Notes under the pieces: model-generated | Databases searched by the model: none | Told to the model about the DNA's origin: nothing | What the model saw: only the letters and a program-made list of their open reading frames with translations | Program-made: the position numbers and the translations under genes | Shown: positions 1 through 64,000 of the stretch, one piece after another | How positions within the stretch are numbered: the first letter of the stretch is position 1 | Layout of the letters: the number at the start of each line of letters is the position of its first letter | Origin: Escherichia phage vB_EcoM_Ozark | Sequence record: NC_054927.1 | DNA: 64,000 nucleotides | Reading direction: 5' to 3' (one strand)

Positions 1-1
1 A

Positions 2-283
2 GCGACTATTCAAGAATTTAGAACGTTTAGTGAAAAAGGCGTGTCTTGGGCGGCTGAAGAAGGTTATCATGACGATTTAGTAATGTCTTTAGTGATTTTT
101 GGATGGTTATCAACGCAGTCAAAATTTATTGATTATGCGGATAAAGATGACATGCGACTAGCATCTGAAGTGTTTTCAAAAGAACTTCAAGATATGAGCG
201 ACGACTACGCGCCAGTTATATTTGTGGATTCGGTTCATTCTGCTGAGTATGTTCCAGTATCTCATGGTATGTCAATGGTATAA
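2..283 (+). CDS. 17: terminase large subunit, C-terminal fragment (5' end outside window)
   Basis: Frame open from window edge to stop at 281-283; sits immediately upstream of tail sheath gene as in T4 order 17-18-19. Confidence 0.6.
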   Translation, partial: ATIQEFRTFSEKGVSWAAEEGYHDDLVMSLVIFGWLSTQSKFIDYADKDDMRLASEVFSKELQDMSDDYAPVIFVDSVHSAEYVPVSHGMSMV

Positions 284-286
284 ATA
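279..286 (+). promoter_or_regulatory. late promoter motif TATAAATA upstream of gene 18
   Basis: Exact TATAAATA 29 nt upstream of the gene 18 ATG. Confidence 0.6.
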
Positions 287-314
287 TATTAAAGCATATT
301 AAAGAGGATTAAAA

Positions 315-2294
315 ATGACTTTATTATCTCCGGGCATTGAGCTCAAAGAAACTACGGTTCAAAGCACCGTGGTTAATAACTCTACTGGTACAGCAGCTTT
401 GGCCGGTAAATTCCAGTGGGGTCCTGCTTTTCAGATTAAACAGGTTACAAATGAAGTAGATTTAGTTAATACTTTTGGTCAACCAACCGCTGAAACTGCT
501 GACTATTTTATGTCTGCGATGAATTTCTTGCAGTACGGAAATGACTTACGAGTTGTTCGTGCTGTCGATAGAGATACCGCTAAAAACTCATCTCCGATTG
601 CTGGTAATATTGAATACACAATTTCTACCCCAGGTAGTAACTATGCGGTTGGAGATAAAATCACGGTCAAATATGTTTCAGATGATATTGAAACTGAAGG
701 TAAAATCACCGAAGTAGATGCTGATGGAAAAATCAAGAAAATTAGTATTCCTACTGCAAAAATTATCGCTAAAGCGAAAGAAGTCGGTGAATATCCAACA
801 CTAGGTTCTAACTGGACTGCGGAAATTTCTTCGTCTTCCTCTGGTTTAGCTGCAGTAATAACTCTTGGAAAAATTATTACTGATTCTGGTATTTTATTAG
901 CTGAAATTGAAAATGCTGAAGCTGCTATAACAGCAGTTGACTTTCAAGCAAATCTCGAAAAATACGGAATTCCAGGAGTAGTAGCTCTTTATCCAGGCGA
1001 ATTAGGCGATAAAATTGAAATTGAAATCGTATCTAAAGCTGACTATGCAAAAGGAGCTTCTGCATTACTCCCAATTTATCCAGGTGGTGGTACTCGTGCA
1101 TCTACTGCCAAAGCAGTGTTTGGATATGGACCGCAAACTGATTCACAGTACGCTATTATAGTTCGTCGTAATGATGCTATTGTTCAAAGCGTTGTTCTTT
1201 CAACTAAGCGTGGTGAAAAAGATATTTACGATAGTAACATCTATATCGATGACTTTTTCGCAAAAGGTGGTTCAGAATATATTTTTGCAACTGCACAAAA
1301 CTGGCCAGAAGGCTTCTCTGGAATTTTAACTCTGTCTGGTGGATTATCATCAAATGCTGAAGTAACAGCAGGAGATTTGATGGAAGCTTGGGACTTCTTT
1401 GCTGACCGTGAATCTGTTGACGTTCAACTGTTTATTGCGGGTTCTTGTGCCGGTGAATCTTTAGAAACAGCATCTACTGTCCAAAAACATGTTGTTTCAA
1501 TCGGGGATGCTCGTCAAGATTGCTTAGTATTGTGCTCTCCTCCGCGTGAAACTGTAGTTGGAATTCCTGTAACTCGTGCTGTTGATAACTTAGTCAATTG
1601 GAGAACTGCGGCAGGTTCATACACTGATAATAACTTTAATATCAGTTCAACCTATGCAGCAATCGACGGCAACTACAAATATCAGTATGACAAATATAAT
1701 GATGTGAATCGTTGGGTTCCATTAGCAGCTGATATTGCTGGTTTATGCGCAAGAACTGATAACGTTTCTCAAACTTGGATGTCTCCAGCTGGTTATAATC
1801 GTGGCCAGATTCTTAACGTTATTAAACTTGCTATTGAAACTCGCCAAGCTCAGCGCGACCGTTTATACCAAGAAGCTATTAACCCGGTAACTGGTACAGG
1901 TGGCGATGGTTACGTATTGTATGGTGATAAAACAGCTACTTCTGTTCCTTCTCCGTTTGATCGTATTAACGTTCGTCGTCTGTTTAATATGTTGAAAACG
2001 AATATCGGACGTAGTTCAAAATATCGTTTGTTCGAATTAAACAACGCGTTTACTCGTTCATCATTCCGCACAGAAACTGCCCAGTACTTACAGGGAATTA
2101 AAGCTCTCGGTGGAATTTATGAATATCGTGTAGTTTGCGATACAACAAATAACACTCCGTCAGTAATTGATAGAAATGAGTTTGTTGCAACATTCTACAT
2201 CCAACCTGCGCGCAGTATAAATTATATTACTTTGAATTTCGTCGCAACTGCTACTGGTGCAGACTTCGATGAGTTAACTGGTCTTGCAGGTTAA
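315..2294 (+). CDS. 18: tail sheath protein
   Basis: 659-aa ORF starting MTLLSPGIELK, ATG preceded by AGAGGA; length and position match T4 gp18. Confidence 0.93.
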   Translation: MTLLSPGIELKETTVQSTVVNNSTGTAALAGKFQWGPAFQIKQVTNEVDLVNTFGQPTAETADYFMSAMNFLQYGNDLRVVRAVDRDTAKNSSPIAGNIEYTISTPGSNYAVGDKITVKYVSDDIETEGKITEVDADGKIKKISIPTAKIIAKAKEVGEYPTLGSNWTAEISSSSSGLAAVITLGKIITDSGILLAEIENAEAAITAVDFQANLEKYGIPGVVALYPGELGDKIEIEIVSKADYAKGASALLPIYPGGGTRASTAKAVFGYGPQTDSQYAIIVRRNDAIVQSVVLSTKRGEKDIYDSNIYIDDFFAKGGSEYIFATAQNWPEGFSGILTLSGGLSSNAEVTAGDLMEAWDFFADRESVDVQLFIAGSCAGESLETASTVQKHVVSIGDARQDCLVLCSPPRETVVGIPVTRAVDNLVNWRTAAGSYTDNNFNISSTYAAIDGNYKYQYDKYNDVNRWVPLAADIAGLCARTDNVSQTWMSPAGYNRGQILNVIKLAIETRQAQRDRLYQEAINPVTGTGGDGYVLYGDKTATSVPSPFDRINVRRLFNMLKTNIGRSSKYRLFELNNAFTRSSFRTETAQYLQGIKALGGIYEYRVVCDTTNNTPSVIDRNEFVATFYIQPARSINYITLNFVATATGADFDELTGLAG

Positions 2295-2310
2295 TACGGT
2301 GCATTCTAAA

Positions 2311-2328
2311 GGCCTGTTTCGGCAGGCC
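2311..2328 (+). terminator. stem-loop downstream of gene 18
   Basis: GGCCUG-UUUCGG-CAGGCC inverted repeat directly after the gene 18 stop. Confidence 0.4.
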
Positions 2329-2388
2329 ATATAAATACACTATATCCTTAATTCTTTAATTCTATATGCCCTAGGTTAAACATAGGGA

Positions 2389-2396
2389 TATAAATA
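2389..2396 (+). promoter_or_regulatory. late promoter motif upstream of gene 19
   Basis: Exact TATAAATA 15 nt upstream of the gene 19 ATG; a second copy lies at 2330-2337. Confidence 0.55.
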
Positions 2397-2410
2397 CTAC
2401 AGAGGCTAAT

Positions 2411-2902
2411 ATGTTTGTAGATGATGTAACACGAGCGTTTGAATCTGGTGATTTTGCTCGACCTAACTTATTCCAAGTAGAAATTTCTTATCTTGGACAA
2501 AATTTTACGTTCCAATGTAAAGCTACTGCTCTACCAGCTGGTATTGTAGAAAAAATTCCAGTCGGATTTATGAACCGTAAAATTAACGTAGCAGGCGATC
2601 GTACATTCGATGACTGGACTGTTACAGTAATGAACGATGAAGCTCATGATGCTCGCCAGAAGTTCGTTGATTGGCAAAGCATTGCTGCGGGGCAAGGAAA
2701 CGAAATTACTGGTGGAAAACCTGCAGAGTATAAAAAGAGCGCTATTGTTCGCCAATATGCTCGTGACGCTAAAACAGTAACAAAAGAAATTGAAATTAAA
2801 GGCTTGTGGCCTACTAACGTGGGTGAACTTCAATTAGATTGGGATTCAAACAATGAAATCCAAACCTTTGAAGTAACTCTTGCTCTCGATTATTGGGAAT
2901 AA
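2411..2902 (+). CDS. 19: tail tube protein
   Basis: 163-aa ORF starting MFVDDVTRAFESGDF; size and position as T4 gp19. Confidence 0.93.
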   Translation: MFVDDVTRAFESGDFARPNLFQVEISYLGQNFTFQCKATALPAGIVEKIPVGFMNRKINVAGDRTFDDWTVTVMNDEAHDARQKFVDWQSIAAGQGNEITGGKPAEYKKSAIVRQYARDAKTVTKEIEIKGLWPTNVGELQLDWDSNNEIQTFEVTLALDYWE

Positions 2903-2934
2903 AATGAATGGGGAGAAATCCCCATCCTGCTTAA

Positions 2935-4559
<1,625 letters not shown>

Positions 4560-4560
<1 letters not shown>

Positions 4561-4808
4561 TGGAAGGTTTAATTGAAGCTATTAAATCAAACGACCTCGT
4601 AGCCGCTCGTAAATTATTTGCTGAAGCCATGGCTGCAAGAACGATTGATTTAATTAAAGAAGAAAAAATCGCTATCGCTCGTAATTTCTTAATCGAAGGT
4701 GAAGAACCTGAAGACGAGGATGAAGATGATGACGAAGATAGCGATGATAAAGACGACAAAAAAGACAAAGACTCTGACGAAGATGACGAAGACGAGGATG
4801 ATGAATAA
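4560..4808 (+). CDS. 67: prohead core protein with highly acidic C-terminus
   Basis: 82-codon ORF overlapping the gene 20 stop (TAATG); Asp/Glu-rich tail; position as T4 gene 67. Confidence 0.75.
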
Positions 4809-5233
4809 TGCTTCTGATCCCTGAAACTCATGAATTAGTTCTCGAGAATGTCGAAGCACTTATTCCTGAAGCACAGGGTCGCTTTGACGAATTGTCTTCT
4901 GCTTTAAATAAAGACGATATAAATACAATTGTCGAGAATATGCTTGATGATGAAACTGATTTAGCGGTTGCATTAGCTTCTATTAATGAAAATATGCCGT
5001 TAAATGAATTTATCGTTAAACATGTTTCTGCCCGTGGTGAAATTACTCGCACTAAAGATCGCAAAACGCGTGAACGTAATGCATTTCAAACCACTGGGCT
5101 GTCTAAAGCAAAACGTAGACAAATTGCTCGTAAAGCTACCAAAACGAAGATTGCCAATCCAGCAGGTCAATCTCGTGCTCAGCGTAAGCGTAAAAAAGCT
5201 CTTAAACGCCGTAAAGCATTAGGATTAAGCTAA
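4808..5233 (+). CDS. 68: prohead core protein
   Basis: 141-aa ORF translationally coupled (TAATG) between genes 67 and 21. Confidence 0.75.
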
Positions 5234-5871
5234 TGAATGAACCCCAATTACTAATTGAAACTTGGGGTCAACCTGGCGAAATTATTGATGGTGTGCCAAT
5301 GCTCGAATCCCACGATGGAAAAGACTTAGGTTTAAAACCGGGTTTATACATCGAAGGAATATTCATGCAAGCGGAAGTCGTCAATAGAAATAAACGTCTT
5401 TATCCAAAACGCATATTAGAAAAAGCGGTAAAAGACTATATTAATGAGCAAGTTTTAACTAAACAAGCTCTCGGAGAATTAAATCATCCTCCACGCGCTA
5501 ATGTTGACCCAATGCAAGCCGCTATCATTATAGAAGATATGTGGTGGAAAGGAAATGACGTATACGGACGAGCTCGTGTTATTGAAGGTGACCACGGTCC
5601 TGGAGATAAATTAGCAGCTAATATTCGTGCCGGATGGATTCCAGGAGTTTCTTCTCGTGGATTAGGTTCATTGACTGACACAAATAAAGGTTATCGTATC
5701 GTAAACGAAGGATTCAAATTAACTGTAGGTGTTGATGCAGTATGGGGTCCAAGTGCTCCAGATGCATGGGTAACTCCTAAGGAAATTACCGAATCACAGA
5801 CGGCGGAAGCCGATACAAGTGCCGATGACGCCTATATGGCTCTCGCAGAGGCCATGAAAAAAGCGTTATAA
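5233..5871 (+). CDS. 21: prohead core protease
   Basis: 212-aa ORF; size and position as T4 gp21. Confidence 0.88.
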   Translation: MNEPQLLIETWGQPGEIIDGVPMLESHDGKDLGLKPGLYIEGIFMQAEVVNRNKRLYPKRILEKAVKDYINEQVLTKQALGELNHPPRANVDPMQAAIIIEDMWWKGNDVYGRARVIEGDHGPGDKLAANIRAGWIPGVSSRGLGSLTDTNKGYRIVNEGFKLTVGVDAVWGPSAPDAWVTPKEITESQTAEADTSADDAYMALAEAMKKAL

Positions 5872-5874
5872 ATA
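5867..5874 (+). promoter_or_regulatory. late promoter motif upstream of gene 22
   Basis: TATAAATA overlapping the gene 21 stop, 27 nt before the gene 22 ATG. Confidence 0.5.
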
Positions 5875-5901
5875 TTATTATCTAAACAACAGGACTACAA
5901 A

Positions 5902-6711
5902 ATGCTTAAAGAACAACTGATTGCCGAAGCGCAGAAAATTGATGCTTCCGTTGCTCTTGATAGTATTTTCGAATCAGTTAATATTTCTCCGGAAGCAAAA
6001 GAAACTTTCGGCACTGTATTCGAAGCTACCGTCAAGCAGCACGCCGTTAAATTAGCTGAATCTCATATCGCTAAAATTGCTGAAAAAGCAGAAGAAGAAG
6101 TAGAAAAAAATAAAGAAGAAGCCGAAGAAAAAGCTGAGAAGAAAATCGCTGAGCAAGCTTCTAAATTCATTGACCATCTTGCAAAAGAATGGCTCGCTGA
6201 AAATAAATTAGCAGTTGATAAAGGCATCAAAGCCGAACTGTTTGAATCCATGCTTGGTGGATTAAAAGAGCTCTTTGTTGAACACAACGTTGTTGTTCCA
6301 GAAGAATCAGTTGATGTTGTAGCTGAAATGGAAGAAGAGCTGCAAGAACATAAAGAAGAATCAGCTCGTCTGTTCGAAGAACTCAATATGCGCGACGCAT
6401 ATATCAATTATGTGCAGCGTGAAGTGGCATTGAGCGAAAGTACTAAAGATCTGACTGAGTCTCAAAAAGAAAAAGTCTCTGCTCTGGTCGAAGGTATGGA
6501 TTATTCAGATGAATTCTCAAATAAATTGAGTGCCATCGTAGAAATGGTGAAGAAGTCTAATAAAGATGAAAGCACTATTACTGAGGGTATAAATACTCCT
6601 GATACTGAAGCAGCCGGACTAAATTTCGTCACTGAAGCTGTAGAAGATAAATCTGCATCTGGTGCAGAAGATATTGTAAGTGTATATGCGAAAGTCGCAT
6701 CTCGTTTCTAA
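5902..6711 (+). CDS. 22: prohead core scaffold protein
   Basis: 269-aa Glu/Lys/Ala-rich coiled-coil-like ORF; position as T4 gp22. Confidence 0.88.
   Translation: MLKEQLIAEAQKIDASVALDSIFESVNISPEAKETFGTVFEATVKQHAVKLAESHIAKIAEKAEEEVEKNKEEAEEKAEKKIAEQASKFIDHLAKEWLAENKLAVDKGIKAELFESMLGGLKELFVEHNVVVPEESVDVVAEMEEELQEHKEESARLFEELNMRDAYINYVQREVALSESTKDLTESQKEKVSALVEGMDYSDEFSNKLSAIVEMVKKSNKDESTITEGINTPDTEAAGLNFVTEAVEDKSASGAEDIVSVYAKVASRF
6588..6595 (+). promoter_or_regulatory. late promoter motif for gene 23, inside the 3' end of gene 22
   Basis: TATAAATA about 135 nt upstream of the gene 23 ATG. Confidence 0.5.
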
Positions 6712-6729
6712 TTTTAAAGGTTAACACAA

Positions 6730-8295
6730 ATGACTATCAAAACTAAAGCTGAACTTTTGAACAAATGGAAGCCATTACTGGAAGGTGAAGGTTTACCGGA
6801 AATTGCTAATAGCAAACAAGCGATTATCGCTAAAATCTTTGAAAACCAGGAAAAAGATTTCCAGACAGCTCCGGAATATAAAGACGAAAAAATTGCTCAG
6901 GCATTCGGTTCTTTCTTAACAGAAGCTGAAATCGGTGGTGACCACGGTTACAATGCTACCAACATCGCTGCAGGTCAGACTTCTGGCGCAGTAACTCAGA
7001 TTGGCCCGGCTGTTATGGGTATGGTACGTCGTGCTATTCCTAACCTGATTGCTTTCGATATTTGCGGTGTTCAACCGATGAGCAGCCCAACCGGTCAGGT
7101 ATTCGCACTCCGCGCGGTATATGGTAAAGATCCGATCGCTGCCGGTGCTAAAGAAGCATTCCACCCAATGTATGGTCCAGATGCAATGTTCTCTGGTCAG
7201 GGTGCTGCTAAGAAATTCCCAGCTCTGGCTGCTAGCACACAAACCACAGTAGGTGATATCTATACTCACTTCTTCCAGGACACTGGTACTGTGTATCTGC
7301 AAGCTTCTGTTCAAGTAACAATCGATGCTGGTGCGACTGATGCTGCTAAATTAGATGCTGAAATTAAGAAACAAATGGAAGCTGGTGCACTGGTAGAAAT
7401 CGCTGAAGGTATGGCTACTTCTATCGCTGAACTCCAGGAAGGTTTCAACGGTTCTACCGATAACCCATGGAATGAAATGGGCTTCCGTATCGATAAACAA
7501 GTTATCGAAGCTAAATCTCGCCAGCTGAAAGCTGCTTACTCTATCGAATTAGCACAAGACCTCCGCGCTGTTCACGGTATGGATGCTGATGCCGAACTGT
7601 CTGGTATTCTGGCTACCGAAATCATGCTGGAAATCAACCGTGAAGTTGTTGATTGGATTAACTACTCGGCTCAGGTTGGTAAATCTGGTATGACCCTGAC
7701 TCCAGGTTCTAAAGCTGGTGTATTTGACTTCCAGGATCCGATTGATATTCGTGGTGCTCGCTGGGCGGGTGAATCCTTTAAAGCTCTGTTGTTCCAGATT
7801 GACAAAGAAGCAGTTGAAATTGCTCGTCAGACCGGTCGTGGTGAAGGTAACTTCATTATCGCTTCCCGTAACGTAGTTAACGTTCTGGCTTCAGTTGATA
7901 CTGGCATTTCTTATGCTGCACAGGGTCTGGCTACCGGCTTTAACACTGATACTACCAAGTCAGTATTTGCTGGTGTTCTGGGTGGTAAATACCGTGTATA
8001 TATCGACCAGTATGCTAAACAGGATTATTTCACTGTAGGTTATAAAGGTCCGAACGAAATGGATGCTGGTATTTACTATGCTCCATATGTAGCTCTGACT
8101 CCGCTGCGTGGTTCCGATCCGAAGAACTTCCAACCAGTAATGGGATTCAAAACTCGTTACGGTATCGGTATCAACCCATTTGCAGAATCCGCTGCTCAGG
8201 CTCCGGCTTCTCGCATTCAAAGCGGTATGCCTTCTATTCTGAATAGCCTTGGTAAAAACGCTTACTTCCGCCGTGTATATGTTAAAGGTATCTAA
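6730..8295 (+). CDS. 23: major capsid protein
   Basis: 521-aa ORF starting MTIKTKAELLNKWKPLLEGEG; matches the T4 gp23 precursor in length and sequence pattern. Confidence 0.96.
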   Translation: MTIKTKAELLNKWKPLLEGEGLPEIANSKQAIIAKIFENQEKDFQTAPEYKDEKIAQAFGSFLTEAEIGGDHGYNATNIAAGQTSGAVTQIGPAVMGMVRRAIPNLIAFDICGVQPMSSPTGQVFALRAVYGKDPIAAGAKEAFHPMYGPDAMFSGQGAAKKFPALAASTQTTVGDIYTHFFQDTGTVYLQASVQVTIDAGATDAAKLDAEIKKQMEAGALVEIAEGMATSIAELQEGFNGSTDNPWNEMGFRIDKQVIEAKSRQLKAAYSIELAQDLRAVHGMDADAELSGILATEIMLEINREVVDWINYSAQVGKSGMTLTPGSKAGVFDFQDPIDIRGARWAGESFKALLFQIDKEAVEIARQTGRGEGNFIIASRNVVNVLASVDTGISYAAQGLATGFNTDTTKSVFAGVLGGKYRVYIDQYAKQDYFTVGYKGPNEMDAGIYYAPYVALTPLRGSDPKNFQPVMGFKTRYGIGINPFAESAAQAPASRIQSGMPSILNSLGKNAYFRRVYVKGI

Positions 8296-8310
8296 TCTTT
8301 GACGATTTAA

Positions 8311-8326
8311 GGGACCTTCGGGTCCC
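8311..8326 (+). terminator. intrinsic terminator after gene 23
   Basis: GGGACC-UUCG-GGUCCC tetraloop hairpin followed by a U-rich tract. Confidence 0.7.
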
Positions 8327-8343
8327 TTTAGTTGTTTTTATGG

Positions 8344-8351
8344 TATAAATA
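8344..8351 (+). promoter_or_regulatory. late promoter motif upstream of gene 24
   Basis: Exact TATAAATA 28 nt upstream of the gene 24 ATG. Confidence 0.6.
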
Positions 8352-8378
8352 AATCATATAAACCAAAAGGAAAGCGCA

Positions 8379-9662
8379 ATGGCTAAAATCAACGAACTTC
8401 TGCGCGAATCAACCACAACGAATAGCAACTCAATCGGTCGCCCAAATCTCGTTGCTTTGACTCGCGCTACCACTAAATTAATATATTCTGACATTGTAGC
8501 AACGCAAAGAACTAATCAACCTGTTGCTGCTTTTTACGGTATCAAATACCTTAACCCAGATAACGAATTTACGTTTAAAACTGGTGCTACTTACGCTGGC
8601 GAAGCTGGGTACGTAGACCGAGAACAAATCACAGAATTAACAGAAGAGTCTAAATTAACTCTCAATAAAGGCGATTTATTCAAATATAATAATATCGTTT
8701 ATAAAGTATTAGAAGATACACCATTTGCTACCATTGAAGAAAGCGATTTAGAATTAGCTCTTCAGATTGCAATTGTTCTTTTAAAGGTTCGTCTATTTTC
8801 TGACGCAGCATCAACAAGCAAATTTGAAAGCTCTGATAGCGAAATTGCTGATGCTAGATTCCAGATTAATAAATGGCAAACCGCAGTTAAATCTCGTAAA
8901 CTTAAAACTGGCATCACAGTTGAATTAGCACAAGATTTAGAAGCAAATGGATTCGATGCTCCTAATTTCTTGGAAGATTTGCTTGCAACTGAAATGGCGG
9001 ATGAAATCAATAAAGATATTCTACAGTCTTTGATTACAGTATCAAAACGATATAAAGTTACAGGAATTACTGATACTGGATTCATTGATTTGAGTTATGC
9101 ATCTGCACCTGAAGCTGGCCGTTCATTATACCGAATGGTATGTGAAATGGTTTCGCATATCCAAAAAGAATCAACTTATACAGCAACGTTCTGCGTTGCT
9201 TCAGCTCGTGCCGCTGCGATTCTTGCTGCATCAGGTTGGTTAAAACATAAACCAGAAGATGACAAATATCTTTCACAAAATGCCTACGGGTTCTTAGCTA
9301 ATGGTTTACCACTTTATTGTGATACTAACAGCCCATTAGATTATGTAATCGTTGGTGTGGTAGAAAATATCGGTGAAAAAGAAATTGTCGGATCAATTTT
9401 CTATGCTCCGTATACAGAAGGTCTTGACTTAGATGACCCTGAACATGTAGGTGCATTTAAAGTTGTAGTTGATCCAGAAAGCTTACAACCATCTATCGGT
9501 TTATTGGTTAGATATGCTTTATCTGCAAATCCTTACACTGTAGCAAAAGATGAAAAAGAAGCAAGAATAATTGACGGTGGAGACATGGATAAAATGGCAG
9601 GTCGTTCAGATTTGTCTGTTTTATTAGGTGTTAAGCTACCAAAAATTATTGTTGATGAATAA
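8379..9662 (+). CDS. 24: capsid vertex protein
   Basis: 427-aa ORF; length and position as T4 gp24 (gp23 paralogue). Confidence 0.92.
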   Translation: MAKINELLRESTTTNSNSIGRPNLVALTRATTKLIYSDIVATQRTNQPVAAFYGIKYLNPDNEFTFKTGATYAGEAGYVDREQITELTEESKLTLNKGDLFKYNNIVYKVLEDTPFATIEESDLELALQIAIVLLKVRLFSDAASTSKFESSDSEIADARFQINKWQTAVKSRKLKTGITVELAQDLEANGFDAPNFLEDLLATEMADEINKDILQSLITVSKRYKVTGITDTGFIDLSYASAPEAGRSLYRMVCEMVSHIQKESTYTATFCVASARAAAILAASGWLKHKPEDDKYLSQNAYGFLANGLPLYCDTNSPLDYVIVGVVENIGEKEIVGSIFYAPYTEGLDLDDPEHVGAFKVVVDPESLQPSIGLLVRYALSANPYTVAKDEKEARIIDGGDMDKMAGRSDLSVLLGVKLPKIIVDE

Positions 9663-9668
9663 AACAAA

Positions 9669-9684
9669 GGGACCGAAAGGTCCC
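9669..9684. terminator. bidirectional terminator between convergent genes 24 and rnlB
   Basis: GGGACC-GAAA-GGUCCC hairpin with an A-tract upstream and a T-tract downstream. Confidence 0.7.
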
Positions 9685-9691
9685 TTTTTAT

Positions 9692-10696
9692 TTAACTTAC
9701 CAATTCAATCCAAGCCGGACGAAGTACATCTTGTACCATTTTAACTAATTCCTTTTTAATCAAAGAAGGATTATCCGCTTGAGTTAGAGTAATACCTTCA
9801 CGAGAAGTTTCTTCCAAAATATCTTGAACAGTTAGTCCCATCACCTTTCCAAAATCTTTTGGACCAATTTCGCCAATTTTAGAAATAACGTTATTTACTC
9901 GGTTCAGTGTAACGTAGCAAGCTAAAATTCCCAGCAATTTATTATCAGCTTCTGACAGCTCAACTTTAGCTTTAATAGGCTTATCAGACTTTTTCTTTTC
10001 ACTAAATTTGGAATTCTTGCATTTGATGGCTACACGATTGCCATTAGGCATCCAAGAAGGATAACAAGGTTTCAATACATATCCTTCAGCAGTAAATACT
10101 TCGCCTTTTGCTTCAGCATTCCAAACACATTTATTTGCATCAACTAATCCAGCATGGTCTACTGTAAAATTATAATCTTGAACAACAGAATCTAAATCAT
10201 TTGGCAATTTAATAAGCTCTTCAAATTTACCGCGACCTAAAAGTGGAGCCATTTTAAATTTAAATGTATTACAGAATGATTCCATCATATAATCATCGAC
10301 ATAAGTCACATCACCACTTTCTGTAGTGACAATAATGTCAAATACATAAAAATCTTTATCGCCATAATCAACATTCTTCTGAATGCCAGGTCCAGCGAAT
10401 TCGCCAAAAACTTGATAAGATACAACCGCTGAAGTTTCCATAATATCTTGTACTGCTTTAATGGAATCAGCGTAATTCTTTAGAATAATTTCATACCCAA
10501 AGAAATCTTCAGCAGGAAGAATTGGTCCAGTACGTTTAGCGCAAGTTACTTTATCACGCTCAATAATCAATGAGAAATTTGTGCCGTGAATCTTTTCACG
10601 AGCTACCCACTCCCCACCAGTCAATCCCAGGCTATAAAGTTTTTCAATAAATTTAGAGTTGTAATGATTTTCAAGACTGCTATACTTTTTAAACAT
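9692..10696 (-). CDS. rnlB: RNA ligase 2
   Basis: 334-aa ORF starting [16 protein letters not shown] with a KxHG nucleotidyltransferase motif (EKIHGTN). Confidence 0.9.
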
Positions 10697-10705
10697 AATT
10701 AATCC

Positions 10706-10984
10706 TCAAAATGTAATTTCTAACCAATCACCATCACGCTGATCACTATTGACTTTAAAGCTAAATCCTTCTTTTCTCAGCCAATCACCAATTTCTTCAG
10801 TAATCAATTTATCACGAGCAATACAATAATAATTAAAATGTGTTTTACCTTGTTCAGCTGCTTTATTAGCAAGTTCCGAAAAATCTTTAATAAAACATTC
10901 TAGCTTAAACTGTTTACTTTTGAATGCTTTTTCGCGTAATTGATTAGCAAAAGATGCATTTTCATAAAGATCATACTGTTCCAT
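10706..10984 (-). CDS. hypothetical protein (T4 24.2-like position)
   Basis: 92-aa ATG-initiated ORF packed between rnlB and hoc. Confidence 0.5.
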   Translation of the reverse strand: MEQYDLYENASFANQLREKAFKSKQFKLECFIKDFSELANKAAEQGKTHFNYYCIARDKLITEEIGDWLRKEGFSFKVNSDQRDGDWLEITF

Positions 10985-11186
10985 TTTTCACCTTTTTATT
11001 GATATGTCTTTTTCTATAGACAACTTTTTCTCGAGTTTCAAATTTATTCTTAGCAGTCATAGCTCGAGCCCATAATACAGCCACTTCTTTTGCCTGTAAG
11101 TTTAATTCACGAGCAATTTCAATGAATGACTTTCCAGACTCATGAAGAGTAAACACCACAACCTCAGTTCTCATAATCAATCTCAT
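10971..11186 (-). CDS. hypothetical small protein with helix-turn-helix-like segment
   Basis: 71-aa ORF; residues SGKSFIEIARELNLQAKEVAVLWARA resemble an HTH. Confidence 0.4.
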   Translation of the reverse strand: MRLIMRTEVVVFTLHESGKSFIEIARELNLQAKEVAVLWARAMTAKNKFETREKVVYRKRHINKKVKNGTV

Positions 11187-11255
11187 GTTATCGAGTTGGT
11201 GCCATTATATACATCATTTTCTGATTGTGTTTTGTGTGCTTTCAAAATGAAGAAA

Positions 11256-11269
11256 GGGGCCGAAGCCCC
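11256..11269 (-). terminator. terminator hairpin downstream of hoc
   Basis: GGGGC-UUCG-GCCCC on the minus strand followed by a U-rich run. Confidence 0.6.
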
Positions 11270-11275
11270 TTATGA

Positions 11276-12406
11276 TTATGGATAGGTATAGATGATACCA
11301 GTTTCTAAAGCAGTTTTATGAATGATGTATCCATTACGCGATTCTTGAACATCAACTTCTGGATAGTCTTTCATCATCTTCTGAAGAGTGTAACGATGCA
11401 AGTAGTACTTACTATCTGGATCGTCAGTTTTCCAATCTTTACCTTCTTCGGTCATTTTTTGGATTTCATCCATAACCCACCAACCGCACCAGATGTAAGC
11501 TGAAGTACGATGTGGAAGAGGATGAACATAAGGTAATTCACCTTCTGGTTCTGGAGCAACTTTATCAGTTACCTGAACTTGACCTGTTGCTGTAATAGTT
11601 TTGCTATCATAATCAGCAGCAGTAACAGTTGCAGTAACTTCAATAGTTTGACTTCCAACAGATGAAGTATCAACGGTATATACATTAGTTGACCCTTCTA
11701 CAGGAGAAGAATCTTTCTTCCATGAATAAGTAATTTGCGCTTCTTCTGGAGCATCAGTAACATTAGCAGTAAATGTAGCCGAAGCATCTTGCTGAACGTT
11801 AATAGAAGGAGGAGTCAATGTAACCTGTGGATTCATTGTCTTCTTATTAACCGTTAATGATACTTCATTAGAAGTAACTTCCTTTGCATCATAATCAGCC
11901 GCGGTTACTTGGGCTACGCATTTAATTCTTTTTACTCCACTTGTAGTTGGAGTATAGCTAAATGTAGAGTTAGTTTCTCCACCAACTTGTGAATCATCTA
12001 CATACCACTGATACGTAGCAGACGCTCCAACGGGTTGAGAAGCTAAGGCAGCGGTAAATTCAACAGCTGTTCCAATCACTCCAGCAGCAGGACTATCAGG
12101 AGTTACTGCCAAGGTAGTCGTTTGTGTCTTATTTTGAACTGTGATAGTTGTTGTCGCTTCAGCCGTTTCCGGGCCTCCTTCAGAAAGTGTATTTGTTGCA
12201 ACTACTTTAATAGTCTTTTGACCGGCAGGTCCTTTTAGTACATAACTAAAAGTTGCTTCAGCTCCATCTTGTGGAGCATCATCTACAATCCAAGCATATG
12301 TAATAGTTCCGCCTCCAGTTTCACCACTGGGTGTAGCAGTAAACTGCTGAGTCTGATCTATAACTCCAGTAGGTGTTTTAGGAGTTATATCAACTGTAAA
12401 AGCCAT
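11276..12406 (-). CDS. hoc: highly antigenic outer capsid protein with tandem Ig-like domains
   Basis: 376-aa ORF with repeated TY(x)W(x)VDD motifs typical of Hoc Ig-like repeats; T4-sized. Confidence 0.88.
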   Translation of the reverse strand: MAFTVDITPKTPTGVIDQTQQFTATPSGETGGGTITYAWIVDDAPQDGAEATFSYVLKGPAGQKTIKVVATNTLSEGGPETAEATTTITVQNKTQTTTLAVTPDSPAAGVIGTAVEFTAALASQPVGASATYQWYVDDSQVGGETNSTFSYTPTTSGVKRIKCVAQVTAADYDAKEVTSNEVSLTVNKKTMNPQVTLTPPSINVQQDASATFTANVTDAPEEAQITYSWKKDSSPVEGSTNVYTVDTSSVGSQTIEVTATVTAADYDSKTITATGQVQVTDKVAPEPEGELPYVHPLPHRTSAYIWCGWWVMDEIQKMTEEGKDWKTDDPDSKYYLHRYTLQKMMKDYPEVDVQESRNGYIIHKTALETGIIYTYP

Positions 12407-12415
12407 AAGTTATCC

Positions 12416-13096
12416 TTATTTTAATGTTACGAAAGAAGAATTGCGTGTTTCACGAATTAAAACTGATCCGTCACGGTTAATGTAATAAATTAAGCTAAAT
12501 AAAGTTTGGTGTGCTGACGCATGCTCAAAACTTGTTGGGTGAGATTTCCAATCCGGAGTTTCAGCAATCCATTGATAAATCCACCAAGGAACAGTGCAGA
12601 ATCCTGGATTTTTTCCAATCAGCTGAAGATTCGGACTAAAGTTTTCCGGAAGAGTAAATACAGACGGCTTTTCAGATTCAATAATCTCAGCTACAGCTTG
12701 TTCGAATTTTTCTTCAACAAAAGGAGTATCTTCAATCAAAACATCGGTATTTTCAGGAATTTTATCCTTTTCTACTACTTCAATTTTAATGTCAGATTTA
12801 ACCGGAGAATCAATCAAAAGTGCTGCTTCTGGATTGACTTCTTCATCGTCATATTTTAATCCCTCTGCGGCATCAGCAGCATCAATTAAGTCTTTAATAG
12901 ATAACCCATCAGTCTCTGGCATAGGTTCACTAGCGAGCTTCTGGAGGGCTTCTTCAATATCAACAACGATATTATCAAAAGATTTATTCTTTTTGACCTT
13001 TATACCAAACTGTTCAGCGTATTCAGCTAATTTAGCTTTAGCTTCTTTATTATCATCAAGAGCCTTCAGCTCTGCAATATAATCTTTATCTATCAT
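12416..13096 (-). CDS. inh: head assembly protein, inhibitor of prohead protease
   Basis: 226-aa ORF immediately upstream of hoc, as in T4. Confidence 0.7.
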   Translation of the reverse strand: MIDKDYIAELKALDDNKEAKAKLAEYAEQFGIKVKKNKSFDNIVVDIEEALQKLASEPMPETDGLSIKDLIDAADAAEGLKYDDEEVNPEAALLIDSPVKSDIKIEVVEKDKIPENTDVLIEDTPFVEEKFEQAVAEIIESEKPSVFTLPENFSPNLQLIGKNPGFCTVPWWIYQWIAETPDWKSHPTSFEHASAHQTLFSLIYYINRDGSVLIRETRNSSFVTLK

Positions 13097-13109
13097 AATA
13101 TTTCCTCAG

Positions 13110-13117
13110 TATAAATA
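13110..13117 (+). promoter_or_regulatory. late promoter motif upstream of uvsW
   Basis: TATAAATA 30 nt upstream of the uvsW ATG. Confidence 0.5.
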
Positions 13118-13146
13118 TAGATATATTTATTACATGGTATTTAGAC

Positions 13147-14658
13147 ATGACTGACATTAAAGTACATTTTTATGATTTTAGTCACGTGAGAATTGATTGT
13201 GAAGAAAGTACATTTCATGAACTCCGTGATTTCTTTAGCTTTGAAGCTGATGGGTATCGTTTTAATCCGAAATACAAATATGGCCACTGGGATGGACGAA
13301 TCCGTCTTTTAGATTATAATCGTCTTCTTCCATTCGGCTTAGTCGGGCAAATTAAAAAGTTCTGTGATAACTTTGGCTATAAAGCCTGGATTGACCCACA
13401 AATTAACGAAAAAGAAGAATTATCAAGAAAAGATTTTGATGAATGGCTTTCTAAATTAGAAATCTATTCAGGAAATAAAAGAATTGAACCACACTGGTAT
13501 CAAAAAGATGCAGTGTTCGAAGGATTAGTTAATCGTCGTAGAATTCTTAATCTTCCAACATCCGCAGGTAAATCGTTAATTCAAGCTTTGCTTGCGCGAT
13601 ATTATTTGGAAAATTATGAAGGTAAAATTCTTATCATTGTTCCAACAACTGCCTTAACAACTCAGATGGCTGATGACTTTGTTGACTATCGTTTATTCAG
13701 TCATGCAATGATAAAGAAAATTGGTGGCGGAGCATCAAAAGATGATAAATATAAAAATGATGCACCAGTCGTTGTTGGTACATGGCAAACTGTAGTTAAA
13801 CAACCGAAAGAGTGGTTCTCCCAATTTGGAATGATGATGAATGATGAATGTCATCTTGCTACAGGAAAAAGTATTTCATCTATCATATCAGGTTTAAATA
13901 ACTGCATGTTCAAATTTGGTCTATCTGGTTCATTACGTGATGGCAAAGCCAATATCATGCAGTATGTTGGAATGTTTGGTGAAATATTTAAGCCAGTAAC
14001 GACTTCTAAATTAATGGAAGATGGACAAGTAACTGAGCTAAAAATTAATAGTATTTTTCTTCGCTATCCCGATGAGTTTACTACTAAATTAAAGGGAAAA
14101 ACTTACCAAGAAGAAATAAAAATTATTACTGGGCTTAGTAAAAGAAATAAATGGATCGCTAAATTAGCTATTAAGCTTGCACAAAAAGATGAAAACGCTT
14201 TTGTCATGTTTAAACATGTATCACATGGTAAAGCTATTTTCGATTTAATTAAAAATGAATACGATAAAGTTTATTACGTATCAGGGGAAGTTGATACCGA
14301 AACTCGAAACATAATGAAAACCTTAGCTGAAAACGGTAAAGGAATAATTATAGTAGCTAGTTATGGTGTATTTTCTACTGGTATTTCAGTTAAAAATCTG
14401 CATCATGTTGTTTTAGCGCACGGTGTTAAATCTAAAATTATTGTATTGCAAACAATAGGTCGTGTATTACGTAAGCATGGTTCTAAAACAATCGCAACGG
14501 TCTGGGACCTCATTGATGATTGCGGTGTTAAGCCAAAATCTGCTAATACAAAAAAGAAATATGTTCATTTGAACTATCTTTTAAAACACGGCATTGATCG
14601 TATTCAGCGCTACGCAGATGAAAAATTTAATTACGTAATGAAAACAGTTAATTTATAA
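13147..14658 (+). CDS. uvsW: UvsW SF2 DNA helicase (recombination and repair)
   Basis: 503-aa ORF with Walker A (LPTSAGKS) and DECH box (MNDECH) motifs. Confidence 0.9.
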   Translation: MTDIKVHFYDFSHVRIDCEESTFHELRDFFSFEADGYRFNPKYKYGHWDGRIRLLDYNRLLPFGLVGQIKKFCDNFGYKAWIDPQINEKEELSRKDFDEWLSKLEIYSGNKRIEPHWYQKDAVFEGLVNRRRILNLPTSAGKSLIQALLARYYLENYEGKILIIVPTTALTTQMADDFVDYRLFSHAMIKKIGGGASKDDKYKNDAPVVVGTWQTVVKQPKEWFSQFGMMMNDECHLATGKSISSIISGLNNCMFKFGLSGSLRDGKANIMQYVGMFGEIFKPVTTSKLMEDGQVTELKINSIFLRYPDEFTTKLKGKTYQEEIKIITGLSKRNKWIAKLAIKLAQKDENAFVMFKHVSHGKAIFDLIKNEYDKVYYVSGEVDTETRNIMKTLAENGKGIIIVASYGVFSTGISVKNLHHVVLAHGVKSKIIVLQTIGRVLRKHGSKTIATVWDLIDDCGVKPKSANTKKKYVHLNYLLKHGIDRIQRYADEKFNYVMKTVNL

Positions 14659-14670
14659 GGGCTTCGGCCC
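14659..14670 (+). terminator. tetraloop hairpin between uvsW and uvsW.1
   Basis: GGGC-UUCG-GCCC directly after the uvsW stop. Confidence 0.45.
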
Positions 14671-14683
14671 TTTGGAGAAAAAG

Positions 14684-14914
14684 ATGTTACTAGAATTTAA
14701 ACAATTTCTTTATGAAGCTTCTATTGATGAATTTATGGGTAAAATTGCCTCTTGTCAAACATTAGAAGGTTTAGAAGAACTTGAAGCTTATTATAAGAAA
14801 AGAGTCAAAGAAACTGAATTAAAAGATACTGATGACATCTCAGTCAGAGATGCTTTGGCAGGAAAAAGAGCTGAATTAGAAGATTCAGACGATGAAGTAG
14901 AAGAAAGCTTTTAA
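14684..14914 (+). CDS. uvsW.1: small acidic protein UvsW.1
   Basis: 76 codons from the ATG at 14684 with GGAG SD; the track ORF starts at an upstream TTG. Confidence 0.65.
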   Translation: MLLEFKQFLYEASIDEFMGKIASCQTLEGLEELEAYYKKRVKETELKDTDDISVRDALAGKRAELEDSDDEVEESF

Positions 14915-14969
14915 ATTAAAAAAGGCCCAACCAAAAAGGAAGGGCCAAAACTATAGACTAAAGGTCACA

Positions 14970-15137
14970 CTATAGCAAAAGTTGTGTTTCATTTAATTGT
15001 TCTTCCGAACTTTCTGAAACTGGTAGTTCTTTAATGTAATTATAGCAAGGCCCAGGATGTACAGGACCTTTGTCTGTTTCAACAACCAATGCAGAATCGA
15101 TTGGAGTTTTACAGACAACACAAATCTTATCTGACAT
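14970..15137 (-). CDS. uvsY.-2: small Cys-containing protein (uvsY.-2-like), absent from the ORF track
   Basis: Hand-translated 55-codon ORF MSDKICVVCKTPIDSALVVETDKGPVHPGPCYNY... with AGGAG SD upstream of the ATG at 15137. Confidence 0.5.
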   Translation of the reverse strand: MSDKICVVCKTPIDSALVVETDKGPVHPGPCYNYIKELPVSESSEEQLNETQLLL

Positions 15138-15165
15138 GATTGTCTCCTCTGAATTATATATCTAT

Positions 15166-15390
15166 TTATACAACTCTCATATGCATATCAATGCCCATAT
15201 CTTTAGAATAAAAATATTCATCAAGATATCCGGCAAATTTTCCTTTAATATAAAGGACATCTTCACCACACGGATGGTCGGCCAGGATACGAATATCCTG
15301 ACGCTTAAGATTATGCTTTTTCATTAAGAATTGAATTTCCGTTTCAAATTCTTCTTCATAATTAAAAGCATCATCAATGCTATATCTCAT
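15166..15390 (-). CDS. uvsY.-1: hypothetical protein UvsY.-1
   Basis: 74-aa ORF translationally coupled to the uvsY stop. Confidence 0.55.
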   Translation of the reverse strand: MRYSIDDAFNYEEEFETEIQFLMKKHNLKRQDIRILADHPCGEDVLYIKGKFAGYLDEYFYSKDMGIDMHMRVV

Positions 15391-15803
15391 TATTTTCCAG
15401 CCTCAAATGCCCGCATGTCTTGAATATGCTTAATAGCAAATCCGCGTGATTTGATAGCATCAAGAGCTCCACTACAGAAATCTAATAAAATCCCCCAATA
15501 CTGTAGCGAGGTATCAACCTTTAAAACATCCTTATCAGCTGATAGAACTGTTTTCATTTCTGATTTCTCGTAACGATCCATACTAAATTCATCACCATCT
15601 CCTCGTCCCGAGTAGTAGTCTAATTTAGCTTTAAGAGCAACTTTTTTCTGTGCATCAATTCTAAGCATTTCCTTTTTAATACTTGAATGCTTATTAAGCC
15701 ATTTACTATATAACATCACATTATTAGCTGCTTCATACTGTAATTTAGTCGAATCTATAAACACATCTTTCTTCAATTCTTCTTGAAGATCTTCTAATCT
15801 CAT
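15390..15803 (-). CDS. uvsY: recombination mediator protein UvsY
   Basis: 137-aa ORF starting MRLEDLQEELKKDVF; T4-sized. Confidence 0.9.
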   Translation of the reverse strand: MRLEDLQEELKKDVFIDSTKLQYEAANNVMLYSKWLNKHSSIKKEMLRIDAQKKVALKAKLDYYSGRGDGDEFSMDRYEKSEMKTVLSADKDVLKVDTSLQYWGILLDFCSGALDAIKSRGFAIKHIQDMRAFEAGK

Positions 15804-15844
15804 ATTGTTCTCTATTCAATTGTTATTGGATGGACTTAGATTCA

Positions 15845-15872
15845 TTATACCACGTTTATACGTGAAGCATTA
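15845..15872 (-). promoter_or_regulatory. middle (MotA-dependent) promoter candidate for uvsY
   Basis: Minus-strand AATGCTTCA MotA-box-like element 13 nt upstream of a TATAAT -10. Confidence 0.45.
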
Positions 15873-16268
15873 TACTCTATTACTAGAAGCCAATTGCAGT
15901 TTTATCTGCTCAATATCATCAGGGTTATCGATGACCGAAAAGCGTATTTCTACTATCAGAGTATAATCATCATAAACGGGTATCACATTAACTGCTAATT
16001 TATCAATACGTGGCTCATAGTTTCTTACTGCGCTTTCGATATTGCGCTCAACCGTGTCAGCAGTAAGAGGAGTCATATTTTCAAAAAGCTGGTCTGATAA
16101 ATCACATCCAAATTCAGGGTCAAACGGTCTTGAACCTTTTCTTGTTGTAATAATTCCTAAAAGGCTATTTTTAATTGACCTTAATCCAAGAGATCTGGAA
16201 ACGTCTTTGTCCCAGTCCATTTTCATTTCTGGGTCAATGTCAGAATAAAGCTTATTAATATTTGCCAT
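15870..16268 (-). CDS. 25: baseplate wedge protein
   Basis: 132-aa ORF; T4-sized gp25. Confidence 0.88.
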   Translation of the reverse strand: MANINKLYSDIDPEMKMDWDKDVSRSLGLRSIKNSLLGIITTRKGSRPFDPEFGCDLSDQLFENMTPLTADTVERNIESAVRNYEPRIDKLAVNVIPVYDDYTLIVEIRFSVIDNPDDIEQIKLQLASSNRV

Positions 16269-16894
16269 TATAATAACTCAAAGAACTCTTTGAGGCCTCT
16301 TATTACATGAGCATGGGTTTTTCCACACTCTGGACATTTAATTGGAACAGCCAAATAAACGGTAGGCTTTAAAAGCATATCTTTTATAGCTACAATATCT
16401 GACTCTGTGATGATAGAATATAAATCTTCCAACTCTTTTTCATTTAAGTCTTCAATTGGAATGCTTTCCCCGTTAGCATGAATCGTTTCTATACATGATA
16501 CTATCATATGGGCTATATTTTTATCATCAAAAATTTTGGGGTAATGGAACTTAATTTTAATGTCACCTAGTGTATACCAGAGGTCTTCTGGTGCATCTAT
16601 TTGTGTATGTAATAGATTTATATGGGTTGGTATTTCAGTTCCACAGGTGCACTTCCAGGAGTTTTCGTGATTAACTTCACCAAGAGAATGTGCCCATAAA
16701 TGAATCAGCAATAGTTCTGATTCTTGACGGTTTAAATCTTTTGCATTTGTGCAGTCTTTGATTAGCTTTTTAACAATTACTTCTACAGAACCATTATTTT
16801 TTGCAGTAATAAGTTCTAGATATTCTTTAAGCGTGAATGCGCGACAATTGATTATTTTAGAACCAACTCTCACATCAAATTTGTATTCATACAT
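16268..16894 (-). CDS. 26: baseplate hub protein
   Basis: 208-aa ORF with AGGAG SD; T4-sized gp26. Confidence 0.85.
16277..16299 (-). promoter_or_regulatory. split Shine-Dalgarno: GAGG, then 18-nt hairpin, then AUG of gene 25
   Basis: Minus strand reads GAGG-C-CUCAAAG-AGUU-CUUUGAG-UUAUUAUA-AUG. Confidence 0.5.
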
Positions 16895-16915
16895 ATTTAG
16901 CTCCTTTATTTATCA

Positions 16916-16923
16916 TATTTATA
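16916..16923 (-). promoter_or_regulatory. late promoter motif for gene 26
   Basis: Plus-strand TATTTATA is TATAAATA on the minus strand, 22 nt upstream of the gene 26 ATG. Confidence 0.5.
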
Positions 16924-16927
16924 AATA
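16920..16927 (+). promoter_or_regulatory. late promoter motif for gene 51
   Basis: TATAAATA 17 nt upstream of the gene 51 ATG; overlaps the gene 26 motif by 4 bp. Confidence 0.55.
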
Positions 16928-16944
16928 GAATAAAAGGAGCATCT

Positions 16945-17694
16945 ATGGCAAACATTATTCGTTGTAAATTACCAGATGGTGTTCATCGTTTTAAACCATT
17001 TACGGTAGAAGATTATCGAGATTTTTTGTTAGTTCGAAACGATATAGAACATCGGTCACCACAAGAACAAAAAGAAGTAATTGCTGATTTAATTGCTGAT
17101 TATTTTGGAGACTATCCGAAGACTTGGCAACCATTTATATTTTTGCAGGTATTTGTAGGGTCAATAGGTAAAACTAAAGTACCGGTCACATTTGTATGTC
17201 CAAAATGTAAAAAAGAAAAGACAGTTCCATTTGAAATATATCAAAAAGAATTAAAGGAACCTGTTTTTGATGTAGCTAATGTTAAAATTAAATTAAAGTT
17301 TCCTTCTGAGTTTTATGAAAATAAAGCAAAGATGATTACTGAAAATATTCATTCTGTTCAAGTAGATGAAATATGGTATGATTGGAAGGAAATTAGTGAA
17401 TCAAGTCAAATAGAACTTGTTGACGCCATCGAGATAGAAACATTAGAAAAAATTCTCGATGCAATGAATCCTATTAATTTAACGCTACACATGTCATGCT
17501 GTGATAAGTATGTAAAAAAATACACTGATATAGTAGATGTGTTTAAGCTATTAGTTAACCCAGATGAGATATTTACTTTTTATCAAATTAATCACACACT
17601 CGTAAAAAGTAATTATAGTTTAAATTCAATAATGAAAATGATTCCTGCCGAGCGCGGATTCGTATTAAAACTGATTGAGAAGGATAAACAATAA
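16945..17694 (+). CDS. 51: baseplate hub assembly protein
   Basis: 249-aa ORF with paired CxxC motifs; T4-sized gp51. Confidence 0.85.
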
Positions 17695-18869
17695 TGAGTA
17701 TGTTGCAACGCCCAGGATATCCAAATCTCAGCGTTAAATTGTTTGATAGCTACGACGCTTGGAGTAATAATAGATTTGTTGAATTAGCTGCTACTATTAC
17801 CACATTAACTATGCGGGATTCTCTTTATGGTCGAAATGAAGGAATGCTGCAGTTTTATGATTCTAAAAACATCCATACAAAAATGGATGGAAATGAAATA
17901 ATTCAGATTTCTGTAGCTAATGCAAACGATATTAATAATGTTAAAACAAGAATTTATGGATGTAAGCATTTTTCCGTGTCAGTAGATTCAAAGGGTGATA
18001 ACATCATTGCTATTGAATTGGGAACTATTCATTCTATAGAAAATCTTAAATTTGGCAGACCGTTTTTCCCTGATGCAGGTGAATCTATAAAGGAAATGCT
18101 TGGTGTCATTTATCAAGACCGTACGCTATTGACTCCACCTATAAATGCTATAAATGCTTATGTTCCTGATATTCCGTGGACTAGTACATTTGAAAACTAT
18201 TTGTCATATGTCAGAGAAGTTGCTCTAGCTGTAGGAAGTGACAAATTTGTGTTTGTGTGGCAAGACATCATGGGAGTTAACATGATGGACTATGATATGA
18301 TGATAAATCAAGAACCGTATCCAATGATTGTCGGTGAGCCATCTTTAATAGGTCAATTCATCCAAGAATTAAAATATCCATTAGCATATGATTTCGTTTG
18401 GTTGACTAAATCGAATCCTCACAAACGCGACCCAATGAAAAACGCTACCATCTACGCGCATTCATTTTTAGATTCTTCATTGCCAATGATTACTACAGGA
18501 AAAGGCGAAAACTCTATTGTAGTGTCAAGGTCAGGTGCTTATTCTGAAATGACTTATAGGAATGGATATGAAGAAGCTATTCGTCTTCAAACTATGGCGC
18601 AATACGATGGCTATGCTAAATGTTCTACTGTCGGTAATTTTAACTTGACTCCTGGCGTTAAAATTATTTTTAATGATAGTAAAAACCAATTTAAAACAGA
18701 ATTTTACGTTGATGAAGTCATCCATGAATTATCAAATAATAATTCAGTAACTCATCTATATATGTTCACTAATGCAACGAAACTGGAAACAATAGACCCA
18801 GTTAAGGTTAAAAATGAATTTAAATCTGATACTACCACTGAAGAAAGTAGTTCTTCCAATAAGCAATAA
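17694..18869 (+). CDS. 27: baseplate hub protein
   Basis: 391-aa ORF; T4-sized gp27; TAATG coupling to gene 51. Confidence 0.9.
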
Positions 18870-19347
18870 AGAAGTTTCTATTCCTAAAATGGGTCTTAAA
18901 CACTATAACATTTTAAAAGATGTTAAAGGTCCTGATGAAAATTTAAAACTTCTTATTGATTCTATTTGTCCGAATTTATCACCGGCAGAAGTTGATTTCG
19001 TTTCTATTCATTTATTGGAATTTAATGGAAAGATTAAATCTCGTAAAGAAATAGATGGTTATACTTATGACATTAATGATGTTTATGTGTGCCAAAGATT
19101 AGAATTTCAATACCAAGGAAATACATTTTATTTTAGACCTCCTGGAAAATTTGAACAATTTTTAACGGTGAGCGATATGTTATCCAAATGCTTGCTTAAG
19201 GTCAATGATGAAGTTAAAGAAATTAATTTTCTTGAGATGCCAGCATTCGTTTTAAAATGGGCAAATGACATTTTTACAACTTTAGCAATTCCTGGCCCTA
19301 ATGGTCCAATAACTGGAATTGGCAATATTATTGGATTATTTGAATGA
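18814..19347 (+). CDS. 28: baseplate hub distal subunit
   Basis: 177-aa ORF overlapping the 3' end of gene 27 in another frame. Confidence 0.8.
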
Positions 19348-21116
19348 AAAAGCCACAAGAAATGCAAACAATGCGTAGAAAAGTTATTTCAGATAATAAA
19401 CCAACACAGGAAGCGGCTAAATCCGCTTCCAACACTTTATCTGGACTTAACGATATATCTACGAAATTGGATGATGCTCAAGCTGCTTCTGAGTTAATTG
19501 CTCAAACTGTCGAAGAAAAATCGAATGAAATAATTGGAGCAATTGACAACGTAGAAAACGCAGTGAGTGATACTACTGCTGGTTCTGAGTTAATTGCTGA
19601 AACTGTCGAAATTGGCAATAATATTAATAAAGAAATCGGTGAATCACTCGGGAGCAAATTAGATAAATTAACGAGTTTACTAGAGCAAAAAATTCAGACA
19701 GCCGGAATTCAACAAACAGGAACTAGTTTAGCCACGGTTGAAAGCGCTATTCCTGTTAAAGTTGTTGAGGATGATACAGCTGAATCTGTGGGTCCTTTAT
19801 TACCAGCTCCTGAAGCAGTTAATAATGATCCTGACGCTGATTTTTTCCCTGCCCCTCAGCCAGTTGAACCCAAACAAGAATCACCAGAAGAAAAACAGAA
19901 AAAAGAAGCATTTAACTTAAAATTATCTCAAGCTTTAGATAAATTAACAAAGACAGTTGATTTTGGATTTAAGAAATCCATTTCAATTACTGATAAAATA
20001 TCAAGCATGCTATTTAAGTACACCGTTAGTGCTGCTATTGAAGCTGCTAAAATGACTGCAATGATATTGGCTGTTGTTGTTGGAATAGACCTTTTGATGG
20101 TTCACTTTAAATACTGGTCAGGTAAATTTTCACAAGCCTGGGACTTGTTTAGTGCAAACTTTACTAAATTCTCTAGCGAAACCGGAACATGGGGTCCTTT
20201 ATTACAGAGCATCTTTGGTTCTATTGATAAAATTCAACAATTTTGGGAAAAGGGAGATTGGGGCGGATTGACGGCAGCTATCATAGAAGGACTCGGAAGT
20301 GTTCTTTTTAATTTAGGAGAGCTTATTCAATTAGGCATGGCTAAATTATCTGCTGCAATTCTTCGAGTCATTCCTGGCATGAAAGACACTGCTGATGAAG
20401 TAGAAGGAAGAGCACTGGAAAATTTCCAAAATACTACTGGAGCATCTCTCAATAAAGAAGACCAGGAAAAAGTTGCAAATTATCAGTACAAAAGAATGAA
20501 TGGAGACCTTGGTCCAATAGCAAAAGGATTAGACAAAATTGCGAACTGGAAAACTCGTGCATCTAACTGGATTCGTGGTGTAGATAATAAAGAAGCACTA
20601 ACATCTGATGAAGAGAGAGCAGAGGAAGAAGAAAAATTAAAGCAGCTTTCTCCAGAGGAAGCTAAAATTGCTTTAATGAAAGCTAATGAAGCTCGTGCTG
20701 CTATGAATCGTTTTGAAAAATATGCTGATTCAGCTGATATGAGTAAAGACTCAACGGTTAAATCTGTTGAATCTGCCTATGAAGACCTTAAAAAACGGAT
20801 GGATGACCCGGATTTAAACAATTCACCGGCAGTTAAAAAAGAACTTGCTGCTAGATTTTCTAAAATTGATGCTACTTATCAAGAGCTCAAGAAAAATCAG
20901 CCTAATGCCAAACCTGAAACTTCTGCTAAATCGCCAGAAGCGAAACAGGTCCAAGTTATTGAAAAGAACAAAGCACAGCAAGCTCCTGTTCAGCAAGCAT
21001 CTCCTTCAATCAATAATACTAATAATGTTATTAAGAAAAATACTGTCGTTCATAATATGACACCTGTCACAAGCACAACTGCTCCTGGTGTATTTGATGC
21101 GACTGGAGTTAATTAA
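19344..21116 (+). CDS. 29: tail length tape-measure protein
   Basis: 590-aa ORF, coiled-coil rich; T4-sized gp29. Confidence 0.85.
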   Translation: MKKPQEMQTMRRKVISDNKPTQEAAKSASNTLSGLNDISTKLDDAQAASELIAQTVEEKSNEIIGAIDNVENAVSDTTAGSELIAETVEIGNNINKEIGESLGSKLDKLTSLLEQKIQTAGIQQTGTSLATVESAIPVKVVEDDTAESVGPLLPAPEAVNNDPDADFFPAPQPVEPKQESPEEKQKKEAFNLKLSQALDKLTKTVDFGFKKSISITDKISSMLFKYTVSAAIEAAKMTAMILAVVVGIDLLMVHFKYWSGKFSQAWDLFSANFTKFSSETGTWGPLLQSIFGSIDKIQQFWEKGDWGGLTAAIIEGLGSVLFNLGELIQLGMAKLSAAILRVIPGMKDTADEVEGRALENFQNTTGASLNKEDQEKVANYQYKRMNGDLGPIAKGLDKIANWKTRASNWIRGVDNKEALTSDEERAEEEEKLKQLSPEEAKIALMKANEARAAMNRFEKYADSADMSKDSTVKSVESAYEDLKKRMDDPDLNNSPAVKKELAARFSKIDATYQELKKNQPNAKPETSAKSPEAKQVQVIEKNKAQQAPVQQASPSINNTNNVIKKNTVVHNMTPVTSTTAPGVFDATGVN

Positions 21117-21124
21117 GGAATAAT

Positions 21125-22219
21125 ATGGCAATTGTTAAAGAAATAACTACTGATTTAATTAAAAAGTCCGGTGAGAAAATTTCAGCCGGACAGAGCACTA
21201 AATCAGAAGTAGTAACTAAAACATACACTGCCCAGTTTCCAACTGGGCGTGCTAGTGGTAATGACACTACAGGGGACTTCCAGGTAACAGATCTATATAA
21301 GAATGGATTATTATTTACTGCATACAATATGTCATCTAGGGATTCTGGAAGTCTTAGATCGATGAGATCTAACTACTCTTCTTCATCTTCGAGTATTTTA
21401 AGTACAGCTAGAAACACTATTAGTAGTACAGTATCAAAACTATCAAATGGATTAATATCAAATAATAATTCAGGAACAATAAGTAAAGCTCCTGTCGCAA
21501 ACATTCTTTTACCGAGATCTAAATCTGATGTTGACACATCATCACATAGATTTAATGATGTTCAAGAAAGCCTTATTAGTAGAGGCGGAGGTACTGCTAC
21601 TGGTGTGCTAAGTAATATTGCTTCAACCGCAGTATTTGGGGCACTGGAAAGTATAACACAAGGTATAATGGCTGATAATAATGAGCAGATTTATACGACA
21701 GCCAGAAGTATGTACGGTGGCGCTGAAAATAGAACTAAAGTGTTTACATGGGATTTGACTCCACGTTCAACAGAAGATTTAATGGCTATTATTAATATCT
21801 ATCAGTATTTTAACTATTTTTCTTATGGTGAAACAGGTAAATCTCAATATGCTGCTGAAATAAAGGGGTATTTAGATGATTGGTATCGTTCTACGTTAAT
21901 TGAACCTTTATCTCCGGAAGACGCAGCTAAAAATAAAACACTATTTGAGAAAATGACAGCAAGTTTAACTAACGTTCTAGTGGTTTCAAACCCGACAATT
22001 TGGATGGTGAAAAACTTTGGTGCAACATCTAAGTTTGATGGAAAAACGGAAATATTTGGCCCATGCCAAATACAGAGCATTAGATTTGATAAAACACCTA
22101 ATGGTAACTTTAACGGATTAGCTATTGCTCCAAACCTCCCTAGTACATTTACTCTCGAGATTACTATGAGAGAAATTATCACGTTAAACCGTGCTTCTTT
22201 ATATGCGGGGACTTTTTAA
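21125..22219 (+). CDS. 48: baseplate/tail-tube junction protein
   Basis: 364-aa ORF; T4-sized gp48. Confidence 0.85.
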   Translation: MAIVKEITTDLIKKSGEKISAGQSTKSEVVTKTYTAQFPTGRASGNDTTGDFQVTDLYKNGLLFTAYNMSSRDSGSLRSMRSNYSSSSSSILSTARNTISSTVSKLSNGLISNNNSGTISKAPVANILLPRSKSDVDTSSHRFNDVQESLISRGGGTATGVLSNIASTAVFGALESITQGIMADNNEQIYTTARSMYGGAENRTKVFTWDLTPRSTEDLMAIINIYQYFNYFSYGETGKSQYAAEIKGYLDDWYRSTLIEPLSPEDAAKNKTLFEKMTASLTNVLVVSNPTIWMVKNFGATSKFDGKTEIFGPCQIQSIRFDKTPNGNFNGLAIAPNLPSTFTLEITMREIITLNRASLYAGTF

Positions 22220-23184
22220 TGTATTCTTTAGAGGAATTTAATAATCAAGCAATAAACGCAGATTTCCAACGTAATAATATGTTTAGCTGCGTTTTTGCAA
22301 CAACTCCATCAACTAAAAGCTCTTCGTTGATAAGTTCAATTAGCAACTTTTCTTATAATAACTTGGGCCTAAATTCAGATTGGTTAGGATTAACTCAAGG
22401 CGATATTAATCAGGGAATTACTACGCTAATTACAGCTGGCACACAAAAACTGATAAGAAAATCAGGGGTTAGTAAATATCTTATTGGTGCCATGAGTCAA
22501 CGTACAGTTCAAAGTTTATTAGGCTCGTTTACAGTTGGTACATATTTAATTGACTTCTTTAACATGGCATATAACTCATCTGGATTGATGATATATTCTG
22601 TAAAAATGCCAGAGAATAGATTATCCTATGAAACTGACTGGAACTATAATTCTCCTAATATTCGTATAACTGGGAGAGAATTAGATCCTTTGGTTATTTC
22701 ATTTAGAATGGATTCAGAAGCTTGTAACTATCGTGCAATGCAAGACTGGGTTAACTCTGTTCAAGACCCAGTAACTGGATTACGTGCTTTGCCACAAGAT
22801 GTCGAGGCAGATATTCAGGTTAATCTTCATGCTCGTAATGGATTACCTCATACTGCGGTGATGTTCACCGGATGCATTCCAATATCAGTGAGCGCTCCTG
22901 AGTTATCATATGATGGAGATAACCAAATAACTACATTTGACGTTACTTTTGCGTATAGAGTGATGCAGGCTGGAGCAGTTGATAGACAAGCTGCGCTTGA
23001 ATGGCTTGAATCTGCTGCTATAAATGGTATTCAAAGCGTTCTCGGAAATAGTGGAGGTGTTACTGGACTATCTAATTCGCTTTCACGGCTTAGTAGATTA
23101 GGAGGGACTGCAGGAAGCATTTCAAACATTAATACTATGACAGGGATTGTCAATTCGCAGAGTAAAATATTAGGAGCAATATAA
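22219..23184 (+). CDS. 54: baseplate tail-tube initiator protein
   Basis: 321-aa ORF coupled to gene 48; position as T4 gp54. Confidence 0.85.
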   Translation: MYSLEEFNNQAINADFQRNNMFSCVFATTPSTKSSSLISSISNFSYNNLGLNSDWLGLTQGDINQGITTLITAGTQKLIRKSGVSKYLIGAMSQRTVQSLLGSFTVGTYLIDFFNMAYNSSGLMIYSVKMPENRLSYETDWNYNSPNIRITGRELDPLVISFRMDSEACNYRAMQDWVNSVQDPVTGLRALPQDVEADIQVNLHARNGLPHTAVMFTGCIPISVSAPELSYDGDNQITTFDVTFAYRVMQAGAVDRQAALEWLESAAINGIQSVLGNSGGVTGLSNSLSRLSRLGGTAGSISNINTMTGIVNSQSKILGAI

Positions 23185-23188
23185 CAAT

Positions 23189-23206
23189 GGGGACCGAAAG
23201 GTCCCC
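23189..23206. terminator. bidirectional terminator between convergent gene 54 and the 96-aa ORF
   Basis: GGGGACC-GAAA-GGUCCCC hairpin flanked by T-run. Confidence 0.65.
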
Positions 23207-23212
23207 ATATTT

Positions 23213-23503
23213 TTATTTACGGAATGAAATAAAAGCAGCAACTGAAGCAACTAAACTGTCTTCAATATAAACTTCAATTTTTACCGGAGCTTCTGACTCA
23301 AATTTACCTGTTACTACACCCTGAAAAATACTTTCAGTCTGTTCTGGCTTTGAAAAATTTTCAGAAGGAAAAATTCCGAACTTTTTATCTGTTCCAAAAA
23401 TTTTAATAAATTCATCGTAAACTGCTTCATTAAAAGCATTATCAGCAGGAATAACGCCTTCAACTACAAGTTCTTGACCTAAAAAGCGCAAAGAAGATTT
23501 CAT
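23213..23503 (-). CDS. hypothetical protein (alt.-3-like position)
   Basis: 96-aa ATG-initiated ORF with GAGGA SD, directly downstream of the conserved leader cassette. Confidence 0.5.
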   Translation of the reverse strand: MKSSLRFLGQELVVEGVIPADNAFNEAVYDEFIKIFGTDKKFGIFPSENFSKPEQTESIFQGVVTGKFESEAPVKIEVYIEDSLVASVAAFISFRK

Positions 23504-23510
23504 TTTGTGT

Positions 23511-23564
23511 TCCTCATGTTATGTCAGTAAGACTACTATAACACAACACGAGAGACTTGTAAAC
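23511..23564 (-). repeat. 54-bp promoter/leader cassette, copy A (52/54 identical to 38729-38782)
   Basis: Minus strand reads GTTTAC then 17-18 nt then TATAGT ... GAGGA; second copy lies upstream of alc. Confidence 0.7.
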
Positions 23565-25621
23565 TACATTTTGAACTTTTTAGACATTCCGTTAATGTTA
23601 ACCAAAGAAGCTAAGATTTGAGAAACTTCGTTTTCCTCTTCTTTTGATTCTTCTACAAGGAATTGATTAAATCCAGTCATTGGACGAACTTCACCAGTTT
23701 CCATTAGATGGTCGCCATCATATACTGATTCCTCTAATTGTTCAGAAGGAGGAACGATTGTACCTTCTATTAGATACTTGTTATAAGCAGTTTCTTTCAT
23801 AAAGTACGTACTTACTTTATTAATCTTCAGTAAAATTCCGCGCGGTAGAATAACTTCAGCTTCTGATGGAAATCCTGATAAATGACCTGGAACGATAACT
23901 TTGATTCGCTCAGCTCCTTTAATTACCATACCCACGCTAGTTTCAGCATCTTCATTAGCATATGTAGAATGACTACCCATATGCATCAAATCTTCTGCAT
24001 CAACGGAACCTTCTCCTTCACCAGAAAATACTGCACCGGAATCATCTAGAGCCATATAGTTTTTACCATGCTCACCGAAGATATTTGGTTTAAGCGATGT
24101 GGATACGAAGTTCTTGAAATAGAACATTTTATTTTCAATGTTATGACGCAAAGTTTTAAAGGTAACTTCTTGTCCACGGTAAAGTGTAGTTCCTGGAGGA
24201 AGAACTGATCCTTTGGCAAAGGCAGAATCCAACGTCTCGATGTGCTTAATAGCTCGTTCCATGTATTCTTCACGGGTAGAATCTGGTTTACCCAAAAGGA
24301 ACGAGTTCATTTCAACATATGAATCTGCACAATAATCTTCAATTACATCAGATTCAGCTTGGGTTAGTCCTTTTGGAGTTACTTCGGTGCTTGCGTATTC
24401 ATATGCCTGAGCAGCAGATTCATTAATCAATTTATAAATGCCATTCATTACAAATTGAATAATAGCTGTCTTTTCATCTGGCGTAGCTTTAGAACCTTTA
24501 ACTAAATCATTAATAATTTTCTTAATAACATCAAAGCTATTAGAAATATTAATGTCAGCAAGATCGCTTAAAATTTTATCAGTTTTATAATCAAAGAATT
24601 CTTTATTCTTTAAATATTCTTGAGAACCTTGATATGTTATATCGCTCTGCAACTTGATGGATGGATCACGTAAACGTGCATGGGCTAATGCAATGTGATT
24701 TCGGAAGTTTTCTAGTTCATAATCGCTAGATTTAAAACGAGAAGCACTCCTCATGCCACCGATAGCTCCTTTGCTGAAGTTTGAACCAATCTGAATAACG
24801 CCAGAGTTCATTGGTCCTTCTGCTTTATATACCGGAACTTTAGATTCAAACTCTTGATATTTCTTAGCAGCGAAGCTATCACCCTGAAGTGAAGCATCAA
24901 CAGTAGAATATTGAGCTTGTGCTGCTAATCGACGACTAATTTTAGTTTTCTGAATAACAGCTTGGTCCGTGCGCTTATCATTTTCTAAAGCAATAGAAGC
25001 AGCAACAGCAACAGCTTTAGGAACAGCATTACCTGTTTTAATGTCTACATAAACATCACCAACCTTCGATTCAACTTTTGTGAATAACTCAGTTGAAATA
25101 GGAGGTACACCTGGAATGTCTTCTAAATTGGCATTTTTACGGTAAACCATAATATATGCATATTTCTTATCATAGTCCCAGATTTCCTTTAAAAGAACAT
25201 ATCGACCTGCTCCTTTAGTACGTACTAAACGGTCAGCAATAACTTGCATTTGACGAGCTGCGCCATTTGTTTTACTTTTTAGTACGCGGAATAGGCATGC
25301 GTCGATTTTATACTGTTTCATTGTTTGAAGAGCAGTATCAAAAACAGCATTAATGACGCCAATTGGATTTCCACCCAAGTTTCTAAGCTTAACCAGTGAT
25401 AATTTCTCGTTGACACCTATCATTACGATATGCATCATTTTATCGCCTGGCTTAACGTTTTTATTTGTATCACCGCCAGAGGTGTATGTACAAAATCTAA
25501 ATCCAGGAAGCACACTTTCTTCACCAGCTTGAATAGCAAAAATTTGTGGTATTTTATGCTTAGGATTTAAGTTAACAACCGGCGCCGAAGCGCCGTCAAA
25601 TAATTCTGTAATAAGTTCCAT
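23564..25621 (-). CDS. Alt-family mono-ADP-ribosyltransferase paralogue
   Basis: 685-aa ORF; N-terminus MELITELFD nearly identical to the adjacent alt; C-terminal YRGQ, STS and EAEV elements fit an R-S-E ART triad. Confidence 0.8.
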   Translation of the reverse strand: MELITELFDGASAPVVNLNPKHKIPQIFAIQAGEESVLPGFRFCTYTSGGDTNKNVKPGDKMMHIVMIGVNEKLSLVKLRNLGGNPIGVINAVFDTALQTMKQYKIDACLFRVLKSKTNGAARQMQVIADRLVRTKGAGRYVLLKEIWDYDKKYAYIMVYRKNANLEDIPGVPPISTELFTKVESKVGDVYVDIKTGNAVPKAVAVAASIALENDKRTDQAVIQKTKISRRLAAQAQYSTVDASLQGDSFAAKKYQEFESKVPVYKAEGPMNSGVIQIGSNFSKGAIGGMRSASRFKSSDYELENFRNHIALAHARLRDPSIKLQSDITYQGSQEYLKNKEFFDYKTDKILSDLADINISNSFDVIKKIINDLVKGSKATPDEKTAIIQFVMNGIYKLINESAAQAYEYASTEVTPKGLTQAESDVIEDYCADSYVEMNSFLLGKPDSTREEYMERAIKHIETLDSAFAKGSVLPPGTTLYRGQEVTFKTLRHNIENKMFYFKNFVSTSLKPNIFGEHGKNYMALDDSGAVFSGEGEGSVDAEDLMHMGSHSTYANEDAETSVGMVIKGAERIKVIVPGHLSGFPSEAEVILPRGILLKINKVSTYFMKETAYNKYLIEGTIVPPSEQLEESVYDGDHLMETGEVRPMTGFNQFLVEESKEEENEVSQILASLVNINGMSKKFKM

Positions 25622-25624
25622 GAT

Positions 25625-27718
25625 TTATCCTTGAACGAACTTGTAAGGCATGTTTGTAATATCTATGCAAGACGCAATAATTCCAAGAGATGATTCTACT
25701 TTCTGTTTAACATTTGATGAAACAAATGATGCAAAGTCAACTCTATCTTCTATTTCAATACCACCAGTCATTGCAACTACTTCGCCGGTTTCCATTAAAC
25801 GGTCTCCGTCATAGATTACCGATTCGGTGAGTTCTTCTGTGGTCATAACTTCAGCTTGAATGAGTTTTGTATTATTAGACGTGGTTCCGTCATTATTAGA
25901 AGCATCAGTTATTTTATTAACTTTAACCATCAATCCGCGCGGTAGAATAACTTCAGCTTCTGTTGCTATTCCGAGACTTCCTGGATATACAACATTAACT
26001 TTATGAGCTCCATCAATTGCCCATCCTATTTGAACTTTAACGTATTCAGGATTTTCTTTATACGCTCTTATTTCGTTTGGATTAATAGTTATTCCTTCTT
26101 CATTTTTATCAACCGTTAATTCGTTACGAGCTTCTGGTTCTAAAAGACCAATACCAGCATGTGTAATTCCAAAACGCCCAAAAATGATAGGAGTTAAAGA
26201 AGTAGATACAAAATTTCTGAAATAGAACACTTTATTTTTAACTAGCGCTTCGTATATAGGAGCAGTCATACTTTGAGCACGATAAACTGTAATGCCTTCC
26301 GGTATGCGGTCACCATTTTCAAAAGCTGAATCTAAATTATTTATAGCAGATTCAATTTCTTTTTCACTCATTACATCATATCGTTCTGGATTGTAACGAC
26401 CTAAAAGAAGATTATTGATGTCAGTATATCCTGAACCACAATACTCTCTAATGCCGCGCTTTTGTGATGGAGTATATTTAGAACCATCACGGGCAATAGT
26501 AATATCAATCATTGGACCTGCACCAATTCCAGAAAAACTATAAATCATTCTTTTGAGGAATTTAGTTTTTGCTGCGTTCCAGGAATTTTTAGTCATTTCT
26601 TCCCAGACTTCATCTTGCTGCCCTTTACGAGTTTTATTATGTTTATCAAGCCAATTATCTTTATATTCTTCAAAGAATTTATTAATAGCTGCTGCGTATT
26701 TCTCTAAACATTTTATTGAAGTAGTTGGTTCATTTTTTATCGCGTTAAAAATTACATCTTTAATTTTTTCGGAAACTTCATTAACCTCACTTTTTGAAAA
26801 GAATTTATAGTCATAGTGAAGTTCATTCGCAGTTCCTTCGGCAATAATTTTTGCTGCCTTAGTTTTAGAAGCTAATGAATTAATTCCAAGCTTCATTTCT
26901 TCTGCTTCGGGAATTAAAGGAGCGGTAGCGGGTTTATTGAAATTAGCTGCGGTAGATTCATACTTCTGAAATAATTCACTTTCAAATCTAGAAGATTCCA
27001 ATGACTGACTTTGTGCAATTGCTCTACGGGAAATTTTAACTTTAACGATTACAGCTTGATCAGAACGTTTATCATTTTCTTGCGCAATAGATGCTGCAAT
27101 TGCCTCATTTTTAGTTACTTGAGCTCCAGTATCTTTATTGATATAAACATCACCGACCTTCGATTCAACTTTAGTAAAGAGCTCGGTACTAATTTCCGGA
27201 ACCCCTGGAATGTCTTCTAGTGATACATTTTTGCGATGTATAAGAATATATGCATACTTTTTATCGTAATCCCAGAGTTCCTTAAGAAGGACGTATCTGC
27301 CACCTGAACGACTACGGATAAGTCTATCAGCAATAACCTGAATTTGTCGAGCTTGACCAGCGGTTTTAGACTTAAGAATACGAAGCATACAGGCATCAAT
27401 TTTATACTGACGCATTGTTTGCATTGCAACAGTAAAAACTGAATTGATATAATTAATTGGGCTTGAACCAAGACCTTTCAATTTAGCAATTGAACCTTTA
27501 GCAGTTAATGTAAAAGGAACAATATGCATCATTTTATCGCCCATCTTTAAATCGCGATTAGTATCACCTCCAGATGTATAGGTACATAAACGAAAGCCTG
27601 GTTGTTCAATTGCGTCATCAACATGAACTGAAAAAATTTGTGGTATTTTCTTCTTTGGATTTAAGTTTGTAATCGGAAGAGTAGTATCTTCGTCAAATAA
27701 TTCTGTAATGAGTTCCAT
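25625..27718 (-). CDS. alt: Alt ADP-ribosyltransferase (packaged internal head protein)
   Basis: 697 aa from the second of two tandem ATGs (GAGAGGA SD); YRAQ, STS and EAEV ART motifs; late promoter upstream. Confidence 0.82.
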   Translation of the reverse strand: MELITELFDEDTTLPITNLNPKKKIPQIFSVHVDDAIEQPGFRLCTYTSGGDTNRDLKMGDKMMHIVPFTLTAKGSIAKLKGLGSSPINYINSVFTVAMQTMRQYKIDACMLRILKSKTAGQARQIQVIADRLIRSRSGGRYVLLKELWDYDKKYAYILIHRKNVSLEDIPGVPEISTELFTKVESKVGDVYINKDTGAQVTKNEAIAASIAQENDKRSDQAVIVKVKISRRAIAQSQSLESSRFESELFQKYESTAANFNKPATAPLIPEAEEMKLGINSLASKTKAAKIIAEGTANELHYDYKFFSKSEVNEVSEKIKDVIFNAIKNEPTTSIKCLEKYAAAINKFFEEYKDNWLDKHNKTRKGQQDEVWEEMTKNSWNAAKTKFLKRMIYSFSGIGAGPMIDITIARDGSKYTPSQKRGIREYCGSGYTDINNLLLGRYNPERYDVMSEKEIESAINNLDSAFENGDRIPEGITVYRAQSMTAPIYEALVKNKVFYFRNFVSTSLTPIIFGRFGITHAGIGLLEPEARNELTVDKNEEGITINPNEIRAYKENPEYVKVQIGWAIDGAHKVNVVYPGSLGIATEAEVILPRGLMVKVNKITDASNNDGTTSNNTKLIQAEVMTTEELTESVIYDGDRLMETGEVVAMTGGIEIEDRVDFASFVSSNVKQKVESSLGIIASCIDITNMPYKFVQG

Positions 27719-27741
27719 CATATCCTCTCTAGTGTTTATTC

Positions 27742-27749
27742 TATTTATA
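27742..27749 (-). promoter_or_regulatory. late promoter motif for alt
   Basis: Plus-strand TATTTATA is minus-strand TATAAATA, 24 nt upstream of the alt ATG. Confidence 0.55.
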
Positions 27750-27756
27750 AAATTAA

Positions 27757-27770
27757 AGGCCCGAAGGCCT
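27757..27770 (-). terminator. tetraloop hairpin upstream of alt
   Basis: AGGCC-UUCG-GGCCU on the minus strand between the 62-aa ORF and alt. Confidence 0.45.
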
Positions 27771-27959
27771 TTAATAATCTATTGGTAAGAGAGTACGATA
27801 TATTTCAAACTTTGGACCTTTTTCATAAGCATCAAAAGTTTCTGTGAATTTATTATAAGCATATGCATCTATAAATTCAATCATGATTTGTGATACAGAA
27901 GTAGAAACATCTCCACCTTCTTTTTGAGCCACGACAATTGTTTCTAAGTAAGCTTTCAT
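27771..27959 (-). CDS. hypothetical small protein downstream of DNA ligase
   Basis: 62-aa ORF whose start overlaps the gene 30 stop. Confidence 0.4.
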   Translation of the reverse strand: MKAYLETIVVAQKEGGDVSTSVSQIMIEFIDAYAYNKFTETFDAYEKGPKFEIYRTLLPIDY

Positions 27960-29419
27960 AAACCAGTTACCTCATGAAAATCACCAAATACATCCTCGAA
28001 TGTATTAGCTTTAGTTTTATCTTCACGCAAACGAATCGCAATTGGAAGAAATAATTTAACGTAATCAGTGCGGCCATCGGATTTTAACCAACCGTTGCAT
28101 TCGCACTCTAGAATTTTTCCAATATAATAATTTTGGTTTTCCATAATGCGAGTACGGTCAAGTTCATGTGATTTTACGCCGGCTTTATCTTTTAAGCCTG
28201 AACCGGCATTTACCTTAATTTTTCCACACTCTGACTCAAGAATAAATCCACCTGCTTTAGTAGGGTCTTTACGGTGAGGATAAATTCCTACAATTTTTAA
28301 ATCAACATCAATTACTTCTTTAAATTTATAGAGATTTTTTGAACGAGCATTTTCCCATAATCCATCGATATTTTTGAGAATAATACCTTCAAGACCTTGG
28401 TCAATATACTTTTTATAAATTACCTTAGCTTCATCTAGGTTATTTACTACTTGGTTTTCAATTAAAATTACTTTATCATATCCTGATGTCATTTGTTCTA
28501 ATTTAGAAAAACGTACATCATATTTTAAACGAAATGCTGGAAGACCGTATATTTCTACCAACGGAACATAATCCCAGACCTGAAACTTCATGCATTGAGC
28601 TTCTTTTTCTGAAATAGTTCCCTTTAAAGATTTATTAGCGATTCCATTAGAAGTAGTACGTGATTCAGCTACTTCAGCAAACTCTTTAGCTTTACTAATT
28701 TCAGGATAAGCATCAAAAAGAAAATCTAGGCCTTCTGGCTCCTTTTTAACTTGCTCATGGTATACCAATTCGCCATCAATTAACACACCTTCTGGATGAA
28801 TCTGGCGGGCTTCAGCGGTCATTTTGATTAACTCTTCCTTAAGAAGATCTAATCCTAGATATTCATTACCAGCTCGTGATAAAAGACGGACATCATCTAA
28901 TTCATCGCCTCGGACTTCAGCAAAACACCTGGCTCCATCTGCTTTTAACTGTGCAAAGGCTGGAAATTTGATATTCTTACTAATGCCCTTTTCATCATAA
29001 GAACTTGCCAGCATTTGAGGTTGTTCAGGAATTAAACCTGGCCAAACTTTGTTTGCAATAGATACTGAAGCACCGCATTCAAGGTCTCGCATCATCACTC
29101 GACGCAAAACTTCAACATCATCCTTTTTACCATCGGTGATATATCCAGTCAATTCCTCAATTGCAGCATTTCCGGTCAATTTCCGAGTAGCTAACGTGAA
29201 TTCAATGAAGTCAAGCATATCGGTAATGGTCAGCATTCCAAAACTCTGGGTAGCAATACCAGGTTTAGGCCATTTCTTGATATAATACTGTAACCCACGA
29301 GAATAAGTTAGACGATATACTCGTTTAAGCAATTCATTATCTTTATTCTTTTCAAGAATTGCTTGCTTCTGCTTAGTTGATCCAATAGATGCTATTTCAT
29401 TCAGAATTTTAAGAATCAT
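27956..29419 (-). CDS. 30: ATP-dependent DNA ligase
   Basis: 487-aa ORF starting MILKILNEIASIGSTKQKQAILEKN with adenylation motif KADGAR. Confidence 0.95.
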   Translation of the reverse strand: MILKILNEIASIGSTKQKQAILEKNKDNELLKRVYRLTYSRGLQYYIKKWPKPGIATQSFGMLTITDMLDFIEFTLATRKLTGNAAIEELTGYITDGKKDDVEVLRRVMMRDLECGASVSIANKVWPGLIPEQPQMLASSYDEKGISKNIKFPAFAQLKADGARCFAEVRGDELDDVRLLSRAGNEYLGLDLLKEELIKMTAEARQIHPEGVLIDGELVYHEQVKKEPEGLDFLFDAYPEISKAKEFAEVAESRTTSNGIANKSLKGTISEKEAQCMKFQVWDYVPLVEIYGLPAFRLKYDVRFSKLEQMTSGYDKVILIENQVVNNLDEAKVIYKKYIDQGLEGIILKNIDGLWENARSKNLYKFKEVIDVDLKIVGIYPHRKDPTKAGGFILESECGKIKVNAGSGLKDKAGVKSHELDRTRIMENQNYYIGKILECECNGWLKSDGRTDYVKLFLPIAIRLREDKTKANTFEDVFGDFHEVTGL

Positions 29420-29685
29420 TGTTCATCCTTCAGAGTTTGATTTACAGCTCTATTATAAATCAATTCATCATTAAGCTCAGTCAAAGACCTATGATATGTA
29501 GTTCTAACTTTATTTCCTTGCATCCAGTGCTTGACGTAAATGAAACCTTGCTCTACACATTTTTTAAAAATTCGTTCGTCTTTTTGAGCTCGGAATTCTG
29601 GATTGCATCTAAAAAATTGATTTACGTGACCGTAATCACGTGTAGTATTACCTTCATTTTCATAAATAGTGTGAACGACAAACAT
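29416..29685 (-). CDS. hypothetical protein (30.1-like)
   Basis: 89-aa ORF overlapping the gene 30 start. Confidence 0.5.
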   Translation of the reverse strand: MFVVHTIYENEGNTTRDYGHVNQFFRCNPEFRAQKDERIFKKCVEQGFIYVKHWMQGNKVRTTYHRSLTELNDELIYNRAVNQTLKDEQ

Positions 29686-30518
29686 TAGAATGCTCCTTGG
29701 AAAATATTATCACCACTAGTAAATCTATTAAAATACCCTGCATCACCAGGCTTAGTATAGTTCCATGTCTGAAACGGATGTGTCTGATATAGATGATATG
29801 GATTATAAGGATTAAATCCAGGAGTTCTCCAGGTAGTGTTCCAACGAAAAGAATCGTTTTTAACCATCTTCTCAATTACATCTTTTATAGCTTTTTCACT
29901 ATCAAAACTTTCTTTATTTTCCTTCGGTGAAAAAAGCTTATTTTCTACATCATTCCATGTATAAACTCGCTGAGCGGTTTTTGGAATATTGTCACGCTCT
30001 CCTCGCGCCATCCAATAAACAGGAACATTTAATATTTCACTCGCATGATCGCAGTGGTGAGCGAGATCGTCAATATAACAAATTACGTTATATTTCTCTT
30101 TTGCCTTTTTGAACAACTCTTCTTTTGAAGAATCATGACCACACATCATTACTTCTGAGAAGGCACCAGGAAAAAGAGCATTCAAATTAAATTGACGATT
30201 CAACAGAGCGTCAATAGAATCACCCAACGCTGTAACAGCTACAAAATTATAATCTTCTTTTAATTTGTTAATTACGCACAGGGCGTCTTTATATGGAGAC
30301 AAATAACGAATAAAATCTGAACGATTGTATTTTTCAATTAACTTGACGCCAAGTTCTTCATCACAATTAAAGAGTTTACCCGGAGAAATAAATTTCTCAT
30401 CTTGGATCATTTTTAAAATATGTTCTAACGGAAGATTATATTTCTGAGCAAAATAAGGAAGGCCTGATTGCCAGCTTAAACATACTCCATCAATATCAGT
30501 TAAAATAGTAGGCTTCAT
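29685..30518 (-). CDS. HAD-superfamily phosphatase-like protein (30.2-like)
   Basis: 277-aa ORF with N-terminal DIDGV motif typical of HAD motif I. Confidence 0.55.
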   Translation of the reverse strand: MKPTILTDIDGVCLSWQSGLPYFAQKYNLPLEHILKMIQDEKFISPGKLFNCDEELGVKLIEKYNRSDFIRYLSPYKDALCVINKLKEDYNFVAVTALGDSIDALLNRQFNLNALFPGAFSEVMMCGHDSSKEELFKKAKEKYNVICYIDDLAHHCDHASEILNVPVYWMARGERDNIPKTAQRVYTWNDVENKLFSPKENKESFDSEKAIKDVIEKMVKNDSFRWNTTWRTPGFNPYNPYHLYQTHPFQTWNYTKPGDAGYFNRFTSGDNIFQGAF

Positions 30519-30979
30519 AGAGAGTCTCTTAATAGATTTAACACATCAATAAATTCAGCTTCGGTTAGTATTGTATCATCTTTTGTTAGACCACTAGCCA
30601 TGCTGTGCTTCAAAACTTTTCCTTTCGAGGCTTGTAATGCATCACGAAAGCCCTTGTTTTGGATCGCTGCTTCAAAATATGCATTTGTGTATAATTCTTT
30701 CCACGCCGGGGAGTATCTTGAAAACGGAACTCCAATCCAGAAGAGGGTCCCACGGTCCTGAGCTCTAGCATAAGACCTTCCAGCTTGTTGGGCGGCAAGC
30801 CCGGATAACCCAAATATACGACGTTGTTGTTCAACATTTTTCACCTTACACCCTTGGAGGAATCCTTCAAGACCTCCAAATTGAATACCATCCATAACGA
30901 AAGGCCATTGGGCGAAATTACTTAATGCGCATGATGGCCATCTAAAATTACTTCTAATCTCTAACTCAGACATTTTCAA
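30515..30979 (-). CDS. NADAR/YbiA-like domain protein (30.3-like)
   Basis: 154-aa ORF with SNFAQWPF and FxxxEGFLQ segments resembling the NADAR family. Confidence 0.55.
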   Translation of the reverse strand: MKMSELEIRSNFRWPSCALSNFAQWPFVMDGIQFGGLEGFLQGCKVKNVEQQRRIFGLSGLAAQQAGRSYARAQDRGTLFWIGVPFSRYSPAWKELYTNAYFEAAIQNKGFRDALQASKGKVLKHSMASGLTKDDTILTEAEFIDVLNLLRDSL

Positions 30980-31172
30980 TGCTTATAATTTCAACATCAG
31001 CCCAATGACCATAGCAAGGAAGACGAAATTCAACTGGCCAGTTAGGGTCCTTTTCTAATATAATAGACTTAACTTGTGGTTCTTCGTGTTCATCAGTATA
31101 CGGATTTTTATCTGTTACTTTATATGTGACCTTAATGTACTGAATTCCAAAAATCTTATTAATTATATTCAT
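30966..31172 (-). CDS. hypothetical protein
   Basis: 68-aa ORF in a tightly packed early-gene run. Confidence 0.4.
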   Translation of the reverse strand: MNIINKIFGIQYIKVTYKVTDKNPYTDEHEEPQVKSIILEKDPNWPVEFRLPCYGHWADVEIISIENV

Positions 31173-31366
31173 ACTAATTCCTTTAATCCGTAGATAGGAG
31201 ATAATTCATCACCCATACGAAGGTCTTCATTTCCATCTACCCAGGAAACAATATAAGCCTCTTTTATTTGAATACCACTCCATTTAAATGGAGGTAGAAC
31301 CTTAGAAATTAATCCAGGTATACCAACTCCCTTTAATTCAACGGTTTGACCTAAAAAGAATTTCAT
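31169..31366 (-). CDS. hypothetical protein
   Basis: 65-aa ORF overlapping its neighbours by 4 nt. Confidence 0.4.
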   Translation of the reverse strand: MKFFLGQTVELKGVGIPGLISKVLPPFKWSGIQIKEAYIVSWVDGNEDLRMGDELSPIYGLKELV

Positions 31367-31653
31367 TAAAACCTCATCTGAAAACCATGCGATTTAACGT
31401 TACCACCGCCAATATCAGAAATATTAATTTCACGCGCAATTGAAGGGTCAATGTCAATTTCACGATTGAGTTTAGTGATAGCTAAAGTATCGCGCCCATT
31501 TACAGTACGGAACTCTAAAGGACAAACCACATCAACGTAGTTTTTAATCGATTCACTAGTAGGCTGCAAATGAGCAGGAAGGTCTTTAGGCGCCTTTGAG
31601 AAAACCACTTCACAGAAATTTTTGCGGGTATCAAAATAAGTAGTCATAAACAT
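31366..31653 (-). CDS. hypothetical protein
   Basis: 95-aa ORF with GAGGA SD. Confidence 0.45.
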   Translation of the reverse strand: MFMTTYFDTRKNFCEVVFSKAPKDLPAHLQPTSESIKNYVDVVCPLEFRTVNGRDTLAITKLNREIDIDPSIAREINISDIGGGNVKSHGFQMRF

Positions 31654-31670
31654 AATATTTTCCTCAGTAA

Positions 31671-31684
31671 GGGGCCGAAGCCCC
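31671..31684 (-). terminator. tetraloop hairpin in the early-gene run
   Basis: GGGGC-UUCG-GCCCC on the minus strand with a U-run downstream. Confidence 0.45.
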
Positions 31685-31695
31685 TCATTTTATTT

Positions 31696-32061
31696 TTAAA
31701 TATCAAATTCGTTAAGAACTACATCAAAGATTGCTTCCAAGTGCTCAGGTTTAGCTTTGTTACTCAGAATATGACGAATCCAAGTTTTAACTAAGAGTTT
31801 ACGATTAGCACCATTCCAGCAAGGATGAGTCCCTAAATCGCGTTGGCGGAAATCATCATCCAGAGCGATTTTGAAGTTGGAACCTTTCATCGTGATTGAA
31901 ACCGTGATACCGTTTTCAAATCGCATATAAACGTAGTTAGGAGTCATATACTGTTCAATTTCGCATACTGATCCGTTTTGATGTTTCCAGAGGCAAATAG
32001 TATCAATAGAACCTGCAATACCATTAGAAACATATTTACGTTCAAAGTTGATGTAGTTCAT
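31696..32061 (-). CDS. hypothetical protein
   Basis: 121 aa from the ATG at 32061 with GGAG SD; the track ORF begins at an upstream TTG. Confidence 0.45.
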   Translation of the reverse strand: MNYINFERKYVSNGIAGSIDTICLWKHQNGSVCEIEQYMTPNYVYMRFENGITVSITMKGSNFKIALDDDFRQRDLGTHPCWNGANRKLLVKTWIRHILSNKAKPEHLEAIFDVVLNEFDI

Positions 32062-32128
32062 TTTATTCTCCAAGATGTTTAATTGCGGTACAGGTATATA
32101 ATATCATATCCTGTACCAAAGTAAACAA

Positions 32129-32461
32129 TTATTTTACTACTTTCCAATGCTGCATGTCAAGTTTACCAACTTTTTTCATCTTCTCAATTAAGCGTTCTGC
32201 ACGTTGGCGAGCTGTAACATAATGCCATTCGCCTAATTCATTTTGTTCAATTTTTCCAACGATTACTGTATTCAATTCATAAATCCAACCAGTAAAGAAA
32301 TTATGAACTTGAATTGTAAAGGTGAAATCTGTTCCCATACCTTCTGTTGTTTCTACTTCAATAATATCACCTTCAACTGCCATTAAGAACCACATAGTTT
32401 CATTATATTTACCATTGAAGCATTTAGTTTTAACTGCAGCGTTCAGATTAATCGTTTTCAT
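32129..32461 (-). CDS. hypothetical protein
   Basis: 110-aa ATG-initiated ORF. Confidence 0.45.
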   Translation of the reverse strand: MKTINLNAAVKTKCFNGKYNETMWFLMAVEGDIIEVETTEGMGTDFTFTIQVHNFFTGWIYELNTVIVGKIEQNELGEWHYVTARQRAERLIEKMKKVGKLDMQHWKVVK

Positions 32462-32571
32462 TTTATTCTCCTTTGTTTGTGTAAGATAATACTATCACAA
32501 AGGAACTATACTGTAAACAACTTTATGCAATCTTTGGAAAATAAAAAAGGACTCCCGAAGGAGTCCTCAAC

Positions 32572-32790
32572 TTATGCTTTCTGCTTACCAAAACGAGAAG
32601 CATCATCTCGAAGAACCGCACGTGCTCGGCGCATGATCTTCTCAACAGTTTGATTGATACGAGAGTTCGACCCACGCTTGTAACCAGCGCGTTTAGAATC
32701 ACCAACTTTCTTTTCAACTGCTTTCTTTGCTTTAACTTGTTTTGCCATTATAAATTCTCTTTTAAATGAAAATGCAGGACTTATTGACAT
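32572..32790 (-). CDS. small basic protein (start uncertain)
   Basis: 72-aa Lys/Arg-rich ORF; an internal ATG at 32748 is an alternative start. Confidence 0.35.
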   Translation of the reverse strand: MSISPAFSFKREFIMAKQVKAKKAVEKKVGDSKRAGYKRGSNSRINQTVEKIMRRARAVLRDDASRFGKQKA

Positions 32791-32944
32791 TGCCTGCGCA
32801 AGCCCTCAAGGGGAACATAGGTTTTTGGATATTTAACGACCAGGATAACCATAAACCTCGTCAACATTCAAGAGGTACACCGTAAAACAAAGTTCGACGG
32901 CTCCTCGTTTTAACTTCACACTAAGGCAGTGACTCTCCAATAAA

Positions 32945-33193
32945 TTACTTCAGTGTTACCACAAAGTGACGAACTGCTTTTCGTGCGGCAGAAGCCAGAG
33001 GCTTAGCATATTTAAGTTCATCTTTTTCCTGAAGCTCAGCAGCTAATGCAGTTTGAGCAGGATTCAGATGTTTGAAATAACGCAGGATTTCAAGAGCTTC
33101 GGCTTCAACATCAATAGATGCGCCATAGTTTTCGTGACCATTATTCCATGCGTTTCGTTGCAGTTCAAGAGCGTGTTGTAATTGTTTAATCAT
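32945..33193 (-). CDS. rIII: rIII lysis-inhibition accessory protein
   Basis: 82-aa ORF in the T4 rIII position between the 30.x run and gene 31. Confidence 0.7.
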   Translation of the reverse strand: MIKQLQHALELQRNAWNNGHENYGASIDVEAEALEILRYFKHLNPAQTALAAELQEKDELKYAKPLASAARKAVRHFVVTLK

Positions 33194-33311
33194 TTAAAAA
33201 TTCTCGTTAGAGATTAAAACTCGGTAGTCACGTTCTTCTGAATTTCATCTTCTTTCGACAGATCTCTCAGTTGTAGACTACCACATAGAATTGAAACTCA
33301 ATTCATATTAT

Positions 33312-33319
33312 TATTTATA
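33312..33319 (-). promoter_or_regulatory. late promoter motif upstream of rIII
   Basis: Minus-strand TATAAATA just downstream of the gene 31 stop. Confidence 0.35.
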
Positions 33320-33655
33320 TCACTTATAAAGACACGGAATAGCTTTATAGTGACAGGTAACAAATTTTTGTTTAATTTCTTTTGGCTGCTTAAGACCTAG
33401 AGCTACAAAAGGATGCGGAACGTTTCGAATTTGACCAACTGGAAGAGAAGTCAAATCACCAACTTCGCAGAAACCTTCAGGAACATCAGGACCGACAGAG
33501 TGAACTACACACAGTTCAGGAACTTCACCTTGGACACGTTTACCAATAATAAGTCCTGATTCTGTAACTTCTTCATCACCGGCTTGCGCAGGTTCAGAAA
33601 CTAAAATAACATATTCACCGACAGCACGAATTGGTAGCTGTTGTACTTCAGACAT
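33320..33655 (-). CDS. 31: co-chaperonin (GroES analogue) for capsid folding
   Basis: 111-aa ORF starting [21 protein letters not shown]; T4-sized gp31. Confidence 0.93.
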
Positions 33656-33711
33656 CGTTTTTCCTTTTTGTTAACAGATGAATTAATAATAACAAATAAT
33701 TCTTAAAGCAT

Positions 33712-34020
33712 TTATTTACCAATAAATTGAAGCAAATGCTCAACTTTCATGCCATTAACGGAAATCAATTTGTCAATAGAAAAACCTCGCCATGCACCGA
33801 GTTCAACATCAAATATCGGAATCATATCAGTAGATTCTTTCCGAGTAGATTCAGTCAATTTACCGGTTTGCATAGTTGGCATAAAGTCAGCATCACGGGT
33901 GCCTTTCATAGTACGAATAGTACCATCAGACTTTTCAAAAACCACGTTTGAAATACCCATGGACAATTTAGTTTTCAAAATTTCACGAATTGCTACTTTC
34001 TGTTCAGTTGTCAGTTTCAT
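33712..34020 (-). CDS. hypothetical protein (31.1-like)
   Basis: 102-aa ORF. Confidence 0.5.
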   Translation of the reverse strand: MKLTTEQKVAIREILKTKLSMGISNVVFEKSDGTIRTMKGTRDADFMPTMQTGKLTESTRKESTDMIPIFDVELGAWRGFSIDKLISVNGMKVEHLLQFIGK

Positions 34021-34257
34021 TTATTTACCTATTACAGTTTTAATATGAGTTGTTCCACGTTCTTTAAGAGTGGAAAGCAACTTTTGGCATTTTTCTAAAT
34101 CAGATTTCCAACTATACGGTCTATCAATACAAACCCATTCTGACTTATAATACTGTTTCCATTTAGAGAAAAAATATTTCTTATACTCTACAGCAAATGA
34201 AATGTTCTCGTTAGAATAAGAACTAATTGCTGTGAGCTGTACCAAACGAAATTTCAT
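34021..34257 (-). CDS. hypothetical protein (31.2-like)
   Basis: 78-aa ORF. Confidence 0.45.
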   Translation of the reverse strand: MKFRLVQLTAISSYSNENISFAVEYKKYFFSKWKQYYKSEWVCIDRPYSWKSDLEKCQKLLSTLKERGTTHIKTVIGK

Positions 34258-34838
34258 TATTCACCACAGAATTCGTTGATATTTTCCCAATTTAACTTAT
34301 TCAAGTTTTTCTTAGGAACATTAAACACTTCAATACCTGCATTTCGCAGAATATCATCCCAGCCAGGTTTATTTTTATCGTATGTTTCGCAATAAACCAG
34401 TTTTTTAATTCCAGATTGAGCTATGGCTTTTGCACAATCCGGACAAGGAGAAAGTGTTACATACATAGTAGCACCTTCAATTGAAGAACCGTTTCGTGCA
34501 GCAAACAAAATCGCATTTAGTTCAGCATGAATTTCATTTTTAGACGACCATTCAGAGTGAGCATTACGATGTTCTTTCGCCAAGACAAAACGATCAGTTG
34601 AACCAAATGATACACATTCAGGCTTATGACCTTGAATGATAGTATGTTTAGGTTTATTCAACAACCAACCTTGCTCGGCAGCATAATCGCAGCAATTCAC
34701 ACCACCTGCCGGAGAACCGTTATATCCGGTAGAAATAATACGTCCATTCTTTTCAATTACTGCTCCTACCTTCCAGGAGCAACATTTTGATTCTTGTGAT
34801 ACTAAATATGCAATTTGAAGTACTGTACTCGCTTTCAT
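34257..34838 (-). CDS. cd: dCMP deaminase
   Basis: 193-aa ORF with zinc-binding HAE and PCxxC cytidine/dCMP deaminase motifs. Confidence 0.9.
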   Translation of the reverse strand: MKASTVLQIAYLVSQESKCCSWKVGAVIEKNGRIISTGYNGSPAGGVNCCDYAAEQGWLLNKPKHTIIQGHKPECVSFGSTDRFVLAKEHRNAHSEWSSKNEIHAELNAILFAARNGSSIEGATMYVTLSPCPDCAKAIAQSGIKKLVYCETYDKNKPGWDDILRNAGIEVFNVPKKNLNKLNWENINEFCGE

Positions 34839-35173
34839 TTCATAATCACCAGATAAGCAGATTTAGCAGTTTCAACACGATAAATTTCGTGACGAAGTTT
34901 AGTTATACTTTTAATAACAGAACTAATTATATTCTGCCCATCTTTAAAGCGGTTTTTCTTATCAATAAAAATTGCACCAGCCATCTTTTTGTGAAGCTCA
35001 ACTGGATATTTCGTCACAATAATAGCATCATACACAGAAGGATGAATACTATTCACTAGAGTATCATTCATTAAAGTTATTCTAATGAACTGTGCTGTTT
35101 CAGAATCAAGCGCTCTATGATCGCCAGTATCATTTTCAAGACAATTATCAATTATATCAGTTAAATTCATCAT
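34835..35173 (-). CDS. hypothetical protein
   Basis: 112-aa ORF. Confidence 0.45.
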   Translation of the reverse strand: MMNLTDIIDNCLENDTGDHRALDSETAQFIRITLMNDTLVNSIHPSVYDAIIVTKYPVELHKKMAGAIFIDKKNRFKDGQNIISSVIKSITKLRHEIYRVETAKSAYLVIMK

Positions 35174-35406
35174 AGTACGCCATACGCCCTTTGTGCTTCA
35201 ACTAATCCATCAAAATCCAGTTTAAGATGTGTTATTTGGTCACCATCACCTGGATTCACAATTACTAATACTGAACGAGGAGTTTCGGTAATAACACGAA
35301 CCGATGTTTCAGGAAATCGTTCAGAAACCTTATTTACCAATTCCTGCGCAAATAGTTTAACTTTTTCTTGGAATTCTTTAACAGTAATTGGTTTTTCACT
35401 TAGCAT
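35170..35406 (-). CDS. hypothetical protein
   Basis: 78-aa ORF. Confidence 0.45.
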   Translation of the reverse strand: MLSEKPITVKEFQEKVKLFAQELVNKVSERFPETSVRVITETPRSVLVIVNPGDGDQITHLKLDFDGLVEAQRAYGVL

Positions 35407-35468
35407 TTTGTTTTCCTCATTTGTTTTGGTAGAGCTATAATATCACAACTCTACCATAAAGTAAACTG

Positions 35469-35744
35469 TTAAATTGCCTTGAATTCTGATGTCTGTGATT
35501 CAAAACGAATATCGCCTTTGATGACTAGCTCAGCATCAAGACCAAATACGACAATGATATGCGCGGAACCCGGATACAGCGTAATTGCAATAGAATCCAC
35601 CTGGTCTGGAAGCAAAGTGTTCAATACATGAGTCACTTGAGCATGAATTCGAAGCTCGGCTGCGTTATCAAGCTTTTCAAACATATTATTAGCGATAATT
35701 TGACTAAACACTACTTCTACGATTTTAGAATAAGTCGGAAACAT
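35469..35744 (-). CDS. hypothetical protein
   Basis: 91 aa from the ATG at 35744 with GAGGUGA SD; the track ORF begins at a GTG. Confidence 0.4.
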   Translation of the reverse strand: MFPTYSKIVEVVFSQIIANNMFEKLDNAAELRIHAQVTHVLNTLLPDQVDSIAITLYPGSAHIIVVFGLDAELVIKGDIRFESQTSEFKAI

Positions 35745-35746
35745 AT

Positions 35747-35939
35747 TCACCTCACATAATTTTCTTCAAGCCAATTAATAACATCCAACGCATTATCAAA
35801 AGTTGAACCATCTACTATGTCTTCTGTTTCATAATCAAGAATATCTAAGTCTACTCTTCCATCAACAATAGGCCATAAACAAAATAGATATTTCTTTTCT
35901 TTTTCAATTTTATCACAAAGTCGATAAATCTTTTCTATG

Positions 35940-35947
<8 letters not shown>
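35747..35947 (-). CDS. hypothetical protein
   Basis: 66-aa ORF. Confidence 0.4.
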
Positions 35948-37353
<1,406 letters not shown>

Positions 37354-37356
37354 TTA

Positions 37357-37587
37357 TTATTTCTCAACCAATGATTGAATATAATCATGCAAGTCTTTAG
37401 ATGCTTTACCCCACTTATTTTGGTATTCATTTTTAAGATTAGCCCGAGATTGAGCTAATAAAACATCATTAGTTGGAGGTAAAGATTCTAACCGTTGAAT
37501 CTGGCGTCCATAAATCATTGCAGCCATCTCGGATTCATAAATCAATCCTTTGAGATGTTCAAATTGATGCCATGAAATCATTTGCAT
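37357..37587 (-). CDS. hypothetical protein
   Basis: 76-aa ORF. Confidence 0.4.
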   Translation of the reverse strand: MQMISWHQFEHLKGLIYESEMAAMIYGRQIQRLESLPPTNDVLLAQSRANLKNEYQNKWGKASKDLHDYIQSLVEK

Positions 37588-37877
37588 TTATCCTCTTTTA
37601 ACTCTTGACGATAATAACATATCATAGTTTTCTGATCATGTACATATCGTTTTACATCATTAAGCCAAATGCGAAATTCCTGGGAATCTTCAAATGGCAT
37701 ACCGACCCAAGCTTTACCATCAATAACTTTAACTTGCCAAGATAGTTTAGCTTCATCATATGACTTTATTTGTACAGGCCAATTAGGATGAACTGTTTCT
37801 TTCTTTACTTCTAGAGGCTTTGTCGAACAACCAACTAGAAGACCAATAGATAATATTACTGCTGATAGTTTAATCAT
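37578..37877 (-). CDS. pseT.2: outer-membrane lipoprotein, o-spanin candidate
   Basis: 99-aa ORF with signal peptide plus lipobox LLVGC and C-terminal Cys residues. Confidence 0.6.
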   Translation of the reverse strand: MIKLSAVILSIGLLVGCSTKPLEVKKETVHPNWPVQIKSYDEAKLSWQVKVIDGKAWVGMPFEDSQEFRIWLNDVKRYVHDQKTMICYYRQELKEDKCK

Positions 37878-38227
37878 TTAGAAAGGTCCTGGATGTCTTC
37901 TGCGAACTTGTTGAAGGAGTTGTTGATTTGTTTTTCAACCAATCCTGGCTTATGAGCCACCACATCCGCCTTCTTTGCGTCTTTGCGCAGTTTTTCATTT
38001 TCACGCTCAATAGCAGCAATTGCCTCACGATTTTTATTATTCATCGCATCAATATAATTATACTGAATTCGCAAATTATTTAATGCTAAAGCGTTTTCAT
38101 TGGCCGTTTTTGTAATTTCTACAACAGACGTTTCTAATCTTTCAATTTTATTTTTTAAAATTAAAGAAGTTCCGCCCAATGCAATTACAATTAATAGCAA
38201 GCCTGCTGTCGTATTACTTAATTGCAT
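37874..38227 (-). CDS. pseT.3: inner-membrane spanin (i-spanin) candidate
   Basis: 117-aa ORF with N-terminal TM helix (LLLIVIALGGTSLIL) then coiled coil; 4-nt overlap with the lipoprotein ORF. Confidence 0.6.
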   Translation of the reverse strand: MQLSNTTAGLLLIVIALGGTSLILKNKIERLETSVVEITKTANENALALNNLRIQYNYIDAMNNKNREAIAAIERENEKLRKDAKKADVVAHKPGLVEKQINNSFNKFAEDIQDLSK

Positions 38228-38724
38228 AAAGTTTTAATAACCTCTATAATATCGTCTTGAGAAAGACCGTTAATTAAAATATGATGTTCAGCCGGAGATT
38301 TAGAAATTTTAAAGCATGCCTCAACATCTTCTGCCATATCTGATGCGCTACGATTTGGATTACTAATTCCAAGACGATGTTTTCCCGTCAAAGGATTAAC
38401 GATGATATAGCATTTACAGTTGTTAATATGAACATTAGGTTGAGTCTGATTAATGAACACATCACAATCATATTTCGCAAGCTGATTTTCTAAAAAGACT
38501 TTCATCTCCTCAACTGCATCAGGAAGCATATCACGGGCTTGCTCAAGACGACGATTTCGATATTCTTTAATGGTCGTTTTCCGCTTGACTTGCTTAGCTA
38601 AATCTTTCTTAAGATCGGTGATATATCCAACTCGACGATTTCCTTTAAATACAGAAATCCCATCTGTAGTATCACCGTATGCTTCAACGACCATTTCAGT
38701 AGTAATAAGCTGTAAATCCATCAT
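38218..38724 (-). CDS. alc: Alc, inhibitor of host transcription
   Basis: 167/168-aa ORF at the T4 alc position, preceded by the conserved leader cassette. Confidence 0.65.
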   Translation of the reverse strand: MMDLQLITTEMVVEAYGDTTDGISVFKGNRRVGYITDLKKDLAKQVKRKTTIKEYRNRRLEQARDMLPDAVEEMKVFLENQLAKYDCDVFINQTQPNVHINNCKCYIIVNPLTGKHRLGISNPNRSASDMAEDVEACFKISKSPAEHHILINGLSQDDIIEVIKTLCN

Positions 38725-38728
38725 AAAG

Positions 38729-38782
38729 TCCTCATGTTATGTCAGTAAGACTACTGTAACACAACACGAGGGACTTGTAAAC
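38729..38782 (-). repeat. 54-bp promoter/leader cassette, copy B (52/54 identical to 23511-23564)
   Basis: Minus strand reads GTTTAC then 17-18 nt then TACAGT ... GAGGA; ends 2 nt before the AUGAUG of alc. Confidence 0.7.
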
Positions 38783-38785
38783 AGC

Positions 38786-40373
<1,588 letters not shown>

Positions 40374-40381
40374 AATAAAAT

Positions 40382-40400
40382 GGGCCTTGCGGCCCACTCC
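40382..40400 (-). promoter_or_regulatory. split Shine-Dalgarno / terminator-like hairpin between nrdB and denA
   Basis: Minus strand reads UAAGGAG-U-GGGCC-GCAA-GGCCC-AUUUUAUU-AUG; SD and AUG are separated by 23 nt. Confidence 0.5.
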
Positions 40401-40903
40401 TTAAAAATATTTTTTAAAACTCATCATAACTTTATCATCAACATCATTATCAATCTGTGCAACAAGGTAAGATGACAGTTCTACTTCTTGTGGCGCGGAT
40501 TGAACATTATCAGAATTAAGATATTCACGAATCCAAGGATATGGGTGTTTAACCGGAGCATCGGTAATTGGGCATGGAAGACCACACTGTTTCATACGAG
40601 ATACAGTTAAGTAATCAATAAAGCTCCACATGCTATTTGTATTTAATCCAGGAACATCGCCATCTTTAAATAAATGAACTGCCCAATCTTTTTCTTGGCG
40701 GTTAACTTCCATGAAAATATCAACTGCTTCTTGTTCACACTCTTGAGCAATTTTAACCCATTCATCGCCATCAGTGCCAAGTTGAAGTTGACGAATAATA
40801 TATTGGGTGCCCTTGAGGTGGAGCTGTTCATCACGAGCAATGAACTTCATAATCTTGGCATTACCTTCCATGATTTCCATGTTCTTATGGAAGTTAAAGG
40901 TAC
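40401..40903 (-). CDS. nrdB: ribonucleotide reductase small subunit, exon 2
   Basis: C-terminal NrdB sequence (MEGNAKI...); 3' splice site placed after G at 40904 so the junction reads FYVSFAC-TFNFHKNMEIMEG. Confidence 0.75.
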
Positions 40904-41994
40904 CGTTATGTTCGATTGAGCTCGCTAATTCTCAACCCGTTCTCTTATGAACTGCTACATATTACTATGCAGACCAGACTATATCACAATCCCAGAGGGA
41001 TTCTCCCCATTTCGAGTCGCTTGACCCTACGTCCGAAGACTAGTCGTTGAACCTTGCTTTGCAATTGTCGCCGTGCCATCGTTTATATGTTGATGGTGAT
41101 AAATCTTTCTTATCACAATATGGACAATTCAATTGAATTCTATTTGGATTTAATTTACATCTGTCATTATGTTTTAGATAAAATCCAGGACCTTTACCAA
41201 TGTGACCGCAGAAATCACATGTGATTTCTTTTTGTGCAGGATGGGTCCCGTTCTTAACCATTTCTAATGTTTTTGCTGATGTTCTTTTCTTATGGTCTTC
41301 TGACAAGAAATGATGTGAACCGTCATTTACCCGTTTTGATTGAGTTTCTGACTGCATTTTACCACCGCAAAATACATGAGTACCTTCTTTTATAGCTGCA
41401 ATATTGCGTTCTTTAACTTTTGCAATATGCTCAGCTTGTTGAAAATTATGTATACCTAATGCAACTCTATTTAAATTAGATTTACGTTGTATTTCACCAC
41501 CTAAAAGATGAAATGTACCATTTTCTATCTTAGATTTAATAGAGGCAATATTTTTAGCTCGTACTTCAGGGATATTAAAAACCTGGATTTCTCTAGATTT
41601 TGCGGCTTTAGAAGCTAATTCAGAAATTTCTTCAGGAGAATATTTCATTCTGAGCTTTATAGCATGACAAGCCTGGTAGTCTTTTTGAGCTAAATGTATA
41701 TCATAATGTTCCTGTATAGAAAGGCACATCAAATTATCTAAATCATTATTTTCACGGTTACCGTCTTTATGATGGATTTCGTATGTTCTTCCATCAGAAT
41801 CTTTAGGTATAGGTCCGTTAGCATCTATCCAAATTTTTCTATAGTTCAATTGTGCATCCTCTTAAAAGTATAATCATATTTATATTATACTAATTAAAGG
41901 TGCAAGCAAAACCTTGGCTGCTAGTTTTCCTATAAAGGACTTTCCAGCAATTAAAGGAGTTTTCGATAAACGTTACCGTTTAAAGGCGCATTTT
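40904..41994 (-). mobile_element. group I intron in nrdB (about 1091 nt) carrying an HNH homing endonuclease ORF
   Basis: nrdB reading frame interrupted between conserved FYVSFA and CTFNFH blocks; 5' exon ends in U and intron ends in G. Confidence 0.75.
41040..41849 (-). CDS. intron-encoded HNH homing endonuclease (I-TevIII-like, full length)
   Basis: 269-codon ORF with HNH signature (EIHHKDGNRENN...HYDIH) and C-terminal Cys clusters; initiator appears to be TTG with GAGGA SD 7 nt upstream. Confidence 0.75.
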   Translation of the reverse strand: MNYRKIWIDANGPIPKDSDGRTYEIHHKDGNRENNDLDNLMCLSIQEHYDIHLAQKDYQACHAIKLRMKYSPEEISELASKAAKSREIQVFNIPEVRAKNIASIKSKIENGTFHLLGGEIQRKSNLNRVALGIHNFQQAEHIAKVKERNIAAIKEGTHVFCGGKMQSETQSKRVNDGSHHFLSEDHKKRTSAKTLEMVKNGTHPAQKEITCDFCGHIGKGPGFYLKHNDRCKLNPNRIQLNCPYCDKKDLSPSTYKRWHGDNCKARFND

Positions 41995-42670
41995 ACGCAA
42001 AAGATACATAAAAACGAATAGCTTCCAATGCGTTGATTACATGGAGGCAAAGGTAAAGAGATTTCATTAAAGCACGTTTAGCTTCGGCTTCTTGTTTAAT
42101 AGCTCGGTTTAAACGAAAGACGGCATCAGGAGATTCTTTAGCTAGTTCTACAAATTCTTTAGCATTTTCCCATTCACGAGTCTTAACTAGAACATCATCG
42201 TAATAGCGACCAATGGACTCGGCACGTTTCATAATAGCTTTATCTAATACAATCTCATCAAATACCTTTGACGGATCAGTATAAAGATTTCGCATAATAT
42301 GAGTGTATGAACGACTGTGAATAGTTTCACTAAAAGTCCATGTAGCAACCCATGTATCAAGACTTGGGTCTGAAATTAACGACATAAGTACAGCAGACGG
42401 TGCACGACCCTGAATGCTATCTAGAAGTGATTGATACTTCAGGTTATTAGTAAAAATATCTTGCTGATATTGAGGAAGCTTGTTAAATTGTGCAGCATCC
42501 ATCATCAAGTTTACTTCTTCAGGACGCCAGAAAAATGATAATTGCTTTTCGGTTAAATCTTCAAAAACTTTATGACGTTGAATATCATAACGCGCAATAC
42601 CAAGACCTGAACCAAAAAACATAGGTTCTTTTAAAACATCAACTGGATTTGTATTAAAAACTGTGCTCAT
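41995..42670 (-). CDS. nrdB: ribonucleotide reductase small subunit, exon 1
   Basis: N-terminal 225 codons of NrdB ending ...EAIRFYVSFA plus the first nucleotide of the Cys codon. Confidence 0.8.
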
Positions 42671-42721
42671 AAATTTTCCGCTTAGTTAATAGTTGGTGAC
42701 TCGTCCATGAGTCAAATTATA

Positions 42722-44986
42722 TCATAATTTACAGGATGAACAATCTTCAGCTTTTGGAGTTTCTATTTCATAATCATCAGTACCGGAACCATCACGGGTA
42801 TTATGATAATAGAAATTTTTTCCGCCAAAATACCAGAAATACAAAAGGTCATCAATCATTATTGACATTGGAACTTTTCCTTTTGGAAAAATCTGTGGGT
42901 CATAATACGTATTCGCTGAAGCTGATTGACATACCCATTTCAGCATAATAGCTACCTGCGTAAGATAAGGTTTATTACCTTTCTTAGCTAATTTCCATGT
43001 ATAATCATATAGGTCTATGTTATGCTCAATATTGGGCACGACTTGATTAAAGGAACCCTCTTTTGATTCTTTAACAGAGACTGGTCCACGTGGAGGCTCG
43101 ATACCGTTTGTACTGTTAGAAACTTGGGAAGATGACTCACATGGCATAAGTGCTGATAATGTGCTATTACGGATGCCAAAGAGCTTAAGGTCTTCCCGCA
43201 GCGACGACCAGTCACAAACGTATTTTGGAGCTGCGATTTGGTCAATCTTTTTATTGTACCAGTCGATAGGTAATTCGCCTCGAGACCAACGAGTGTCTGA
43301 ATAATATTCGCAAGGTCCTTTTTCTTTGGCGAGCTTAATGGATGCTTTAATGAGTCCATACTGTAATCTCTCAAATAGTTCATGTGTTAAATCGTTAGCA
43401 TCTTCATAAGAAGCAAAGTTACTTGCCAGCCAAGCTGCATAGTTGGTAACACCTACACCGAGGTTACGACGCTTTTTAGCTTTTTCTGCTTCAGGAACTG
43501 GATATCCTTGATAATCCAAAAGATTATCAAGAGCACGAACTTGAACTTCTGCCAATTCATTAATTTTATCTTGGTCTTGCCAGTCAAAATTATCTAGTAC
43601 GAATGCAGAGAGAGTACACAATCCAATTTCAGCATCAGGACTGTTCACATCATTTGTTGGAATAGCAATTTCACAGCACAAGTTACTCTGACGAATAGGT
43701 GCCTTTTCACGAATAAACGGAGTATAGTTATTCGTATTATCAATGAACTGCACATAAATCCTTGCTGTTCCTGAACGTTCAGTCATGAGCAATTCAAATA
43801 GTTCACGGGCTTTAATACGCTTTTTACGAATATTAGGGTCTTTTTCTGCTGCTTCGTATAATTCACGGAAACGGTCTTGGTCTTTAAAATAAGAATAATA
43901 AAGCTCGCCACCCATTTCATGTGGACTGAACAAAGTAATGTAATCGTTCTTTCCGAATCGTTCCATCATCAAATCATTCAGTTGAACACCATAATCCATA
44001 TGACGAATGCGGTTTTCTTCTACGCCTTTGTTATTTTTCAAAACGAGAAGATTTTCAACTTCCAAATGCCAAATAGGATAATAAGCAGTAGCAGCGCCGC
44101 CACGAATTCCACCCTGTGAGCATGATTTAACAGCAGTTTGAAAATGTTTCCAAAAAGGAATAACACCGGTATGGCGTACTTCACCCATGCCAATCTTAGA
44201 ACCTTCGGCACGAATCATACCAACGTTAATACCAATTCCAGCGCGTTTAGAGATATATTCAACAATTGAAGCAGAAGCCTTATTGATAGACTTCAGCGAA
44301 TCACCTGCCTCAATAACAACACATGAACTAAACTGTCGAGTCGGAGTACGGCAACCAGCCATAATAGGAGTTGGCAATGAAATCTGTCGAGTAGATACTG
44401 CTTCATAAAAACGGATAACATGTTTTAGTCTATCAACAGGTTCATCTTGATGCAATGCCATTCCAATAGCCATAAATGCAAACTGCGGAGTTTCATAAAT
44501 TTGACCAGTGGTTTTATCTTTAACTAGATATTTTTCTTTTAATTGCATCGCCCCGGAATAAGTAAATTCCATATCCCGCTCGTGCTTAATTTTTGATTCT
44601 AAAAATGTAATTTCTTCCGCAGAATATTTTGACAATAATTCAGGGTCATATTTCCCTTCATTTACGCAATAAGAAATATGGTCAATAAATGAACGCGGTT
44701 CATACTGCCCGTAAACATGCTTACGAAGAGCAAACATTAAACAGCGTGCAGCTACATATTGATAATCAGGCTCTTCAACCGAAATAGAATTCGCAGCAGC
44801 CTTAATTACAATAGTTTGAATGTCATCAGTGGTCATTCCATCACGGAGATATGATTTAATATTTTCATATAATTCATAAGGATCTACAGATGTTCCTTCA
44901 GCTGCCCAAGATAAAACTTTAATAATTTTTTGTGGGTCAAAGCTCTGAGAAACACCACTACTTTTGATAACATTAATTAATTGCAT
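42722..44986 (-). CDS. nrdA: ribonucleotide reductase large subunit
   Basis: 754 aa from the ATG at 44986 (MQLINVIKSSG) with GAGGA SD; the track ORF is extended upstream from a TTG. Confidence 0.93.
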   Translation of the reverse strand: MQLINVIKSSGVSQSFDPQKIIKVLSWAAEGTSVDPYELYENIKSYLRDGMTTDDIQTIVIKAAANSISVEEPDYQYVAARCLMFALRKHVYGQYEPRSFIDHISYCVNEGKYDPELLSKYSAEEITFLESKIKHERDMEFTYSGAMQLKEKYLVKDKTTGQIYETPQFAFMAIGMALHQDEPVDRLKHVIRFYEAVSTRQISLPTPIMAGCRTPTRQFSSCVVIEAGDSLKSINKASASIVEYISKRAGIGINVGMIRAEGSKIGMGEVRHTGVIPFWKHFQTAVKSCSQGGIRGGAATAYYPIWHLEVENLLVLKNNKGVEENRIRHMDYGVQLNDLMMERFGKNDYITLFSPHEMGGELYYSYFKDQDRFRELYEAAEKDPNIRKKRIKARELFELLMTERSGTARIYVQFIDNTNNYTPFIREKAPIRQSNLCCEIAIPTNDVNSPDAEIGLCTLSAFVLDNFDWQDQDKINELAEVQVRALDNLLDYQGYPVPEAEKAKKRRNLGVGVTNYAAWLASNFASYEDANDLTHELFERLQYGLIKASIKLAKEKGPCEYYSDTRWSRGELPIDWYNKKIDQIAAPKYVCDWSSLREDLKLFGIRNSTLSALMPCESSSQVSNSTNGIEPPRGPVSVKESKEGSFNQVVPNIEHNIDLYDYTWKLAKKGNKPYLTQVAIMLKWVCQSASANTYYDPQIFPKGKVPMSIMIDDLLYFWYFGGKNFYYHNTRDGSGTDDYEIETPKAEDCSSCKL

Positions 44987-45011
44987 AAGTCCTCTGTAGT
45001 AAGTTACCCCA

Positions 45012-45019
45012 TATAAATA
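45012..45019 (+). promoter_or_regulatory. late promoter motif upstream of the free-standing GIY-YIG gene
   Basis: TATAAATA 22 nt upstream of the ATG at 45042, followed by AGGAG SD. Confidence 0.5.
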
Positions 45020-45041
45020 TAATTTTATATAGGAGAATATA

Positions 45042-45773
45042 ATGAAATCTGGAATATATGCTATTATAAACACTAAAACCAATAAGCACTATATAGGAAG
45101 TGCAATTAATTTTGAAGAACGATGGAAACGACACTTTAAAGATTTAGATAATGGAAATCATCATTCAATAAAGCTGCAGCGTTCTTATAATAAGCATGGG
45201 AAAGATGCTTTCGTATGTAAAATCATAGAAGAACTTCCATACGAAAAATCTATCATTATTGAACGTGAAAATTATTGGATACATGAATATGACTCAAAGG
45301 AAAATGGGTATAATATAGCAGACGCATCGTTTGGGGATACCTTATCTCATCACCCAAGAAAGCAAGAAATCCTTAATAAAATTTCAAATGCAATTAAAAA
45401 TAATAATTCAAAATTATCACCAGAAGAACTTAAGCAAAAACATGGTAGACCTAAAGACATCAAAGGTAAAACTATAGAAGAACACTATGGGTTAGATCGT
45501 GCTATAGAAATAAGCAAAAAGTTCCAAGAAAGAAACGCTGCACTTAATATGAAAGGCATCAATAATCCATATTATGGACAGACACATACCAATGAAGTTA
45601 GAAAACGAATTTCTGACTCACAAAGAGGTAAAAAGAAACCCCATCTAAGAGTAAGTATAGATGGGGTAGAATATCCAACAATAGCAGAAGCTGTGCGTCA
45701 AACCGGAATAAGCAGAAAACTTATATCTAAAAGATGTGCTCTAGATTGTTGGGAATCATATTTATACTGCTAA
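45042..45773 (+). CDS. free-standing GIY-YIG homing endonuclease, I-TevI-like
   Basis: 243-aa ORF starting [21 protein letters not shown] with ERWKRHF and [13 protein letters not shown] blocks closely resembling I-TevI; opposite strand to nrdA and td. Confidence 0.8.
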
Positions 45774-46007
45774 AGTTCTACATTCGTCATATTGTTTTTC
45801 CGTTAAAACAGTAATATCGTAGTAACAGTCAGAAGAAGTTTTAACTGTGGAAATTTTATTATCAAAATACTCACGAGTCATTTTATGAGTATAGTATTTT
45901 TTACCATAAATGGTAATAGGCTGTTCTGGTCCTGGAACTTCTAACTCGCTTGGGTTAGGAAGTGTAAAAAGAACAACGCCAGAAGTATCTTTAAATCGTA
46001 AAATCAT
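45762..46007 (-). CDS. hypothetical protein translationally coupled downstream of td
   Basis: 81-aa ORF whose ATG overlaps the td stop (ATGA). Confidence 0.5.
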
Positions 46008-46864
46008 ATTGCCATTTTCCCTTTAATTGCTGGATGCGATTCATAATTTTCAAGGATAAAATCTTTCGGTTTCATGTATTCAGTTAACCAGTAAAGCTGT
46101 GTTTCGGTGTCACAATTTCCAAACTCTATAGGCCAATCAATTTTAAGTTCACATAGTTCTTTAGGCTCACGACGTAAAATTTCTTTACATTGCTCAGTAT
46201 GATTCATATAGATGTGAGTATTACCACCAGAAAATATCAAATCTCCTGGGATAAGATTACACATCTTAGCCACAATATGCGTCAAGGCAGCGTACGAGGC
46301 AATGTTGAATGGCAATCCCAAGAAAACATCTACACTTCTTTGGTACCATTGTAAATCAAGATAACCATTACGCACATTAAACTGATAGAACATATGACAG
46401 GGCGGTAATGCCATTTGATTGATTTCAGCTGGATTCCATGCTGAAACGATTTGACGTCGATCAGTTGGTAATTTTTTAATACGATCAATAGTTTCAACTA
46501 ATTGATCCACACCACCGAAATCACGCCATTGTTTACCGTATATAGGACCAAGTTCACCACTATGATATCCTAGGTCTTTAGCCTGGTTTTCATAGTTATC
46601 GTCCCAAATAGTTTTACCTTGAATAAGACTACCATGAGTGCGAAGACGTAAATCATTAACATTGGTAGAACCGGAAATAAACCATAGAAGCTCAGCAATG
46701 CATGCATTCCAGGCGAGCTTCTTAGTTGTTACTGCAGGAAAACCTTTAGTTAAATCCCAGCGTAATTTAGTACCGAACAAAGCAATTGTTCCTGTGCCTG
46801 TTCGGTCATCGGTTTCATAGCCATTTTCAAAAATGTCTTTAATTAAATCTTGGTATTGTTTCAT
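46004..46864 (-). CDS. td: thymidylate synthase, uninterrupted (no intron)
   Basis: Continuous 286-aa ORF containing the conserved TS active-site region ([12 protein letters not shown]). Confidence 0.93.
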
Positions 46865-46909
46865 TTAGTACCTTATATAAATTATAATACATTTTATGAA
46901 GCTGAATAA

Positions 46910-47269
46910 TCAATACGGTTTAGCATCAAATTTTCTCTCAATTTCAGGTGTGAAATATAATTCTTTACCGCGTTTGGAAAAGCGACCAATAATATGATAA
47001 TTATTCTCATCAAACGTGATATTACCAATATCCATAGCTTTCAACCAAATATCGATATTTCTATCCAGCTTTATGTCAAAATTCCAATACGGAGAACTAT
47101 TACCGAAAATACTACAAGCGGATTCAGTGAAACAGCTACTATAAATCTTGTCTTTAGGAACTACTAATTGATAAACACCTTTAATAAACTGAGGACCTTG
47201 CCATTTTGGCTGTTTCGCGTCTTTTTCTAATAGAATAGGGTAATAATTAAAATTCATATTTTCCGCCAT
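46910..47269 (-). CDS. hypothetical protein inserted between frd and td
   Basis: 119-aa ATG-initiated ORF occupying a 417-bp spacer between frd and td. Confidence 0.5.
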   Translation of the reverse strand: MAENMNFNYYPILLEKDAKQPKWQGPQFIKGVYQLVVPKDKIYSSCFTESACSIFGNSSPYWNFDIKLDRNIDIWLKAMDIGNITFDENNYHIIGRFSKRGKELYFTPEIERKFDAKPY

Positions 47270-47277
47270 GCGTTATT

Positions 47278-48104
<827 letters not shown>

Positions 48105-48115
48105 ATCATCTCCAA

Positions 48116-48448
48116 TTAAAAAGGATCAGGAACGTATCCGCTAGCTTTAATCATTTTAATTAACGTTAACATTCCTTTGTTAACTGCTCGTGAGATTTCA
48201 TCAAAAGCTTCAGGATTAAAAAGTTCTAACACGCCCTTCTGAACTTTTAATTTACAGCCAACAATTTCTTCATCGCCTATAGTAAATTCATTACCACCAA
48301 TTCCTCCGAAAAACTTAATTACACCAGTTAACTGTCTTCCACGAGAATATGGGTCGTGTGATAAATTAATATGAGTCACCCCGGGTACAGTTTTAAATTG
48401 GCAGCGAATGTTTACTTGGGAAATTCCAGTTACATGAATATCAGACAT
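48116..48448 (-). CDS. hypothetical protein
   Basis: 110-aa ATG-initiated ORF. Confidence 0.45.
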   Translation of the reverse strand: MSDIHVTGISQVNIRCQFKTVPGVTHINLSHDPYSRGRQLTGVIKFFGGIGGNEFTIGDEEIVGCKLKVQKGVLELFNPEAFDEISRAVNKGMLTLIKMIKASGYVPDPF

Positions 48449-48458
48449 AATATTTTCC

Positions 48459-48701
48459 TCAAACAGACTTTTTCACAATTTTCCAATCAGCTTTAAACTG
48501 TTCAACGTCAGAATGGTAAATCCAGAATCCTGCGCTTTCTCCATCCTCATAAAGAGGGCATCCATCACATTCATCTTCCCATCCCATATCACGCAAAAGA
48601 CGTTCAGCTTTTTCAACAAGTTCAGAATCTTTACCAATAATATTAAAATACCATTTACCTCTAACTTCTGAATCTTTGATACTCTGACGTTGTAATCTCA
48701 T
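48459..48701 (-). CDS. hypothetical protein
   Basis: 80 aa from the ATG at 48701 with AAGGAG SD; the track ORF begins at an upstream TTG. Confidence 0.4.
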   Translation of the reverse strand: MRLQRQSIKDSEVRGKWYFNIIGKDSELVEKAERLLRDMGWEDECDGCPLYEDGESAGFWIYHSDVEQFKADWKIVKKSV

Positions 48702-48758
48702 TTTATTCTCCTTAGTTGATAAGGCTATAGTATCACTACCATAGCCTGTTGTAAACAA

Positions 48759-49019
48759 TTATTTTTGAATTTTATCGAGCCACTTACCAAGCTTAATCAT
48801 TTCTTTAGTAGCCTTTTCCATACTTCTGAACTTAACCAATAGAGGATAGGTATCGACACCCATAACTAAACTGGTTACAAGACTGTGTTCACCCACAAGC
48901 CATAACGAATACGTTTGAATATCGAGCCCGTAATTTCTGTCTTTGTGGACCCGTACACCCATCACTTCAAATTTCTCACTAGCTTTTTCTACCGCATTCA
49001 GGAAATCATCTTTAGTCAT
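48759..49019 (-). CDS. hypothetical protein
   Basis: 86 aa from the ATG at 49019; the track ORF begins at a TTG. Confidence 0.4.
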   Translation of the reverse strand: MTKDDFLNAVEKASEKFEVMGVRVHKDRNYGLDIQTYSLWLVGEHSLVTSLVMGVDTYPLLVKFRSMEKATKEMIKLGKWLDKIQK

Positions 49020-49020
49020 A

Positions 49021-49401
49021 TTAGGCCTTAAAAGTTTTTCGCAAAAGTTCAATGATTTCGTCTACATTGTTTTCATCTACAATGCAGTGAATTTTTGTTA
49101 CGCCAGAAACCTTGTCTTTGACTTCATCTTTTTCAGAAGTCGGTTCTTTATACTCACGAAAACAATGAAATTCGTCTTCGCAAATTTCTAAAAGTCTATC
49201 TTTGAGGTAAAAATGCTTTCCATTTGCGCATTCAATGTGTTTTACTGCTTTATATCCGTTAGCGACGGAAACTTCTTTAACTTCAAACCATCCGCCATTA
49301 TCTCGAATGGCTTTAACTATTGATGAATTAGAACGTGGGCTATAATTAATAAATGTATCAATAAGTCTTGGAACAAGTTCATACTTTTTACCAGTATACA
49401 T
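49021..49401 (-). CDS. hypothetical protein
   Basis: 126-aa ATG-initiated ORF. Confidence 0.45.
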   Translation of the reverse strand: MYTGKKYELVPRLIDTFINYSPRSNSSIVKAIRDNGGWFEVKEVSVANGYKAVKHIECANGKHFYLKDRLLEICEDEFHCFREYKEPTSEKDEVKDKVSGVTKIHCIVDENNVDEIIELLRKTFKA

Positions 49402-49445
49402 TACGGTTTCCTCATTTTGATAGGGGCTTGATAGCCCCTTGATAA

Positions 49446-49676
49446 TTATTGTTCAATCAGTCCCATGTAAAATTCTGCGTCTTCAGAATCCATGCCATCA
49501 CAATATTCATTAGCCATAAAGCGGGTGAGGTCTTCAAGAGGACCTTCAATGACAATAGAAAAATTGCAATAATTGGGATCATCGTGAATACTTGTGATGC
49601 TAAGTTCAGGATAACGATTACGAATAATTTCTTCGATATATTCAAAATCAACGATGTCAATATCAACTTTAGCCAT
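49446..49676 (-). CDS. hypothetical acidic protein
   Basis: 76 aa from the ATG at 49676 with AAAGAGGAAA SD; the track ORF begins at a TTG. Confidence 0.4.
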
Positions 49677-49782
49677 ATTATTTTCCTCTTTAATCATCAG
49701 CAGTATTGCCGATAGTTGTATAGTACCATGGAAGGACAAGGATGTAAACTGTTTTGTGAAAAAAATTTTTGAAATAAAAAAA

Positions 49783-49801
49783 GGGGACCTCTAGGGTCCC
49801 C
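49783..49801 (-). terminator. intrinsic terminator downstream of gene 32
   Basis: 7-bp GC-rich stem (GGGGACC/GGUCCCC) followed by a U-run on the minus strand. Confidence 0.65.
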
Positions 49802-49823
49802 AATTAATTAATAATATAATCTA

Positions 49824-50732
49824 TTAAAGGTCATTCAAAAGGTCATCCAGGTCCGTGTCATCAGCACTAGATGAACTGCCAGAGCTTGAGCTCATAAAAT
49901 CATCTTCAGTTTTTGTATTGAAGTCATCAACATTGAATGCATCCAAATCATCAGCAACTTTATCAGCTTTCTTAGCAGCAGTCGCTGCGGCACCGCCCAT
50001 CACAGCAGTTCCCATAACTTGACCGAATTTAGTATTCAGTTCTTCAAATGATTTGAATTTATCTTTAGAAGTCATTTCAGAAAGGTCAACCATTTGTTCG
50101 AACAGTTCTTTCTGGAAAGATTCATCATCAATGTTTGGAATCGCAGATTGATTCAGGAATTTAGATTCGTCGTAGTTACTAAATCCAGAAACTTGTTTAA
50201 CTTTCAGTACAAAGTTAGCACCTTCCCACGGACAAGTTACATCAACTGGAGTTTCACCCATTTCAACATCAACCGCAATCATTGCATTGATTTTATCCCA
50301 GATTTTCTTACCGAAACGGTATTTAAATACTTTACCTTCGTTTTCTGGAGCAGCTGGGTCTTTTACTACAAGAATGTTAGCCCAGTAAGAAGTTTTACGT
50401 TTAACAAGACTGTACTCTTTATTGTCAGTGTTGTACAGATCATTTTTACTAATATATTGACATACTGGGCAAGAATCGTAATCACCGTGGGTAGATGAAC
50501 AGTTTTCAATATACCATTTACCATTTTTCTTGAAACCGTGATTTACAAGAATTGCGAATGGTGCTTGTTCATCATTTTTAGACGGAAGAAAACGAATTAC
50601 TGCTTGACCGTTACCCGCATTGTCGAGTTTCAGTTTCCACTCGCCTTTATCTTCAGAAGAAAAACCACCTTTATTTCCAGCCAGTTTAGCCATTTGTGCA
50701 GCGAGTTCAGCAGTAGATTTACGTTTAAACAT
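49824..50732 (-). CDS. 32: single-stranded DNA-binding protein
   Basis: ORF starting [17 protein letters not shown] with Zn-binding Cys/His cluster and acidic Ser-rich C-terminus. Confidence 0.95.
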
Positions 50733-50815
50733 TTTTATTTCCTTTTTAATTTAATTAACAGTTGGTGCTATGACGATGTATGACCTCATAGCTAGTCAGT
50801 GAGATAATTATAATC

Positions 50816-50823
50816 TATTTATA
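50816..50823 (-). promoter_or_regulatory. late promoter motif upstream of gene 32
   Basis: Minus-strand TATAAATA in the 59-32 intergenic region, with a TATAAT -10 nearby. Confidence 0.45.
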
Positions 50824-50831
50824 ATAAGCAA

Positions 50832-51485
50832 TTAATACTTACAAGATTTCACAGTTTCAATGAAAACACTTTTAGCTTTCTGTGAATCAATATTTAAAAT
50901 TTTTCTATAAGCCTTTAACTTTATAGAATAATTATTCCAGACTAAATTATCAGTCTGTTCATCATGTTTATCAATTATATTTAAAAATGAATCAAGCAAG
51001 ATAAACGTCTCAAACGAAATTATGTTCGATTGCAGAAGTTTAAAAATATAACTTGATTGAACTTTTGGATTATATTCAAAAATTTCTTTAAAAGCAGAAA
51101 CTTCAACTTTTTTACTAAAATAATAAATGTTGCGAATATCTTCTTCAAACTTAAATTTAATTTGCTTTAAGCGTCCGATATATTCACGATAAAACACAAG
51201 TGCATCAGCGTCAGAGATGTCGCCAATCCAAGCATCTTGGTTAGCAACCAAATTACTTATAAAGATTAAAGCAAGTTCCTTTAATTTATATTTTTCTGAT
51301 AACTTCTGGAAAAAATACTTATCCCTTCGCTTTTGATAAGCGGCATCAGACACCCGCATGCACCAATTATACTTAATAACATCATACTTTCCATTCATAT
51401 GTTGTTTTATCATTAAGTATAATTTATAAACTGATTTACCATCAATGTATCTTTCACCACCAGCAGGCATGCGGAGTTTAATCAT
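50832..51485 (-). CDS. 59: helicase loader (gp41 loading protein)
   Basis: 217-aa ORF in the T4 position between 33 and 32. Confidence 0.85.
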   Translation of the reverse strand: MIKLRMPAGGERYIDGKSVYKLYLMIKQHMNGKYDVIKYNWCMRVSDAAYQKRRDKYFFQKLSEKYKLKELALIFISNLVANQDAWIGDISDADALVFYREYIGRLKQIKFKFEEDIRNIYYFSKKVEVSAFKEIFEYNPKVQSSYIFKLLQSNIISFETFILLDSFLNIIDKHDEQTDNLVWNNYSIKLKAYRKILNIDSQKAKSVFIETVKSCKY

Positions 51486-51820
51486 AGCAGAAAATCTAAT
51501 GTATTAGTTTTTTCACAACGAACAACAGAAGGACGTAAAAGATTTTCGTCAATAGCTTCCGACTGAATTTTTTCAATTATACCCGAAGGAATAAATTTAG
51601 CAAATTGAGTTTCAGGAATAGAGTTTTCTTCCAAGAATGCTGTCGTAGCTTCAAGATAACTCATTCCAAACTCTTCTACCATTTTTTCAATAATAAATCC
51701 ATTTTCTTGACGATCAAGAAGCTTTGCTATTTCATCCTTTTCTTTCTTAATTGAAAGTTCTTTTTCTGAAAGACCGGTCTCATCGACCGGACGAATATCA
51801 TTTAGAGAAAACTGTGTCAT
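51482..51820 (-). CDS. 33: late transcription co-activator
   Basis: 112 aa from the ATG at 51820 (MTQFSLNDIRPVD); the track ORF begins at a TTG. Confidence 0.8.
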   Translation of the reverse strand: MTQFSLNDIRPVDETGLSEKELSIKKEKDEIAKLLDRQENGFIIEKMVEEFGMSYLEATTAFLEENSIPETQFAKFIPSGIIEKIQSEAIDENLLRPSVVRCEKTNTLDFLL

Positions 51821-52067
51821 AAAGTTCAACTACCTCTTCAGTTTCAGCTTCAAACACATCACGGTTATCTTTATGATACAAAGCTAATAGACGATTAAAC
51901 ATCTTACCATCAACGCCAAGTTCATCTTTGGCACGAATTCGAATATCTTTAATCAGTTCATTATAACCGGAAATTTTCAGTTTATGATCAGATGCTTCTT
52001 TAATAAATTTAGCCAAGTCTTCGCCATGGATAGCTTCATCAAATTCAACCATTTCTTTTTTAGCCAT
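51798..52067 (-). CDS. dsbA: double-stranded DNA-binding protein
   Basis: 89-aa ORF overlapping the start of gene 33. Confidence 0.75.
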   Translation of the reverse strand: MAKKEMVEFDEAIHGEDLAKFIKEASDHKLKISGYNELIKDIRIRAKDELGVDGKMFNRLLALYHKDNRDVFEAETEEVVELYDTVFSK

Positions 52068-52075
52068 TATTCACC

Positions 52076-52993
52076 TCAAAATTCATTAATGCTATTAGTT
52101 AATTTAGAAAGACCCGCTTTTACAAAATATGAATAAATTTTGCCACGCGGTGGTAATTTATATGAATTATAGTAATTCACAATGTTTGAAGCAATATTAT
52201 CAGGAATATAATCAAAATCAATTAGAACTAAATTTTCTTTATAACGATTATATTCAGATTCTGTGAGAAGCACCTTAGCTTGCTCACGGTCATTAGCAAT
52301 AGCTTCAACGATTGAAGTTTTCATTGAAGGAGTTCGTTCACCTTCAACTCTGGTAAACCAAAAGTCAGATCGTACTTTAACTGAAGCAACGTTATCCTTT
52401 TTGTCGCCTTTAAGGATTTTAGTCATGCAATCAATTTCAGCAGAACCGCTTTTAATTTTAACCCATTTCTTATGCATCGGTGACCATTGCTTAACATTTG
52501 GATATTTGTGAAGCTGTGTAAAGTCACCATCCGATGAAATGATTAAAATCTTGTGTCCTTCTAAAGAGAACTTTTTAACAAGAACAGCAATGTGGTCATC
52601 CGCTTCATACTTATCAATATCCATAACAATGTATGGCATATAAGCTTTCAATTCATCTATAACTTTATGGCTGGATTCAAAATAACCTTCCCAGTCCCAA
52701 GTAGATTCTTCTCGTGCTTTTCCACGGTTTTTCTTATAATAATAAGCGAAATCACGACGCCAGTATCCAGATTTCGCGTTATCAATACACAGTACAATTT
52801 TAGTGTATCCAAGCGTTTTTGCTTTTTTGACATTAAACTTAATTGAGTTCAATATCAAATGACGAACCATTGATAAATTAATTTTTTCTTTATCTGGGAA
52901 GTTTACTAAAGCAGTTGAAAGCGCAATTTGACTAAAGTCAATAAAGCAAATTCCTTCTTTGTAATCTTCATCCAACATCATTTCTAAATCCAT
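52076..52993 (-). CDS. rnh: RNase H (5'-3' exonuclease, FEN family)
   Basis: 305 aa from the ATG at 52993 (MDLEMMLDEDYKEG); the track ORF begins at a TTG. Confidence 0.88.
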   Translation of the reverse strand: MDLEMMLDEDYKEGICFIDFSQIALSTALVNFPDKEKINLSMVRHLILNSIKFNVKKAKTLGYTKIVLCIDNAKSGYWRRDFAYYYKKNRGKAREESTWDWEGYFESSHKVIDELKAYMPYIVMDIDKYEADDHIAVLVKKFSLEGHKILIISSDGDFTQLHKYPNVKQWSPMHKKWVKIKSGSAEIDCMTKILKGDKKDNVASVKVRSDFWFTRVEGERTPSMKTSIVEAIANDREQAKVLLTESEYNRYKENLVLIDFDYIPDNIASNIVNYYNSYKLPPRGKIYSYFVKAGLSKLTNSINEF

Positions 52994-53055
52994 ATGAACC
53001 TCGTTCAATTAGTGAGATTTCTATTATATACCATCCAAATCTTAAAGTAAACAAG

Positions 53056-53063
53056 TATAAATA
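53056..53063 (+). promoter_or_regulatory. late promoter motif upstream of gene 34
   Basis: TATAAATA 35 nt upstream of the gene 34 ATG. Confidence 0.55.
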
Positions 53064-53097
53064 CTTATTATTGAAAACACAATAGGAGCCCGGGAGA

Positions 53098-56000
53098 ATG
53101 GCCGAGATTAAAAGAAAGTTCAGAGCAGAAGATGGTCTGGACGCAGGTGGTGATAAAATAATCAACGTAGCTTTAGCTGATCGTACCGTAGGAACTGACG
53201 GTGTTAACGTTGATTACTTAATTCAAGAAAACACAGTTCAACAATATGATCCAACTCGTGGATATTTAAAAGATTTTGTAATCATTTATGATAACCGCTT
53301 TTGGGCTGCTATAAATGATATTCCAAAACCGGCAGGAGCTTTTAATAGCGGGCGCTGGAGAGCATTACGTACAGACGCAAACTGGATTACGGTTTCATCT
53401 GGTTCATATCAATTAAAATCCGGTGAAGCTATTTCGGTTAATACTGCAACTGGAAATGACATCACGTTTACTTTACCATCTTCTCCAATTGATGGAGATA
53501 CTATCGTTCTCCAAGATATTGGAGGAAAACCTGGAGTTAACCAAGTTTTAATTGTAGCTCCAGTACAAAGTATTGTAAACTTTAGAGGTGAACAAGTACG
53601 TTCAGTACTAATGACTCATCCAAAGTCACAGCTAGTTTTAATTTTTAGTAATCGTCTGTGGCAAATGTATGTAGCTGATTATAGTAGAGAAGCTGTAGTT
53701 GTAACACCAGCGAATACTTATCAAGCGCAATCTAATGATTTTATCGTGCGTAGATTTACTTCTGCTGCACCAATTAATGTCAAACTTCCAAGATTTGCTA
53801 ATCATGGCGATATTATTAATTTCGTTGATTTAGATAAACTGAATCCACTTTATCATACAATTGTTACTACATACGATGAAACGACTTCAGTACAAGAAGT
53901 TGGAACTCATTCCATTGAAGGCCGTACATCGATTGACGGTTTCTTGATGTTCGATGATAATGAGAAATTGTGGAGATTGTTTGACGGTGACAGTAAAGCA
54001 CGTTTACGCATTATAACGACTAATTCTAATATTCGTCCAAATGAAGAAGTCATGGTGTTTGGAGCGAATAACGGAACAACTCAAACAATTGAGCTTCAGC
54101 TTCCTACTGATATTTCTGTTGGTGATACTGTTAAAATTTCCATGAATTACATGAGAAAAGGACAAACAGTTAAAATCAAGGCTGCGGGCGAAGATAAAAT
54201 TGCTTCTTCAGTTCAATTACTGCAATTCCCAAAACGCTCAGAATATCCGCCTGAAGCTGAGTGGGTTACAGTCCAAGAATTAGTTTTTAATGGTGAAACT
54301 AATTATGTTCCGGTTTTACAACTTGCTTATATAGAAGATTCTGATGGAAAATACTGGGTTGTACAGCAAAACGTTCCAACTGTAGAAAGAGTTGATTCTT
54401 TAAATGATTCTACTAGAGCAAGATTAGGCGTAATTGCTTTAGCTACACAAGCTCAAGCTAACGTCGATTTAGAAAATTCTCCTCAAAAAGAATTAGCAAT
54501 TACTCCAGAAACGTTAGCTAATCGTACTGCTACAGAAACTCGTAGAGGTATTGCAAGAATAGCAACTACTGCTCAAGTGAATCAGAACACCACATTCTCT
54601 TTTGCTGATGATATTATCATCACTCCTAAAAAGCTGAATGAAAGAACTGCTACAGAAACTCGCAGAGGTGTCGCAGAAATTGCTACACAGCAGGAAACTA
54701 ATACAGGTACTGATGATACTACAATCATTACTCCTAAAAAGCTTCAAGCTCGCCAAGGTTCTGAGTCATTATCTGGTATTGTAACTTTTGTATCTACTGC
54801 AGGTGCTACTCCAGCTTCTAGCCGTGAATTAAATGGTACGAATGTTTATAATAAAAACACTAATAATTTAGTTGTTTCACCTAAAGCTTTGGATCAGTAT
54901 AAAGCTACTCCAACGCAGCAAGGTGCAGTAATTTTAGCAGTTGAAAGTGAAGTAATTGCTGGACAAAGTCAGGAAGGATGGGCAAATGCTGTTGTAACAC
55001 CAGAAACGTTACATAAAAAGACATCAACTGATGACAGAATTGGTTTAATTGAAATTGCTACGCAAAGTGAAGTTAATACAGGAACTGATTATACTCGTGC
55101 AGTCACTCCTAAAACTTTAAATGACCGTAGAGCAACTGAAAGTTTAAGTGGTATAGCTGAAATTGCTACACAAGTTGAATTCGACGCAGGCGTCGACGAT
55201 ACTCGTATCTCTACACCATTAAAAATTAAAACCAGATTTAATAGTACTGATCGTACTTCTGTTGTTGCTCTATCTGGATTAGTTGAATCAGGAACTCTCT
55301 GGGACCATTATACCCTTAATATTCTTGAAGCAAATGAGACACAGCGTGGTACACTTCGTGTAGCTACACAGGTTGAAGCTGCTGCAGGAACATTAGATAA
55401 TGTTTTAATAACTCCTAAAAAGCTTTTAGGTACTAAATCTACCGAATCGCAAGAAGGTGTTATTAAAGTTGCAACTCAGTCTGAAACTGTGACTGGAACG
55501 TCAGCAAATACTGCTGTATCTCCAAAAAATTTAAAATGGATTGTGCAGAGTGAACCTACTTGGGCAGCTACTACTGCGATAAGAGGTTTTGTTAAAACTT
55601 CATCTGGTTCAATTACATTCGTTGGTAATGATACAGTCGGTTCTACCCAAGATTTAGAACTGTATGAGAAAAATAGCTATGCGGTATCACCATATGAATT
55701 AAACCGTGTATTAGCAAATTATTTGCCATTAAAAGCAAAAGCTGTAGATAGTAATTTATTGGATGGTCTAGATTCATCTCAGTTCATTCGTAGGGACATT
55801 GCGCAGACAGTTAATGGTTCACTAACCTTAACCCAACAAACGAATCTGAGTGCCCCTCTTGTATCATCTAGTACTGCTGCGTTTGGTGGTTCAGTTTCGG
55901 CAAATAGTACATTAACTATTTCTAATACTGGAACGGCAACTCGTCTGATTTTTGAGAAAGGACCTCAAACTGGAACTAACCCAGCGCAGACGATGACTAT

Positions 56001-56967
56001 CAGAGTTTGGGGAAATCAGTTTGGTGGTGGATCAGATACAACACGTTCTACTGTATTTGAAGTTGGTGATGAAACATCTAATCACTTTTATTCTCAACGT
56101 AATAAAGCTGGTAATATTACGTTTAGCATTAATGGTACTGTGATGCCAATAAATGTTAACGCTTCCGGTTCATTGAATGCGAATGGCGTAGCAACATTTG
56201 GTAGTTCAGTTACAGCCAATGGTGAATTCATTAGCAAGTCTGCAAATGCTTTCAGAGCAATAAACGGTGATTATGGATTCTTTATCAGGAATGATGGCGG
56301 CAGTACATATTTTATGCTTACTGCATCTGGTGATCAGACCGGTGGATTTAATGGATTACGTCCATTATCAATTAATAATCAATCCGGTCAAGTCACAATT
56401 GGTGAAAGCTTAATCATTGCCAAAGGTGCTACTATAAATTCAGGCGGTTTAACTGTTAACTCGAGAATTCGTTCTCAGGGTACTAAAACATCTGATTTAT
56501 ATACCCGTGCGCCAACATCTGATACGGTAGGATTCTGGTCAATTGATATTAACGATTCAGCCACTTATAACCAGTTCCCGGGTTATTTTAAAATGGTTGA
56601 AAAAACTAATGAAGTGACTGGGCTTCCATACTTAGAACGTGGCGAAGAAGTTAAATCTCCTGGTACACTGACTCAGTTTGGTAACACACTTGATTCGCTT
56701 TACCAAGATTGGATTACTTATCCAACGACGCCAGACGCGCGTACCACTCGCTGGACACGTACATGGCAGAAAACCAAAAACTCTTGGTCAAGTTTTGTTC
56801 AGGTATTTGATGGAGGTAACCCTCCTCAACCATCTGATATCGGTGCTTTACCATCTGATAATGCCACAATGGGTAATCTTACTATTCGTGATTTCTTACG
56901 AATTGGTAATGTTCGCATTATTCCTGACCCAGTGAATAAAACTGTTAAATTTGAATGGGTTGAATAA
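53098..56967 (+). CDS. 34: long tail fibre proximal subunit
   Basis: 1289-aa ORF, same length as T4 gp34. Confidence 0.93.
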   Translation: MAEIKRKFRAEDGLDAGGDKIINVALADRTVGTDGVNVDYLIQENTVQQYDPTRGYLKDFVIIYDNRFWAAINDIPKPAGAFNSGRWRALRTDANWITVSSGSYQLKSGEAISVNTATGNDITFTLPSSPIDGDTIVLQDIGGKPGVNQVLIVAPVQSIVNFRGEQVRSVLMTHPKSQLVLIFSNRLWQMYVADYSREAVVVTPANTYQAQSNDFIVRRFTSAAPINVKLPRFANHGDIINFVDLDKLNPLYHTIVTTYDETTSVQEVGTHSIEGRTSIDGFLMFDDNEKLWRLFDGDSKARLRIITTNSNIRPNEEVMVFGANNGTTQTIELQLPTDISVGDTVKISMNYMRKGQTVKIKAAGEDKIASSVQLLQFPKRSEYPPEAEWVTVQELVFNGETNYVPVLQLAYIEDSDGKYWVVQQNVPTVERVDSLNDSTRARLGVIALATQAQANVDLENSPQKELAITPETLANRTATETRRGIARIATTAQVNQNTTFSFADDIIITPKKLNERTATETRRGVAEIATQQETNTGTDDTTIITPKKLQARQGSESLSGIVTFVSTAGATPASSRELNGTNVYNKNTNNLVVSPKALDQYKATPTQQGAVILAVESEVIAGQSQEGWANAVVTPETLHKKTSTDDRIGLIEIATQSEVNTGTDYTRAVTPKTLNDRRATESLSGIAEIATQVEFDAGVDDTRISTPLKIKTRFNSTDRTSVVALSGLVESGTLWDHYTLNILEANETQRGTLRVATQVEAAAGTLDNVLITPKKLLGTKSTESQEGVIKVATQSETVTGTSANTAVSPKNLKWIVQSEPTWAATTAIRGFVKTSSGSITFVGNDTVGSTQDLELYEKNSYAVSPYELNRVLANYLPLKAKAVDSNLLDGLDSSQFIRRDIAQTVNGSLTLTQQTNLSAPLVSSSTAAFGGSVSANSTLTISNTGTATRLIFEKGPQTGTNPAQTMTIRVWGNQFGGGSDTTRSTVFEVGDETSNHFYSQRNKAGNITFSINGTVMPINVNASGSLNANGVATFGSSVTANGEFISKSANAFRAINGDYGFFIRNDGGSTYFMLTASGDQTGGFNGLRPLSINNQSGQVTIGESLIIAKGATINSGGLTVNSRIRSQGTKTSDLYTRAPTSDTVGFWSIDINDSATYNQFPGYFKMVEKTNEVTGLPYLERGEEVKSPGTLTQFGNTLDSLYQDWITYPTTPDARTTRWTRTWQKTKNSWSSFVQVFDGGNPPQPSDIGALPSDNATMGNLTIRDFLRIGNVRIIPDPVNKTVKFEWVE

Positions 56968-56975
56968 GAGGTATT

Positions 56976-58091
56976 ATGGAAAAATTTATGGCAGAGTTTG
57001 GACAAGGATATGTCCAAACGCCATTTTTATCGGAAAGCAATTCAGTAAGATATAAAATAAGCATAGCGGGTTCTTGCCCGCTTTCTACAGCAGGGCCATA
57101 CGTTAAATTTCAGGATAATCCTGTAGGAAGTCAAACATTTAGCGCAGGACTTCATTTAAGAGTTTTTGACCCTTCCACCGGAGCATTAGTTGATAGTAAG
57201 TCATATGCTTTTTCGACTTCAAATGACACTACATCAGCTGCCTTTGTTAGCTTCATGAATTCTTTGACGAATAATAGACTTGTTGCTATATTAACTAACG
57301 GAAAGGTTAATTTTCCTCCTGAGGTAGTATCTTGGTTAAGAACCGCCGGAACGTCTGCTTTTCCATCTGATTCTATATTGTCAAGATTTGACGTATCATA
57401 TGCTGCTTTTTACACTTCTTCTAAAAGAGCTATTGCATTAGAGCATGTTAAACTAAGTAATAGAAAAAGCACAGATGATTATCAAACTGTATTAGATGTA
57501 GTATTTGATAGTTTAGAAGATGTTGGAGCGACAGGATTTCCTAAAAGAACATACGAAAGCGTTGAGCAATTTATGTCAGCTGTTGGTGGAACTAATAACG
57601 AAATTGCGCGTTTACCGACTTCATCCGCGATAAGTAAACTCTCTGATTATAATTTAGTTCCTGGTGATGTTCTTTATCTTAAAGCTCAGTTATATGCTGA
57701 TGCGGATTTACTTGCGCTTGGAACTACAAATATATCTATCCGTTTTTATAATGCATCAAATGGATATATTTCCTCGACACAAGCTGAATTTACCGGACAA
57801 GCTGGGTCATGGGAATTAAAGGAAGATTATGTAGTTGTTCCAGAAAACGCTGTAGGATTTACGATATATGCACAAAGAACTGCTAAAGCTGGCCAAGGTG
57901 GCATGAGAAATTTAAGCTTTTCTGAAGTATCAAGAAACGGCGGTATTTCAAAACCTGCTGAATTTGGCGTCAACGGTATTCGTGTTAATTATATCTGTGA
58001 ATCCGCTTCACCTCCGGATATAATGGTACTTCCTACGCAAGCATCATCTAAAACTGGTAAAGTGTTTGGGCAAGAATTTAGAGAAGTATAA
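56976..58091 (+). CDS. 35: long tail fibre hinge (knee) protein
   Basis: 371-aa ORF following gene 34. Confidence 0.85.
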   Translation: MEKFMAEFGQGYVQTPFLSESNSVRYKISIAGSCPLSTAGPYVKFQDNPVGSQTFSAGLHLRVFDPSTGALVDSKSYAFSTSNDTTSAAFVSFMNSLTNNRLVAILTNGKVNFPPEVVSWLRTAGTSAFPSDSILSRFDVSYAAFYTSSKRAIALEHVKLSNRKSTDDYQTVLDVVFDSLEDVGATGFPKRTYESVEQFMSAVGGTNNEIARLPTSSAISKLSDYNLVPGDVLYLKAQLYADADLLALGTTNISIRFYNASNGYISSTQAEFTGQAGSWELKEDYVVVPENAVGFTIYAQRTAKAGQGGMRNLSFSEVSRNGGISKPAEFGVNGIRVNYICESASPPDIMVLPTQASSKTGKVFGQEFREV

Positions 58092-58096
58092 ATTGA

Positions 58097-58114
58097 GGGA
58101 GCCTTCGGGTTCCC
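58097..58114 (+). terminator. intrinsic terminator after gene 35
   Basis: GGGAGCC-UUCG-GGUUCCC hairpin followed by UUUUUCUUU. Confidence 0.65.
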
Positions 58115-58122
58115 TTTTTCTT

Positions 58123-58130
58123 TATAAATA
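58123..58130 (+). promoter_or_regulatory. late promoter motif upstream of gene 36
   Basis: TATAAATA 23 nt upstream of the gene 36 ATG. Confidence 0.6.
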
Positions 58131-58153
58131 CTATTAAAATAAAGGGGCATACA

Positions 58154-58819
58154 ATGGCTGATTTAAAAGTAGGTTCAACAACCGGAGGCTCTGTCATTTG
58201 GCATCAAGGAAATTTTCCATTGAATCCAGCCGGTGACGATGTACTCTATAAATCATTTAAAATATATTCAGAATATAATAAACCACAAGCTGCTGATAAC
58301 GATTTCGTTTCTAAAGCTAATGGTGGTACTTATGCATCAAAGGTAACATTTAACGGTGGAATTCAAGTTCCGTATGCTGTAAACAACACAAACCCATGCG
58401 GTGTTTATCCAGGTAACGGTGATAATGCTACTTTTGCTGTAGCAAATATCGATATTGTTTCGTGGAATGGTATTGGTTTTAAATCATCACAAGGTTCAGC
58501 AGCTCGAACTGTTGTAATTAATGCACGTAATGGTGATATTAGTACAAAAGGCGTTGTGTCGGCAGCAGGTCAAGTAAGAAGTGATGCGGCTGCTCCTATA
58601 GCAGCGAATGACCTTACTAGAAAGGACTATGTTGATGGAGCAATAAATACTGTTACGGCAAATGCAAACTCTAGGGTGCTACGGTCTGGTGACACCATGA
58701 TAGGTAATTTAACAGCGCCAAACTTTTTCTCGCAGAATCCTGCATCTCAACCTTCACACGTTCCACGATTTGACCAAATCGTAATTAAGGATTCTGTTCA
58801 AGATTTCGGCTATTATTAA
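58154..58819 (+). CDS. 36: long tail fibre distal connector
   Basis: 221-aa ORF, same length as T4 gp36. Confidence 0.88.
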
Positions 58820-58827
58820 GAGGACTT

Positions 58828-61800
58828 ATGGCTACTTTAAAACAAATACAATTTAAAAGAAGCAAAACCGCAGGTGCACGTCCTGCTGCTTCAGTATTAG
58901 CCGAAGGTGAATTGGCTATAAACTTAAAAGATAGAACAATTTTTACTAAAGATGATTCAGGAAATATCATCGATTTAAGCATTTCTACTGGCGGTAATAT
59001 CAGTGGTAATATCACTCAAACTGGTGATTATACACAGACTGGAAAATTTAATTTAATTGGTCCGCAAATTGTAGCAAGCGGTGGATATATTGAGTTTAAT
59101 TATCGTACTACTGGAAGTGGGGCTTGGTCCGGTCAACATACTGCGAAAGCTCCAATTTTTGTAGATTTAAGCTCAGCTACTTCCACATCTGAATATAATC
59201 CTATAATTAAACAGCGCTTTAAAGATGGAACTTTTTCATTAGGTACTTTAGTTTCTGAAGGTTCGTTGAAGATTCATTATATCAATGAATCTGGCGATTC
59301 GAAATATTGGACGTTTCGACGTGACGGCGGATTTACTGTTGACGGTGGAGGTTTAGCAGTATCAGGAGGTAGTATAACTACATCTGGAAATATTGCAGCT
59401 ATTGGAAATATTACTTCGCCTCAGATTAATACTAAAAATATTATTTTAGATACAAAAGCATTTGGACAATACGATTCGCAATCATTAGTTCAATATGTTT
59501 ATCCTGGAACAGGCGAAGAAAATGGTATAAACTATCTTCGTAAAGTTCGAGCTAAATCAGGCGGTACAATTTATCATGAATTAGCTTCTGCGCAAACCGG
59601 AAAAAGTGATGAACTTTCTTGGTGGACTGGTAATACAGCCGTTAATAAACAAATGGGTCTTCGTAATGATGGGGCTTTAGTATTACGACGCTCACTCGCA
59701 ATTGGTACAATTACAACAGATGAAAACATTAATAACTACGGCTCCGCTGGAGCAATGGGCGAATGTTATATAGTTATCGGTGATGCATCAACAGGCTTAT
59801 CATACAAAAAAACTGGAGTATATGATTTAGTTGCTAGTGGTCTTTCTTTAGCATCTATTACTCCTGATAGTTTCCGTAGTACCCGTAAAGCGATTTTTGG
59901 TCGTTCCGAGGACCAAGGTACAACATGGATTATGCCTGGAACCAACGCCGCGTTTTTATCGGTTCAAACACAAGCTGATGAAAACACTGCTGGAGACGGC
60001 CAGACGCATATTGGCTATAACTCAGGCGGAAAAATGAACCACTATTTCCGTGGTAAAGGCAAAACTAATATTAATACTCAAGAAGGCATGGAAGTTAACC
60101 CGGGTATTTTGAAATTGGTAACTGGCTCTAATAATGTAATGTTTTATGCTGATGGCGGTATTACATCTGTTAAGCAGCTTTCAATATATAATGGCATATA
60201 TTTAGCAGCTAATAATTCTACTGCTGGGCTAACATTCGCTCCAACTACTACAATTGATGGCACTAAGCAAATTTTGTGGGAAGGCGGTACTCGTGCTGGT
60301 CAGAATAAAAGCTATGTAACTGTTAAAGCATGGGGTAATTCATTTAACGCATCTGGCGATCGTAATCGTGAAACGGTTTTTGAAGTAGCTGATGGACAAG
60401 GATATTATTTTTATTCACAGCGTGTGGCTCCAAGTGGCTCTGAAACTACTGGGCCTGTTGTAACCCAGTTCAATGGACAAGTTAATGCTAGAGGAAGTAT
60501 TATTACTGACGGAAGTTTTAAAGTTAATGGATTAAGCACTTTAGTCGGTAATGTTACCATGTCTAATGGTTTGTTTGTCCAAGGTGGTTCTTCTATTACT
60601 GGACAAGTAAAAATTGGTGGAACTGCTGATGCATTAAGAATTTGGAATGCCGAATACGGTGCTATTTTCCGTCGCTCAGAAACAGCATTACATATTATCC
60701 CGACTCCTAAAGATGCCGGTGAAAGTGGTGGAATAAGTAATCTCCGCCCACTTAGTATTAGTCTTAATAATGGTATGGTACAAATGCGCCATTCTGTTAC
60801 GTTAGGCGATGATGGCGCTGGCGGTAATATGATTACTGTGGACAACGATACCAAACTTGTTGTTGTTACTAGTAATAGTCGCATTTCTCCTAATTACCGT
60901 ATGCAGGTAGGACAAGCAGCTTATATTGATGCTGAATGTACTGACACAGTTCGCCCGGCTGGTGCAGGGTCTTTTGCTTCACAAAATAATGAAAACGTTC
61001 GTGCTCCATTCTATATGAATATTAATCGTACAGATACAAGTACTTACGTTCCTATTTTGAAACAACGATATGTCCAAGGAAACAGTTGTTATTCTCCAGG
61101 AACTCTAATTAACGGCGGTAACTTCAGAGTTCATTATCATGAAGGCGGCGATGGCGGTTCGACTGGCGCTATTATAAAGGATTTAGGTTGGGAATTTAAC
61201 AAAAATGGTGATTTTATATCTCCTAAGCGTGTTTCTGCTGGTGGTTCAGTTTATTTAGGTACAGACGGCAATATTACAGGTGGTTCTGGCAATTTTGCTA
61301 ATTTAAACAGTACAATTGAATCACTTAAAACCGATATTGTATCGAGTTACCCAATCGGTGCTCCTATTCCATGGCCAACGGATACTCCTCCTGACGGTTA
61401 CGCTATTATGGAAGGCCAGACTTTTGATAAGTCTGCATACCCAAAATTGGCTATGGCTTACCCATCTGGCGTAATTCCAGATATGCGCGGGCAAACTATT
61501 AAAGGTAAACCAAGTGGTCGAGCTGTATTAAGCGCAGAAGCCGATGGTGTTAAGGCTCATAGCCATAGTGCATCGGCTTCAAGTACTGACTTGGGTACTA
61601 AAACTACGTCGAGTTTTGATTATGGTACTAAGACGACAAGTAGCTTTGACTATGGCACTAAGACTAGCAATACCACAGGTAACCACTCTCATACTGTAAG
61701 CGGTACTACGAGTTCTGCTGGTGCACACCAACATGCGCGCTCAGGTCCTCAGATACAAGCCGGCATACCCAATAACATATTCTATGACGGATATAATAGT

Positions 61801-62103
61801 GTAGGTGCAAACGCCAACGCTAAATTCACTGGAACCGTGAACGGTGCTACTGCAGGGTCGAATATAGCCAAAACTTCTTCAGACGGTGCTCATACTCATA
61901 CTTGGTCTGGTACTACAAGCACTACAGGTAACCATGCTCACACAGTAGGTATTGGTGCTCATACCCATACTGTAGGTATCGGTGCTCATACCCACACGGT
62001 AGCAATTGGCTCGCATGGTCATACTATCACTGTAAATAGTACAGGTAATACAGAAAACACGGTTAAAAACATTGCTTTTAACTATATCGTTCGTTTAGCA
62101 TAA
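58828..62103 (+). CDS. 37: long tail fibre distal subunit (receptor-recognising)
   Basis: 1091-aa ORF ending ...[10 protein letters not shown] with a C-terminal HxH array; longer than the 1026 aa recalled for T4 gp37. Confidence 0.9.
61594..61653 (+). repeat. tandem 30-nt coding repeat in gene 37 ([10 protein letters not shown] twice) with synonymous codon divergence
   Basis: Two adjacent units encode identical decapeptides but differ at about 10 of 30 nucleotides; a third degenerate unit follows. Confidence 0.7.
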
Positions 62104-62123
62104 GGAGAGGGGCTTCGGCCCCT
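62104..62123 (+). promoter_or_regulatory. split Shine-Dalgarno: GGAG, then 16-nt UUCG hairpin, then AUG of gene 38
   Basis: Reads UAAGGAG-AGGGGC-UUCG-GCCCCU-UCUAAAU-AUG. Confidence 0.6.
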
Positions 62124-62130
62124 TCTAAAT

Positions 62131-62682
62131 ATGAAAATATATCATTATTATTTTGACACTAAAGAATTTTACAAAGAAGAAAATTACAAACCGGTTAAAG
62201 GCCTCGGTCTTCCTGCTCATTCAACAATTAAAAAACCTTTAGAACCTAAAGAAGGATATGCAGTTGTATTTGATGAACGTACTCAGGATTGGATTTATGA
62301 AGAAGACCATCGCGGAAAACGAGCATGGACTTTTAATAAAGAAGAAATTTTTATAAGTGAAATTGGAAGCCCGGTTGGTATAACTTTTGATGAGCCTGGC
62401 GAATTTGATATATGGACTGATGACGGTTGGAAAGAAGACGAAACATATAAGCGAGTTTTAATTCGTAATAGAAAAATTGAAGAATTATATAAAGAGTTCC
62501 AAGTTTTAAATAATATGATTGAAGCTTCTGTCGCCAATAAAAAGGAAAAATTTTATTATAAAAACCTTAAGCGGTTCTTTGCTCTTTTAGAAAAGCATGA
62601 GCATTTAGGTGGTGAATTCCCTTCATGGCCTGAAAAAGAACGGAAACCTTGGTATAAGCGTTTATTCAAGCATTACGTATAA
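62131..62682 (+). CDS. 38: tail fibre assembly chaperone (T4-type gp38)
   Basis: 183-aa ORF starting MKIYHYYFDTKEFYKEENYKP; T4-type chaperone rather than T2-type adhesin. Confidence 0.88.
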   Translation: MKIYHYYFDTKEFYKEENYKPVKGLGLPAHSTIKKPLEPKEGYAVVFDERTQDWIYEEDHRGKRAWTFNKEEIFISEIGSPVGITFDEPGEFDIWTDDGWKEDETYKRVLIRNRKIEELYKEFQVLNNMIEASVANKKEKFYYKNLKRFFALLEKHEHLGGEFPSWPEKERKPWYKRLFKHYV

Positions 62683-62685
62683 ATA
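62678..62685 (+). promoter_or_regulatory. late promoter motif upstream of holin gene t
   Basis: TATAAATA overlapping the gene 38 stop, 17 nt before the t ATG. Confidence 0.55.
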
Positions 62686-62702
62686 TCTTAAAAGGAGGGT
62701 CT

Positions 62703-63359
62703 ATGGCAGCACCTAGAATATCATTTTCGCCCTCTGATATTCTGTTTGGTGTTCTAGATCGCTTGTTCAAAGATAACGCTACTGGGAAGGTTCTTGCTTC
62801 CCGGGTAGCTGTCGTAATTCTTTTATTTATGATGGCGATTGTTTGGTATAGGGGAGATAGTTTCTTTGAGTACTATAAGCAATCAAAGTATGAAACATAC
62901 AGTGAAATTATTGAAAAGGAAAGAAATGCACGCTTTGAATCTGTCGCCCTGGAACAACTCCAGATAGTTCATATATCATCTGAGGCAGACTTTAGTGCGG
63001 TGTATTCTTTCCGCCCTAAAAACTTAAACTATTTTGTTGATATTATAGCATACGAAGGAAGATTACCTTCAACAATAACTGAAAAATCACTTGGAGGATA
63101 TCCTGTTGATAAAACTATGGATGAATATGCAGTTCATTTAAATGGACGTCATTATTATTCTGACTCAAAATTTGCTTTTTTACCAACTAAAAAGCCTACT
63201 CCCGAAATAAACTACATGTACAGTTGTCCATATTTTAATTTGGATAATATCTATGCTGGAACGATAACCATGTACTGGTATAGAAATGATCATATAAGTA
63301 ATGACCGCCTTGAATCAATATGTGCTCAGGCGGCCAGAATATTAGGAAGGGCTAAATAA
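62703..63359 (+). CDS. t: holin
   Basis: 218-aa ORF with one N-terminal TM segment (VAVVILLFMMAIVWY) and a large periplasmic domain. Confidence 0.88.
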   Translation: MAAPRISFSPSDILFGVLDRLFKDNATGKVLASRVAVVILLFMMAIVWYRGDSFFEYYKQSKYETYSEIIEKERNARFESVALEQLQIVHISSEADFSAVYSFRPKNLNYFVDIIAYEGRLPSTITEKSLGGYPVDKTMDEYAVHLNGRHYYSDSKFAFLPTKKPTPEINYMYSCPYFNLDNIYAGTITMYWYRNDHISNDRLESICAQAARILGRAK

Positions 63360-63632
63360 TTATTTGTTCGTATACATCTCTAGATATCGATATACACCCT
63401 CAAAACCCTCGTTGAATTCGTCGATGAGGGTTTTCTTATCTTCCTGAGTTAATTCAGAAACAATTTTACGGAATGAATTCTGATTTAACTTTCTACCTTC
63501 ATGCGTTACTCCAATCTCATTCAGAAATGCAATAAAATTAGCACGATTTTCAACAATATCTTCTCTGGAAAATTTAATCAAAATAGACGCAACAGTAATA
63601 ATTTCACGAACTGTATCAATATTTTTATTCAT
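63360..63632 (-). CDS. asiA: anti-sigma-70 factor AsiA
   Basis: 90-aa ORF starting MNKNIDTVREIITVASILIKF. Confidence 0.9.
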   Translation of the reverse strand: MNKNIDTVREIITVASILIKFSREDIVENRANFIAFLNEIGVTHEGRKLNQNSFRKIVSELTQEDKKTLIDEFNEGFEGVYRYLEMYTNK

Positions 63633-63644
63633 TAACTATACCAC

Positions 63645-63797
63645 TCAATTAGTTGACTTTGTTATAATATCATCAGACGCTTGATTTGTAAACTGGTCTG
63701 TGTTATTTTCTTCAAAAATTTTTTCTACGAATTCCTTGAACGACTCACGTTCCTGAGCTACATTATGCTCGATTACCTTTTCAAGATTATGACTCAT
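63645..63797 (-). CDS. hypothetical small protein, absent from the ORF track
   Basis: Hand-translated 50-codon ORF MSHNLEKVIEHNVAQERESF...; its ATG overlaps the upstream stop (ATGA). Confidence 0.35.
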   Translation of the reverse strand: MSHNLEKVIEHNVAQERESFKEFVEKIFEENNTDQFTNQASDDIITKSTN

Positions 63798-64000
63798 TTG
63801 AAATAATCTTCAATTTCATAATCATGGACATAAAACATTATAGTTTTTAATACATCATCAATACTTTTTCCTGGAGCTGGAATTACGTAGAAATATCCTG
63901 CTTTTGAGAGGTCTTTATAAGTTCCAATCAAGAAATCATTATTCTCAAGATGTAGTTCTTCAACTAATTCATTAACAATTGAATGGTATAGGTTTGGTAG
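63794..64000 (-). CDS. hypothetical protein, C-terminal fragment (5' end outside window)
   Basis: Minus-strand frame open from the window edge to a TGA at 63794-63796. Confidence 0.4.
   Translation of the reverse strand, partial: LPNLYHSIVNELVEELHLENNDFLIGTYKDLSKAGYFYVIPAPGKSIDDVLKTIMFYVHDYEIEDYFK

Follow-up and report, generated by a model that had tools for sequence, protein, structure and literature searches.

In the T4-type phages, promoter early stem-loops (PeSLs) have been described in two studies (Arbiol et al. 2010, PMC2839356; Comeau et al. 2014, PMC4122927), with TTTACW-N17-TAYWAT as the PST/T4 consensus of the early sigma-70 promoter. Another design is known from the T4 genes e, soc, 49 and I-TevI, where a hairpin with an internal promoter sequesters the ribosome-binding site (RBS); for e and I-TevI, this masking has been demonstrated experimentally (Uzan and Miller 2010, PMC3014915). 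Here we analyse two nearly identical cassettes in a stretch of 64,000 nucleotides from Escherichia phage vB_EcoM_Ozark (sequence record NC_054927.1; hereafter the window), one before alt.-3 and one before alc. Both cassettes have several PeSL traits: they span the distance from a stop codon to a start codon, they carry an early sigma-70 promoter and an SD sequence at the 3' end, and their stem-loop overlaps the -10 element, which is one of the two commonest PeSL positions. Like the similar PeSL copies at several loci, the two cassettes may also serve as substrates for homologous exchange. We consider it rather probable that each is a composite cassette, in which an early promoter lies within an SD-masking hairpin, and that this cassette was derived from alc, copied to alt.-3 and homogenised by gene conversion.

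The two copies lie on the minus strand of the window at 23511-23564 (copy A) and 38729-38782 (copy B). As claimed in an earlier, sequence-only reading of this DNA, they are nearly identical and on the same strand, with 52 of 54 positions in common. Copy A, read from 23564 to 23511, is GTTTACAAGTCTCTCGTGTTGTGTTATAGTAGTCTTACTGACATAACATGAGGA; copy B departs from it by a T to C change at cassette position 12 and by a second change, at position 27, that turns TATAGT into TACAGT. No match with up to 3 mismatches was obtained by chance in 100 dinucleotide-preserving shuffles, and identity is lost sharply at either edge of the repeat when the copies are aligned. A search for further copies, run within the window, recovered the two known ones and found no third copy, whole or half: there are exactly two.

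Each copy fills an entire intergenic spacer. Copy A (23511..23564, minus strand) stands between a gene for a 685-aa Alt paralog at the alt.-2 position (23564..25621) and alt.-3 (23213..23503, ATG at 23503), whose product has 96 aa. The G of GTTTAC, at 23564, also completes the TAG stop codon of the gene upstream. Copy B (38729..38782, minus strand) stands between rnlA, or gene 63 (38786..39946), and alc (38218..38724), and the upstream TAA stop lies 3 nt before the cassette. The leader had been proposed to run through a GAGGA SD to the start codons of the 96-aa ORF and alc, which proved correct at both loci with a GAGGA-ATG spacing of 7 nt. In copy A, GAGGA is followed after 7 nt by the alt.-3 ATG; in copy B the distance to the alc ATG is 4 or 7 nt, depending on which of two in-frame ATGs is used (38719..38724, minus strand), and the second of these (38721-38719), the start annotated in T4, gives the same 7-nt spacing as at alt.-3. 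The gene upstream of copy A (23564-25621, minus strand) encodes an intact Alt-like ADP-ribosyltransferase paralog of 685 aa at the alt.-1/alt.-2 position and adjoins alt itself (25625..27721, 698 aa); in T4 this paralog is decayed, and alt.-1 and alt.-2 are its fragments.

Over a 2-kb stretch around copy A, identity to the closest Tequatrovirus relatives, for example vB_EcoM-UFV13 and RB32, was 97.5-98.4%, and by this comparison the window phage is a Tequatrovirus. A 66-nt query found two sites per record in T4 (NC_000866; 123,040-123,093 and 136,283-136,336) and in about 500 relatives. When these were compared by blastn-short, GTCC and TATAGT were present in both copies of most relatives, and by this comparison the two differences between A and B in the window are private variants. 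We had also considered the differences as a locus-specific strengthening of hairpin B (see below); this idea was dropped, as the other phages show both differences to be private variants.

The promoter reads TTTACA-N17-TGtTATAGT in copy A and TTTACA-N17-TGtTACAGT in copy B; the hexamers are thus those first proposed, TTTACA followed after 17 nt by TATAGT or TACAGT, each after a TGn. In copy A, the -35 hexamer is at 23558..23563 (GTTTAC being 23564-23559) and the extended -10 at 23535..23543, with the hexamer itself at 23540-23535; in copy B, the corresponding elements are at 38776..38781 and 38753..38761 (hexamer 38758-38753), all on the minus strand. TACAGT, the -10 of copy B in the window, is the weaker match. 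We infer the start site from spacing, as the 7th nucleotide after the -10 hexamer, which places the predicted +1 near 23528 in copy A and near 38746 in copy B.

That these are early promoters, as had been suggested, was sustained by the T4-type consensus and by further evidence. First, GTTTAC-N16-19-TAnnnT sites are enriched in the window (12 against 3.5 expected) and nearly all of them precede early-strand genes. A generic sigma-70 scan of the window showed no enrichment over shuffles and was given no weight by itself. Second, the record of Yersinia phage fPS-65 labels copy A a 'predicted early promoter'. Third, the supplementary tables of a T4 time-course study list alt.-3 and alc with early RNA and early protein, alt.-1 and alt.-2 with middle RNA, and rnlA with early RNA and late protein, while the text of that study cites alt as a late gene. 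An early gene located directly 3' of middle or late genes needs an early start of its own, and the T4 timing therefore supports initiation at or near the cassettes. The ordinary T4 early promoters, Pe (Hinton 2010, PMC2988021), have the same -35, TGn, -10 and 17-nt spacing, precede early genes and follow an A/T-rich stretch, which here lies within the preceding gene. However, ordinary Pe promoters share the consensus alone, the median identity of cassettes from -35 to ATG being 0.67 in our dataset, whereas copies A and B are 96% identical, spacer and leader included.

Structure prediction indicates that the early promoter is nested in a hairpin able to hide the RBS. In this hairpin, the promoter spacer is the 5' anti-SD arm, the -10 element is at the top, between the main stem and a small apical stem, and the leader including GAGG is the 3' arm. 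The predicted stems have 17-21 bp and fold at about -20 to -28 kcal/mol. In hairpin A, the 5' arm (23540..23556, minus strand) covers the promoter spacer and, at its end, the first base of the -10 hexamer, and the 3' arm (23509..23525, minus strand) is the leader sequence GACAUAACAUGAGGAAC, with the SD GAGG at 23515-23512. In hairpin B, the 5' arm (38758..38776, minus strand) is AAGUCC(C)UCGUGUUGUGUU, with one bulged C, and the 3' arm (38726..38743, minus strand) is GACAUAACAUGAGGACUU, with GAGG at 38733-38730; it extends 3 nt past the repeat into locus-specific sequence. Read-through RNA of the window folded at -21.3 kcal/mol for A (z -3.1) and at -28.6 kcal/mol for B (z -5.3), and the common Tequatrovirus alleles at -24.4 and -25.7 kcal/mol (z -5.9), with none of 200 shuffles as good. 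All four SD bases were paired in both the MFE and the centroid structures, within the 3' arm GACAUAACAUGAGG. Part of this complementarity is CCUC/GAGG, which is the SD itself and is constrained anyway. Neither cassette had an Rfam match at E <= 1.

The leader starting at the predicted +1 is nearly unstructured (0 to -4 kcal/mol), and the two own-promoter leaders, folded separately, gave -2.5 and -4.6 kcal/mol with z near 0. The predicted +1 falls inside the apical stem-loop, so that a transcript from the cassette's own promoter would be devoid of the anti-SD arm. In this model, only RNA initiated upstream can form the hairpin, and RNA from the own promoter should keep its RBS free. The sequence-only reading had suggested a shared regulatory RNA element and proposed folding of the shared leader. 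This stood for read-through RNA, where promoter spacer and leader-SD form a long and strongly folding hairpin, but not for the leader made from the own promoter, which is essentially without structure.

We compared the rnlA-alc spacers of nine further phages. The same layout with different arms precedes alc in Karamvirus, Jiaodavirus, Dhakavirus, Klebsiella phage Biddle, Roskildevirus and Kagamiyamavirus. In these six, TTTACA is followed at once by the anti-SD arm, then by a loop with TGn and -10, and last by a complementary arm that contains GAGG or GGAG and stops 6-10 nt short of the ATG; UCUCCAUUUGGUU/AACCAAAUGGAGA and UCCUCAUCAG/CUGAUGAGGA are examples of such arms. The six spacers folded at -16 to -23 kcal/mol (z -4.5 to -6.6, 0 of 200 shuffles each), and with Tequatrovirus included the SD tetramer lies within the 3' arm in seven of the seven hairpin-bearing genera. 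GGAG, the motif cut by the T4 RegB nuclease, is present in the alc cassettes of Karam-, Dhaka- and Roskildevirus and missing from the Tequatrovirus SD GAGGA (23512-23515, 38730-38733).

Pairing is kept across these genera in spite of the different arms. More than one Watson-Crick type was found at 11 of 16 stem positions in an SD-anchored table, and 15 of 18 pairs were changed on both sides with pairing kept in a covariance-model alignment, both kinds of alignment leaning towards structure. The covariance model, built from Tequatrovirus copies, scored the six cassettes of other genera at 18-32 bits. With one row per genus, 88.9% of the pairing cells were paired, against 69.5 +/- 3.3% after partner shuffling (0 of 2000), and the stem outside the SD core gave the same result. 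MAFFT with RNAalifold found no common structure in the cross-genus set, in which it misaligned arms of differing length. Covariation within Tequatrovirus alone, where variation is scarce, was indistinguishable from shuffles (132 of 500); the variable stem sites that were examined keep pairing, as in SHFML-26, where C-G passes through U.G to U-A.

The hairpin was absent before alc in Mosigvirus (z -0.9) and is thus dispensable in at least one genus. It was also absent in Acinetobacter phage Ac42, where alc follows pseT.2 and not rnlA, and Aeromonas phage 31 has a different arrangement. A pattern scan of IMG/VR returned 8 loci only, and the annotated phage collection was used instead. From the spacers compared, we regard the hairpin architecture as ancestral for alc.

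This conservation bears on the simplest alternative, that the cassette is a mere promoter, recently duplicated or converted, with an inverted repeat of no function. Such a reading would agree with the divergence of the B copy, which between Tequatrovirus genomes averages 1.7 of 54 positions (about 3%) and does not seem lower than that of the 2-kb surroundings of copy A (a few per cent), and with the lack of significant covariation within the genus, so that extra constraint is not evident there. However, a hairpin around the promoter precedes alc in six more genera, with significant folds and compensatory changes, which is hard to explain without selection. We therefore find a functionless duplication very improbable.

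It is also conceivable, though unlikely, that the hairpin acts mainly as a terminator or attenuator on upstream RNA and covers the SD only incidentally. According to Arbiol et al. (2010), a PeSL stem-loop of RB49/phi1 placed between promoter and lacZ cut expression about as much as rrnB T1, and in the window strong hairpins that span the -10 and leave out the SD occur at other early promoters (35466, 32126 and 48756; z -3.8 to -5.9). Against this, the stem of copy A has no U-run behind it (AACACAAAAUG) and that of copy B is followed only by UUUAU, the terminator scan called neither cassette, and the constant inclusion of the SD tetramer in the 3' arm in all seven genera would be needless in a terminator.

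Those other early promoters of the window share the PeSL layout and not the sequence. GTTTAC-type promoters are found on the minus strand at 35404-35466 (-10 flanked by GGTAGAG/CTCTACC; z -5.9), 32059-32126 (GGTACAGG/CCTGTACC; z -4.9) and 48699-48756 (GGCTAT/ATAGCC; z -3.8), each with the SD outside the hairpin, and at 52991-53052 (AGATTT/AAATCT). Judged by their -10-flanking inverted repeats, these are of PeSL-type architecture. Yet another early promoter, at 32459-32518 (minus strand), precedes a 110-aa homologue of gene 30.8 (32129..32461); here the -10 is in the loop and the 3' arm ACAAAGGA covers the SD (-12.1 kcal/mol, z -2.2). Its counterparts in T4 and SHFML-26 were the top covariance-model matches other than alc and alt.-3 (22.3 and 19.6 bits), and on the predicted fold this cassette may stand beside the other two as a diverged third example of the design. 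Just upstream of it, 32533-32616 (minus strand) matched Rfam Atu_C8, a Rhizobiales sRNA, at 31.4 bits against a gathering threshold of 50 (E 0.006), which is probably a chance match.

The alt.-3 locus of other genera indicates where the second Tequatrovirus copy came from. The spacers between alt and alt.-3 of Dhaka-, Mosig-, Marfa-, Kanagawa- and Kagamiyamavirus have an early promoter with TAG overlapping GTTTAC. The long SD helix is absent from these spacers, which hold only a small within-spacer hairpin (z -0.5 to -2.5). Since the hairpin is missing at alt.-3 in these five genera, the alt.-3 cassette of Tequatrovirus looks like a transplanted alc cassette: most likely, alt.-3 of Tequatrovirus received a copy of the alc cassette, a direction and a mechanism that are deduced from comparison of the spacers. 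In the alt.-3 spacers of Dhakavirus FB (L023) and Kagamiyamavirus EcS1 (L027), a 5-bp stem joins CCUUA or CCUCA to the SD UGAGG (z about -2.4), with its 5' strand right at the predicted start site. This small predicted stem could be a weaker version of a start placed inside a mask.

The two Tequatrovirus loci also share variants. At locus A, about 18% of some 497 records have the A-type allele and about 57% a B-like allele, the rest being other variants including that of the window. The A-type 5'-end allele, GUUCCUUAUG, pairs perfectly over 17 bp in a stem that takes in the A-specific flank GGAAC; GUCCCUCGUG, the B-like allele, is the sequence found in the alc copy. Each allele matches one flank, GUUCC pairing with the A-specific GGAAC and AAGUCC with the B-specific GGACUU. 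In IME339 both copies are identical, with two derived loop changes in common, and in T2 one such change is in common. In seven genomes, the mean distance between A and B within a genome was 2.43, as compared to 3.62 for A orthologues between genomes. Alleles common to both loci point to ongoing or repeated gene conversion between copies 13-15 kb apart, and the earlier suggestion of a duplication whose copies are recombination substrates gains support from the shared derived variants and from allele mixing across phages. The gene order between the copies includes genes 30, 31, cd and pseT. Genes 30 and 31 are essential in T4. A deletion between the copies would remove all four of these genes, and conversion is thus the expected visible outcome.

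Cassettes may have moved elsewhere too. The Mosigvirus alc cassette (L019 243-303; L031 242-303) resembles cassettes of the alt.-3 type most, with 0.83 identity to that of Dhakavirus alt.-3 and a background median of 0.67, which is suggestive of an exchange in the direction opposite to that in Tequatrovirus. Moreover, a partial cassette running from the -10 to the ATG, TATAGTAGTCCTACTGAAACATGAGGAACACAAAATG, is present in Escherichia phage mobillu, a Mosigvirus (L002 2483-2543), and also at L006 4087-4140. It matches copy A including the locus-specific AACACAAA, lies between denB and ndd, where it precedes a 66-aa ORF that is unrelated, and is without a complementary 5' arm. Its sequence suggests that the leader half of the cassette moved between loci and genera.

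Exchange between the loci would also be expected if the palindrome were a DNA-level element, a cruciform or protein-binding site that targets recombination, and the PeSL authors speculate that a recombination protein recognises stem-loops. The two loci evidently swap sequence. We nevertheless find this reading hardly credible. In Tequatrovirus, 3-4 pairs of the stem are G.U, and these would be mismatched in DNA as well as in the complementary strand. Owing to them, the sense strand reaches -24.4 kcal/mol and the antisense strand only -15.4 kcal/mol, an asymmetry that favours structure at the RNA level over the DNA level. The stems of the other genera are Watson-Crick paired throughout and their antisense strand folds equally well, so that the strand support for RNA comes from Tequatrovirus only. 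Moreover, about 50 bp of plain homology suffices for T4 recombination, as the PeSL authors state, citing Singer et al. 1982.

We return to the preferred reading, an early promoter within an SD-masking hairpin. Early in infection, host RNA polymerase would start within the hairpin, the short leader would expose GAGGA, and Alc and Alt.-3 would be made in the first minutes. Later, RNA crossing the cassette would have both arms, the 17-21 bp helix would form and the RBS would be buried, leaving alc and alt.-3 poorly translated on long RNAs; we infer this masking in vivo from the predicted structure. Read-through would be provided at copy B by long transcripts via nrdB-denA-rnlA, and at copy A by late RNA that starts at the TATAAATA promoter of alt. 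A late-promoter motif TATAAATA (27749-27742) is indeed found about 20 nt upstream of alt (25625..27721), together with a terminator-like hairpin, AAAGGCC-TTCG-GGCCTTT (27742..27775 for both, minus strand), and is the likely source of late read-through across cassette A. Another terminator-like hairpin, at 23187..23208 between alt.-3 and gene 54 and present on both strands, marks the end of the alt, alt.-2 and alt.-3 transcription unit; between the alt late promoter and 23187-23208, the scan found no terminator-like hairpin on the same strand. At the junction upstream of alt, the terminator is followed by the late promoter (AAAGGCCTTCGGGCCTTTAATTTTATAAATA), an order of motifs that would keep early transcripts of gene 30 and alt.1 from running on into alt and would start late transcription.

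The upstream stop codons are 3-8 nt from the stem base, and a ribosome terminating there could partly open the stem. This proximity could be taken to mean that the hairpin is a coupling gate opened by upstream ribosomes, or else an RNase III or 3' exonuclease processing or stability element, a helix of 17-21 bp being within the size range of RNase III substrates. Both variants together appear quite improbable to us, as a terminating ribosome would, given its footprint, reach only the first few base pairs of the stem, and as T4 protein timing, with downstream genes early and upstream genes late, argues against tight coupling.

The masking cassette may further be viewed as a portable module for early-only expression, a mirror image of the classical T4 lysozyme switch in that immediate-early transcripts alone would be translated, which guards alc in at least seven genera of Tevenvirinae, silences it on late or long RNA, moved whole to alt.-3 in Tequatrovirus, with an exchange in Mosigvirus that was perhaps in reverse, and is homogenised by conversion at a distance of 13-15 kb. 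We put this wider proposal forward tentatively, as a serious possibility that does not yet reach an even chance.

If the mask works, it would explain how Alc and Alt.-3 are confined to the first minutes of infection though their coding sequences persist on later polycistronic RNAs. Alc shuts off transcription of cytosine-containing DNA, and the small protein Alt.-3 has lately been linked to escape from CmdTAC defence. A working mask would also be relevant to the discrepancy between RNA and protein timing noted by T4 omics studies. The cassettes offer a natural example of a promoter and translational-control module that moved between loci and was homogenised by gene conversion, and module transfer with conversion is the process by which PeSLs have been proposed to drive genome shuffling. 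The element is small, belongs to a model phage and lends itself to direct tests.

How do the cassettes finally stand among known systems? PeSL stem-loops are read by their authors as terminators or attenuators, and the sections consulted of the two PeSL papers (PMC2839356, PMC4122927) do not mention SD sequestration or a promoter placed inside a mask; unlike PeSLs, which come in several similar copies concentrated in hyperplastic regions, the present copies are only two, lie 13-15 kb apart and flank essential genes. The gene e class is similar in that the SD is held in a helix on RNA initiated upstream, that a promoter in the 5' strand or beside it gives proximal transcripts without this strand, which are translated, and that the structure is kept among related phages. 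However, that class has a late internal promoter (TATAAATA) and silences early or middle RNAs, whereas the late-promoter motif TATAAATA is absent from both cassettes, whose internal promoter is of the early sigma-70 type and whose silenced RNAs would be late or long: the timing is inverted, and masking here is predicted. In the papers searched or read, an SD-masking hairpin is not described for alc or for alt.-3. Measured against these papers, the cassettes are new, well-conserved examples of known T4 regulatory tricks, with an inverted temporal logic, rather than a new type of element.

Follow-up and report, generated by a model that had tools for sequence, protein, structure and literature searches.

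The region between positions 23564 and 27749 of the window (the whole 64,000-nt stretch of Escherichia phage vB_EcoM_Ozark that was analyzed, NC_054927.1) corresponds in all likelihood to the standard alt locus of T2/T6/RB32-like Tequatrovirus and carries a paralogous pair of Alt-type genes. As the earlier note had described, two ORFs of 697 and 685 aa are placed in tandem on the minus strand (25625..27718 and 23564..25621, respectively). They are flanked by gene 30 (DNA ligase)/alt.1 on one side and by alt.-3/gene 54 on the other, which is the conserved position of Alt in T-even phages. The nucleotide identity of the region to hundreds of Tequatrovirus genomes is 97–98%. The RefSeq record of RB32 labels the pair alt (YP_803137.1) and alt.-2 (YP_803136.1), and an equivalent alt/alt.-2 pair is present in the genomes of T2 and T6; since the genes are already annotated, their detection in Ozark is a rediscovery. 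The genes, their order, the 3-nt gap between them and the flanking genes are the same in RB32, T2, T6 and PP01, as well as in several hundred further Tequatrovirus genomes. RB32-type pairs show no substantive difference from the Ozark pair, and Ozark is another isolate of that kind.

The upstream gene, alt, is the orthologue of T4 Alt in its RB32/T2/T6-type allele, as determined by ORF, Pfam and PHROG evidence. Related records annotate the start at 27718, which gives a protein of 697 aa. Counted from the first of two ATGs it has 698 aa (25625..27721), since an extra in-frame ATG is located 3 nt upstream (27719..27721). A GAGG Shine-Dalgarno sequence precedes both (27724..27727, minus strand). 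The downstream gene is a full-length paralogue of alt by the same three lines of evidence. PHROG 802 is matched over residues 1–696 of Alt (E = 5e-272) and residues 1–685 of the paralogue (E = 5e-256).

Both proteins can be described with good confidence as three-part, with a family-specific N-terminal domain of ~240 aa behind a short putative propeptide closing with L/I-x-E, a variable helical center, and a C3/VIP2-type R-S-E ADP-ribosyltransferase (ART) domain, after which comes a tail that is conserved and probably disordered. The N-terminal domain occupies aa 1–238 in both (27005..27718 in Alt and 24908..25621 in the paralogue, minus strand), and I-T-E at aa 4–6 of each is a putative prohead-protease site. 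In the paralogue, this domain is assigned to Pfam PF26846 (Tevenvirinae_ADPRT), as precomputed on 98%-identical orthologues. The ART domain covers aa 378–627 of Alt (25838..26587, minus strand; PF03496, E = 2.1e-37) and aa 416–622 of the paralogue (23756..24376, minus strand; PF03496, E = 5.8e-20). The respective scores for PF03496 (ADPrib_exo_Tox) are 128.8 and 71.9 bits, against a curated cut-off of 23.4 bits.

Pairwise, the two proteins share 41% identity overall (BLASTP, E = 8e-163), distributed unevenly as 68% in aa 1–238, 20% in aa 239–415, 36% in aa 416–622 and 41% in aa 623–685. The near-identical N-termini reported from the first reading were recovered, with MELITELFD, NLNPK.KIPQIF and CTYTSGGDTN found in both proteins, and so was the divergence of the central regions.

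A T4-type late promoter motif, TATAAATA, lies before alt (27742..27749, minus strand), 21 nt upstream of the first ATG and directly after a hairpin. T4 alt is preceded by the identical motif, and the same context is found in T4 and four other relatives, in agreement with the late promoter proposed for the upstream gene. T4 alt has been shown experimentally to be a late gene (PMC9697503). The hairpin (AAAGGCC-TTCG-GGCCTTT; 27755..27772, minus strand) follows the stop codon of alt.1 immediately, its sequence is identical in T4, RB32, FL34, PP01, L006 and L008, and a terminator is annotated at the corresponding position of MK373786. It is probably a terminator which parts the upstream transcripts from the alt late unit. 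A bidirectional terminator hairpin is located between alt.-3 and gene 54 (23187..23208), also annotated as a terminator in MK373786, the closest record. On the coding strand between the alt promoter and 23187..23208, no terminator-like site was found, which makes co-transcription of alt and the paralogue plausible. The separation of the two ORFs by only 3 nt is confirmed, the junction being TAA-atc-ATG (25622..25632, minus strand). An AAGGA Shine-Dalgarno sequence (25628..25632), 6 nt before the ATG of the paralogue, overlaps the alt stop codon TAA (25625..25627), and the spacer is at 25622..25624. An identical 3-nt gap is present in RB32, FL34, PP01, T2, T6 and Dhakavirus dhaeg.

The description of the promoter motif as single is valid for the intergenic region only, because a second TATAAATA is located inside alt on the same strand (26338..26345), 717 nt upstream of the start of the paralogue. 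This copy could provide the paralogue with an additional late transcript, so that the pair would not depend on one promoter alone. The match is exact and on the coding strand, and T4 late promoters need little besides the octamer. However, the copy is found in Ozark, RB32 and FL34 but is absent from PP01 and T4, and it encodes the residues A-I-N-N and may be incidental. Moreover, the 64-kb window contains 22 matches to TATAAATA, with 8.7 expected, and some chance occurrences are therefore likely. An internal late promoter is thus rather doubtful.

Of 1.84 billion protein clusters, only 69 contain the N-terminal domain, and in each of them it lies at the extreme N-terminus. In a set of 58 sequences built from these clusters, 56 carry an ART domain, and by these sequence searches the N-domain appears family-specific and almost exclusive to ART (Alt-like) proteins. 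After a propeptide of variable length, 53 of the 58 diverse family members retain the pattern [LIVM]-x-E followed by (V/L)FD. In T4, gp21 strips small N-terminal peptides from gpAlt (PMC9958956). The suggestion that the shared N-terminus serves as a packaging and processing region is consistent with these data. The AF2 model of the paralogue N-domain has a pLDDT of 83, and a PDB fold search with it gave no convincing match. A general logic of this kind is shared with MuF-fused head-packaged ADP-ribosyltransferases and polyvalent proteins from other phages, in which an N-terminal virion-association module is joined to a C-terminal effector delivered into the host together with the DNA (PMC9503650, PMC5512222).

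In three metagenome contigs, all automated assemblies, the locus holds a single alt(N)::alt.-2(C) chimera. No such fusion was observed in the listed complete isolate genomes. The existence of such natural chimeras indicates that the N-domains are exchangeable. These observations bear on the alternative that the paralogue is an active ADP-ribosyltransferase which is not packaged and acts late in the producing cell. Its position in a late transcription unit would also fit such an intracellular role. Against this, the paralogue keeps a full Alt-type N-domain (68% identical) with the conserved I-T-E, this domain occurs almost only in Alt-like proteins, and the chimeras join the Alt N-domain to the effector part of the paralogue. 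An unpackaged enzyme is accordingly considered unlikely.

The conserved C-terminal segments that the earlier note had read from the translations are present in both proteins. YRAQ starts at aa 479 of Alt and YRGQ at aa 481 of the paralogue, FVSTSL at aa 503 and 505, respectively, and EAEVILPRG at aa 587 of both. The R-S-E triad, that is, Arg, Ser-Thr-Ser and Glu-x-Glu, is intact and in the right order in each copy, and no catalytic residue has been lost from either. In Alt these are R480 (26279..26281), S505-T-S507 (S505 at 26204..26206) and E587-x-E589 (25958..25960 and 25952..25954). In the paralogue they are R482 (24176..24178), S507-T-S509 (S507 at 24101..24103) and E587-x-E589 (23861..23863 and 23855..23857), with all codons on the minus strand and checked by translation. 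An alignment of 21 homologues shows no variation at R482, S507, S509, E587 and E589 of the paralogue, and across 58 diverse representatives of the family the conservation of these residues is at least 90%. A T4 Alt mutant, E577A, has been reported as catalytically dead (PMC11404850); since T4 also has the double ATG start, we infer that its E577 is the second Glu of E-x-E. By analogy, the E-x-E motif predicts arginine specificity for both enzymes.

With the AF2 model of the whole paralogue, which has a pLDDT of 75, Foldseek found Vis, C3, CDTa, VIP2 and iota-like toxins at probability 1.00. For targets that consist of a single ART domain, for example Vis, C3 and Lmo0066, the target TM-scores were 0.58–0.74. 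The paralogue is therefore modeled with an ART fold. In a profile alignment to Certhrax, its YR, STS and (Q/E)xE motifs are in register. Vis, C3bot, Certhrax, VIP2, iota Ia and CDTa agree with the phage enzymes in fold and in the R / STS / (Q/E)xE layout of the active site, but the identity of these C3-like and binary toxins to the phage proteins is only 15–20%. The latter also differ in a long insertion between STS and ExE and in a phage-specific N-terminal domain at the place of the toxin delivery domain. In T4, ModA and ModB are small (~200 aa) proteins that are made early and are not packaged. The R-S-E Alt/VIP2 clade of phage ADP-ribosyltransferases includes these two as well (PMC5512222).

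The question whether T4 alt.-1 and alt.-2 are homologous to the downstream gene is answered positively, as both are its deleted remnant. The initial 357 nt of the paralogue gene and its last few nt are matched by T4 alt.-1 (NP_049810.1) and alt.-2 (NP_049809.1) at 96–97.5% nucleotide identity. Compared with Ozark, T4 lacks one nucleotide of an A-run near codon 55, which causes a frameshift, and has lost 1,699 bp between two copies of the 9-bp repeat CTAAAAAGT, located in Ozark at 25274..25282 (left edge of the T4-type deletion) and 23575..23583 (right edge), both on the minus strand. Therefore, only fragments of the N-domain are kept in T4. The deletion junction is common to 91 phage records (T4 and 90 others), and the paralogue is thus dispensable at least on some hosts.

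Such breakage in T4 would agree with the downstream ORF being a functionless, decaying duplicate also in Ozark. Nevertheless, its 685-aa ORF and its catalytic residues are intact. The dN/dS of the paralogue is 0.013 versus RB32, 0.064 versus FL34 and 0.049 versus PP01, and this range holds across all three regions. The C-terminal 446 aa of the paralogue are found at ≥95% identity in ~400 phage records, and a diverged positional orthologue with ~51% identity and the same 3-nt gap is present in Dhakavirus. Judged from these comparisons, the gene looks functional and under strong purifying selection, which effectively refutes its interpretation as a decaying copy. In the literature searched, no report was found on the function, expression, virion proteome or activity of the paralogue, perhaps because the model phage T4 holds only the deleted remnant.

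T4 Alt is known from the literature to ADP-ribosylate RNA polymerase alpha and other host proteins. The paralogue could be a redundant back-up acting on the same targets, for example Arg265 of RNA polymerase alpha. Both copies carry E-x-E, as is typical for enzymes specific to arginine, T4 has lost the paralogue, and some contigs appear to have lost the effector part of Alt instead. However, the effector parts of the two proteins are just 20% (central region) and 36% (ART domain) identical, and either one resembles the positional orthologue from another genus (45–83%) more than it does its neighbor (12–39%). From these alignments, the C-terminal effector modules have diverged, and similarity follows gene position. 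Purifying selection acts on each gene, and against Mokosh type I even the alleles of Alt itself cannot replace one another (preprint 10.1101/2025.11.20.689424). A back-up role is hence quite improbable.

A more far-reaching reading, to which we assign a probability of roughly 45%, is that the paralogue is a second head-packaged and injected arginine ADP-ribosyltransferase with substrates unlike those of Alt, possibly an anti-defense effector. The alt locus would then be a modular delivery system, in which the N-domain tracks the phage's own head and interchangeable effector modules are shuffled or lost by recombination. In the mechanism proposed for the locus itself, both genes would be transcribed late from TATAAATA upstream of alt, as one unit reaching to the terminator after alt.-3, and the paralogue would be translated from its own Shine-Dalgarno sequence overlapping the alt stop codon. 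Both proteins would enter the prohead core via the shared N-terminal part, gp21 protease would trim them after Glu6, and on injection along with the DNA they would each modify a different set of host proteins. Different targets are proposed because the effector modules share no more than 20–36% identity. Among the steps of this mechanism, co-transcription is inferred, and so is it for the paralogue that it is packaged, cleaved and injected and has targets of its own.

Among phage enzymes that are injected along with the DNA to rewire the host, Alt is the textbook case. It has recently been tied to escape from MazF and, in an allele-specific manner, from Mokosh type I (preprint 10.1101/2025.11.20.689424). 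Most T-even phages, T2 and T6 included, keep a well-conserved second enzyme of this type, which T4 has lost. Its substrates, once shown, would enlarge the known set of injected phage effectors, and the gene might explain differences in host range or defense escape between T4 and its relatives.

The upstream gene shows a comparable modularity. T4 Alt (NP_049811.1) is the orthologue of Ozark Alt, with identical promoter, hairpin and double ATG, and the two are 99% identical in the N-domain (aa 1–238) and 93% in the C-terminal tail. In contrast, the effector part of T4 Alt is a deeply diverged allele, whose central region and ART domain are 31% and 66% identical, respectively, to those of Ozark Alt. 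Likewise, dS between the two alt genes is 1.26 in the center versus 0.11 in the N-domain. The Dhakavirus copy is closer to the effector part of Ozark Alt (64% and 83%, respectively) than T4 Alt is. On the modular reading of the locus, at least three deep effector lineages may be distinguished, namely the RB32/T2/T6-type Alt, the T4-type Alt and the alt.-2-type.

The two genes lie in a segment of a T4-like phage genome, near genes 29, 48 and 54 of the plus strand. Tandem minus-strand ORFs of 685 and 697 aa, 3 nt apart, had been described in the earlier note, and both were found: alt (25625..27718, minus strand; 697 aa, or 698 aa if an ATG located 3 nt before this start is used) and its 685-aa paralogue (23564..25621, minus strand). 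The junction between them is TAA-atc-ATG, and the 3′ end of alt is overlapped by a Shine-Dalgarno sequence, AAGGA. On the same strand, the pair is flanked by alt.1 (27771..27959; 62 aa, Pfam PF24647 'Phage blade protein' (Phage_blade), E = 7.5e-29), next to which is the DNA ligase gene, and by the 96-aa ORF known in T4 as alt.-3 (23213..23503; DUF5498). The alt.1 gene and the ligase stop codon overlap by 4 nt.

Hundreds of deposited Tequatrovirus genomes share this 4.9-kb region with 97-98% identity. In the RefSeq record of RB32 the genes are named alt and alt.-2 and each is described as 'Alt-like RNA polymerase ADP-ribosyltransferase', and T2 and T6 carry the same pair with equal gene lengths and the 3-nt gap. 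Alt paralogues beside alt have been described by Nolan et al. 2006 (PMC1524935), and likewise in the notes of the T4 GenBank record. Thus, the observation of a tandem alt pair is confirmed and its interpretation supported, but the pair is a re-discovery of known, annotated genes. Gene and family identity are established: each protein scores far beyond the threshold of Pfam ADPrib_exo_Tox and is covered from end to end by PHROG 802; neither is represented by a model in NCBIfam. In the literature searched, nothing relevant was found on the function or virion proteome of the paralogue, nor any other study of it (PMC12373910 has no mention of Alt). The interest that is left lies in this second Alt-type enzyme, which is present in most T-even phages and is lacking in T4.

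An R-S-E catalytic triad had been proposed for both proteins, and the R, STS and ExE motifs are intact in each, that is, R480, S505-T-S507 and E587-x-E589 in Alt, and R482, S507-T-S509 and E587-x-E589 in the paralogue. Every other sequence motif quoted for the two proteins was also recovered. In 21 homologues, the paralogue residues R482, S507, S509, E587 and E589 never vary, and in a set of 58 representatives with a mean column identity of 25% each of them reaches a conservation of 90% or more. A search of PDB sequences with the single paralogue sequence gave no match; the toxins were reached only with a profile of the family. In this profile the motifs line up with the R, STS and QxE of Certhrax, and C3, VIP2, iota Ia, ExoS and Vis are matched as well. 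The fold is established too: the AlphaFold2 model of the paralogue (mean pLDDT 75) is related by Foldseek, with a probability of 1.00, to Vis, C3, CDTa, VIP2 and iota-like toxins. The E577A mutant of T4 Alt was reported to be catalytically dead (PMC11404850). The double ATG also occurs in T4 alt, and, counting from the first ATG, E577 would be the second Glu of E-x-E.

Alt and the paralogue share 41% identity over their whole length (E = 8e-163), unevenly distributed. As had been noted, the N-termini are alike and the centres diverged, with 68% identity in the N-domain (aa 1-238, paralogue numbering) versus 20% in the central region (239-415); the enzyme domain (416-622) has 36% and the tail 41%. 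Dhakavirus phage dhaeg has a tandem pair like that of the window, with a 3-nt gap (locus L005, genes 1169..3226 and 3233..5353). In both phages, the two copies of one genome are 66-68% identical in their N-domains (27005..27718 and 24908..25621 in the window), whereas positional orthologues across the two genera show only 46-47%. The reverse holds for the central region and the ART domain, with 45-83% for positional orthologues and only 12-39% for paralogues. Since the effector parts track position across the genera, the duplication of alt predates their split. The pattern points to N-domains which were homogenised by gene conversion or co-adapted to a shared phage partner, with the effector parts kept distinct. 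A redundant copy of Alt, acting on the same targets, is quite improbable, since the two genes have diverged and are conserved separately.

The upstream gene itself is a mosaic. When alt of the window (25625..27718) is compared with alt of T4 (locus L002, 6458..8503), the N-domains are 99% identical, but the effector parts only 31% (central) and 66% (ART). The synonymous divergence (dS) rises from 0.11 in the N-domain to 1.26 in the central region. The respective identities to the Dhakavirus copy are 64% and 83%, so the effector part of the window resembles this copy more than it does T4 Alt. T4, despite its near-identical N-domain, thus has a third, deeply diverged effector allele, and at least three deep lineages of effector modules exist at the locus.

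The paralogue is under purifying selection, its dN/dS being 0.013 against RB32, 0.064 against FL34 and 0.049 against PP01, with low values throughout its three regions. These ratios leave practically no room for a decaying pseudogene. Its C-terminal 446 residues are at least 95% identical in about 400 phage records, and the paralogue is a maintained gene, with T4 as the exception. The earlier note had asked whether alt.-1 and alt.-2 of T4 are homologous to the pair; they are, their nucleotide sequences being 96-97.5% identical to the 5′ and 3′ ends of the paralogue of the window. Two deletions set T4 apart, one of 1 nt in an A-run close to codon 55 and one of 1,699 bp, the exact end points of which are two copies of the 9-bp direct repeat CTAAAAAGT (25274..25282 and 23575..23583, minus strand). 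The larger deletion created T4 alt.-2, and the two T4 ORFs are what a deletion left behind, not a partial duplication. Of 497 records, 91 match a 141-nt probe of the T4 junction without interruption, indicating that about one-fifth of the relatives share the deletion and about four-fifths carry the intact gene.

In three assembled contigs from independent metagenome or SRA samples, a single gene is located between alt.1 and alt.-3 (L006, 4001..6055; L007, 4001..6061; L008, 4001..6061). In each, an Alt-type N-terminus is joined to the remainder of the alt.-2 paralogue, with different crossovers (nt 150-159, 546-564 and 657-660). These chimeras may be natural variants of unequal crossover in which the effector part of Alt was lost. 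They are unlikely to stem from simple assembly collapse: judged in the window sequence, the N-domain coding regions of alt and the paralogue share no exact match of more than 20 nt, which is less than usual assembler k-mers. A search for complete isolate genomes with the single chimeric gene gave none among the best 25 records, all of which have two genes, so the chimeras rest on the three contigs only.

The T4-type late promoter motif TATAAATA was found before alt as claimed (27742..27749, minus strand), directly after the hairpin that follows the alt.1 stop codon; it is not single, however, since a second exact copy lies inside alt on the coding strand (26338..26345). The internal copy could serve as a late promoter within alt. 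It is present in RB32 and FL34, and is probably incidental because PP01 and T4 are devoid of it. That the paralogue has an additional promoter of its own inside alt is possible though somewhat doubtful, and would be compatible with the main explanation. According to the latter, gp55-directed transcription late in infection would start at TATAAATA before alt and continue through alt, the paralogue and alt.-3 up to a hairpin at 23187..23208, the proposed end of the transcript. Read-through, and with it co-transcription of the paralogue with alt, is expected because no coding-strand terminator-like site lies between the alt late promoter and this hairpin. A scan of the locus for MotA-box middle promoters found none, and sigma-70-type matches within genes are at chance level (19 observed, 19.7 expected). 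Directly 3′ of the paralogue stop codon there is an early-type sigma-70 promoter-like site of alt.-3 (23535..23563, minus strand; TTTACA-17 nt-TATAGT), the second hexamer of which is preceded by TG. T4 mutants in which Alt.-3 is extended at its C-terminus evade the CmdTAC defence system (PMC11618068).

At the N-terminus, [LIVM]-x-E followed by (V/L)FD is kept in 53 of 58 family members, behind a leader of variable length. The prohead protease gp21 cleaves after L/I-x-E. According to a review of the T4 head, small N-terminal peptides of gpAlt are taken off by gp21 (PMC9958956). The conserved motif fits, without proving, the region of targeting and processing that the earlier note had suggested. 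Alt and the paralogue would then both be made, enter the prohead core via the shared N-terminal part, be trimmed after Glu6 and accompany the DNA into the next host cell, in which each enzyme would ADP-ribosylate arginines of a distinct set of host proteins. It is unlikely that the paralogue acts late as a non-packaged enzyme instead. Differences between effector modules of Alt do matter, as T4 Alt aids the evasion of Mokosh type I and Alt of the related phage Bas37 cannot replace it (preprint 10.1101/2025.11.20.689424, which does not mention the paralogue).

The C-terminal tail (paralogue aa 623-685, 23567..23755, minus strand; 25628..25837 in Alt) is modelled with low confidence yet has invariant residues (YDGDxLMETGE and the final KF). 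An L-x-E at aa 629-631 within it is found in 53 of 58 family members and may serve for docking or as another site of protease cleavage.

Follow-up and report, generated by a model that had tools for sequence, protein, structure and literature searches.

What do two small genes lying upstream of the DNA ligase gene of a T4-like phage encode, and do they form a functional unit with the ADP-ribosyltransferase genes on the other side of the ligase? The question is raised by the window, a stretch of 64,000 nucleotides of Escherichia phage vB_EcoM_Ozark (sequence record NC_054927.1), a T4-like phage (Tequatrovirus), in which a first-pass annotation made from the sequence alone had noticed a NADAR-like and a HAD-like gene and had supposed that, together with two Alt enzymes, they make up a block of writers and an eraser of ADP-ribosylation which might counteract DarT-like toxins of the host. 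The reading preferred here, to which a probability of about 0.88 is assigned, is that the first gene (T4 gene 30.3) is adfN, encoding an anti-DarTG1 glycohydrolase, and that the second (gene 30.2) encodes a separate, NT5C-like HAD phosphatase.

Table 1. Features of the gene 30.4 to alt region, in positions of the window.
Feature	Position	Strand	Remarks
gene 30.4	30966..31172	(-)	68 aa; adfN start codon inside its 3' end
in-frame TTG-AAA extension of the adfN ORF	30974..30979	(-)	start used in the first-pass annotation (30515-30979, 154 aa)
adfN (T4 gene 30.3)	30515..30973	(-)	152 aa from ATG; NADAR fold; PF08010
gene 30.2, whole ORF	29685-30518	(-)	277 aa
gene 30.2, residues 1-195	29934..30518	(-)	predicted HAD-superfamily phosphatase domain with four-helix C1-type cap
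gene 30.2, residues 196-277	29685..29933	(-)	variable, mostly disordered tail; pLDDT 44-65 past residue 200
gene 30.1 (DUF3045)	29416..29685	(-)	89 aa; PF11243, E = 2.9e-64; separates 30.2 from the ligase
gene 30, ATP-dependent DNA ligase	27956..29419	(-)	PF01068, E = 2.4e-32
alt, 698-aa Alt ADP-ribosyltransferase	25625..27721	(-)	PF03496, E = 2.1e-37; positional orthologue of T4 Alt
second Alt paralogue, intact, 685 aa	23564..25621	(-)	PF03496, E = 5.8e-20

A 1.8-kb query around the locus retrieved 690 phage records, mostly of Escherichia and Shigella Tequatroviruses, with a top identity of 97.8%. On the minus strand genes 30.4, 30.3, 30.2, 30.1 and 30 (the ligase) follow one another and are succeeded by alt.1, the 698-aa Alt and its 685-aa paralogue, which is the order found in T4 (Table 1), and the part from 30.4 to the ligase is a T4-type early-gene run. 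The stops and starts of this run overlap: the ATG of adfN lies within the end of 30.4, genes 30.3 and 30.2 overlap in ATGA, 30.2 and 30.1 in TAATG, and 30.1 and 30 again in ATGA. A terminator-like site between 30.3 and the ligase was not seen, and promoter and terminator scans gave no enrichment over shuffled sequence. Both ORFs were found where the first-pass annotation had placed them, with the segments ALSNFAQWPF and LEGFLQG in the first and TDIDGVCL in the second, and, as judged from their sequences, they are genuine genes and not chance ORFs. The distances given there were in part too short, that is, the ligase is near but is separated from 30.2 by 266 bp occupied by gene 30.1, and of the two Alt genes placed within about 3 kb, the first is indeed about 2-3 kb away but the second about 4-5 kb.

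The product of gene 30.3 is identical with T4 gp30.3 at 150 of 152 positions (99%) and is encoded in the syntenic slot. The two proteins have the same length, the same residues E36, K43 and H123 and the same C-terminal helix, and the two substitutions, at positions 80 (I80 in the window, L in T4) and 125 (M125 in the window, I in T4), are both conservative; nothing suggests a functional difference. Furthermore, the family model of bacteriophage protein GP30.3 (PF08010) is matched over its full extent (model positions 1-138 of 138) at E = 4.5e-70 and 234 bits, the cut-off being 36 bits. In relatives as distant as 40% identity E36, K43 and H123 do not vary, and in the window the protein is full length with its C-terminal helix (residues 138-151) intact. 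The ORF of 154 aa is real, but the actual start of adfN is probably the ATG at 30973, two codons downstream of the TTG, which gives a protein of 152 aa and leaves the TTG-AAA extension probably untranslated as a part of AdfN. This choice of start is based on the T4 annotation, on the position of the ATG within the last codons of 30.4 and on the published numbering of E36 and K43, which fits it.

The HMM search recommended in the first-pass annotation was negative for both families when the single sequences of the window were used: neither a NADAR nor a HAD match was obtained in Pfam, NCBIfam or the PDB sequences, and Pfam NADAR (PF08719) did not match the AdfN sequence at E ≤ 1. Because a single-sequence search was thus negative for an idea that is correct, family profiles and structures were used. 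The AF2 model of AdfN (pLDDT 83.6, pTM 0.81) has the NADAR topology, and a Foldseek search with it gave a probability of at least 0.84 for three structures only, namely 2b3w (YbiA; E = 3.5e-4, TMq 0.61), 8bat (the NADAR of G. lovleyi) and 8bau (PnNADAR of Phytophthora), which bears out the NADAR/YbiA fold foreseen for the small ORF. With the AdfN family profile, E. coli YbiA ranks first among the PDB sequences (E = 0.056), the pattern SNFAxWP...E...K being aligned, and PF08719 is weakly matched by three of ten AdfN relatives (best E = 0.0031). Since PF08719 is not matched by the sequence itself and the E value of the YbiA profile match is of this size, the NADAR membership of AdfN rests on the structure, the catalytic residues and the literature. 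E36 and K43 are equivalent to the catalytic E43 and K50 of PnNADAR (PMC11825919; PMC11543638). The last strand of the model (residues 120-123) contains H123, and a His in this strand as the third catalytic residue, replacing the Glu of YbiA or the Asp of BC4488 and the DarG1 type, is the mark of the phage gp30.3 subfamily of NADARs (PMC11125620; PMC11543638).

The action of AdfN as a NADAR eraser that counters DarT is already known and was shown experimentally by others. [quoted passage not shown] According to that study, deletion of adfN makes T4 and T2 sensitive to DarTG1, and expression of adfN rescues RB69, whose own allele is 15 residues shorter by truncation and is defective. In addition, E36A and K43A weaken T4 AdfN, the purified T4 protein takes ADP-ribose off DarT1-modified DNA, T2 AdfN, 98% identical to that of T4, is functional, and DarTG2 is not countered (PMC11825919). 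In vitro, the T4 protein de-ADP-ribosylates guanine specifically (Toxins 2024, PMC11125620), and in HIDEN-SEQ (bioRxiv 10.1101/2025.11.20.689424) insertions in 30.3 were lost solely with DarTG1. T4 AdfN, a guanine-specific DNA ADP-ribosylglycohydrolase, is necessary and sufficient for DarTG1 resistance (Nat Commun 2025; Toxins 2024; HIDEN-SEQ 2025). On the other hand, DarT1 is not neutralised by AdfN in uninfected cells, and phages other than T-even phages are barely rescued (PMC11825919; PMC11125620). The surmise of an eraser countering DarT is therefore right as far as the T4 orthologue is concerned, which frees guanine in DNA of ADP-ribose and counters DarT1, and the same anti-DarTG1 function is expected of the window allele, because it is 99% identical to T4 AdfN and full length, with the catalytic residues and the C-terminal helix intact. 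This identity predicts that the phage of the window would resist DarTG1 hosts, which is useful in choosing phages for host-range and therapy work.

The mechanism would be as follows. In a DarTG1 host, the DarT1 toxin ADP-ribosylates guanines of the phage DNA and thereby blocks its replication, and AdfN would sever the N-glycosidic bond by which ADP-ribose is attached to the guanines, so that the adducts are removed and the phage replicates. E36 would touch the distal ribose and K43 bind the phosphates, and H123 would stand in for the third catalytic acid. The DarG1-type NADARs (G. lovleyi 8bat and the E. coli C7 NADAR) and YbiA (2b3w) have the fold, the Glu/Lys pair and the guanine-ADPr chemistry of AdfN. 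In contrast to these proteins, AdfN is smaller, lacks the extensions and an adjacent DarT, and cannot serve as an antitoxin in uninfected cells. A DarT toxin gene was not found beside adfN, the neighbours of which are 30.4 and 30.2; the nearby ADP-ribosyltransferases, 2-5 kb off, are solely of the Alt type (PF03496). AdfN is consequently an antitoxin-like orphan rather than a toxin-antitoxin system, as was stated for AdfN in PMC11825919.

Gene 30.2 is a different matter. Its product in the window is 95% identical to T4 gp30.2, and its homologues are many: a word-indexed search yielded 100 clusters at E ≤ 1e-3, most of them far lower, and an exhaustive profile search yielded 1,488 clusters (50% identity). 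The four motifs of the HAD superfamily can be recognized as D8-x-D10-G (I), T96 (II), K132 (III) and D150-D151 (IV); D8, D10, G11, K132, D150 and D151 show no variation among 40 relatives and T96 hardly any, and this holds in 129 wider relatives. The structural model is confident for residues 1-195 and disordered past about residue 200, and between motifs I and II it has the cap helices 16-26, 32-40, 46-50 and 54-66. Only HAD proteins were found with it by Foldseek, the best target-normalised scores being 0.71 for 3bwv and 0.62-0.67 for cdN and mdN. In full-length superposition, proteins of the NT5C type (3bwv and cdN) are best, with 165 of 168 residues aligned, and with the gp30.2 profile mouse cdN is on top of the PDB sequences (E = 0.011). 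As judged from the model, gp30.2 is a HAD-fold protein with four intact motifs and a putative phosphatase, and the HAD-like character attributed to the 277-aa ORF is upheld.

The affinity to NT5C, the family of 5'(3')-deoxyribonucleotidases, can also be followed in the families. The gp30.2 sequence of the window has no match in NCBIfam or in Pfam, the HAD and NT5C models included. Among its relatives, PF00702 is weakly matched by 12 of the 40 close ones (best E = 3.5e-4), and NT5C (PF06941) by seven of the 40 close and 35 of the 129 wider ones (best E = 4.2e-10). One protein (P0230), which the gp30.2 profile reaches with E = 3.8e-22, scores 35.6 bits against the curated NT5C cut-off of 24.8. 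By this sequence route, the link between gp30.2 and NT5C is transitive and not direct. With the members of the NT5C family (human and mouse cdN and mdN, 3bwv of S. epidermidis and Dtm of phage PBS1) gp30.2 has in common the HAD core, a cap predicted to consist of four helices, and the sequence D-x-D-G-V in motif I, and it possesses a nearly invariant aromatic residue eight positions after the nucleophile. This residue, W16, is conserved in at least 90% of cases and may be the counterpart of the base-stacking Phe of cdN and mdN. In contrast, gp30.2 is only 15-20% identical to the NT5C enzymes and carries an additional disordered tail of 80 residues with a conserved terminal motif. PBS1 Dtm is an already characterised NT5C-like dTMP phosphatase of a phage. 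From the fold, the motifs and this family affinity we infer that gp30.2 is an NT5C-like HAD phosphomonoesterase with a small nucleotide as its substrate. The enzyme would be Mg2+-dependent, D8 serving as the nucleophile, D10 as the general acid/base, T96 and K132 as ligands of the phosphate and D150 and D151 as ligands of the metal, and its helical cap would shut over a substrate of small size, for which a (deoxy)nucleoside monophosphate is the most probable candidate. A search of the literature on gp30.2 brought up neither a functional study nor biochemical data, and as no Pfam matches were obtained for the fusion partners of gp30.2-like domains, these offered no hint of a function. A tie to the PUA-Cal-HAD defence triggered by m6-dAMP was also considered and dropped, as the paper on PUA-Cal-HAD contains nothing relevant. 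For this protein, which is widespread in T4-like phages, the annotation "NT5C-like HAD phosphatase" is now appropriate.

Whether 30.2 is coupled to adfN or to the ligase can be judged from co-occurrence and from transposon insertion data. The sample for the former consisted of 78 related viral loci, all T4-like with a conserved gene order, which represent 26 gp30.2 lineages at 70% identity. A ligase gene belongs to the locus in 24 of these lineages, which makes it the most consistently kept neighbour of 30.2; an AdfN-type gene is present in 10 and absent nearby in 16. In loci with both genes, adfN always directly precedes 30.2 and has the same orientation. In a rearranged locus (L080), whose gp30.2 is 40% identical, the ligase is about 670 bp away with the order reversed. 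Another locus (L069) has 30.2 in the syntenic slot without a ligase, so that part of the adjacency of 30.2 and the ligase is inherited gene order, and as a proof of functional coupling this adjacency is weakened both by L069 and by the uniformly T4-like gene order. As for the insertion data, sheet S6 of the HIDEN-SEQ supplement compares T4 transposon insertions between the control and DarTG1. Insertions in 30.3 (adfN) have a log2FC of -7.25 (adjusted p = 0) and those in 30.4 one of -1.79 (adjusted p = 0.014), the latter, mild depletion being likely due to polarity on adfN. With adjusted p = 1 in each case, the values are -0.12 for 30.2 (71 sites), -0.01 for alt and -0.34 for 61.2 (adfA). Insertions in 30.2 were likewise neutral in the RnlAB and the LB-versus-M9 comparisons, and T4 30.2 is dispensable on K-12, insertions having been found at 72 of 72 TA sites, whereas the ligase is essential. 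Because 30.2 and alt are neutral under DarTG1, gp30.2 is not the helper of AdfN as far as this phenotype is concerned, and Alt has no part in it; gene 30.2 is outside the anti-DarT mechanism.

The 698-aa Alt of the window is 70% identical to T4 Alt, its middle section being diverged, and the 685-aa paralogue is 41% identical to Alt; in T4, nothing but the remnants alt.-1 and alt.-2 is present at the position of this second gene. Alt is a protein (arginine) ADP-ribosyltransferase, and it is extremely improbable that AdfN reverses or limits the ADP-ribosylation written by it, shielding phage DNA or proteins, and that the clustering of the genes reflects such a coupling. Although adfN and the Alt genes are a few kb apart and T4-like NADARs were described as early genes expressed alongside ADP-ribosyltransferases (Iyer et al. 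2022), the substrate for which NADAR activity was demonstrated is guanine-ADPr DNA (PMC11125620; PMC11543638), whereas Alt modifies proteins, the adfN phenotype is confined to DarTG1 hosts, in which alt insertions are neutral, and AdfN-type genes occur in loci without any Alt within 6 kb (e.g., L036-L041). A literature search found no assay of a NADAR on Alt products. The Alt enzymes are context only, without a functional tie to adfN. One module of Alt writers, NADAR eraser and HAD protein, as first envisaged, is not supported in view of the neutrality of 30.2 and alt under DarTG1 and of the gp30.2 lineages without an AdfN-type gene, and an ADP-ribosylation module should not be made to include the HAD gene or the Alts in annotations. 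There is hardly any chance, too, that gp30.2 is a missing T-even helper which activates AdfN or disposes of the freed ADP-ribose or ribose phosphate. Such a role would account for the full activity of AdfN in T-even infection only, would agree with the proposal that AdfN may need an additional T-even protein (PMC11825919), and would suit the ATGA overlap and the constant position of adfN upstream of 30.2. Nevertheless, the HIDEN-SEQ DarTG1 table, in which 30.3 insertions are lost and those in 30.2 are not, and the co-occurrence data led to its rejection, the affinity of gp30.2 is to nucleotidases and not to ADPr-processing enzymes, and for the plaque and fitness phenotype the idea is largely refuted. 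It is also very unlikely that the physiological substrates of AdfN are soluble signals derived from ADP-ribose or by-products of RNA repair and not DNA adducts; this was proposed for phage NADARs from context before experiments were available, and the direct evidence of DNA de-ADP-ribosylation and the DarT1-specific phenotype speak against it, although it is not exclusive of the role of AdfN on DNA.

For gp30.2, the neighbouring ligase invites the thought of a DNA 3'-phosphatase, an end-healing partner which readies nicks for sealing. This is unlikely. Polynucleotide phosphatases are capless in terms of the HAD cap types, and a cap usually means a small-molecule substrate, but in the gp30.2 model the four helices between motifs I and II form a cap, and the protein is fitted better over its full length by proteins of the NT5C type. 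Moreover, T4-like phages already encode PseT (T4 Pnkp), the phosphatase domain of which has no cap and is part of a fusion with a kinase, whereas gp30.2 is capped and stands alone; the ligase is essential and 30.2 is not, and L069 keeps 30.2 without a ligase. A low probability is also given to the idea that gp30.2, instead of being a housekeeping nucleotidase, is a ligase-linked NT5C-like phosphatase docked at the replisome, which would be tethered by the conserved C-terminal motif of its tail to a replication or repair protein and would destroy a specific nucleotide; as candidates for the latter, a modified dNMP or another nucleotide-derived trigger or signal of a host defence beyond the conditions compared above are long shots. 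If true, the docked enzyme would constitute a new class of phage counter-defence or of repair accessory. For the NT5C-like phosphatase preferred here, the disordered tail may likewise serve to dock the enzyme to a partner.

The tail of gp30.2 contains one helix (residues 207-220), and the terminal motif GIEYLxxQPT is found in 16 of 57 representatives with long tails. In the window, this motif is present as the allelic variant GDAGY-FNRFT. A frameshift was considered as the origin of the odd motif and ruled out, the variant being an allele with an in-frame deletion of 3 nt which the window has in common with one of the related loci (L002).

In the published HIDEN-SEQ transposon insertion screen of T4, which compares a control with DarTG1, gene 30.4 was significantly depleted under DarTG1 (log2FC -1.79, adjusted p 0.014), and gene 30.5 stood at -3.0, a non-significant value. 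The depletion of 30.4 is probably due to polarity on adfN (T4 gene 30.3), which encodes the NADAR-fold anti-DarTG1 enzyme and has its start inside 30.4; the same result may also mean that 30.4 itself really contributes under DarTG1. Farther upstream on the minus strand, a terminator-like hairpin is followed downstream by a promoter-like site, and this pair may mark the start of a transcription unit that passes through 30.7 and extends to the ligase gene; in the scan of the region, the totals of promoter-like and terminator-like sites showed no excess over the shuffled expectation.

Features of the adfN, gp30.2 and Alt regions and of related loci and proteins
Feature	Position	Strand	Description	Basis
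Second Alt-type ADP-ribosyltransferase	23564-25621	-	685 aa, intact; 41% identity to adjoining Alt	
Alt orthologue	25625-27721	-	mosaic relative to T4 Alt; 70% identity overall	
Terminal short motif, gp30.2 disordered tail	29685-29780	-		comparison with relatives
Putative out-of-frame ORF 30.3'	30610-30837	-	+1 frame inside adfN; annotated in T4 (75 aa), also in window	
Gene 30.4	30966-31172	-		
Promoter-like site	32131-32160	-	TTGACA-18-TAAAAT, 11/12 matches, best of region	sequence scan
Terminator-like hairpin, strong	32547-32568	-	9 bp stem, 5 GC pairs, T-run	sequence scan
Shortened adfN ORF, one related phage	L012:5636-6004		122 aa; 62% identity over reference length	
gp30.2 relative P0171			591 aa; HAD domain C-terminal	
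gp30.2 relative P0233			660 aa; HAD domain C-terminal	
gp30.2 relative P0124			430 aa; HAD domain N-terminal	

Among the 13 distinct adfN alleles with at least 84% identity, 12 keep the +1 frame, which holds the putative ORF 30.3', free of stops over 76 codons, and the remaining one, from the related viral locus L009, does so over 61 codons. In more distant alleles the open stretch of this frame varies from 22 to 91 codons, and that of the +2 frame in adfN alleles is 17-52 codons. The shortened adfN ORF of locus L012 is likened to the truncated allele of RB69, and natural loss-of-function alleles of adfN may be common. In addition, the T4 gp30.3 construct in Toxins 2024 (PMC11125620) is given as residues 1-208, which does not match the 152 aa of T4 gp30.3; a tag, another annotation or another phage protein may be the cause of this numbering.

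As for gp30.2, the predicted HAD-fold phosphatase, 57 cluster representatives have a long tail, and in 16 of them, including P0047, P0068 and P0070, it closes with the conserved sequence (G)TGIEYLx[RQ]QPT. The T4 version is GGIEYLYNRPT, whereas the window carries the variant GDAGY-FNRFT, shared with the related locus L002, because of an in-frame 3-nt deletion. The terminal motif looks like a docking motif. Furthermore, gp30.2-like HAD domains are also fused to large regions without a Pfam match (P0171, P0233 and P0124).

The Alt region of the window also differs from that of T4. Where the window carries the intact paralogue, all that is left in T4 is alt.-1 and alt.-2, the decayed remnants of a duplication. 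The Alt orthologue is almost the same as T4 Alt at its two ends (residues 1-245 and about 600-698), and the section between them, which takes in a large part of the catalytic region, has diverged strongly from T4 Alt. This mosaic pattern suggests recombinational or diversifying exchange.

Follow-up and report, generated by a model that had tools for sequence, protein, structure and literature searches.

The natural hairpin-bridged ribosome-binding sites that are usually cited are just those of genes 38 and 25 of phage T4. In both, a structure forming between the Shine–Dalgarno sequence (SD) and the AUG cuts the spacing that separates them, leaving 5 of 22 nt in gene 38 and 11 of 27 nt in gene 25, and mutations destabilizing the structure reduce initiation in this split-site system (PMC3014915). 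The split site at the junction of genes 26 and 25 is credited to Nivinskas 1999 and Malys and Nivinskas 2009, both as cited in that review. Neither the review, in which denA goes unmentioned (PMC3014915), nor the other literature that we found mentions a split SD for denA, the gene for endonuclease II, although older T4 literature may hold an earlier remark. Here, we describe a denA leader that is probably the third T4 example of this known kind of ribosome site, since the layout seen in its sequence is conserved among relatives.

The stretch of DNA analyzed, hereafter the window, comprises 64,000 nt of a T4-like genome (Tequatrovirus) akin to phage RB3. On its minus strand, the denA leader reads UAAGGAG-U-GGGCC-GCAA-GGCCC-AUUUUAUU-AUG. 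It starts with the UAA stop of nrdB exon 2 (40401..40403), which overlaps the SD, UAAGGAG (40397..40403, with GGAG at 40400-40397), a sequence complementary to the 3' end of the 16S rRNA. A single U (40396) then leads into the stem of a hairpin, U-GGGCC-GCAA-GGCCC-A (40381..40396), for which both folding and covariation speak: its 5-bp G–C core is made up of the 5' arm GGGCC (40395-40391), the GNRA loop GCAA (40390-40387) and the 3' arm GGCCC (40386-40382), with a U–A pair closing it. The U-rich tail AUUUUAUU (40374..40381), which has no SD-like triplet, serves as the spacer to the AUG (40373-40371) and is a possible terminator U-tract. From this AUG to its stop (39963..40373), denA codes for a 136 aa endonuclease II that is 100% identical to that of the T4 record X04140. 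GGAG and AUG are 23 nt apart, too far for an SD acting linearly (more than about 15 nt), and the stable hairpin lies wholly within this gap; with the hairpin taken out, the residual spacing is 9 nt for a 5-bp stem or 7 nt for a 6-bp stem. The UAA stands 27 nt from the AUG, and the overlapping or nearby stop and start codons of translational coupling are therefore not found at this site in the window. The original prediction had placed the SD 23 nt from the AUG with a 5-bp GC stem and a GNRA loop in between, and its coordinates and counts are all correct. A 1.2-kb query around the site is 95-99% identical to its matches in hundreds of T-even phages.

The gene 38 leader, UAAGGAG-A-GGGGC-UUCG-GCCCC-UUCUAAAU-AUG (62101..62133, plus strand), repeats this design part for part: the UAA of the upstream gene, here gene 37, overlaps UAAGGAG and is followed by 1 nt, a 5-bp G–C stem, a tetraloop, an 8-nt tail and the AUG, with the same gap of 23 nt. 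It is matched, from UAAGGAG through AUGAAA, by a covariance model for which 20 denA leaders were used (38.9 bits, rough E ~1e-4), and this is the sole other strong full-length match in the 64-kb window; the remaining matches score at most 23.8 bits (E of at least 0.05), and the best of them span the hairpin only. The shared 23-nt arrangement claimed in the original prediction is thus borne out both by the sequence and by the model. The loop is GCAA in T4-type denA as against UUCG in gene 38, while the gene 38 hairpin is nearly identical to the consensus denA hairpin of the relatives, GGGGC-UUCG-GCCCC. The tails also differ, with a good U-tract at denA and none at gene 38 (UUCUAAAU). Further, gene 38 is a late T4 gene, whereas denA is pre-replicative. 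Experiments cited in PMC3014915 support the split SD of gene 38, whereas that of denA is proposed from sequence comparison; the literature that we found contains neither a toeprint or reporter assay for denA nor its N-terminal sequence or a map of the 3' ends.

In the gene 25 leader, GAGG-C-CUCAAAG-AGUU-CUUUGAG-UUAUUAUA-AUG (16266..16299, minus strand), the same order recurs, such that SD, 1 nt, hairpin, 8 nt and AUG are common to denA, gene 38 and gene 25; the position and the 27-nt gap previously given for it are correct. Here, the stem is a 7-bp A/U-rich one, and in the folding that was proposed along with the original prediction as a check of the leaders, its fold is weak (z = −1.8). Unlike the non-coding spacer of denA, the gene 25 SD and hairpin are part of the gene 26 reading frame, the stop of which shares a base with the gene 25 AUG (UAAUG); unlike T4-type denA, gene 25 is without a terminator-like U-tract. 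Its structure is kept only among close T-even phages and is absent from distant T4-related ones (PMC3014915), and the denA element is distributed similarly.

The strict pattern with which we scanned both strands of the window asked for an SD followed, after 0-4 nt, by a stem (5 bp or longer, with four or more G–C pairs) enclosing a loop of 3-6 nt, and for an ATG 2-12 nt beyond the stem. Just two ATGs fit, namely those of denA and gene 38. Dinucleotide shuffles gave a mean of 0.15 matches under the same pattern, and two matches were reached in 2 of 100 of them; the SD–hairpin–AUG arrangement at denA is beyond chance. A looser scan adds gene 25, the sole other match before an ORF of at least 100 aa being one TTG. 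That lone TTG seems to be internal to gene 37.

When viral contigs were searched twice with the DenA protein, 57 distinct loci were obtained. With one exception, the element is present at every locus where DenA is at least 60% identical and nrdB lies directly upstream (41 loci, with about 25 distinct leaders), and DenA identity in the phages with a conserved leader is 60-79%. The layout is constant: an nrdB stop overlapping or abutting AAGG in all relatives (UAA, with UAG in the L077 leader only), 0-3 nt, a stem of 4-7 bp, a tetraloop, a tail of 6-10 nt and the AUG, which together place the SD 22-28 nt from the start codon. AAGG itself is kept in nearly all of the roughly 25 distinct leaders, with the adjoining linker and the tail being variable. 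The loops of the relatives are mostly UUCG, with GCAA or GUAA in the T4-type leaders and UUUG, UUAG and CUUGA occurring once each. The tails are usually 7-8 nt long and contain from 2 to 7 U; not one of the tails in these distinct leaders contains AGG, GGA or GAG. Within the stem, four of the six pairs show compensatory changes on both sides, amounting to 22-29 such cells in sets of 20 and 29 distinct leaders. Further, 95% of the stem cells are paired, as against 77-80% in shuffles, and the observed pairing and covariation were reached by none of 500 shuffles; when the partners are slid relative to each other as a control, the covariation signal collapses. A third case that is conserved and covarying at 60-79% DenA identity suggests that the arrangement has been selected and is not accidental.

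We consider it reasonably likely that denA is served by a hairpin-bridged split SD of the gene 38 type, to which partial termination has been added in the T4-type phages. The split-SD part of this reading, as put forward in the original prediction, gains support from comparative sequence evidence, that is, the covariation, the conserved layout, the AUG start and the covariance match to gene 38, and it is from these that we infer the function at denA. The only SD available to the gene would be the UAAGGAG at the nrdB stop. A tetraloop hairpin of 14-16 nt would loop out between this SD and the AUG, shrinking the single-stranded distance to 7-9 nt, a workable SD–AUG spacing. The 30S subunit would have to accommodate the hairpin, which would thereby enhance initiation—the mechanism already reported at T4 gene 38 and at gene 25, where the stem is weaker.

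At denA, the folding proposed as a check gives −16.4 kcal/mol for the leader (z = −3.5), a value equaled by one of 200 shuffles; the hairpin by itself has an energy of −11.6 kcal/mol and a formation probability of 1.00 in the ensemble. In the minimum-energy fold, however, the stem is lengthened by weak pairing of GGAGU with the AUUUU of the tail via G–U pairs, and in the thermodynamic ensemble the SD of the T4-type leader is unpaired with a probability of about 0.21. Since the T4-type SD is then mostly paired with the U-tract, the hairpin could dampen rather than enhance initiation. Carried to its end, this would make the structure a repressor of denA, with the U-tract pairing to GGAG and hiding the SD so that little of the host-DNA nuclease is made, a reading that we regard as very improbable. 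While the energy difference between the extended fold and the core hairpin and the low accessibility of the SD are both what it would predict, the extension consists of G–U and A–U pairs worth about 5 kcal/mol, which are presumably weaker than a 7-nt SD/anti-SD duplex. Moreover, the extension is unconserved: SD accessibility among relatives runs from 0.05 to 0.77 and varies without pattern, on which ground conserved SD sequestration was rejected as a candidate. A repressive role of the extended helix is therefore unlikely.

The arrangement is missing from some lineages. In the L026/L074 lineage, the spacer and the hairpin are gone, and the nrdB TGA overlaps the denA ATG (ATGA). Because this lineage uses ATGA without a hairpin, a phage can do without the element, and coupling to nrdB translation could serve in its stead. 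In Krischvirus, Tulanevirus and Slopekvirus, denA lies downstream of another ORF and the arrangement is absent; in such distant relatives, denA either overlaps the upstream ORF or, in Krischvirus, has upstream of it a hairpin followed by a canonical SD of its own. These phages bear on the idea of termination–reinitiation, whereby ribosomes leaving the nrdB UAA would be held by the SD and brought near the AUG by the hairpin, with no new 30S recruitment. The replacement of the hairpin by the ATGA overlap, which is classic coupling, would fit it, as would the overlap of denA with the upstream ORF in more distant phages and the overlap of the stop with the SD in every leader and likewise at the junction of genes 37 and 38. 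The stem also starts 5 nt past the stop codon; given the ribosome footprint, it would sit at the edge of the mRNA entry channel, and its melting would be unneeded. Yet, in compact phage genomes, it is common for a stop codon to overlap the SD of the following gene, and, as the SD and the hairpin are still required, reinitiation counts as a variant of the split SD and not as an alternative to it. Reinitiation may contribute, since the stop overlaps the SD everywhere and the hairpin-less lineage uses ATGA, but as the full account of denA translation we hold it to be decidedly unlikely.

The bridged SD has no evident competitor at denA, where an alternative SD at a canonical distance is lacking. 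An AAGG at −11 was considered and rejected, being built from bases of the hairpin loop and 3' arm and confined to the GCAA-loop variants. The missing canonical SD is unusual yet not unique: of the T4 coding sequences, 53 of 74 match the SD exactly over at least 4 nt at −18 to −4, and as about a quarter of T4 genes are without a clear SD, initiation at an SD-free AUG is possible. The GGAG at the heart of the T4-type leader is also the motif that the RegB endoribonuclease recognizes in the SD of early T4 mRNA (PMC9409239). GGAG is, however, a property of the T4-type denA leaders, the relatives having AAGGAA, AAGGAU, AAGGU or AAGGC; since GGAG itself is not conserved, a RegB site was rejected as a conserved feature of the leader. 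A search against Rfam found no relevant family for the leader. Its weak match to L20_leader (E = 0.12, far below the gathering score) was set aside as a chance match, and a group I intron match corresponds to the nrdB intron. This intron holds a full-length ORF of 269 aa for I-TevIII.

The split SD presupposes that denA starts at the AUG at 40373-40371, and the use of a different codon would have told against the original prediction. The T4 RefSeq record NC_000866.4 places denA at 137517-137951, a gene of 144 codons starting from an in-frame GTG that in the window lies within the SD and stem (40395..40397, minus strand). Were this start used, the hairpin would be coding and the protein would have 144 aa, which we regard as exceedingly improbable. 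The reading frame is indeed open from the GTG, and an in-frame ATG occupies the equivalent position in the L008 group. On the other hand, the GTG overlaps the SD, leaving no spacing for SD-directed initiation; many relatives have no NTG at this position, and in L007, L011 and L022 it is out of frame; and substitutions in the leader track base-pairing and not codon structure. Further, because the interval from stop to ATG in the relatives is 26, 27, 28 or 32 nt, the denA spacer is non-coding. The conserved DenA sequence begins MK(E/D)IA, and the 136-aa form is the one used in the older T4 record X04140, in the annotations of most relatives and for the crystallized enzyme, the PDB 2WSH construct beginning MKEIATEY. 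On these grounds, the GTG was rejected as the start, and the comparative evidence indicates that the AUG is the conserved start of denA. The T4 reference record thus apparently begins denA at the wrong codon, which calls for a correction of its annotation.

The second part of our reading, partial termination, concerns the claim of the original prediction that the hairpin and U-tract could also terminate nrdB transcripts. As judged from the sequence, this stands for the T4-type leaders, in which the hairpin, with its five G–C pairs and one U–A pair, is followed directly by UUUUAUU, but not for most relatives, which are without a convincing U-tract. A d'Aubenton-Carafa-type score, which is approximate, is +24.7 at T4-type denA as against −21 at gene 38 and is negative in most relatives. 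A predicted terminator is annotated at the homologous site in two GenBank records. Our consensus terminator scan gave no call at the denA hairpin, a miss that we suspect is explained by a G–T-tolerant extension of the stem absorbing the U-tract. A bidirectional terminator was rejected, for the plus-strand sequence after the hairpin is ACUCCUUAAAAA and not a U-tract.

Upstream of denA, the nrdB intron contains a late promoter, TATAAATA (41884), and a middle-type promoter (41908), and a search of the stretch between these and the denA AUG for sigma-70, MotA-type and late promoters found none; rnlA could be transcribed independently from a MotA-like promoter that directly follows denA (39962). 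As denA has no promoter beyond the hairpin, which ends 8 nt before the AUG, every denA mRNA would read through the hairpin, and any termination would have to be partial or leaky because denA transcripts must cross it. A terminator role is thus plausible in the T4-type phages only and as a leaky site. There is a parallel in the same region: a leaky intrinsic terminator within T4 mobE, mapped by 3'-RACE and RNase protection, brings about partial termination of ~30-50% (PMC2790892). Like the denA hairpin, it is short, combines a tetraloop with a short run of U, and belongs to the nrdA–nrdB transcription unit; it differs in having a 9-nt stem in a coding region, whereas the putative denA terminator sits in a ribosome-binding region. 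A band of ~4 kb carrying nrdA and mobE (PMC2790892) has a size that would be compatible with an end at the denA hairpin, and a 3'-end map of T4 was not found in the literature. In the T4-type phages, the hairpin with UUUUAUU is probably also such a leaky intrinsic terminator and probably a 3' stabilizer of nrdB transcripts. Only read-through transcripts would then carry denA, and termination would reduce its expression relative to nrdB, which fits the low need for a nuclease as compared with ribonucleotide reductase. A single 30-nt element could in this manner set the ratio of NrdB to EndoII, a potentially toxic nuclease, through both transcription and translation.

This raises the question of whether the hairpin might be merely an intercistronic terminator or a 3' stabilizer of the nrdB mRNA, with denA being translated without an upstream SD, for instance by way of S1 on the U-rich tail; we judge this unlikely. 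GC-rich C(UUCG)G and GNRA intercistronic hairpins of T4 were reportedly described by Tuerk et al. in 1988. The AT-rich 64-kb window has about 16 GC-rich tetraloop hairpins, that of denA among them, and most precede the SD of the next gene, e.g., those at 14657-14672 (plus strand) and 31685-31670 (minus strand). Several such hairpins with an ordinary SD after them, the hairpin followed by a separate canonical SD in Krischvirus, the two public annotations and the good T4-type U-tract are all as expected of a plain terminator. Among the roughly 16, an SD placed before the hairpin is peculiar to denA and gene 38. The U-tract is unconserved, whereas AAGG, the stem and the tail length are conserved; L030 and L031 retain the hairpin with just 2 U in the tail; an SD has never evolved in the tail of any leader; and an efficient terminator 8 nt before a promoterless AUG would silence denA. 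A comparison across phages also weighs against a terminator alone. In a control sample of the hairpin GGGGCUUCGGCCCC with an ATG 6-10 nt downstream and AAGG not required, a 4-nt SD within 8 nt upstream of the stem was found at 15 of 41 ATGs opening long ORFs but at only 1 of 39 others. An SD just 5' of the stem is thus enriched at real gene starts (Fisher's test p = 1.4e-4, or ~0.04 after a rough by-hand grouping into families).

The hairpin-bridged SD may also extend well beyond T4 and its relatives. We scanned IMG/VR with the pattern AAGG-N(1-4)-GGGGCTTCGGCCCC-N(6-10)-ATG and found at least 120 stretches that match it exactly. Among the 80 matches listed, only two are denA loci. In 73 of these 80, the ATG is the start of an ORF with 50 aa or more; in 74, AAGG lies within 10 nt of the end of an upstream ORF that is 50 codons or longer; and in 69 both hold. 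This survey, which is small and redundant, suggests that the layout of stop, SD, hairpin and AUG is widespread in phages. Tentatively, then, and with rather less confidence than for denA itself, the denA and gene 38 leaders might be instances of a widespread cassette, AAGG-N(1-4)-GGGGCUUCGGCCCC-N(6-10)-AUG, in which the stop of a highly expressed gene, an SD, a stable tetraloop hairpin and about 8 nt lead to the next AUG. One element would attenuate or stabilize the upstream message and at the same time make downstream translation depend on the folded hairpin. If the survey holds, gene callers and ribosome-binding-site models that need an SD within ~15 nt would systematically miss or misplace such starts. 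The junctions matched are unrelated to denA apart from the two denA loci, and some of them come after major capsid genes: a Pfam scan of five upstream proteins returned two major capsid proteins (PF05065) and one weak, sub-threshold gp32-like match.

The stop codon–AAGG–GGGGCUUCGGCCCC–ATG order, with 6–10 nt between the hairpin and the ATG, recurs among the matches listed from IMG/VR contigs (survey stretches L102–L181 and L222–L295) at many junctions unrelated to denA, including junctions 3' of major capsid genes. In this survey, a Shine–Dalgarno (SD) directly 5' of the stem was enriched where the ATG is a likely gene start, with 15 of 41 such cases having it versus 1 of 39 otherwise.

Of the two T4 genes with known split SDs, gene 38 is preceded in the window by a hairpin with a perfect GGGGC/GCCCC stem (62109–62122, plus strand) and an SD–AUG distance of 23 nt. 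The T4 reference leader (NC_000866.4, around 47620–47650 of the retrieved stretch L101) has one C fewer, GGGGCUUCGGCCC, which accounts for the published spacing of 22 nt. In gene 25 of T4, the AUG is overlapped by the gene 26 stop codon (UAAUG; position 3803 of L101), and its SD and hairpin therefore lie within the gene 26 coding sequence, whereas those of denA and gene 38 occupy non-coding spacers.

The T4 RefSeq record starts denA (137517–137951; 144 aa) at a GTG inside the SD and hairpin, equivalent to 40395–40397 on the minus strand of the window. This annotation is probably wrong; the ATG 24 nt downstream, which yields a 136-aa product, is favoured by the comparison of relatives, by older records and by the form of the protein that was crystallised.

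A comparison of the region directly 5' of denA showed that the spacer and hairpin are wholly gone in one T4-like lineage (IMGVR_UViG_2974786931_000001, a single contig represented by L026 and L074), where the nrdB TGA overlaps the denA ATG (ATGA), with no SD. In the Krischvirus stretches (L039, L082 and L084), a different ORF precedes denA, and the hairpin GGCGGGA-GAAA-UCCCGCC plus UUUGUUGUG is followed by a separate canonical SD, GAGGAAAGGAUA-AUG; thus, the hairpin and SD are separable in evolution.

About 16 GC-rich tetraloop hairpins, mostly with UUCG or GNRA loops, are conspicuous in the window against the AT-rich genome, and several have an ordinary SD 3' of them. Examples lie at 8309–8328 and 14657–14672 (plus strand), 11271–11254 and 31685–31670 (minus strand), and 23187–23208. 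Also on the minus strand, the hairpin at 27775–27752 is followed by UUUAUAAAUAG, similar to the late-promoter motif TATAAATA, and that at 32567–32548, with its strong U-tract UUUUUAUUUU, looks like a full terminator.

The nrdB intron of the window codes for a full-length I-TevIII of 269 aa (41040–41849, minus strand), in contrast to the truncated, defective 294-nt copy of T4 itself. Just upstream of this ORF are a late-promoter motif (TATAAATA at 41884) and a middle-type promoter (41908). Directly 3' of the denA stop codon begins a MotA-box-like middle promoter candidate, TGCTTCCACAAGGAATGTGGTACTAT (39962–39937, minus strand), containing a small inverted repeat, CCACA...TGTGG; it could drive rnlA independently of nrdB–denA transcription.

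Follow-up and report, generated by a model that had tools for sequence, protein, structure and literature searches.

A probable RB3-type mobile group I intron with an intact I-TevIII gene in nrdB of Escherichia phage vB_EcoM_Ozark

The nrdB gene encodes the small subunit of class Ia ribonucleotide reductase. In phage RB3 this gene carries a group I intron with the gene for the homing endonuclease I-TevIII, an element already known from 1991 (Eddy & Gold) and 2007 (Robbins et al.). Robbins et al. (PMC1865063) credit its discovery to Eddy & Gold (1991), who screened natural isolates by PCR. The RB3 enzyme was biochemically characterised by Robbins et al. in 2007; it cuts as a dimer, mutagenesis showed that catalysis and DNA binding require its HNH and zinc-finger residues, and the zinc fingers serve both DNA binding and dimerisation (PMC1865063). 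The homologous nrdB intron of T4 is described as self-splicing, and T4 depends on mobE for trans-homing (PMC2790892). The middle and late promoters of the three T4 intron ORFs have been located by primer extension, and the ribosome-binding sites of the T4 intron endonucleases are hidden on long early and middle transcripts and exposed on late ones, which start inside the hairpin (PMC2988022). The late-promoter and hairpin arrangement of I-TevI is reported to be similar for I-TevIII, for which an operator has been put forward as a proposal (PMC2988022).

The window analysed here is the whole 64,000-nucleotide stretch of record NC_054927.1 from Escherichia phage vB_EcoM_Ozark. Its nrdB gene, on the minus strand, is split between 41995 and 40903 by an insert of 1091 nt (41994-40904). 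The gene order is that of T-even phages: nrdA lies upstream of nrdB, and denA and rnlA follow downstream. A megablast search with positions 40850-42050 against 50,697 phage records returned 83 records that span 80% or more of the query with identities of 97-99.4%; these include X59078 (99.0%, with its CDS named I-TevIII), KM606994 (99.4%), RB5-RB10, U5 and Bp7. Against the RB3 nrdB intron the insert has 98.9-99.4% identity. We give a probability of about 0.96 to the reading that the element is an RB3-type mobile self-splicing group I intron in nrdB, whose P6a loop carries an intact I-TevIII gene. From the near-identity with the RB3 and T4 elements we infer its splicing, timing of expression, cleavage and homing. 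The coordinates of the features are collected in Table 1.

RB3 (X59078) has the intron in the same gene and at the same insertion site, with a length of 1091 nt in the window and in KM606994 and of 1090 nt in X59078. Its intron RNA is identical to that of the window once the ORF is cut out, its flanking exons are about 97% identical, and the same 269 codons, TTG start, HNH and zinc-finger residues, hairpin and late promoter are found in both. RB3 differs in having mobE between nrdA and nrdB, where the window has just a 51-nt spacer. T4 (NC_000866) also shares the insertion site and the ribozyme core, with flanks 97-98% identical to those of the window, as well as the hairpin, the promoter and the Shine-Dalgarno sequence. 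Its intron, however, has only 598 nt, as 493 nt of the ORF were lost between two imperfect repeats, GAAGAACATA and GAAGACCATA; the residual ORF of 97 aa starts at an out-of-frame ATG, enters the I-TevIII frame past the deletion and has no HNH motif. A preliminary description of the locus had named the T4 copy as truncated and had proposed an alignment with the RB3 and T4 nrdB introns as a check, and the comparison bears out both the truncation and the common site and core. In phage vB_vPM_PD112 (MH837626), with the same insertion site and core, the intron has 304 nt, and the I-TevIII ORF is missing precisely between two ACAATTG repeats. The td and nrdD introns of T4, with I-TevI and I-TevII, resemble the window in lying in a nucleotide-metabolism gene, in having the endonuclease ORF looped out from the core and in late expression under the control of a hairpin in which the ribosome-binding site is sequestered (PMC2988022). 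I-TevI and I-TevII belong to the GIY-YIG family, whereas I-TevIII is an HNH enzyme, and the host genes also differ.

Table 1. Features of the interrupted nrdB locus, in window coordinates
Feature	Position	Strand	Description	Basis
nrdB exon 1	41995..42670	minus	225 codons plus base 1 of codon 226 (Cys)	ORF list; Pfam Ribonuc_red_sm, E 8e-20
nrdB exon 2	40401..40903	minus	stop codon included; profile positions 174-271	Pfam Ribonuc_red_sm, E 1.9e-11
Group I intron (predicted)	40904..41994	minus	1091 nt; IA-like subgroup with P7.1/P7.2, RB3 type	RB3 identity, empty-site allele, RF00028, helix map
P1	41986..41998	minus	pairing of exon GCGU and intron A1 with UGCGC, the internal guide sequence; 5/5 pairs in all 5 sequences	
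P2 hairpin	41968..41981	minus	AAACG-GUAA-CGUUU; one A-U to G-C in S16 (compensatory)	helix map
P3 5' strand, P4, P5	41919..41959	minus	P3 5' strand 41959-41954; P4 41949-41944 / 41924-41919; P5 41939-41936 / 41931-41928	MFE fold, Rfam alignment
P6 and P6a, 5' strands	41906..41918	minus	P6 41918-41916; P6a 41912-41906	MFE fold, helix map
P6a and P6, 3' strands	41051..41062	minus	P6a 41062-41056; P6 41053-41051; within the ORF end	helix map
P7 5' strand, P7.1, P7.2, P3 3' strand	41003..41045	minus	P7 5' strand GACUA 41045-41041; P7.1 41040-41031 (UUCG loop); P7.2 41027-41014; P3 3' strand 41008-41003	Rfam alignment
P8, J8/7, P7 3' strand	40977..41002	minus	P8 41002-40988; P7 3' strand UAGUC 40981-40977	Rfam alignment, helix map
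P9, P9.1, P9.2	40914..40972	minus	P9 40972-40955 (GUAA loop); P9.1 40952-40939; P9.2 40937-40914; one P9 A-U to G-C in T4 (compensatory)	MFE fold
I-TevIII ORF	41040..41849	minus	269 codons and stop; TTG start	ORF list, Pfam
I-TevIII HNH residues	H26/H27 41774-41769; N39 41735-41733; H48 41708-41706	minus		numbering per Robbins et al. 2007 (PMC1865063)
I-TevIII zinc fingers	41219-41157 and 41126-41061	minus	residues 211-231 and 242-263	
Shine-Dalgarno sequence	41857..41863	minus	AAGAGGA; 7 nt between GAGGA and TTG	
Hairpin sequestering the Shine-Dalgarno sequence (predicted)	41853..41904	minus	41862-41858 (AGAGG) paired with CCUUU 41900-41896	
T4 late-promoter consensus	41877..41884	minus	TATAAATA; at the hairpin top, mostly loop; first T (41884) closes the upper stem	
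Homing-site look-alike	41894..41915	minus	17/22 bases as in intron-less nrdB, -12 to +10 around the insertion site	

The boundaries of the insert were placed by comparison with an empty-site allele. When aligned with the window nrdB, the intron-less gene of phage Pinarejo covers positions 1-676 and 1768-2270, and these two blocks are adjacent in Pinarejo (800|801), gap-free on the Pinarejo side, so that the inserted block comprises exactly 1091 nt. Many other phages match, in one unbroken piece, a 400-nt query that represents the spliced junction, and inserts of about 300, 600 or 1090 nt are present at the same point in others. On this sequence evidence, the insert boundaries are real to the base. 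The intron begins with AAAAUGCGCC and ends in ...CAUAACG, the terminal (omega) G being 40904, while the final base of exon 1, T 41995, doubles as the first base of an in-frame TAA (41995-41993).

Joining of the exons gives a 1179-nt CDS for 392 aa, which reads ...AIRFYVSFA-C-TFNFHKNMEIMEGNAKI across the junction, with the codon for Cys226 rebuilt from the U of exon 1 and the GU of exon 2. In the predicted spliced mRNA, the exon 1 end ...UAUCUUUUGCGU meets the exon 2 start GUACCUUUAAC, and the ligated junction would be ...UUUGCGU|GUACCUUU. The N-terminal piece of NrdB covers positions 9-141 of the Pfam Ribonuc_red_sm profile, and an alignment of the spliced protein with E. coli R2 (e.g. 1PIY) extends over residues 3-388 (E 2e-125). 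This alignment passes uninterrupted through FYVSFAC / NALEAIRFYVSFAC, the latter being what we take, from general knowledge of the ligand positions, to be the R2 region between the iron ligands. Precise excision leaves nrdB uninterrupted, as seen in both the empty-site allele and the full-length R2 alignment. The junctions, the length of about 1091 nt, the U and G at the ends of the 5' exon and the intron, and the restored FYVSFAC block of R2, all put forward in the preliminary description, agree with these results, and its coordinates hold exactly on the minus strand.

The terminal bases U 41995 and G 40904 are those expected from the end rule of group I introns, and a U(41995)·G(41989) wobble in the 5-bp P1 defines the 5' splice site. 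Window coordinates were assigned to P1, P2, P3, P4, P5, P6, P6a, P7, P7.1, P7.2, P8, P9, P9.1 and P9.2. The I-TevIII ORF sits in the P6a loop, and its final eight codons and UAG stop overlap P6a', P6', J6/7, P7 and the first base of P7.1. The MFE fold of the ORF-deleted intron recovered every mapped helix but two: the sequence of P2 is paired with the intron 3' end, and P7, which forms the guanosine-binding pseudoknot, is of a kind that an MFE fold cannot represent.

The covariance-model search suggested in the preliminary description was made with RF00028, and it supports a group I core, whose conserved catalytic part is formed by helices P3-P8. At the gathering threshold (50 bits) there were no RF00028 matches in the window, because the 810-nt ORF in L6a interrupts the model; in E-value mode the model gave 33.9 bits (E 1.2e-6), below the gathering score. 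This match spans J6/7, P7, the P7.1/P7.2 insertion, P3', P8, J8/7, P7' and P9, that is, the 3' half, and the 5' half of the alignment is forced into the ORF and meaningless. The natural 304-nt ORF-less intron of PD112, whose sole difference from the ORF-deleted intron of the window is a 2-nt deletion in the hairpin loop, scored 68.6 bits (E 4.8e-16) over the full model. T4 gave no match to RF00028 at the gathering threshold, since its truncated ORF still interrupts the model. The missed gathering score of the window is a limit of the model and no evidence against group I membership. Sub-threshold Rfam matches within the ORF (rseX, ceN113 and Atu_L1; E 3.7-5.4) were dismissed as chance. 

The pairing was also compared among the window, U5, T4, PD112 and S16. 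All 91 proposed pairs (454 pair cells) are standard in the five sequences; with the partners slid, the share is 36-45%. Two compensatory double changes, in P2 of S16 and in P9 of T4, were equalled by 24 of 500 shuffles, and this covariation is supportive but thin because the five sequences are about 98% identical.

Judged by its sequence, the ORF within the intron is an intact I-TevIII gene under purifying selection. Pfam HNH_3 matches residues 4-48 (E 6e-13), the catalytic-motif residues H26, H27, N39 and H48 are all intact, and so are two C-terminal CX2CX12-13HX3C zinc fingers (motif definition from PMC1865063), as expected for the full-length HNH and zinc-finger protein of 269 codons proposed earlier. 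The protein is identical to RB3 I-TevIII (CAA41802 / AIT72961) in 266 of the 269 residues (98.9%), with D23Y, I90V and D117G as the three substitutions; Y23 lies three residues ahead of the catalytic H26. Orthologs covering at least 80% of the protein were found in 86 phage records. The ORF of Gelderlandvirus S16 is 87% identical to that of the window at the nucleotide level, and the dN/dS between the two orthologs is 0.107 overall. A Pfam FlgM match to residues 74-117 (26.6 bits, cut-off 25) falls in a helical linker, has no biological context and was considered spurious. A sequence search of the PDB with I-TevIII returned nothing at E <= 0.01.

The TTG start is the one annotated for the I-TevIII CDS in the X59078 and KM606994 (RB3) and S16 records, and from UUG 41849 the predicted N-terminus is (M)NYRKIWIDANGPIPK. 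The preliminary description had called this start from a GAGGA 7 nt before the TTG, which stands, and from a stop as the immediately preceding codon, which does not: the in-frame stop is a TAA at 41864-41862, and four sense codons (GAG GAT GCA CAA), with no ATG, GTG or TTG among them, separate it from the TTG. The residue numbering of Robbins et al. and their '194-269' fragment fit only the TTG-counted protein (PMC1865063). The literature search returned no N-terminal data that directly show initiation at the UUG in vivo, and a review of 2010, in treating the three intron ORFs together, names a generic 'AUG initiation codon' (PMC2988022); this wording fits the truncated ORF of T4, with its out-of-frame ATG, and not that of RB3.

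Two other readings of the locus were weighed against that of an RB3-type intron with a working I-TevIII gene, and both conflict with the structure of the core, the match to the empty site, the pattern of selection and the conservation of the Shine-Dalgarno sequence and TTG. One of them is that the endonuclease is a free-standing cassette and that nrdB is a gene in pieces, with two separately translated NrdB polypeptides that reassemble. Friedrich and coworkers reportedly described in 2007 the mobE-split nrdA of Aeromonas phage Aeh1 as such a gene. ORF finders and several deposited records indeed call two separate NrdB fragments, and an in-frame ATG at 40880 (MEIMEG...) could serve as a start for the second; but no Shine-Dalgarno sequence is apparent upstream of 40880 on visual reading, and a protein started there would lose the conserved CTFNFHKN segment. 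Further, the ORF is flanked by a complete group I core, the ends of the insert obey the U|...G| rule and agree exactly with the empty site, and the homologous intron in T4 is one described as self-splicing. Separate translation of the two fragments is thus extremely improbable.

It is also very unlikely that the intron splices but the endonuclease starts at the internal Met41 or is inactive in this phage. The WilhelmHis record has a 690-nt CDS from this internal ATG, which is the first in-frame ATG of the ORF (codon 41), and TTG is a rare start codon. However, codon 41 lies downstream of H26, H27 and N39, so that the shorter protein would be deprived of three of the four catalytic-motif residues targeted in the mutagenesis of PMC1865063. 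Codons 2-40, which precede that ATG, have a dN/dS of 0.098 between the window and S16, the same as the remaining ORF; they are under purifying selection and therefore translated. The TTG, the AAGAGGA and the 7-nt spacing are identical in RB3, U5, WilhelmHis and S16, the last being the furthest to which they are kept, and HNH_3 already begins at residue 4. As for inactivity, the D23Y substitution is near the catalytic histidines, but Y23 is also the residue of S16 and WilhelmHis.

For the RB3-type intron with I-TevIII, expression would follow the regulation scheme published for T4, which the hairpin and the late promoter of the window match. The fold of 81 nt around the ORF start (ViennaRNA) has -17.9 kcal/mol (z = -3.6), with none of 200 shuffles as good, and every pair of the hairpin is kept in the five sequences. 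Transcription of nrdB from upstream early or middle promoters would run through the intron, whose RNA would adopt the P1-P9.2 core; a guanosine cofactor would attack after U41995, which the U·G pair of P1 keeps in place, and exon ligation after the terminal G 40904 would restore the Cys226 codon and a NrdB of 392 aa. The hairpin would lock away the ribosome-binding site of I-TevIII on such long transcripts, whereas late transcription from TATAAATA would begin within the hairpin, which would leave the Shine-Dalgarno sequence free for translation from the UUG. The enzyme would then work as a dimer, and repair off the intron-bearing allele would copy the intron in (homing; PMC1865063).

Directly upstream of the late promoter lies a look-alike of the homing site, whose 17/22 match was reached by 4 of 1000 shuffles. 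It is tentatively considered that 41915-41894 may be a true I-TevIII operator, through which the enzyme would repress the late transcription of its gene, in the way shown for I-TevI, although we hold this to be rather less than an even chance. A lesser possibility is that this phage, without mobE, would rely on I-TevIII alone for the spread of the intron, with D23Y altering the activity.

The element is a textbook mobile group I intron that adds little new biology, and its practical value is in annotation. In many deposited phage genomes nrdB is split into two 'partial' genes, and I-TevIII is a 'hypothetical protein' or is started at Met41, an annotation that removes the catalytic motif. The correct annotation would be an nrdB CDS joined from 42670..41995 and 40903..40401, an intron at 41994..40904 and an I-TevIII gene that starts with the TTG at 41849. 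One more data point on the distribution of homing elements in T-even phages is also provided by the window, which has the intact I-TevIII with no adjacent mobE, and a free-standing GIY-YIG gene beside td, itself without an intron.

The I-TevIII ORF of the window and that of Salmonella phage S16 (L007 1501–2310) show a nucleotide divergence of 12.7%, with a dS of about 0.59, whereas the non-coding intron RNA of the same two phages is only about 4% different, the hairpin-loop indel being counted. Either the ribozyme is under far stronger constraint than the ORF, or the histories of the two parts differ. A natural nrdB intron lacking the ORF is found in phage vB_vPM_PD112; its loss of the I-TevIII ORF is bounded precisely by a pair of ACAATTG direct repeats, and the remaining intron exceeds the gathering score of the Rfam group I intron model RF00028.

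Upstream of the ORF, the segment 41915–41894 is identical at 17 of 22 positions to the homing site of intron-less nrdB (−12 to +10), a match found in 4 of 1000 shuffles. Judged from sequence, this segment is a possible I-TevIII operator. It lies directly 5′ of the late promoter of the intron, TATAAATA. In phage U5, six nucleotides of the hairpin loop, aligned to about 41883–41878 of the window, are absent and most of this promoter is gone, with the stem intact and both the Shine-Dalgarno sequence and the TTG retained.

Residues 74–117 of I-TevIII (window 41630–41499) matched the Pfam FlgM (anti-sigma-28) family at 26.6 bits against a cut-off of 25, a hit that is probably spurious and caused by the helical linker.

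The defective nrdB intron of T4 is subject to trans-homing by means of mobE (PMC2790892). In T4 and RB3, mobE is present between nrdA and nrdB, whereas in the window neither mobE nor nrdB.1 was found between these genes, which are separated by a spacer only. A free-standing GIY-YIG endonuclease gene is flanked by nrdA and td, on the strand opposite to each, and its stretch is at least 80% covered in only 7 of the 521 matching phage records. The td ORF is uninterrupted; thus, the window has no td intron.

Coordinates of the features in the nrdB–td region and of the ORF-less intron
Feature	Location	Strand	Description
ORF-less nrdB intron	L005 (phage vB_vPM_PD112) 801–1104		natural, 304 nt
ACAATTG direct repeats	window 41853–41847 and 41068–41062
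nrdA–nrdB spacer	window 42671–42721		51 nt
nrdA	window 42722–~44986	−
GIY-YIG endonuclease	window 45042–45773	+	243 aa; NUMOD3 and I-TevI-type DNA-binding domains
td	window 46004–46864	−	286 aa

The database annotation of I-TevIII and nrdB is not uniform among phage records. In phage WilhelmHis (L003 2822–3511), I-TevIII is annotated from the internal Met41, a start by which the HNH residues H26, H27 and N39 are lost. Some public records enter I-TevIII as ‘hypothetical protein’, and nrdB is frequently entered as two partial genes.
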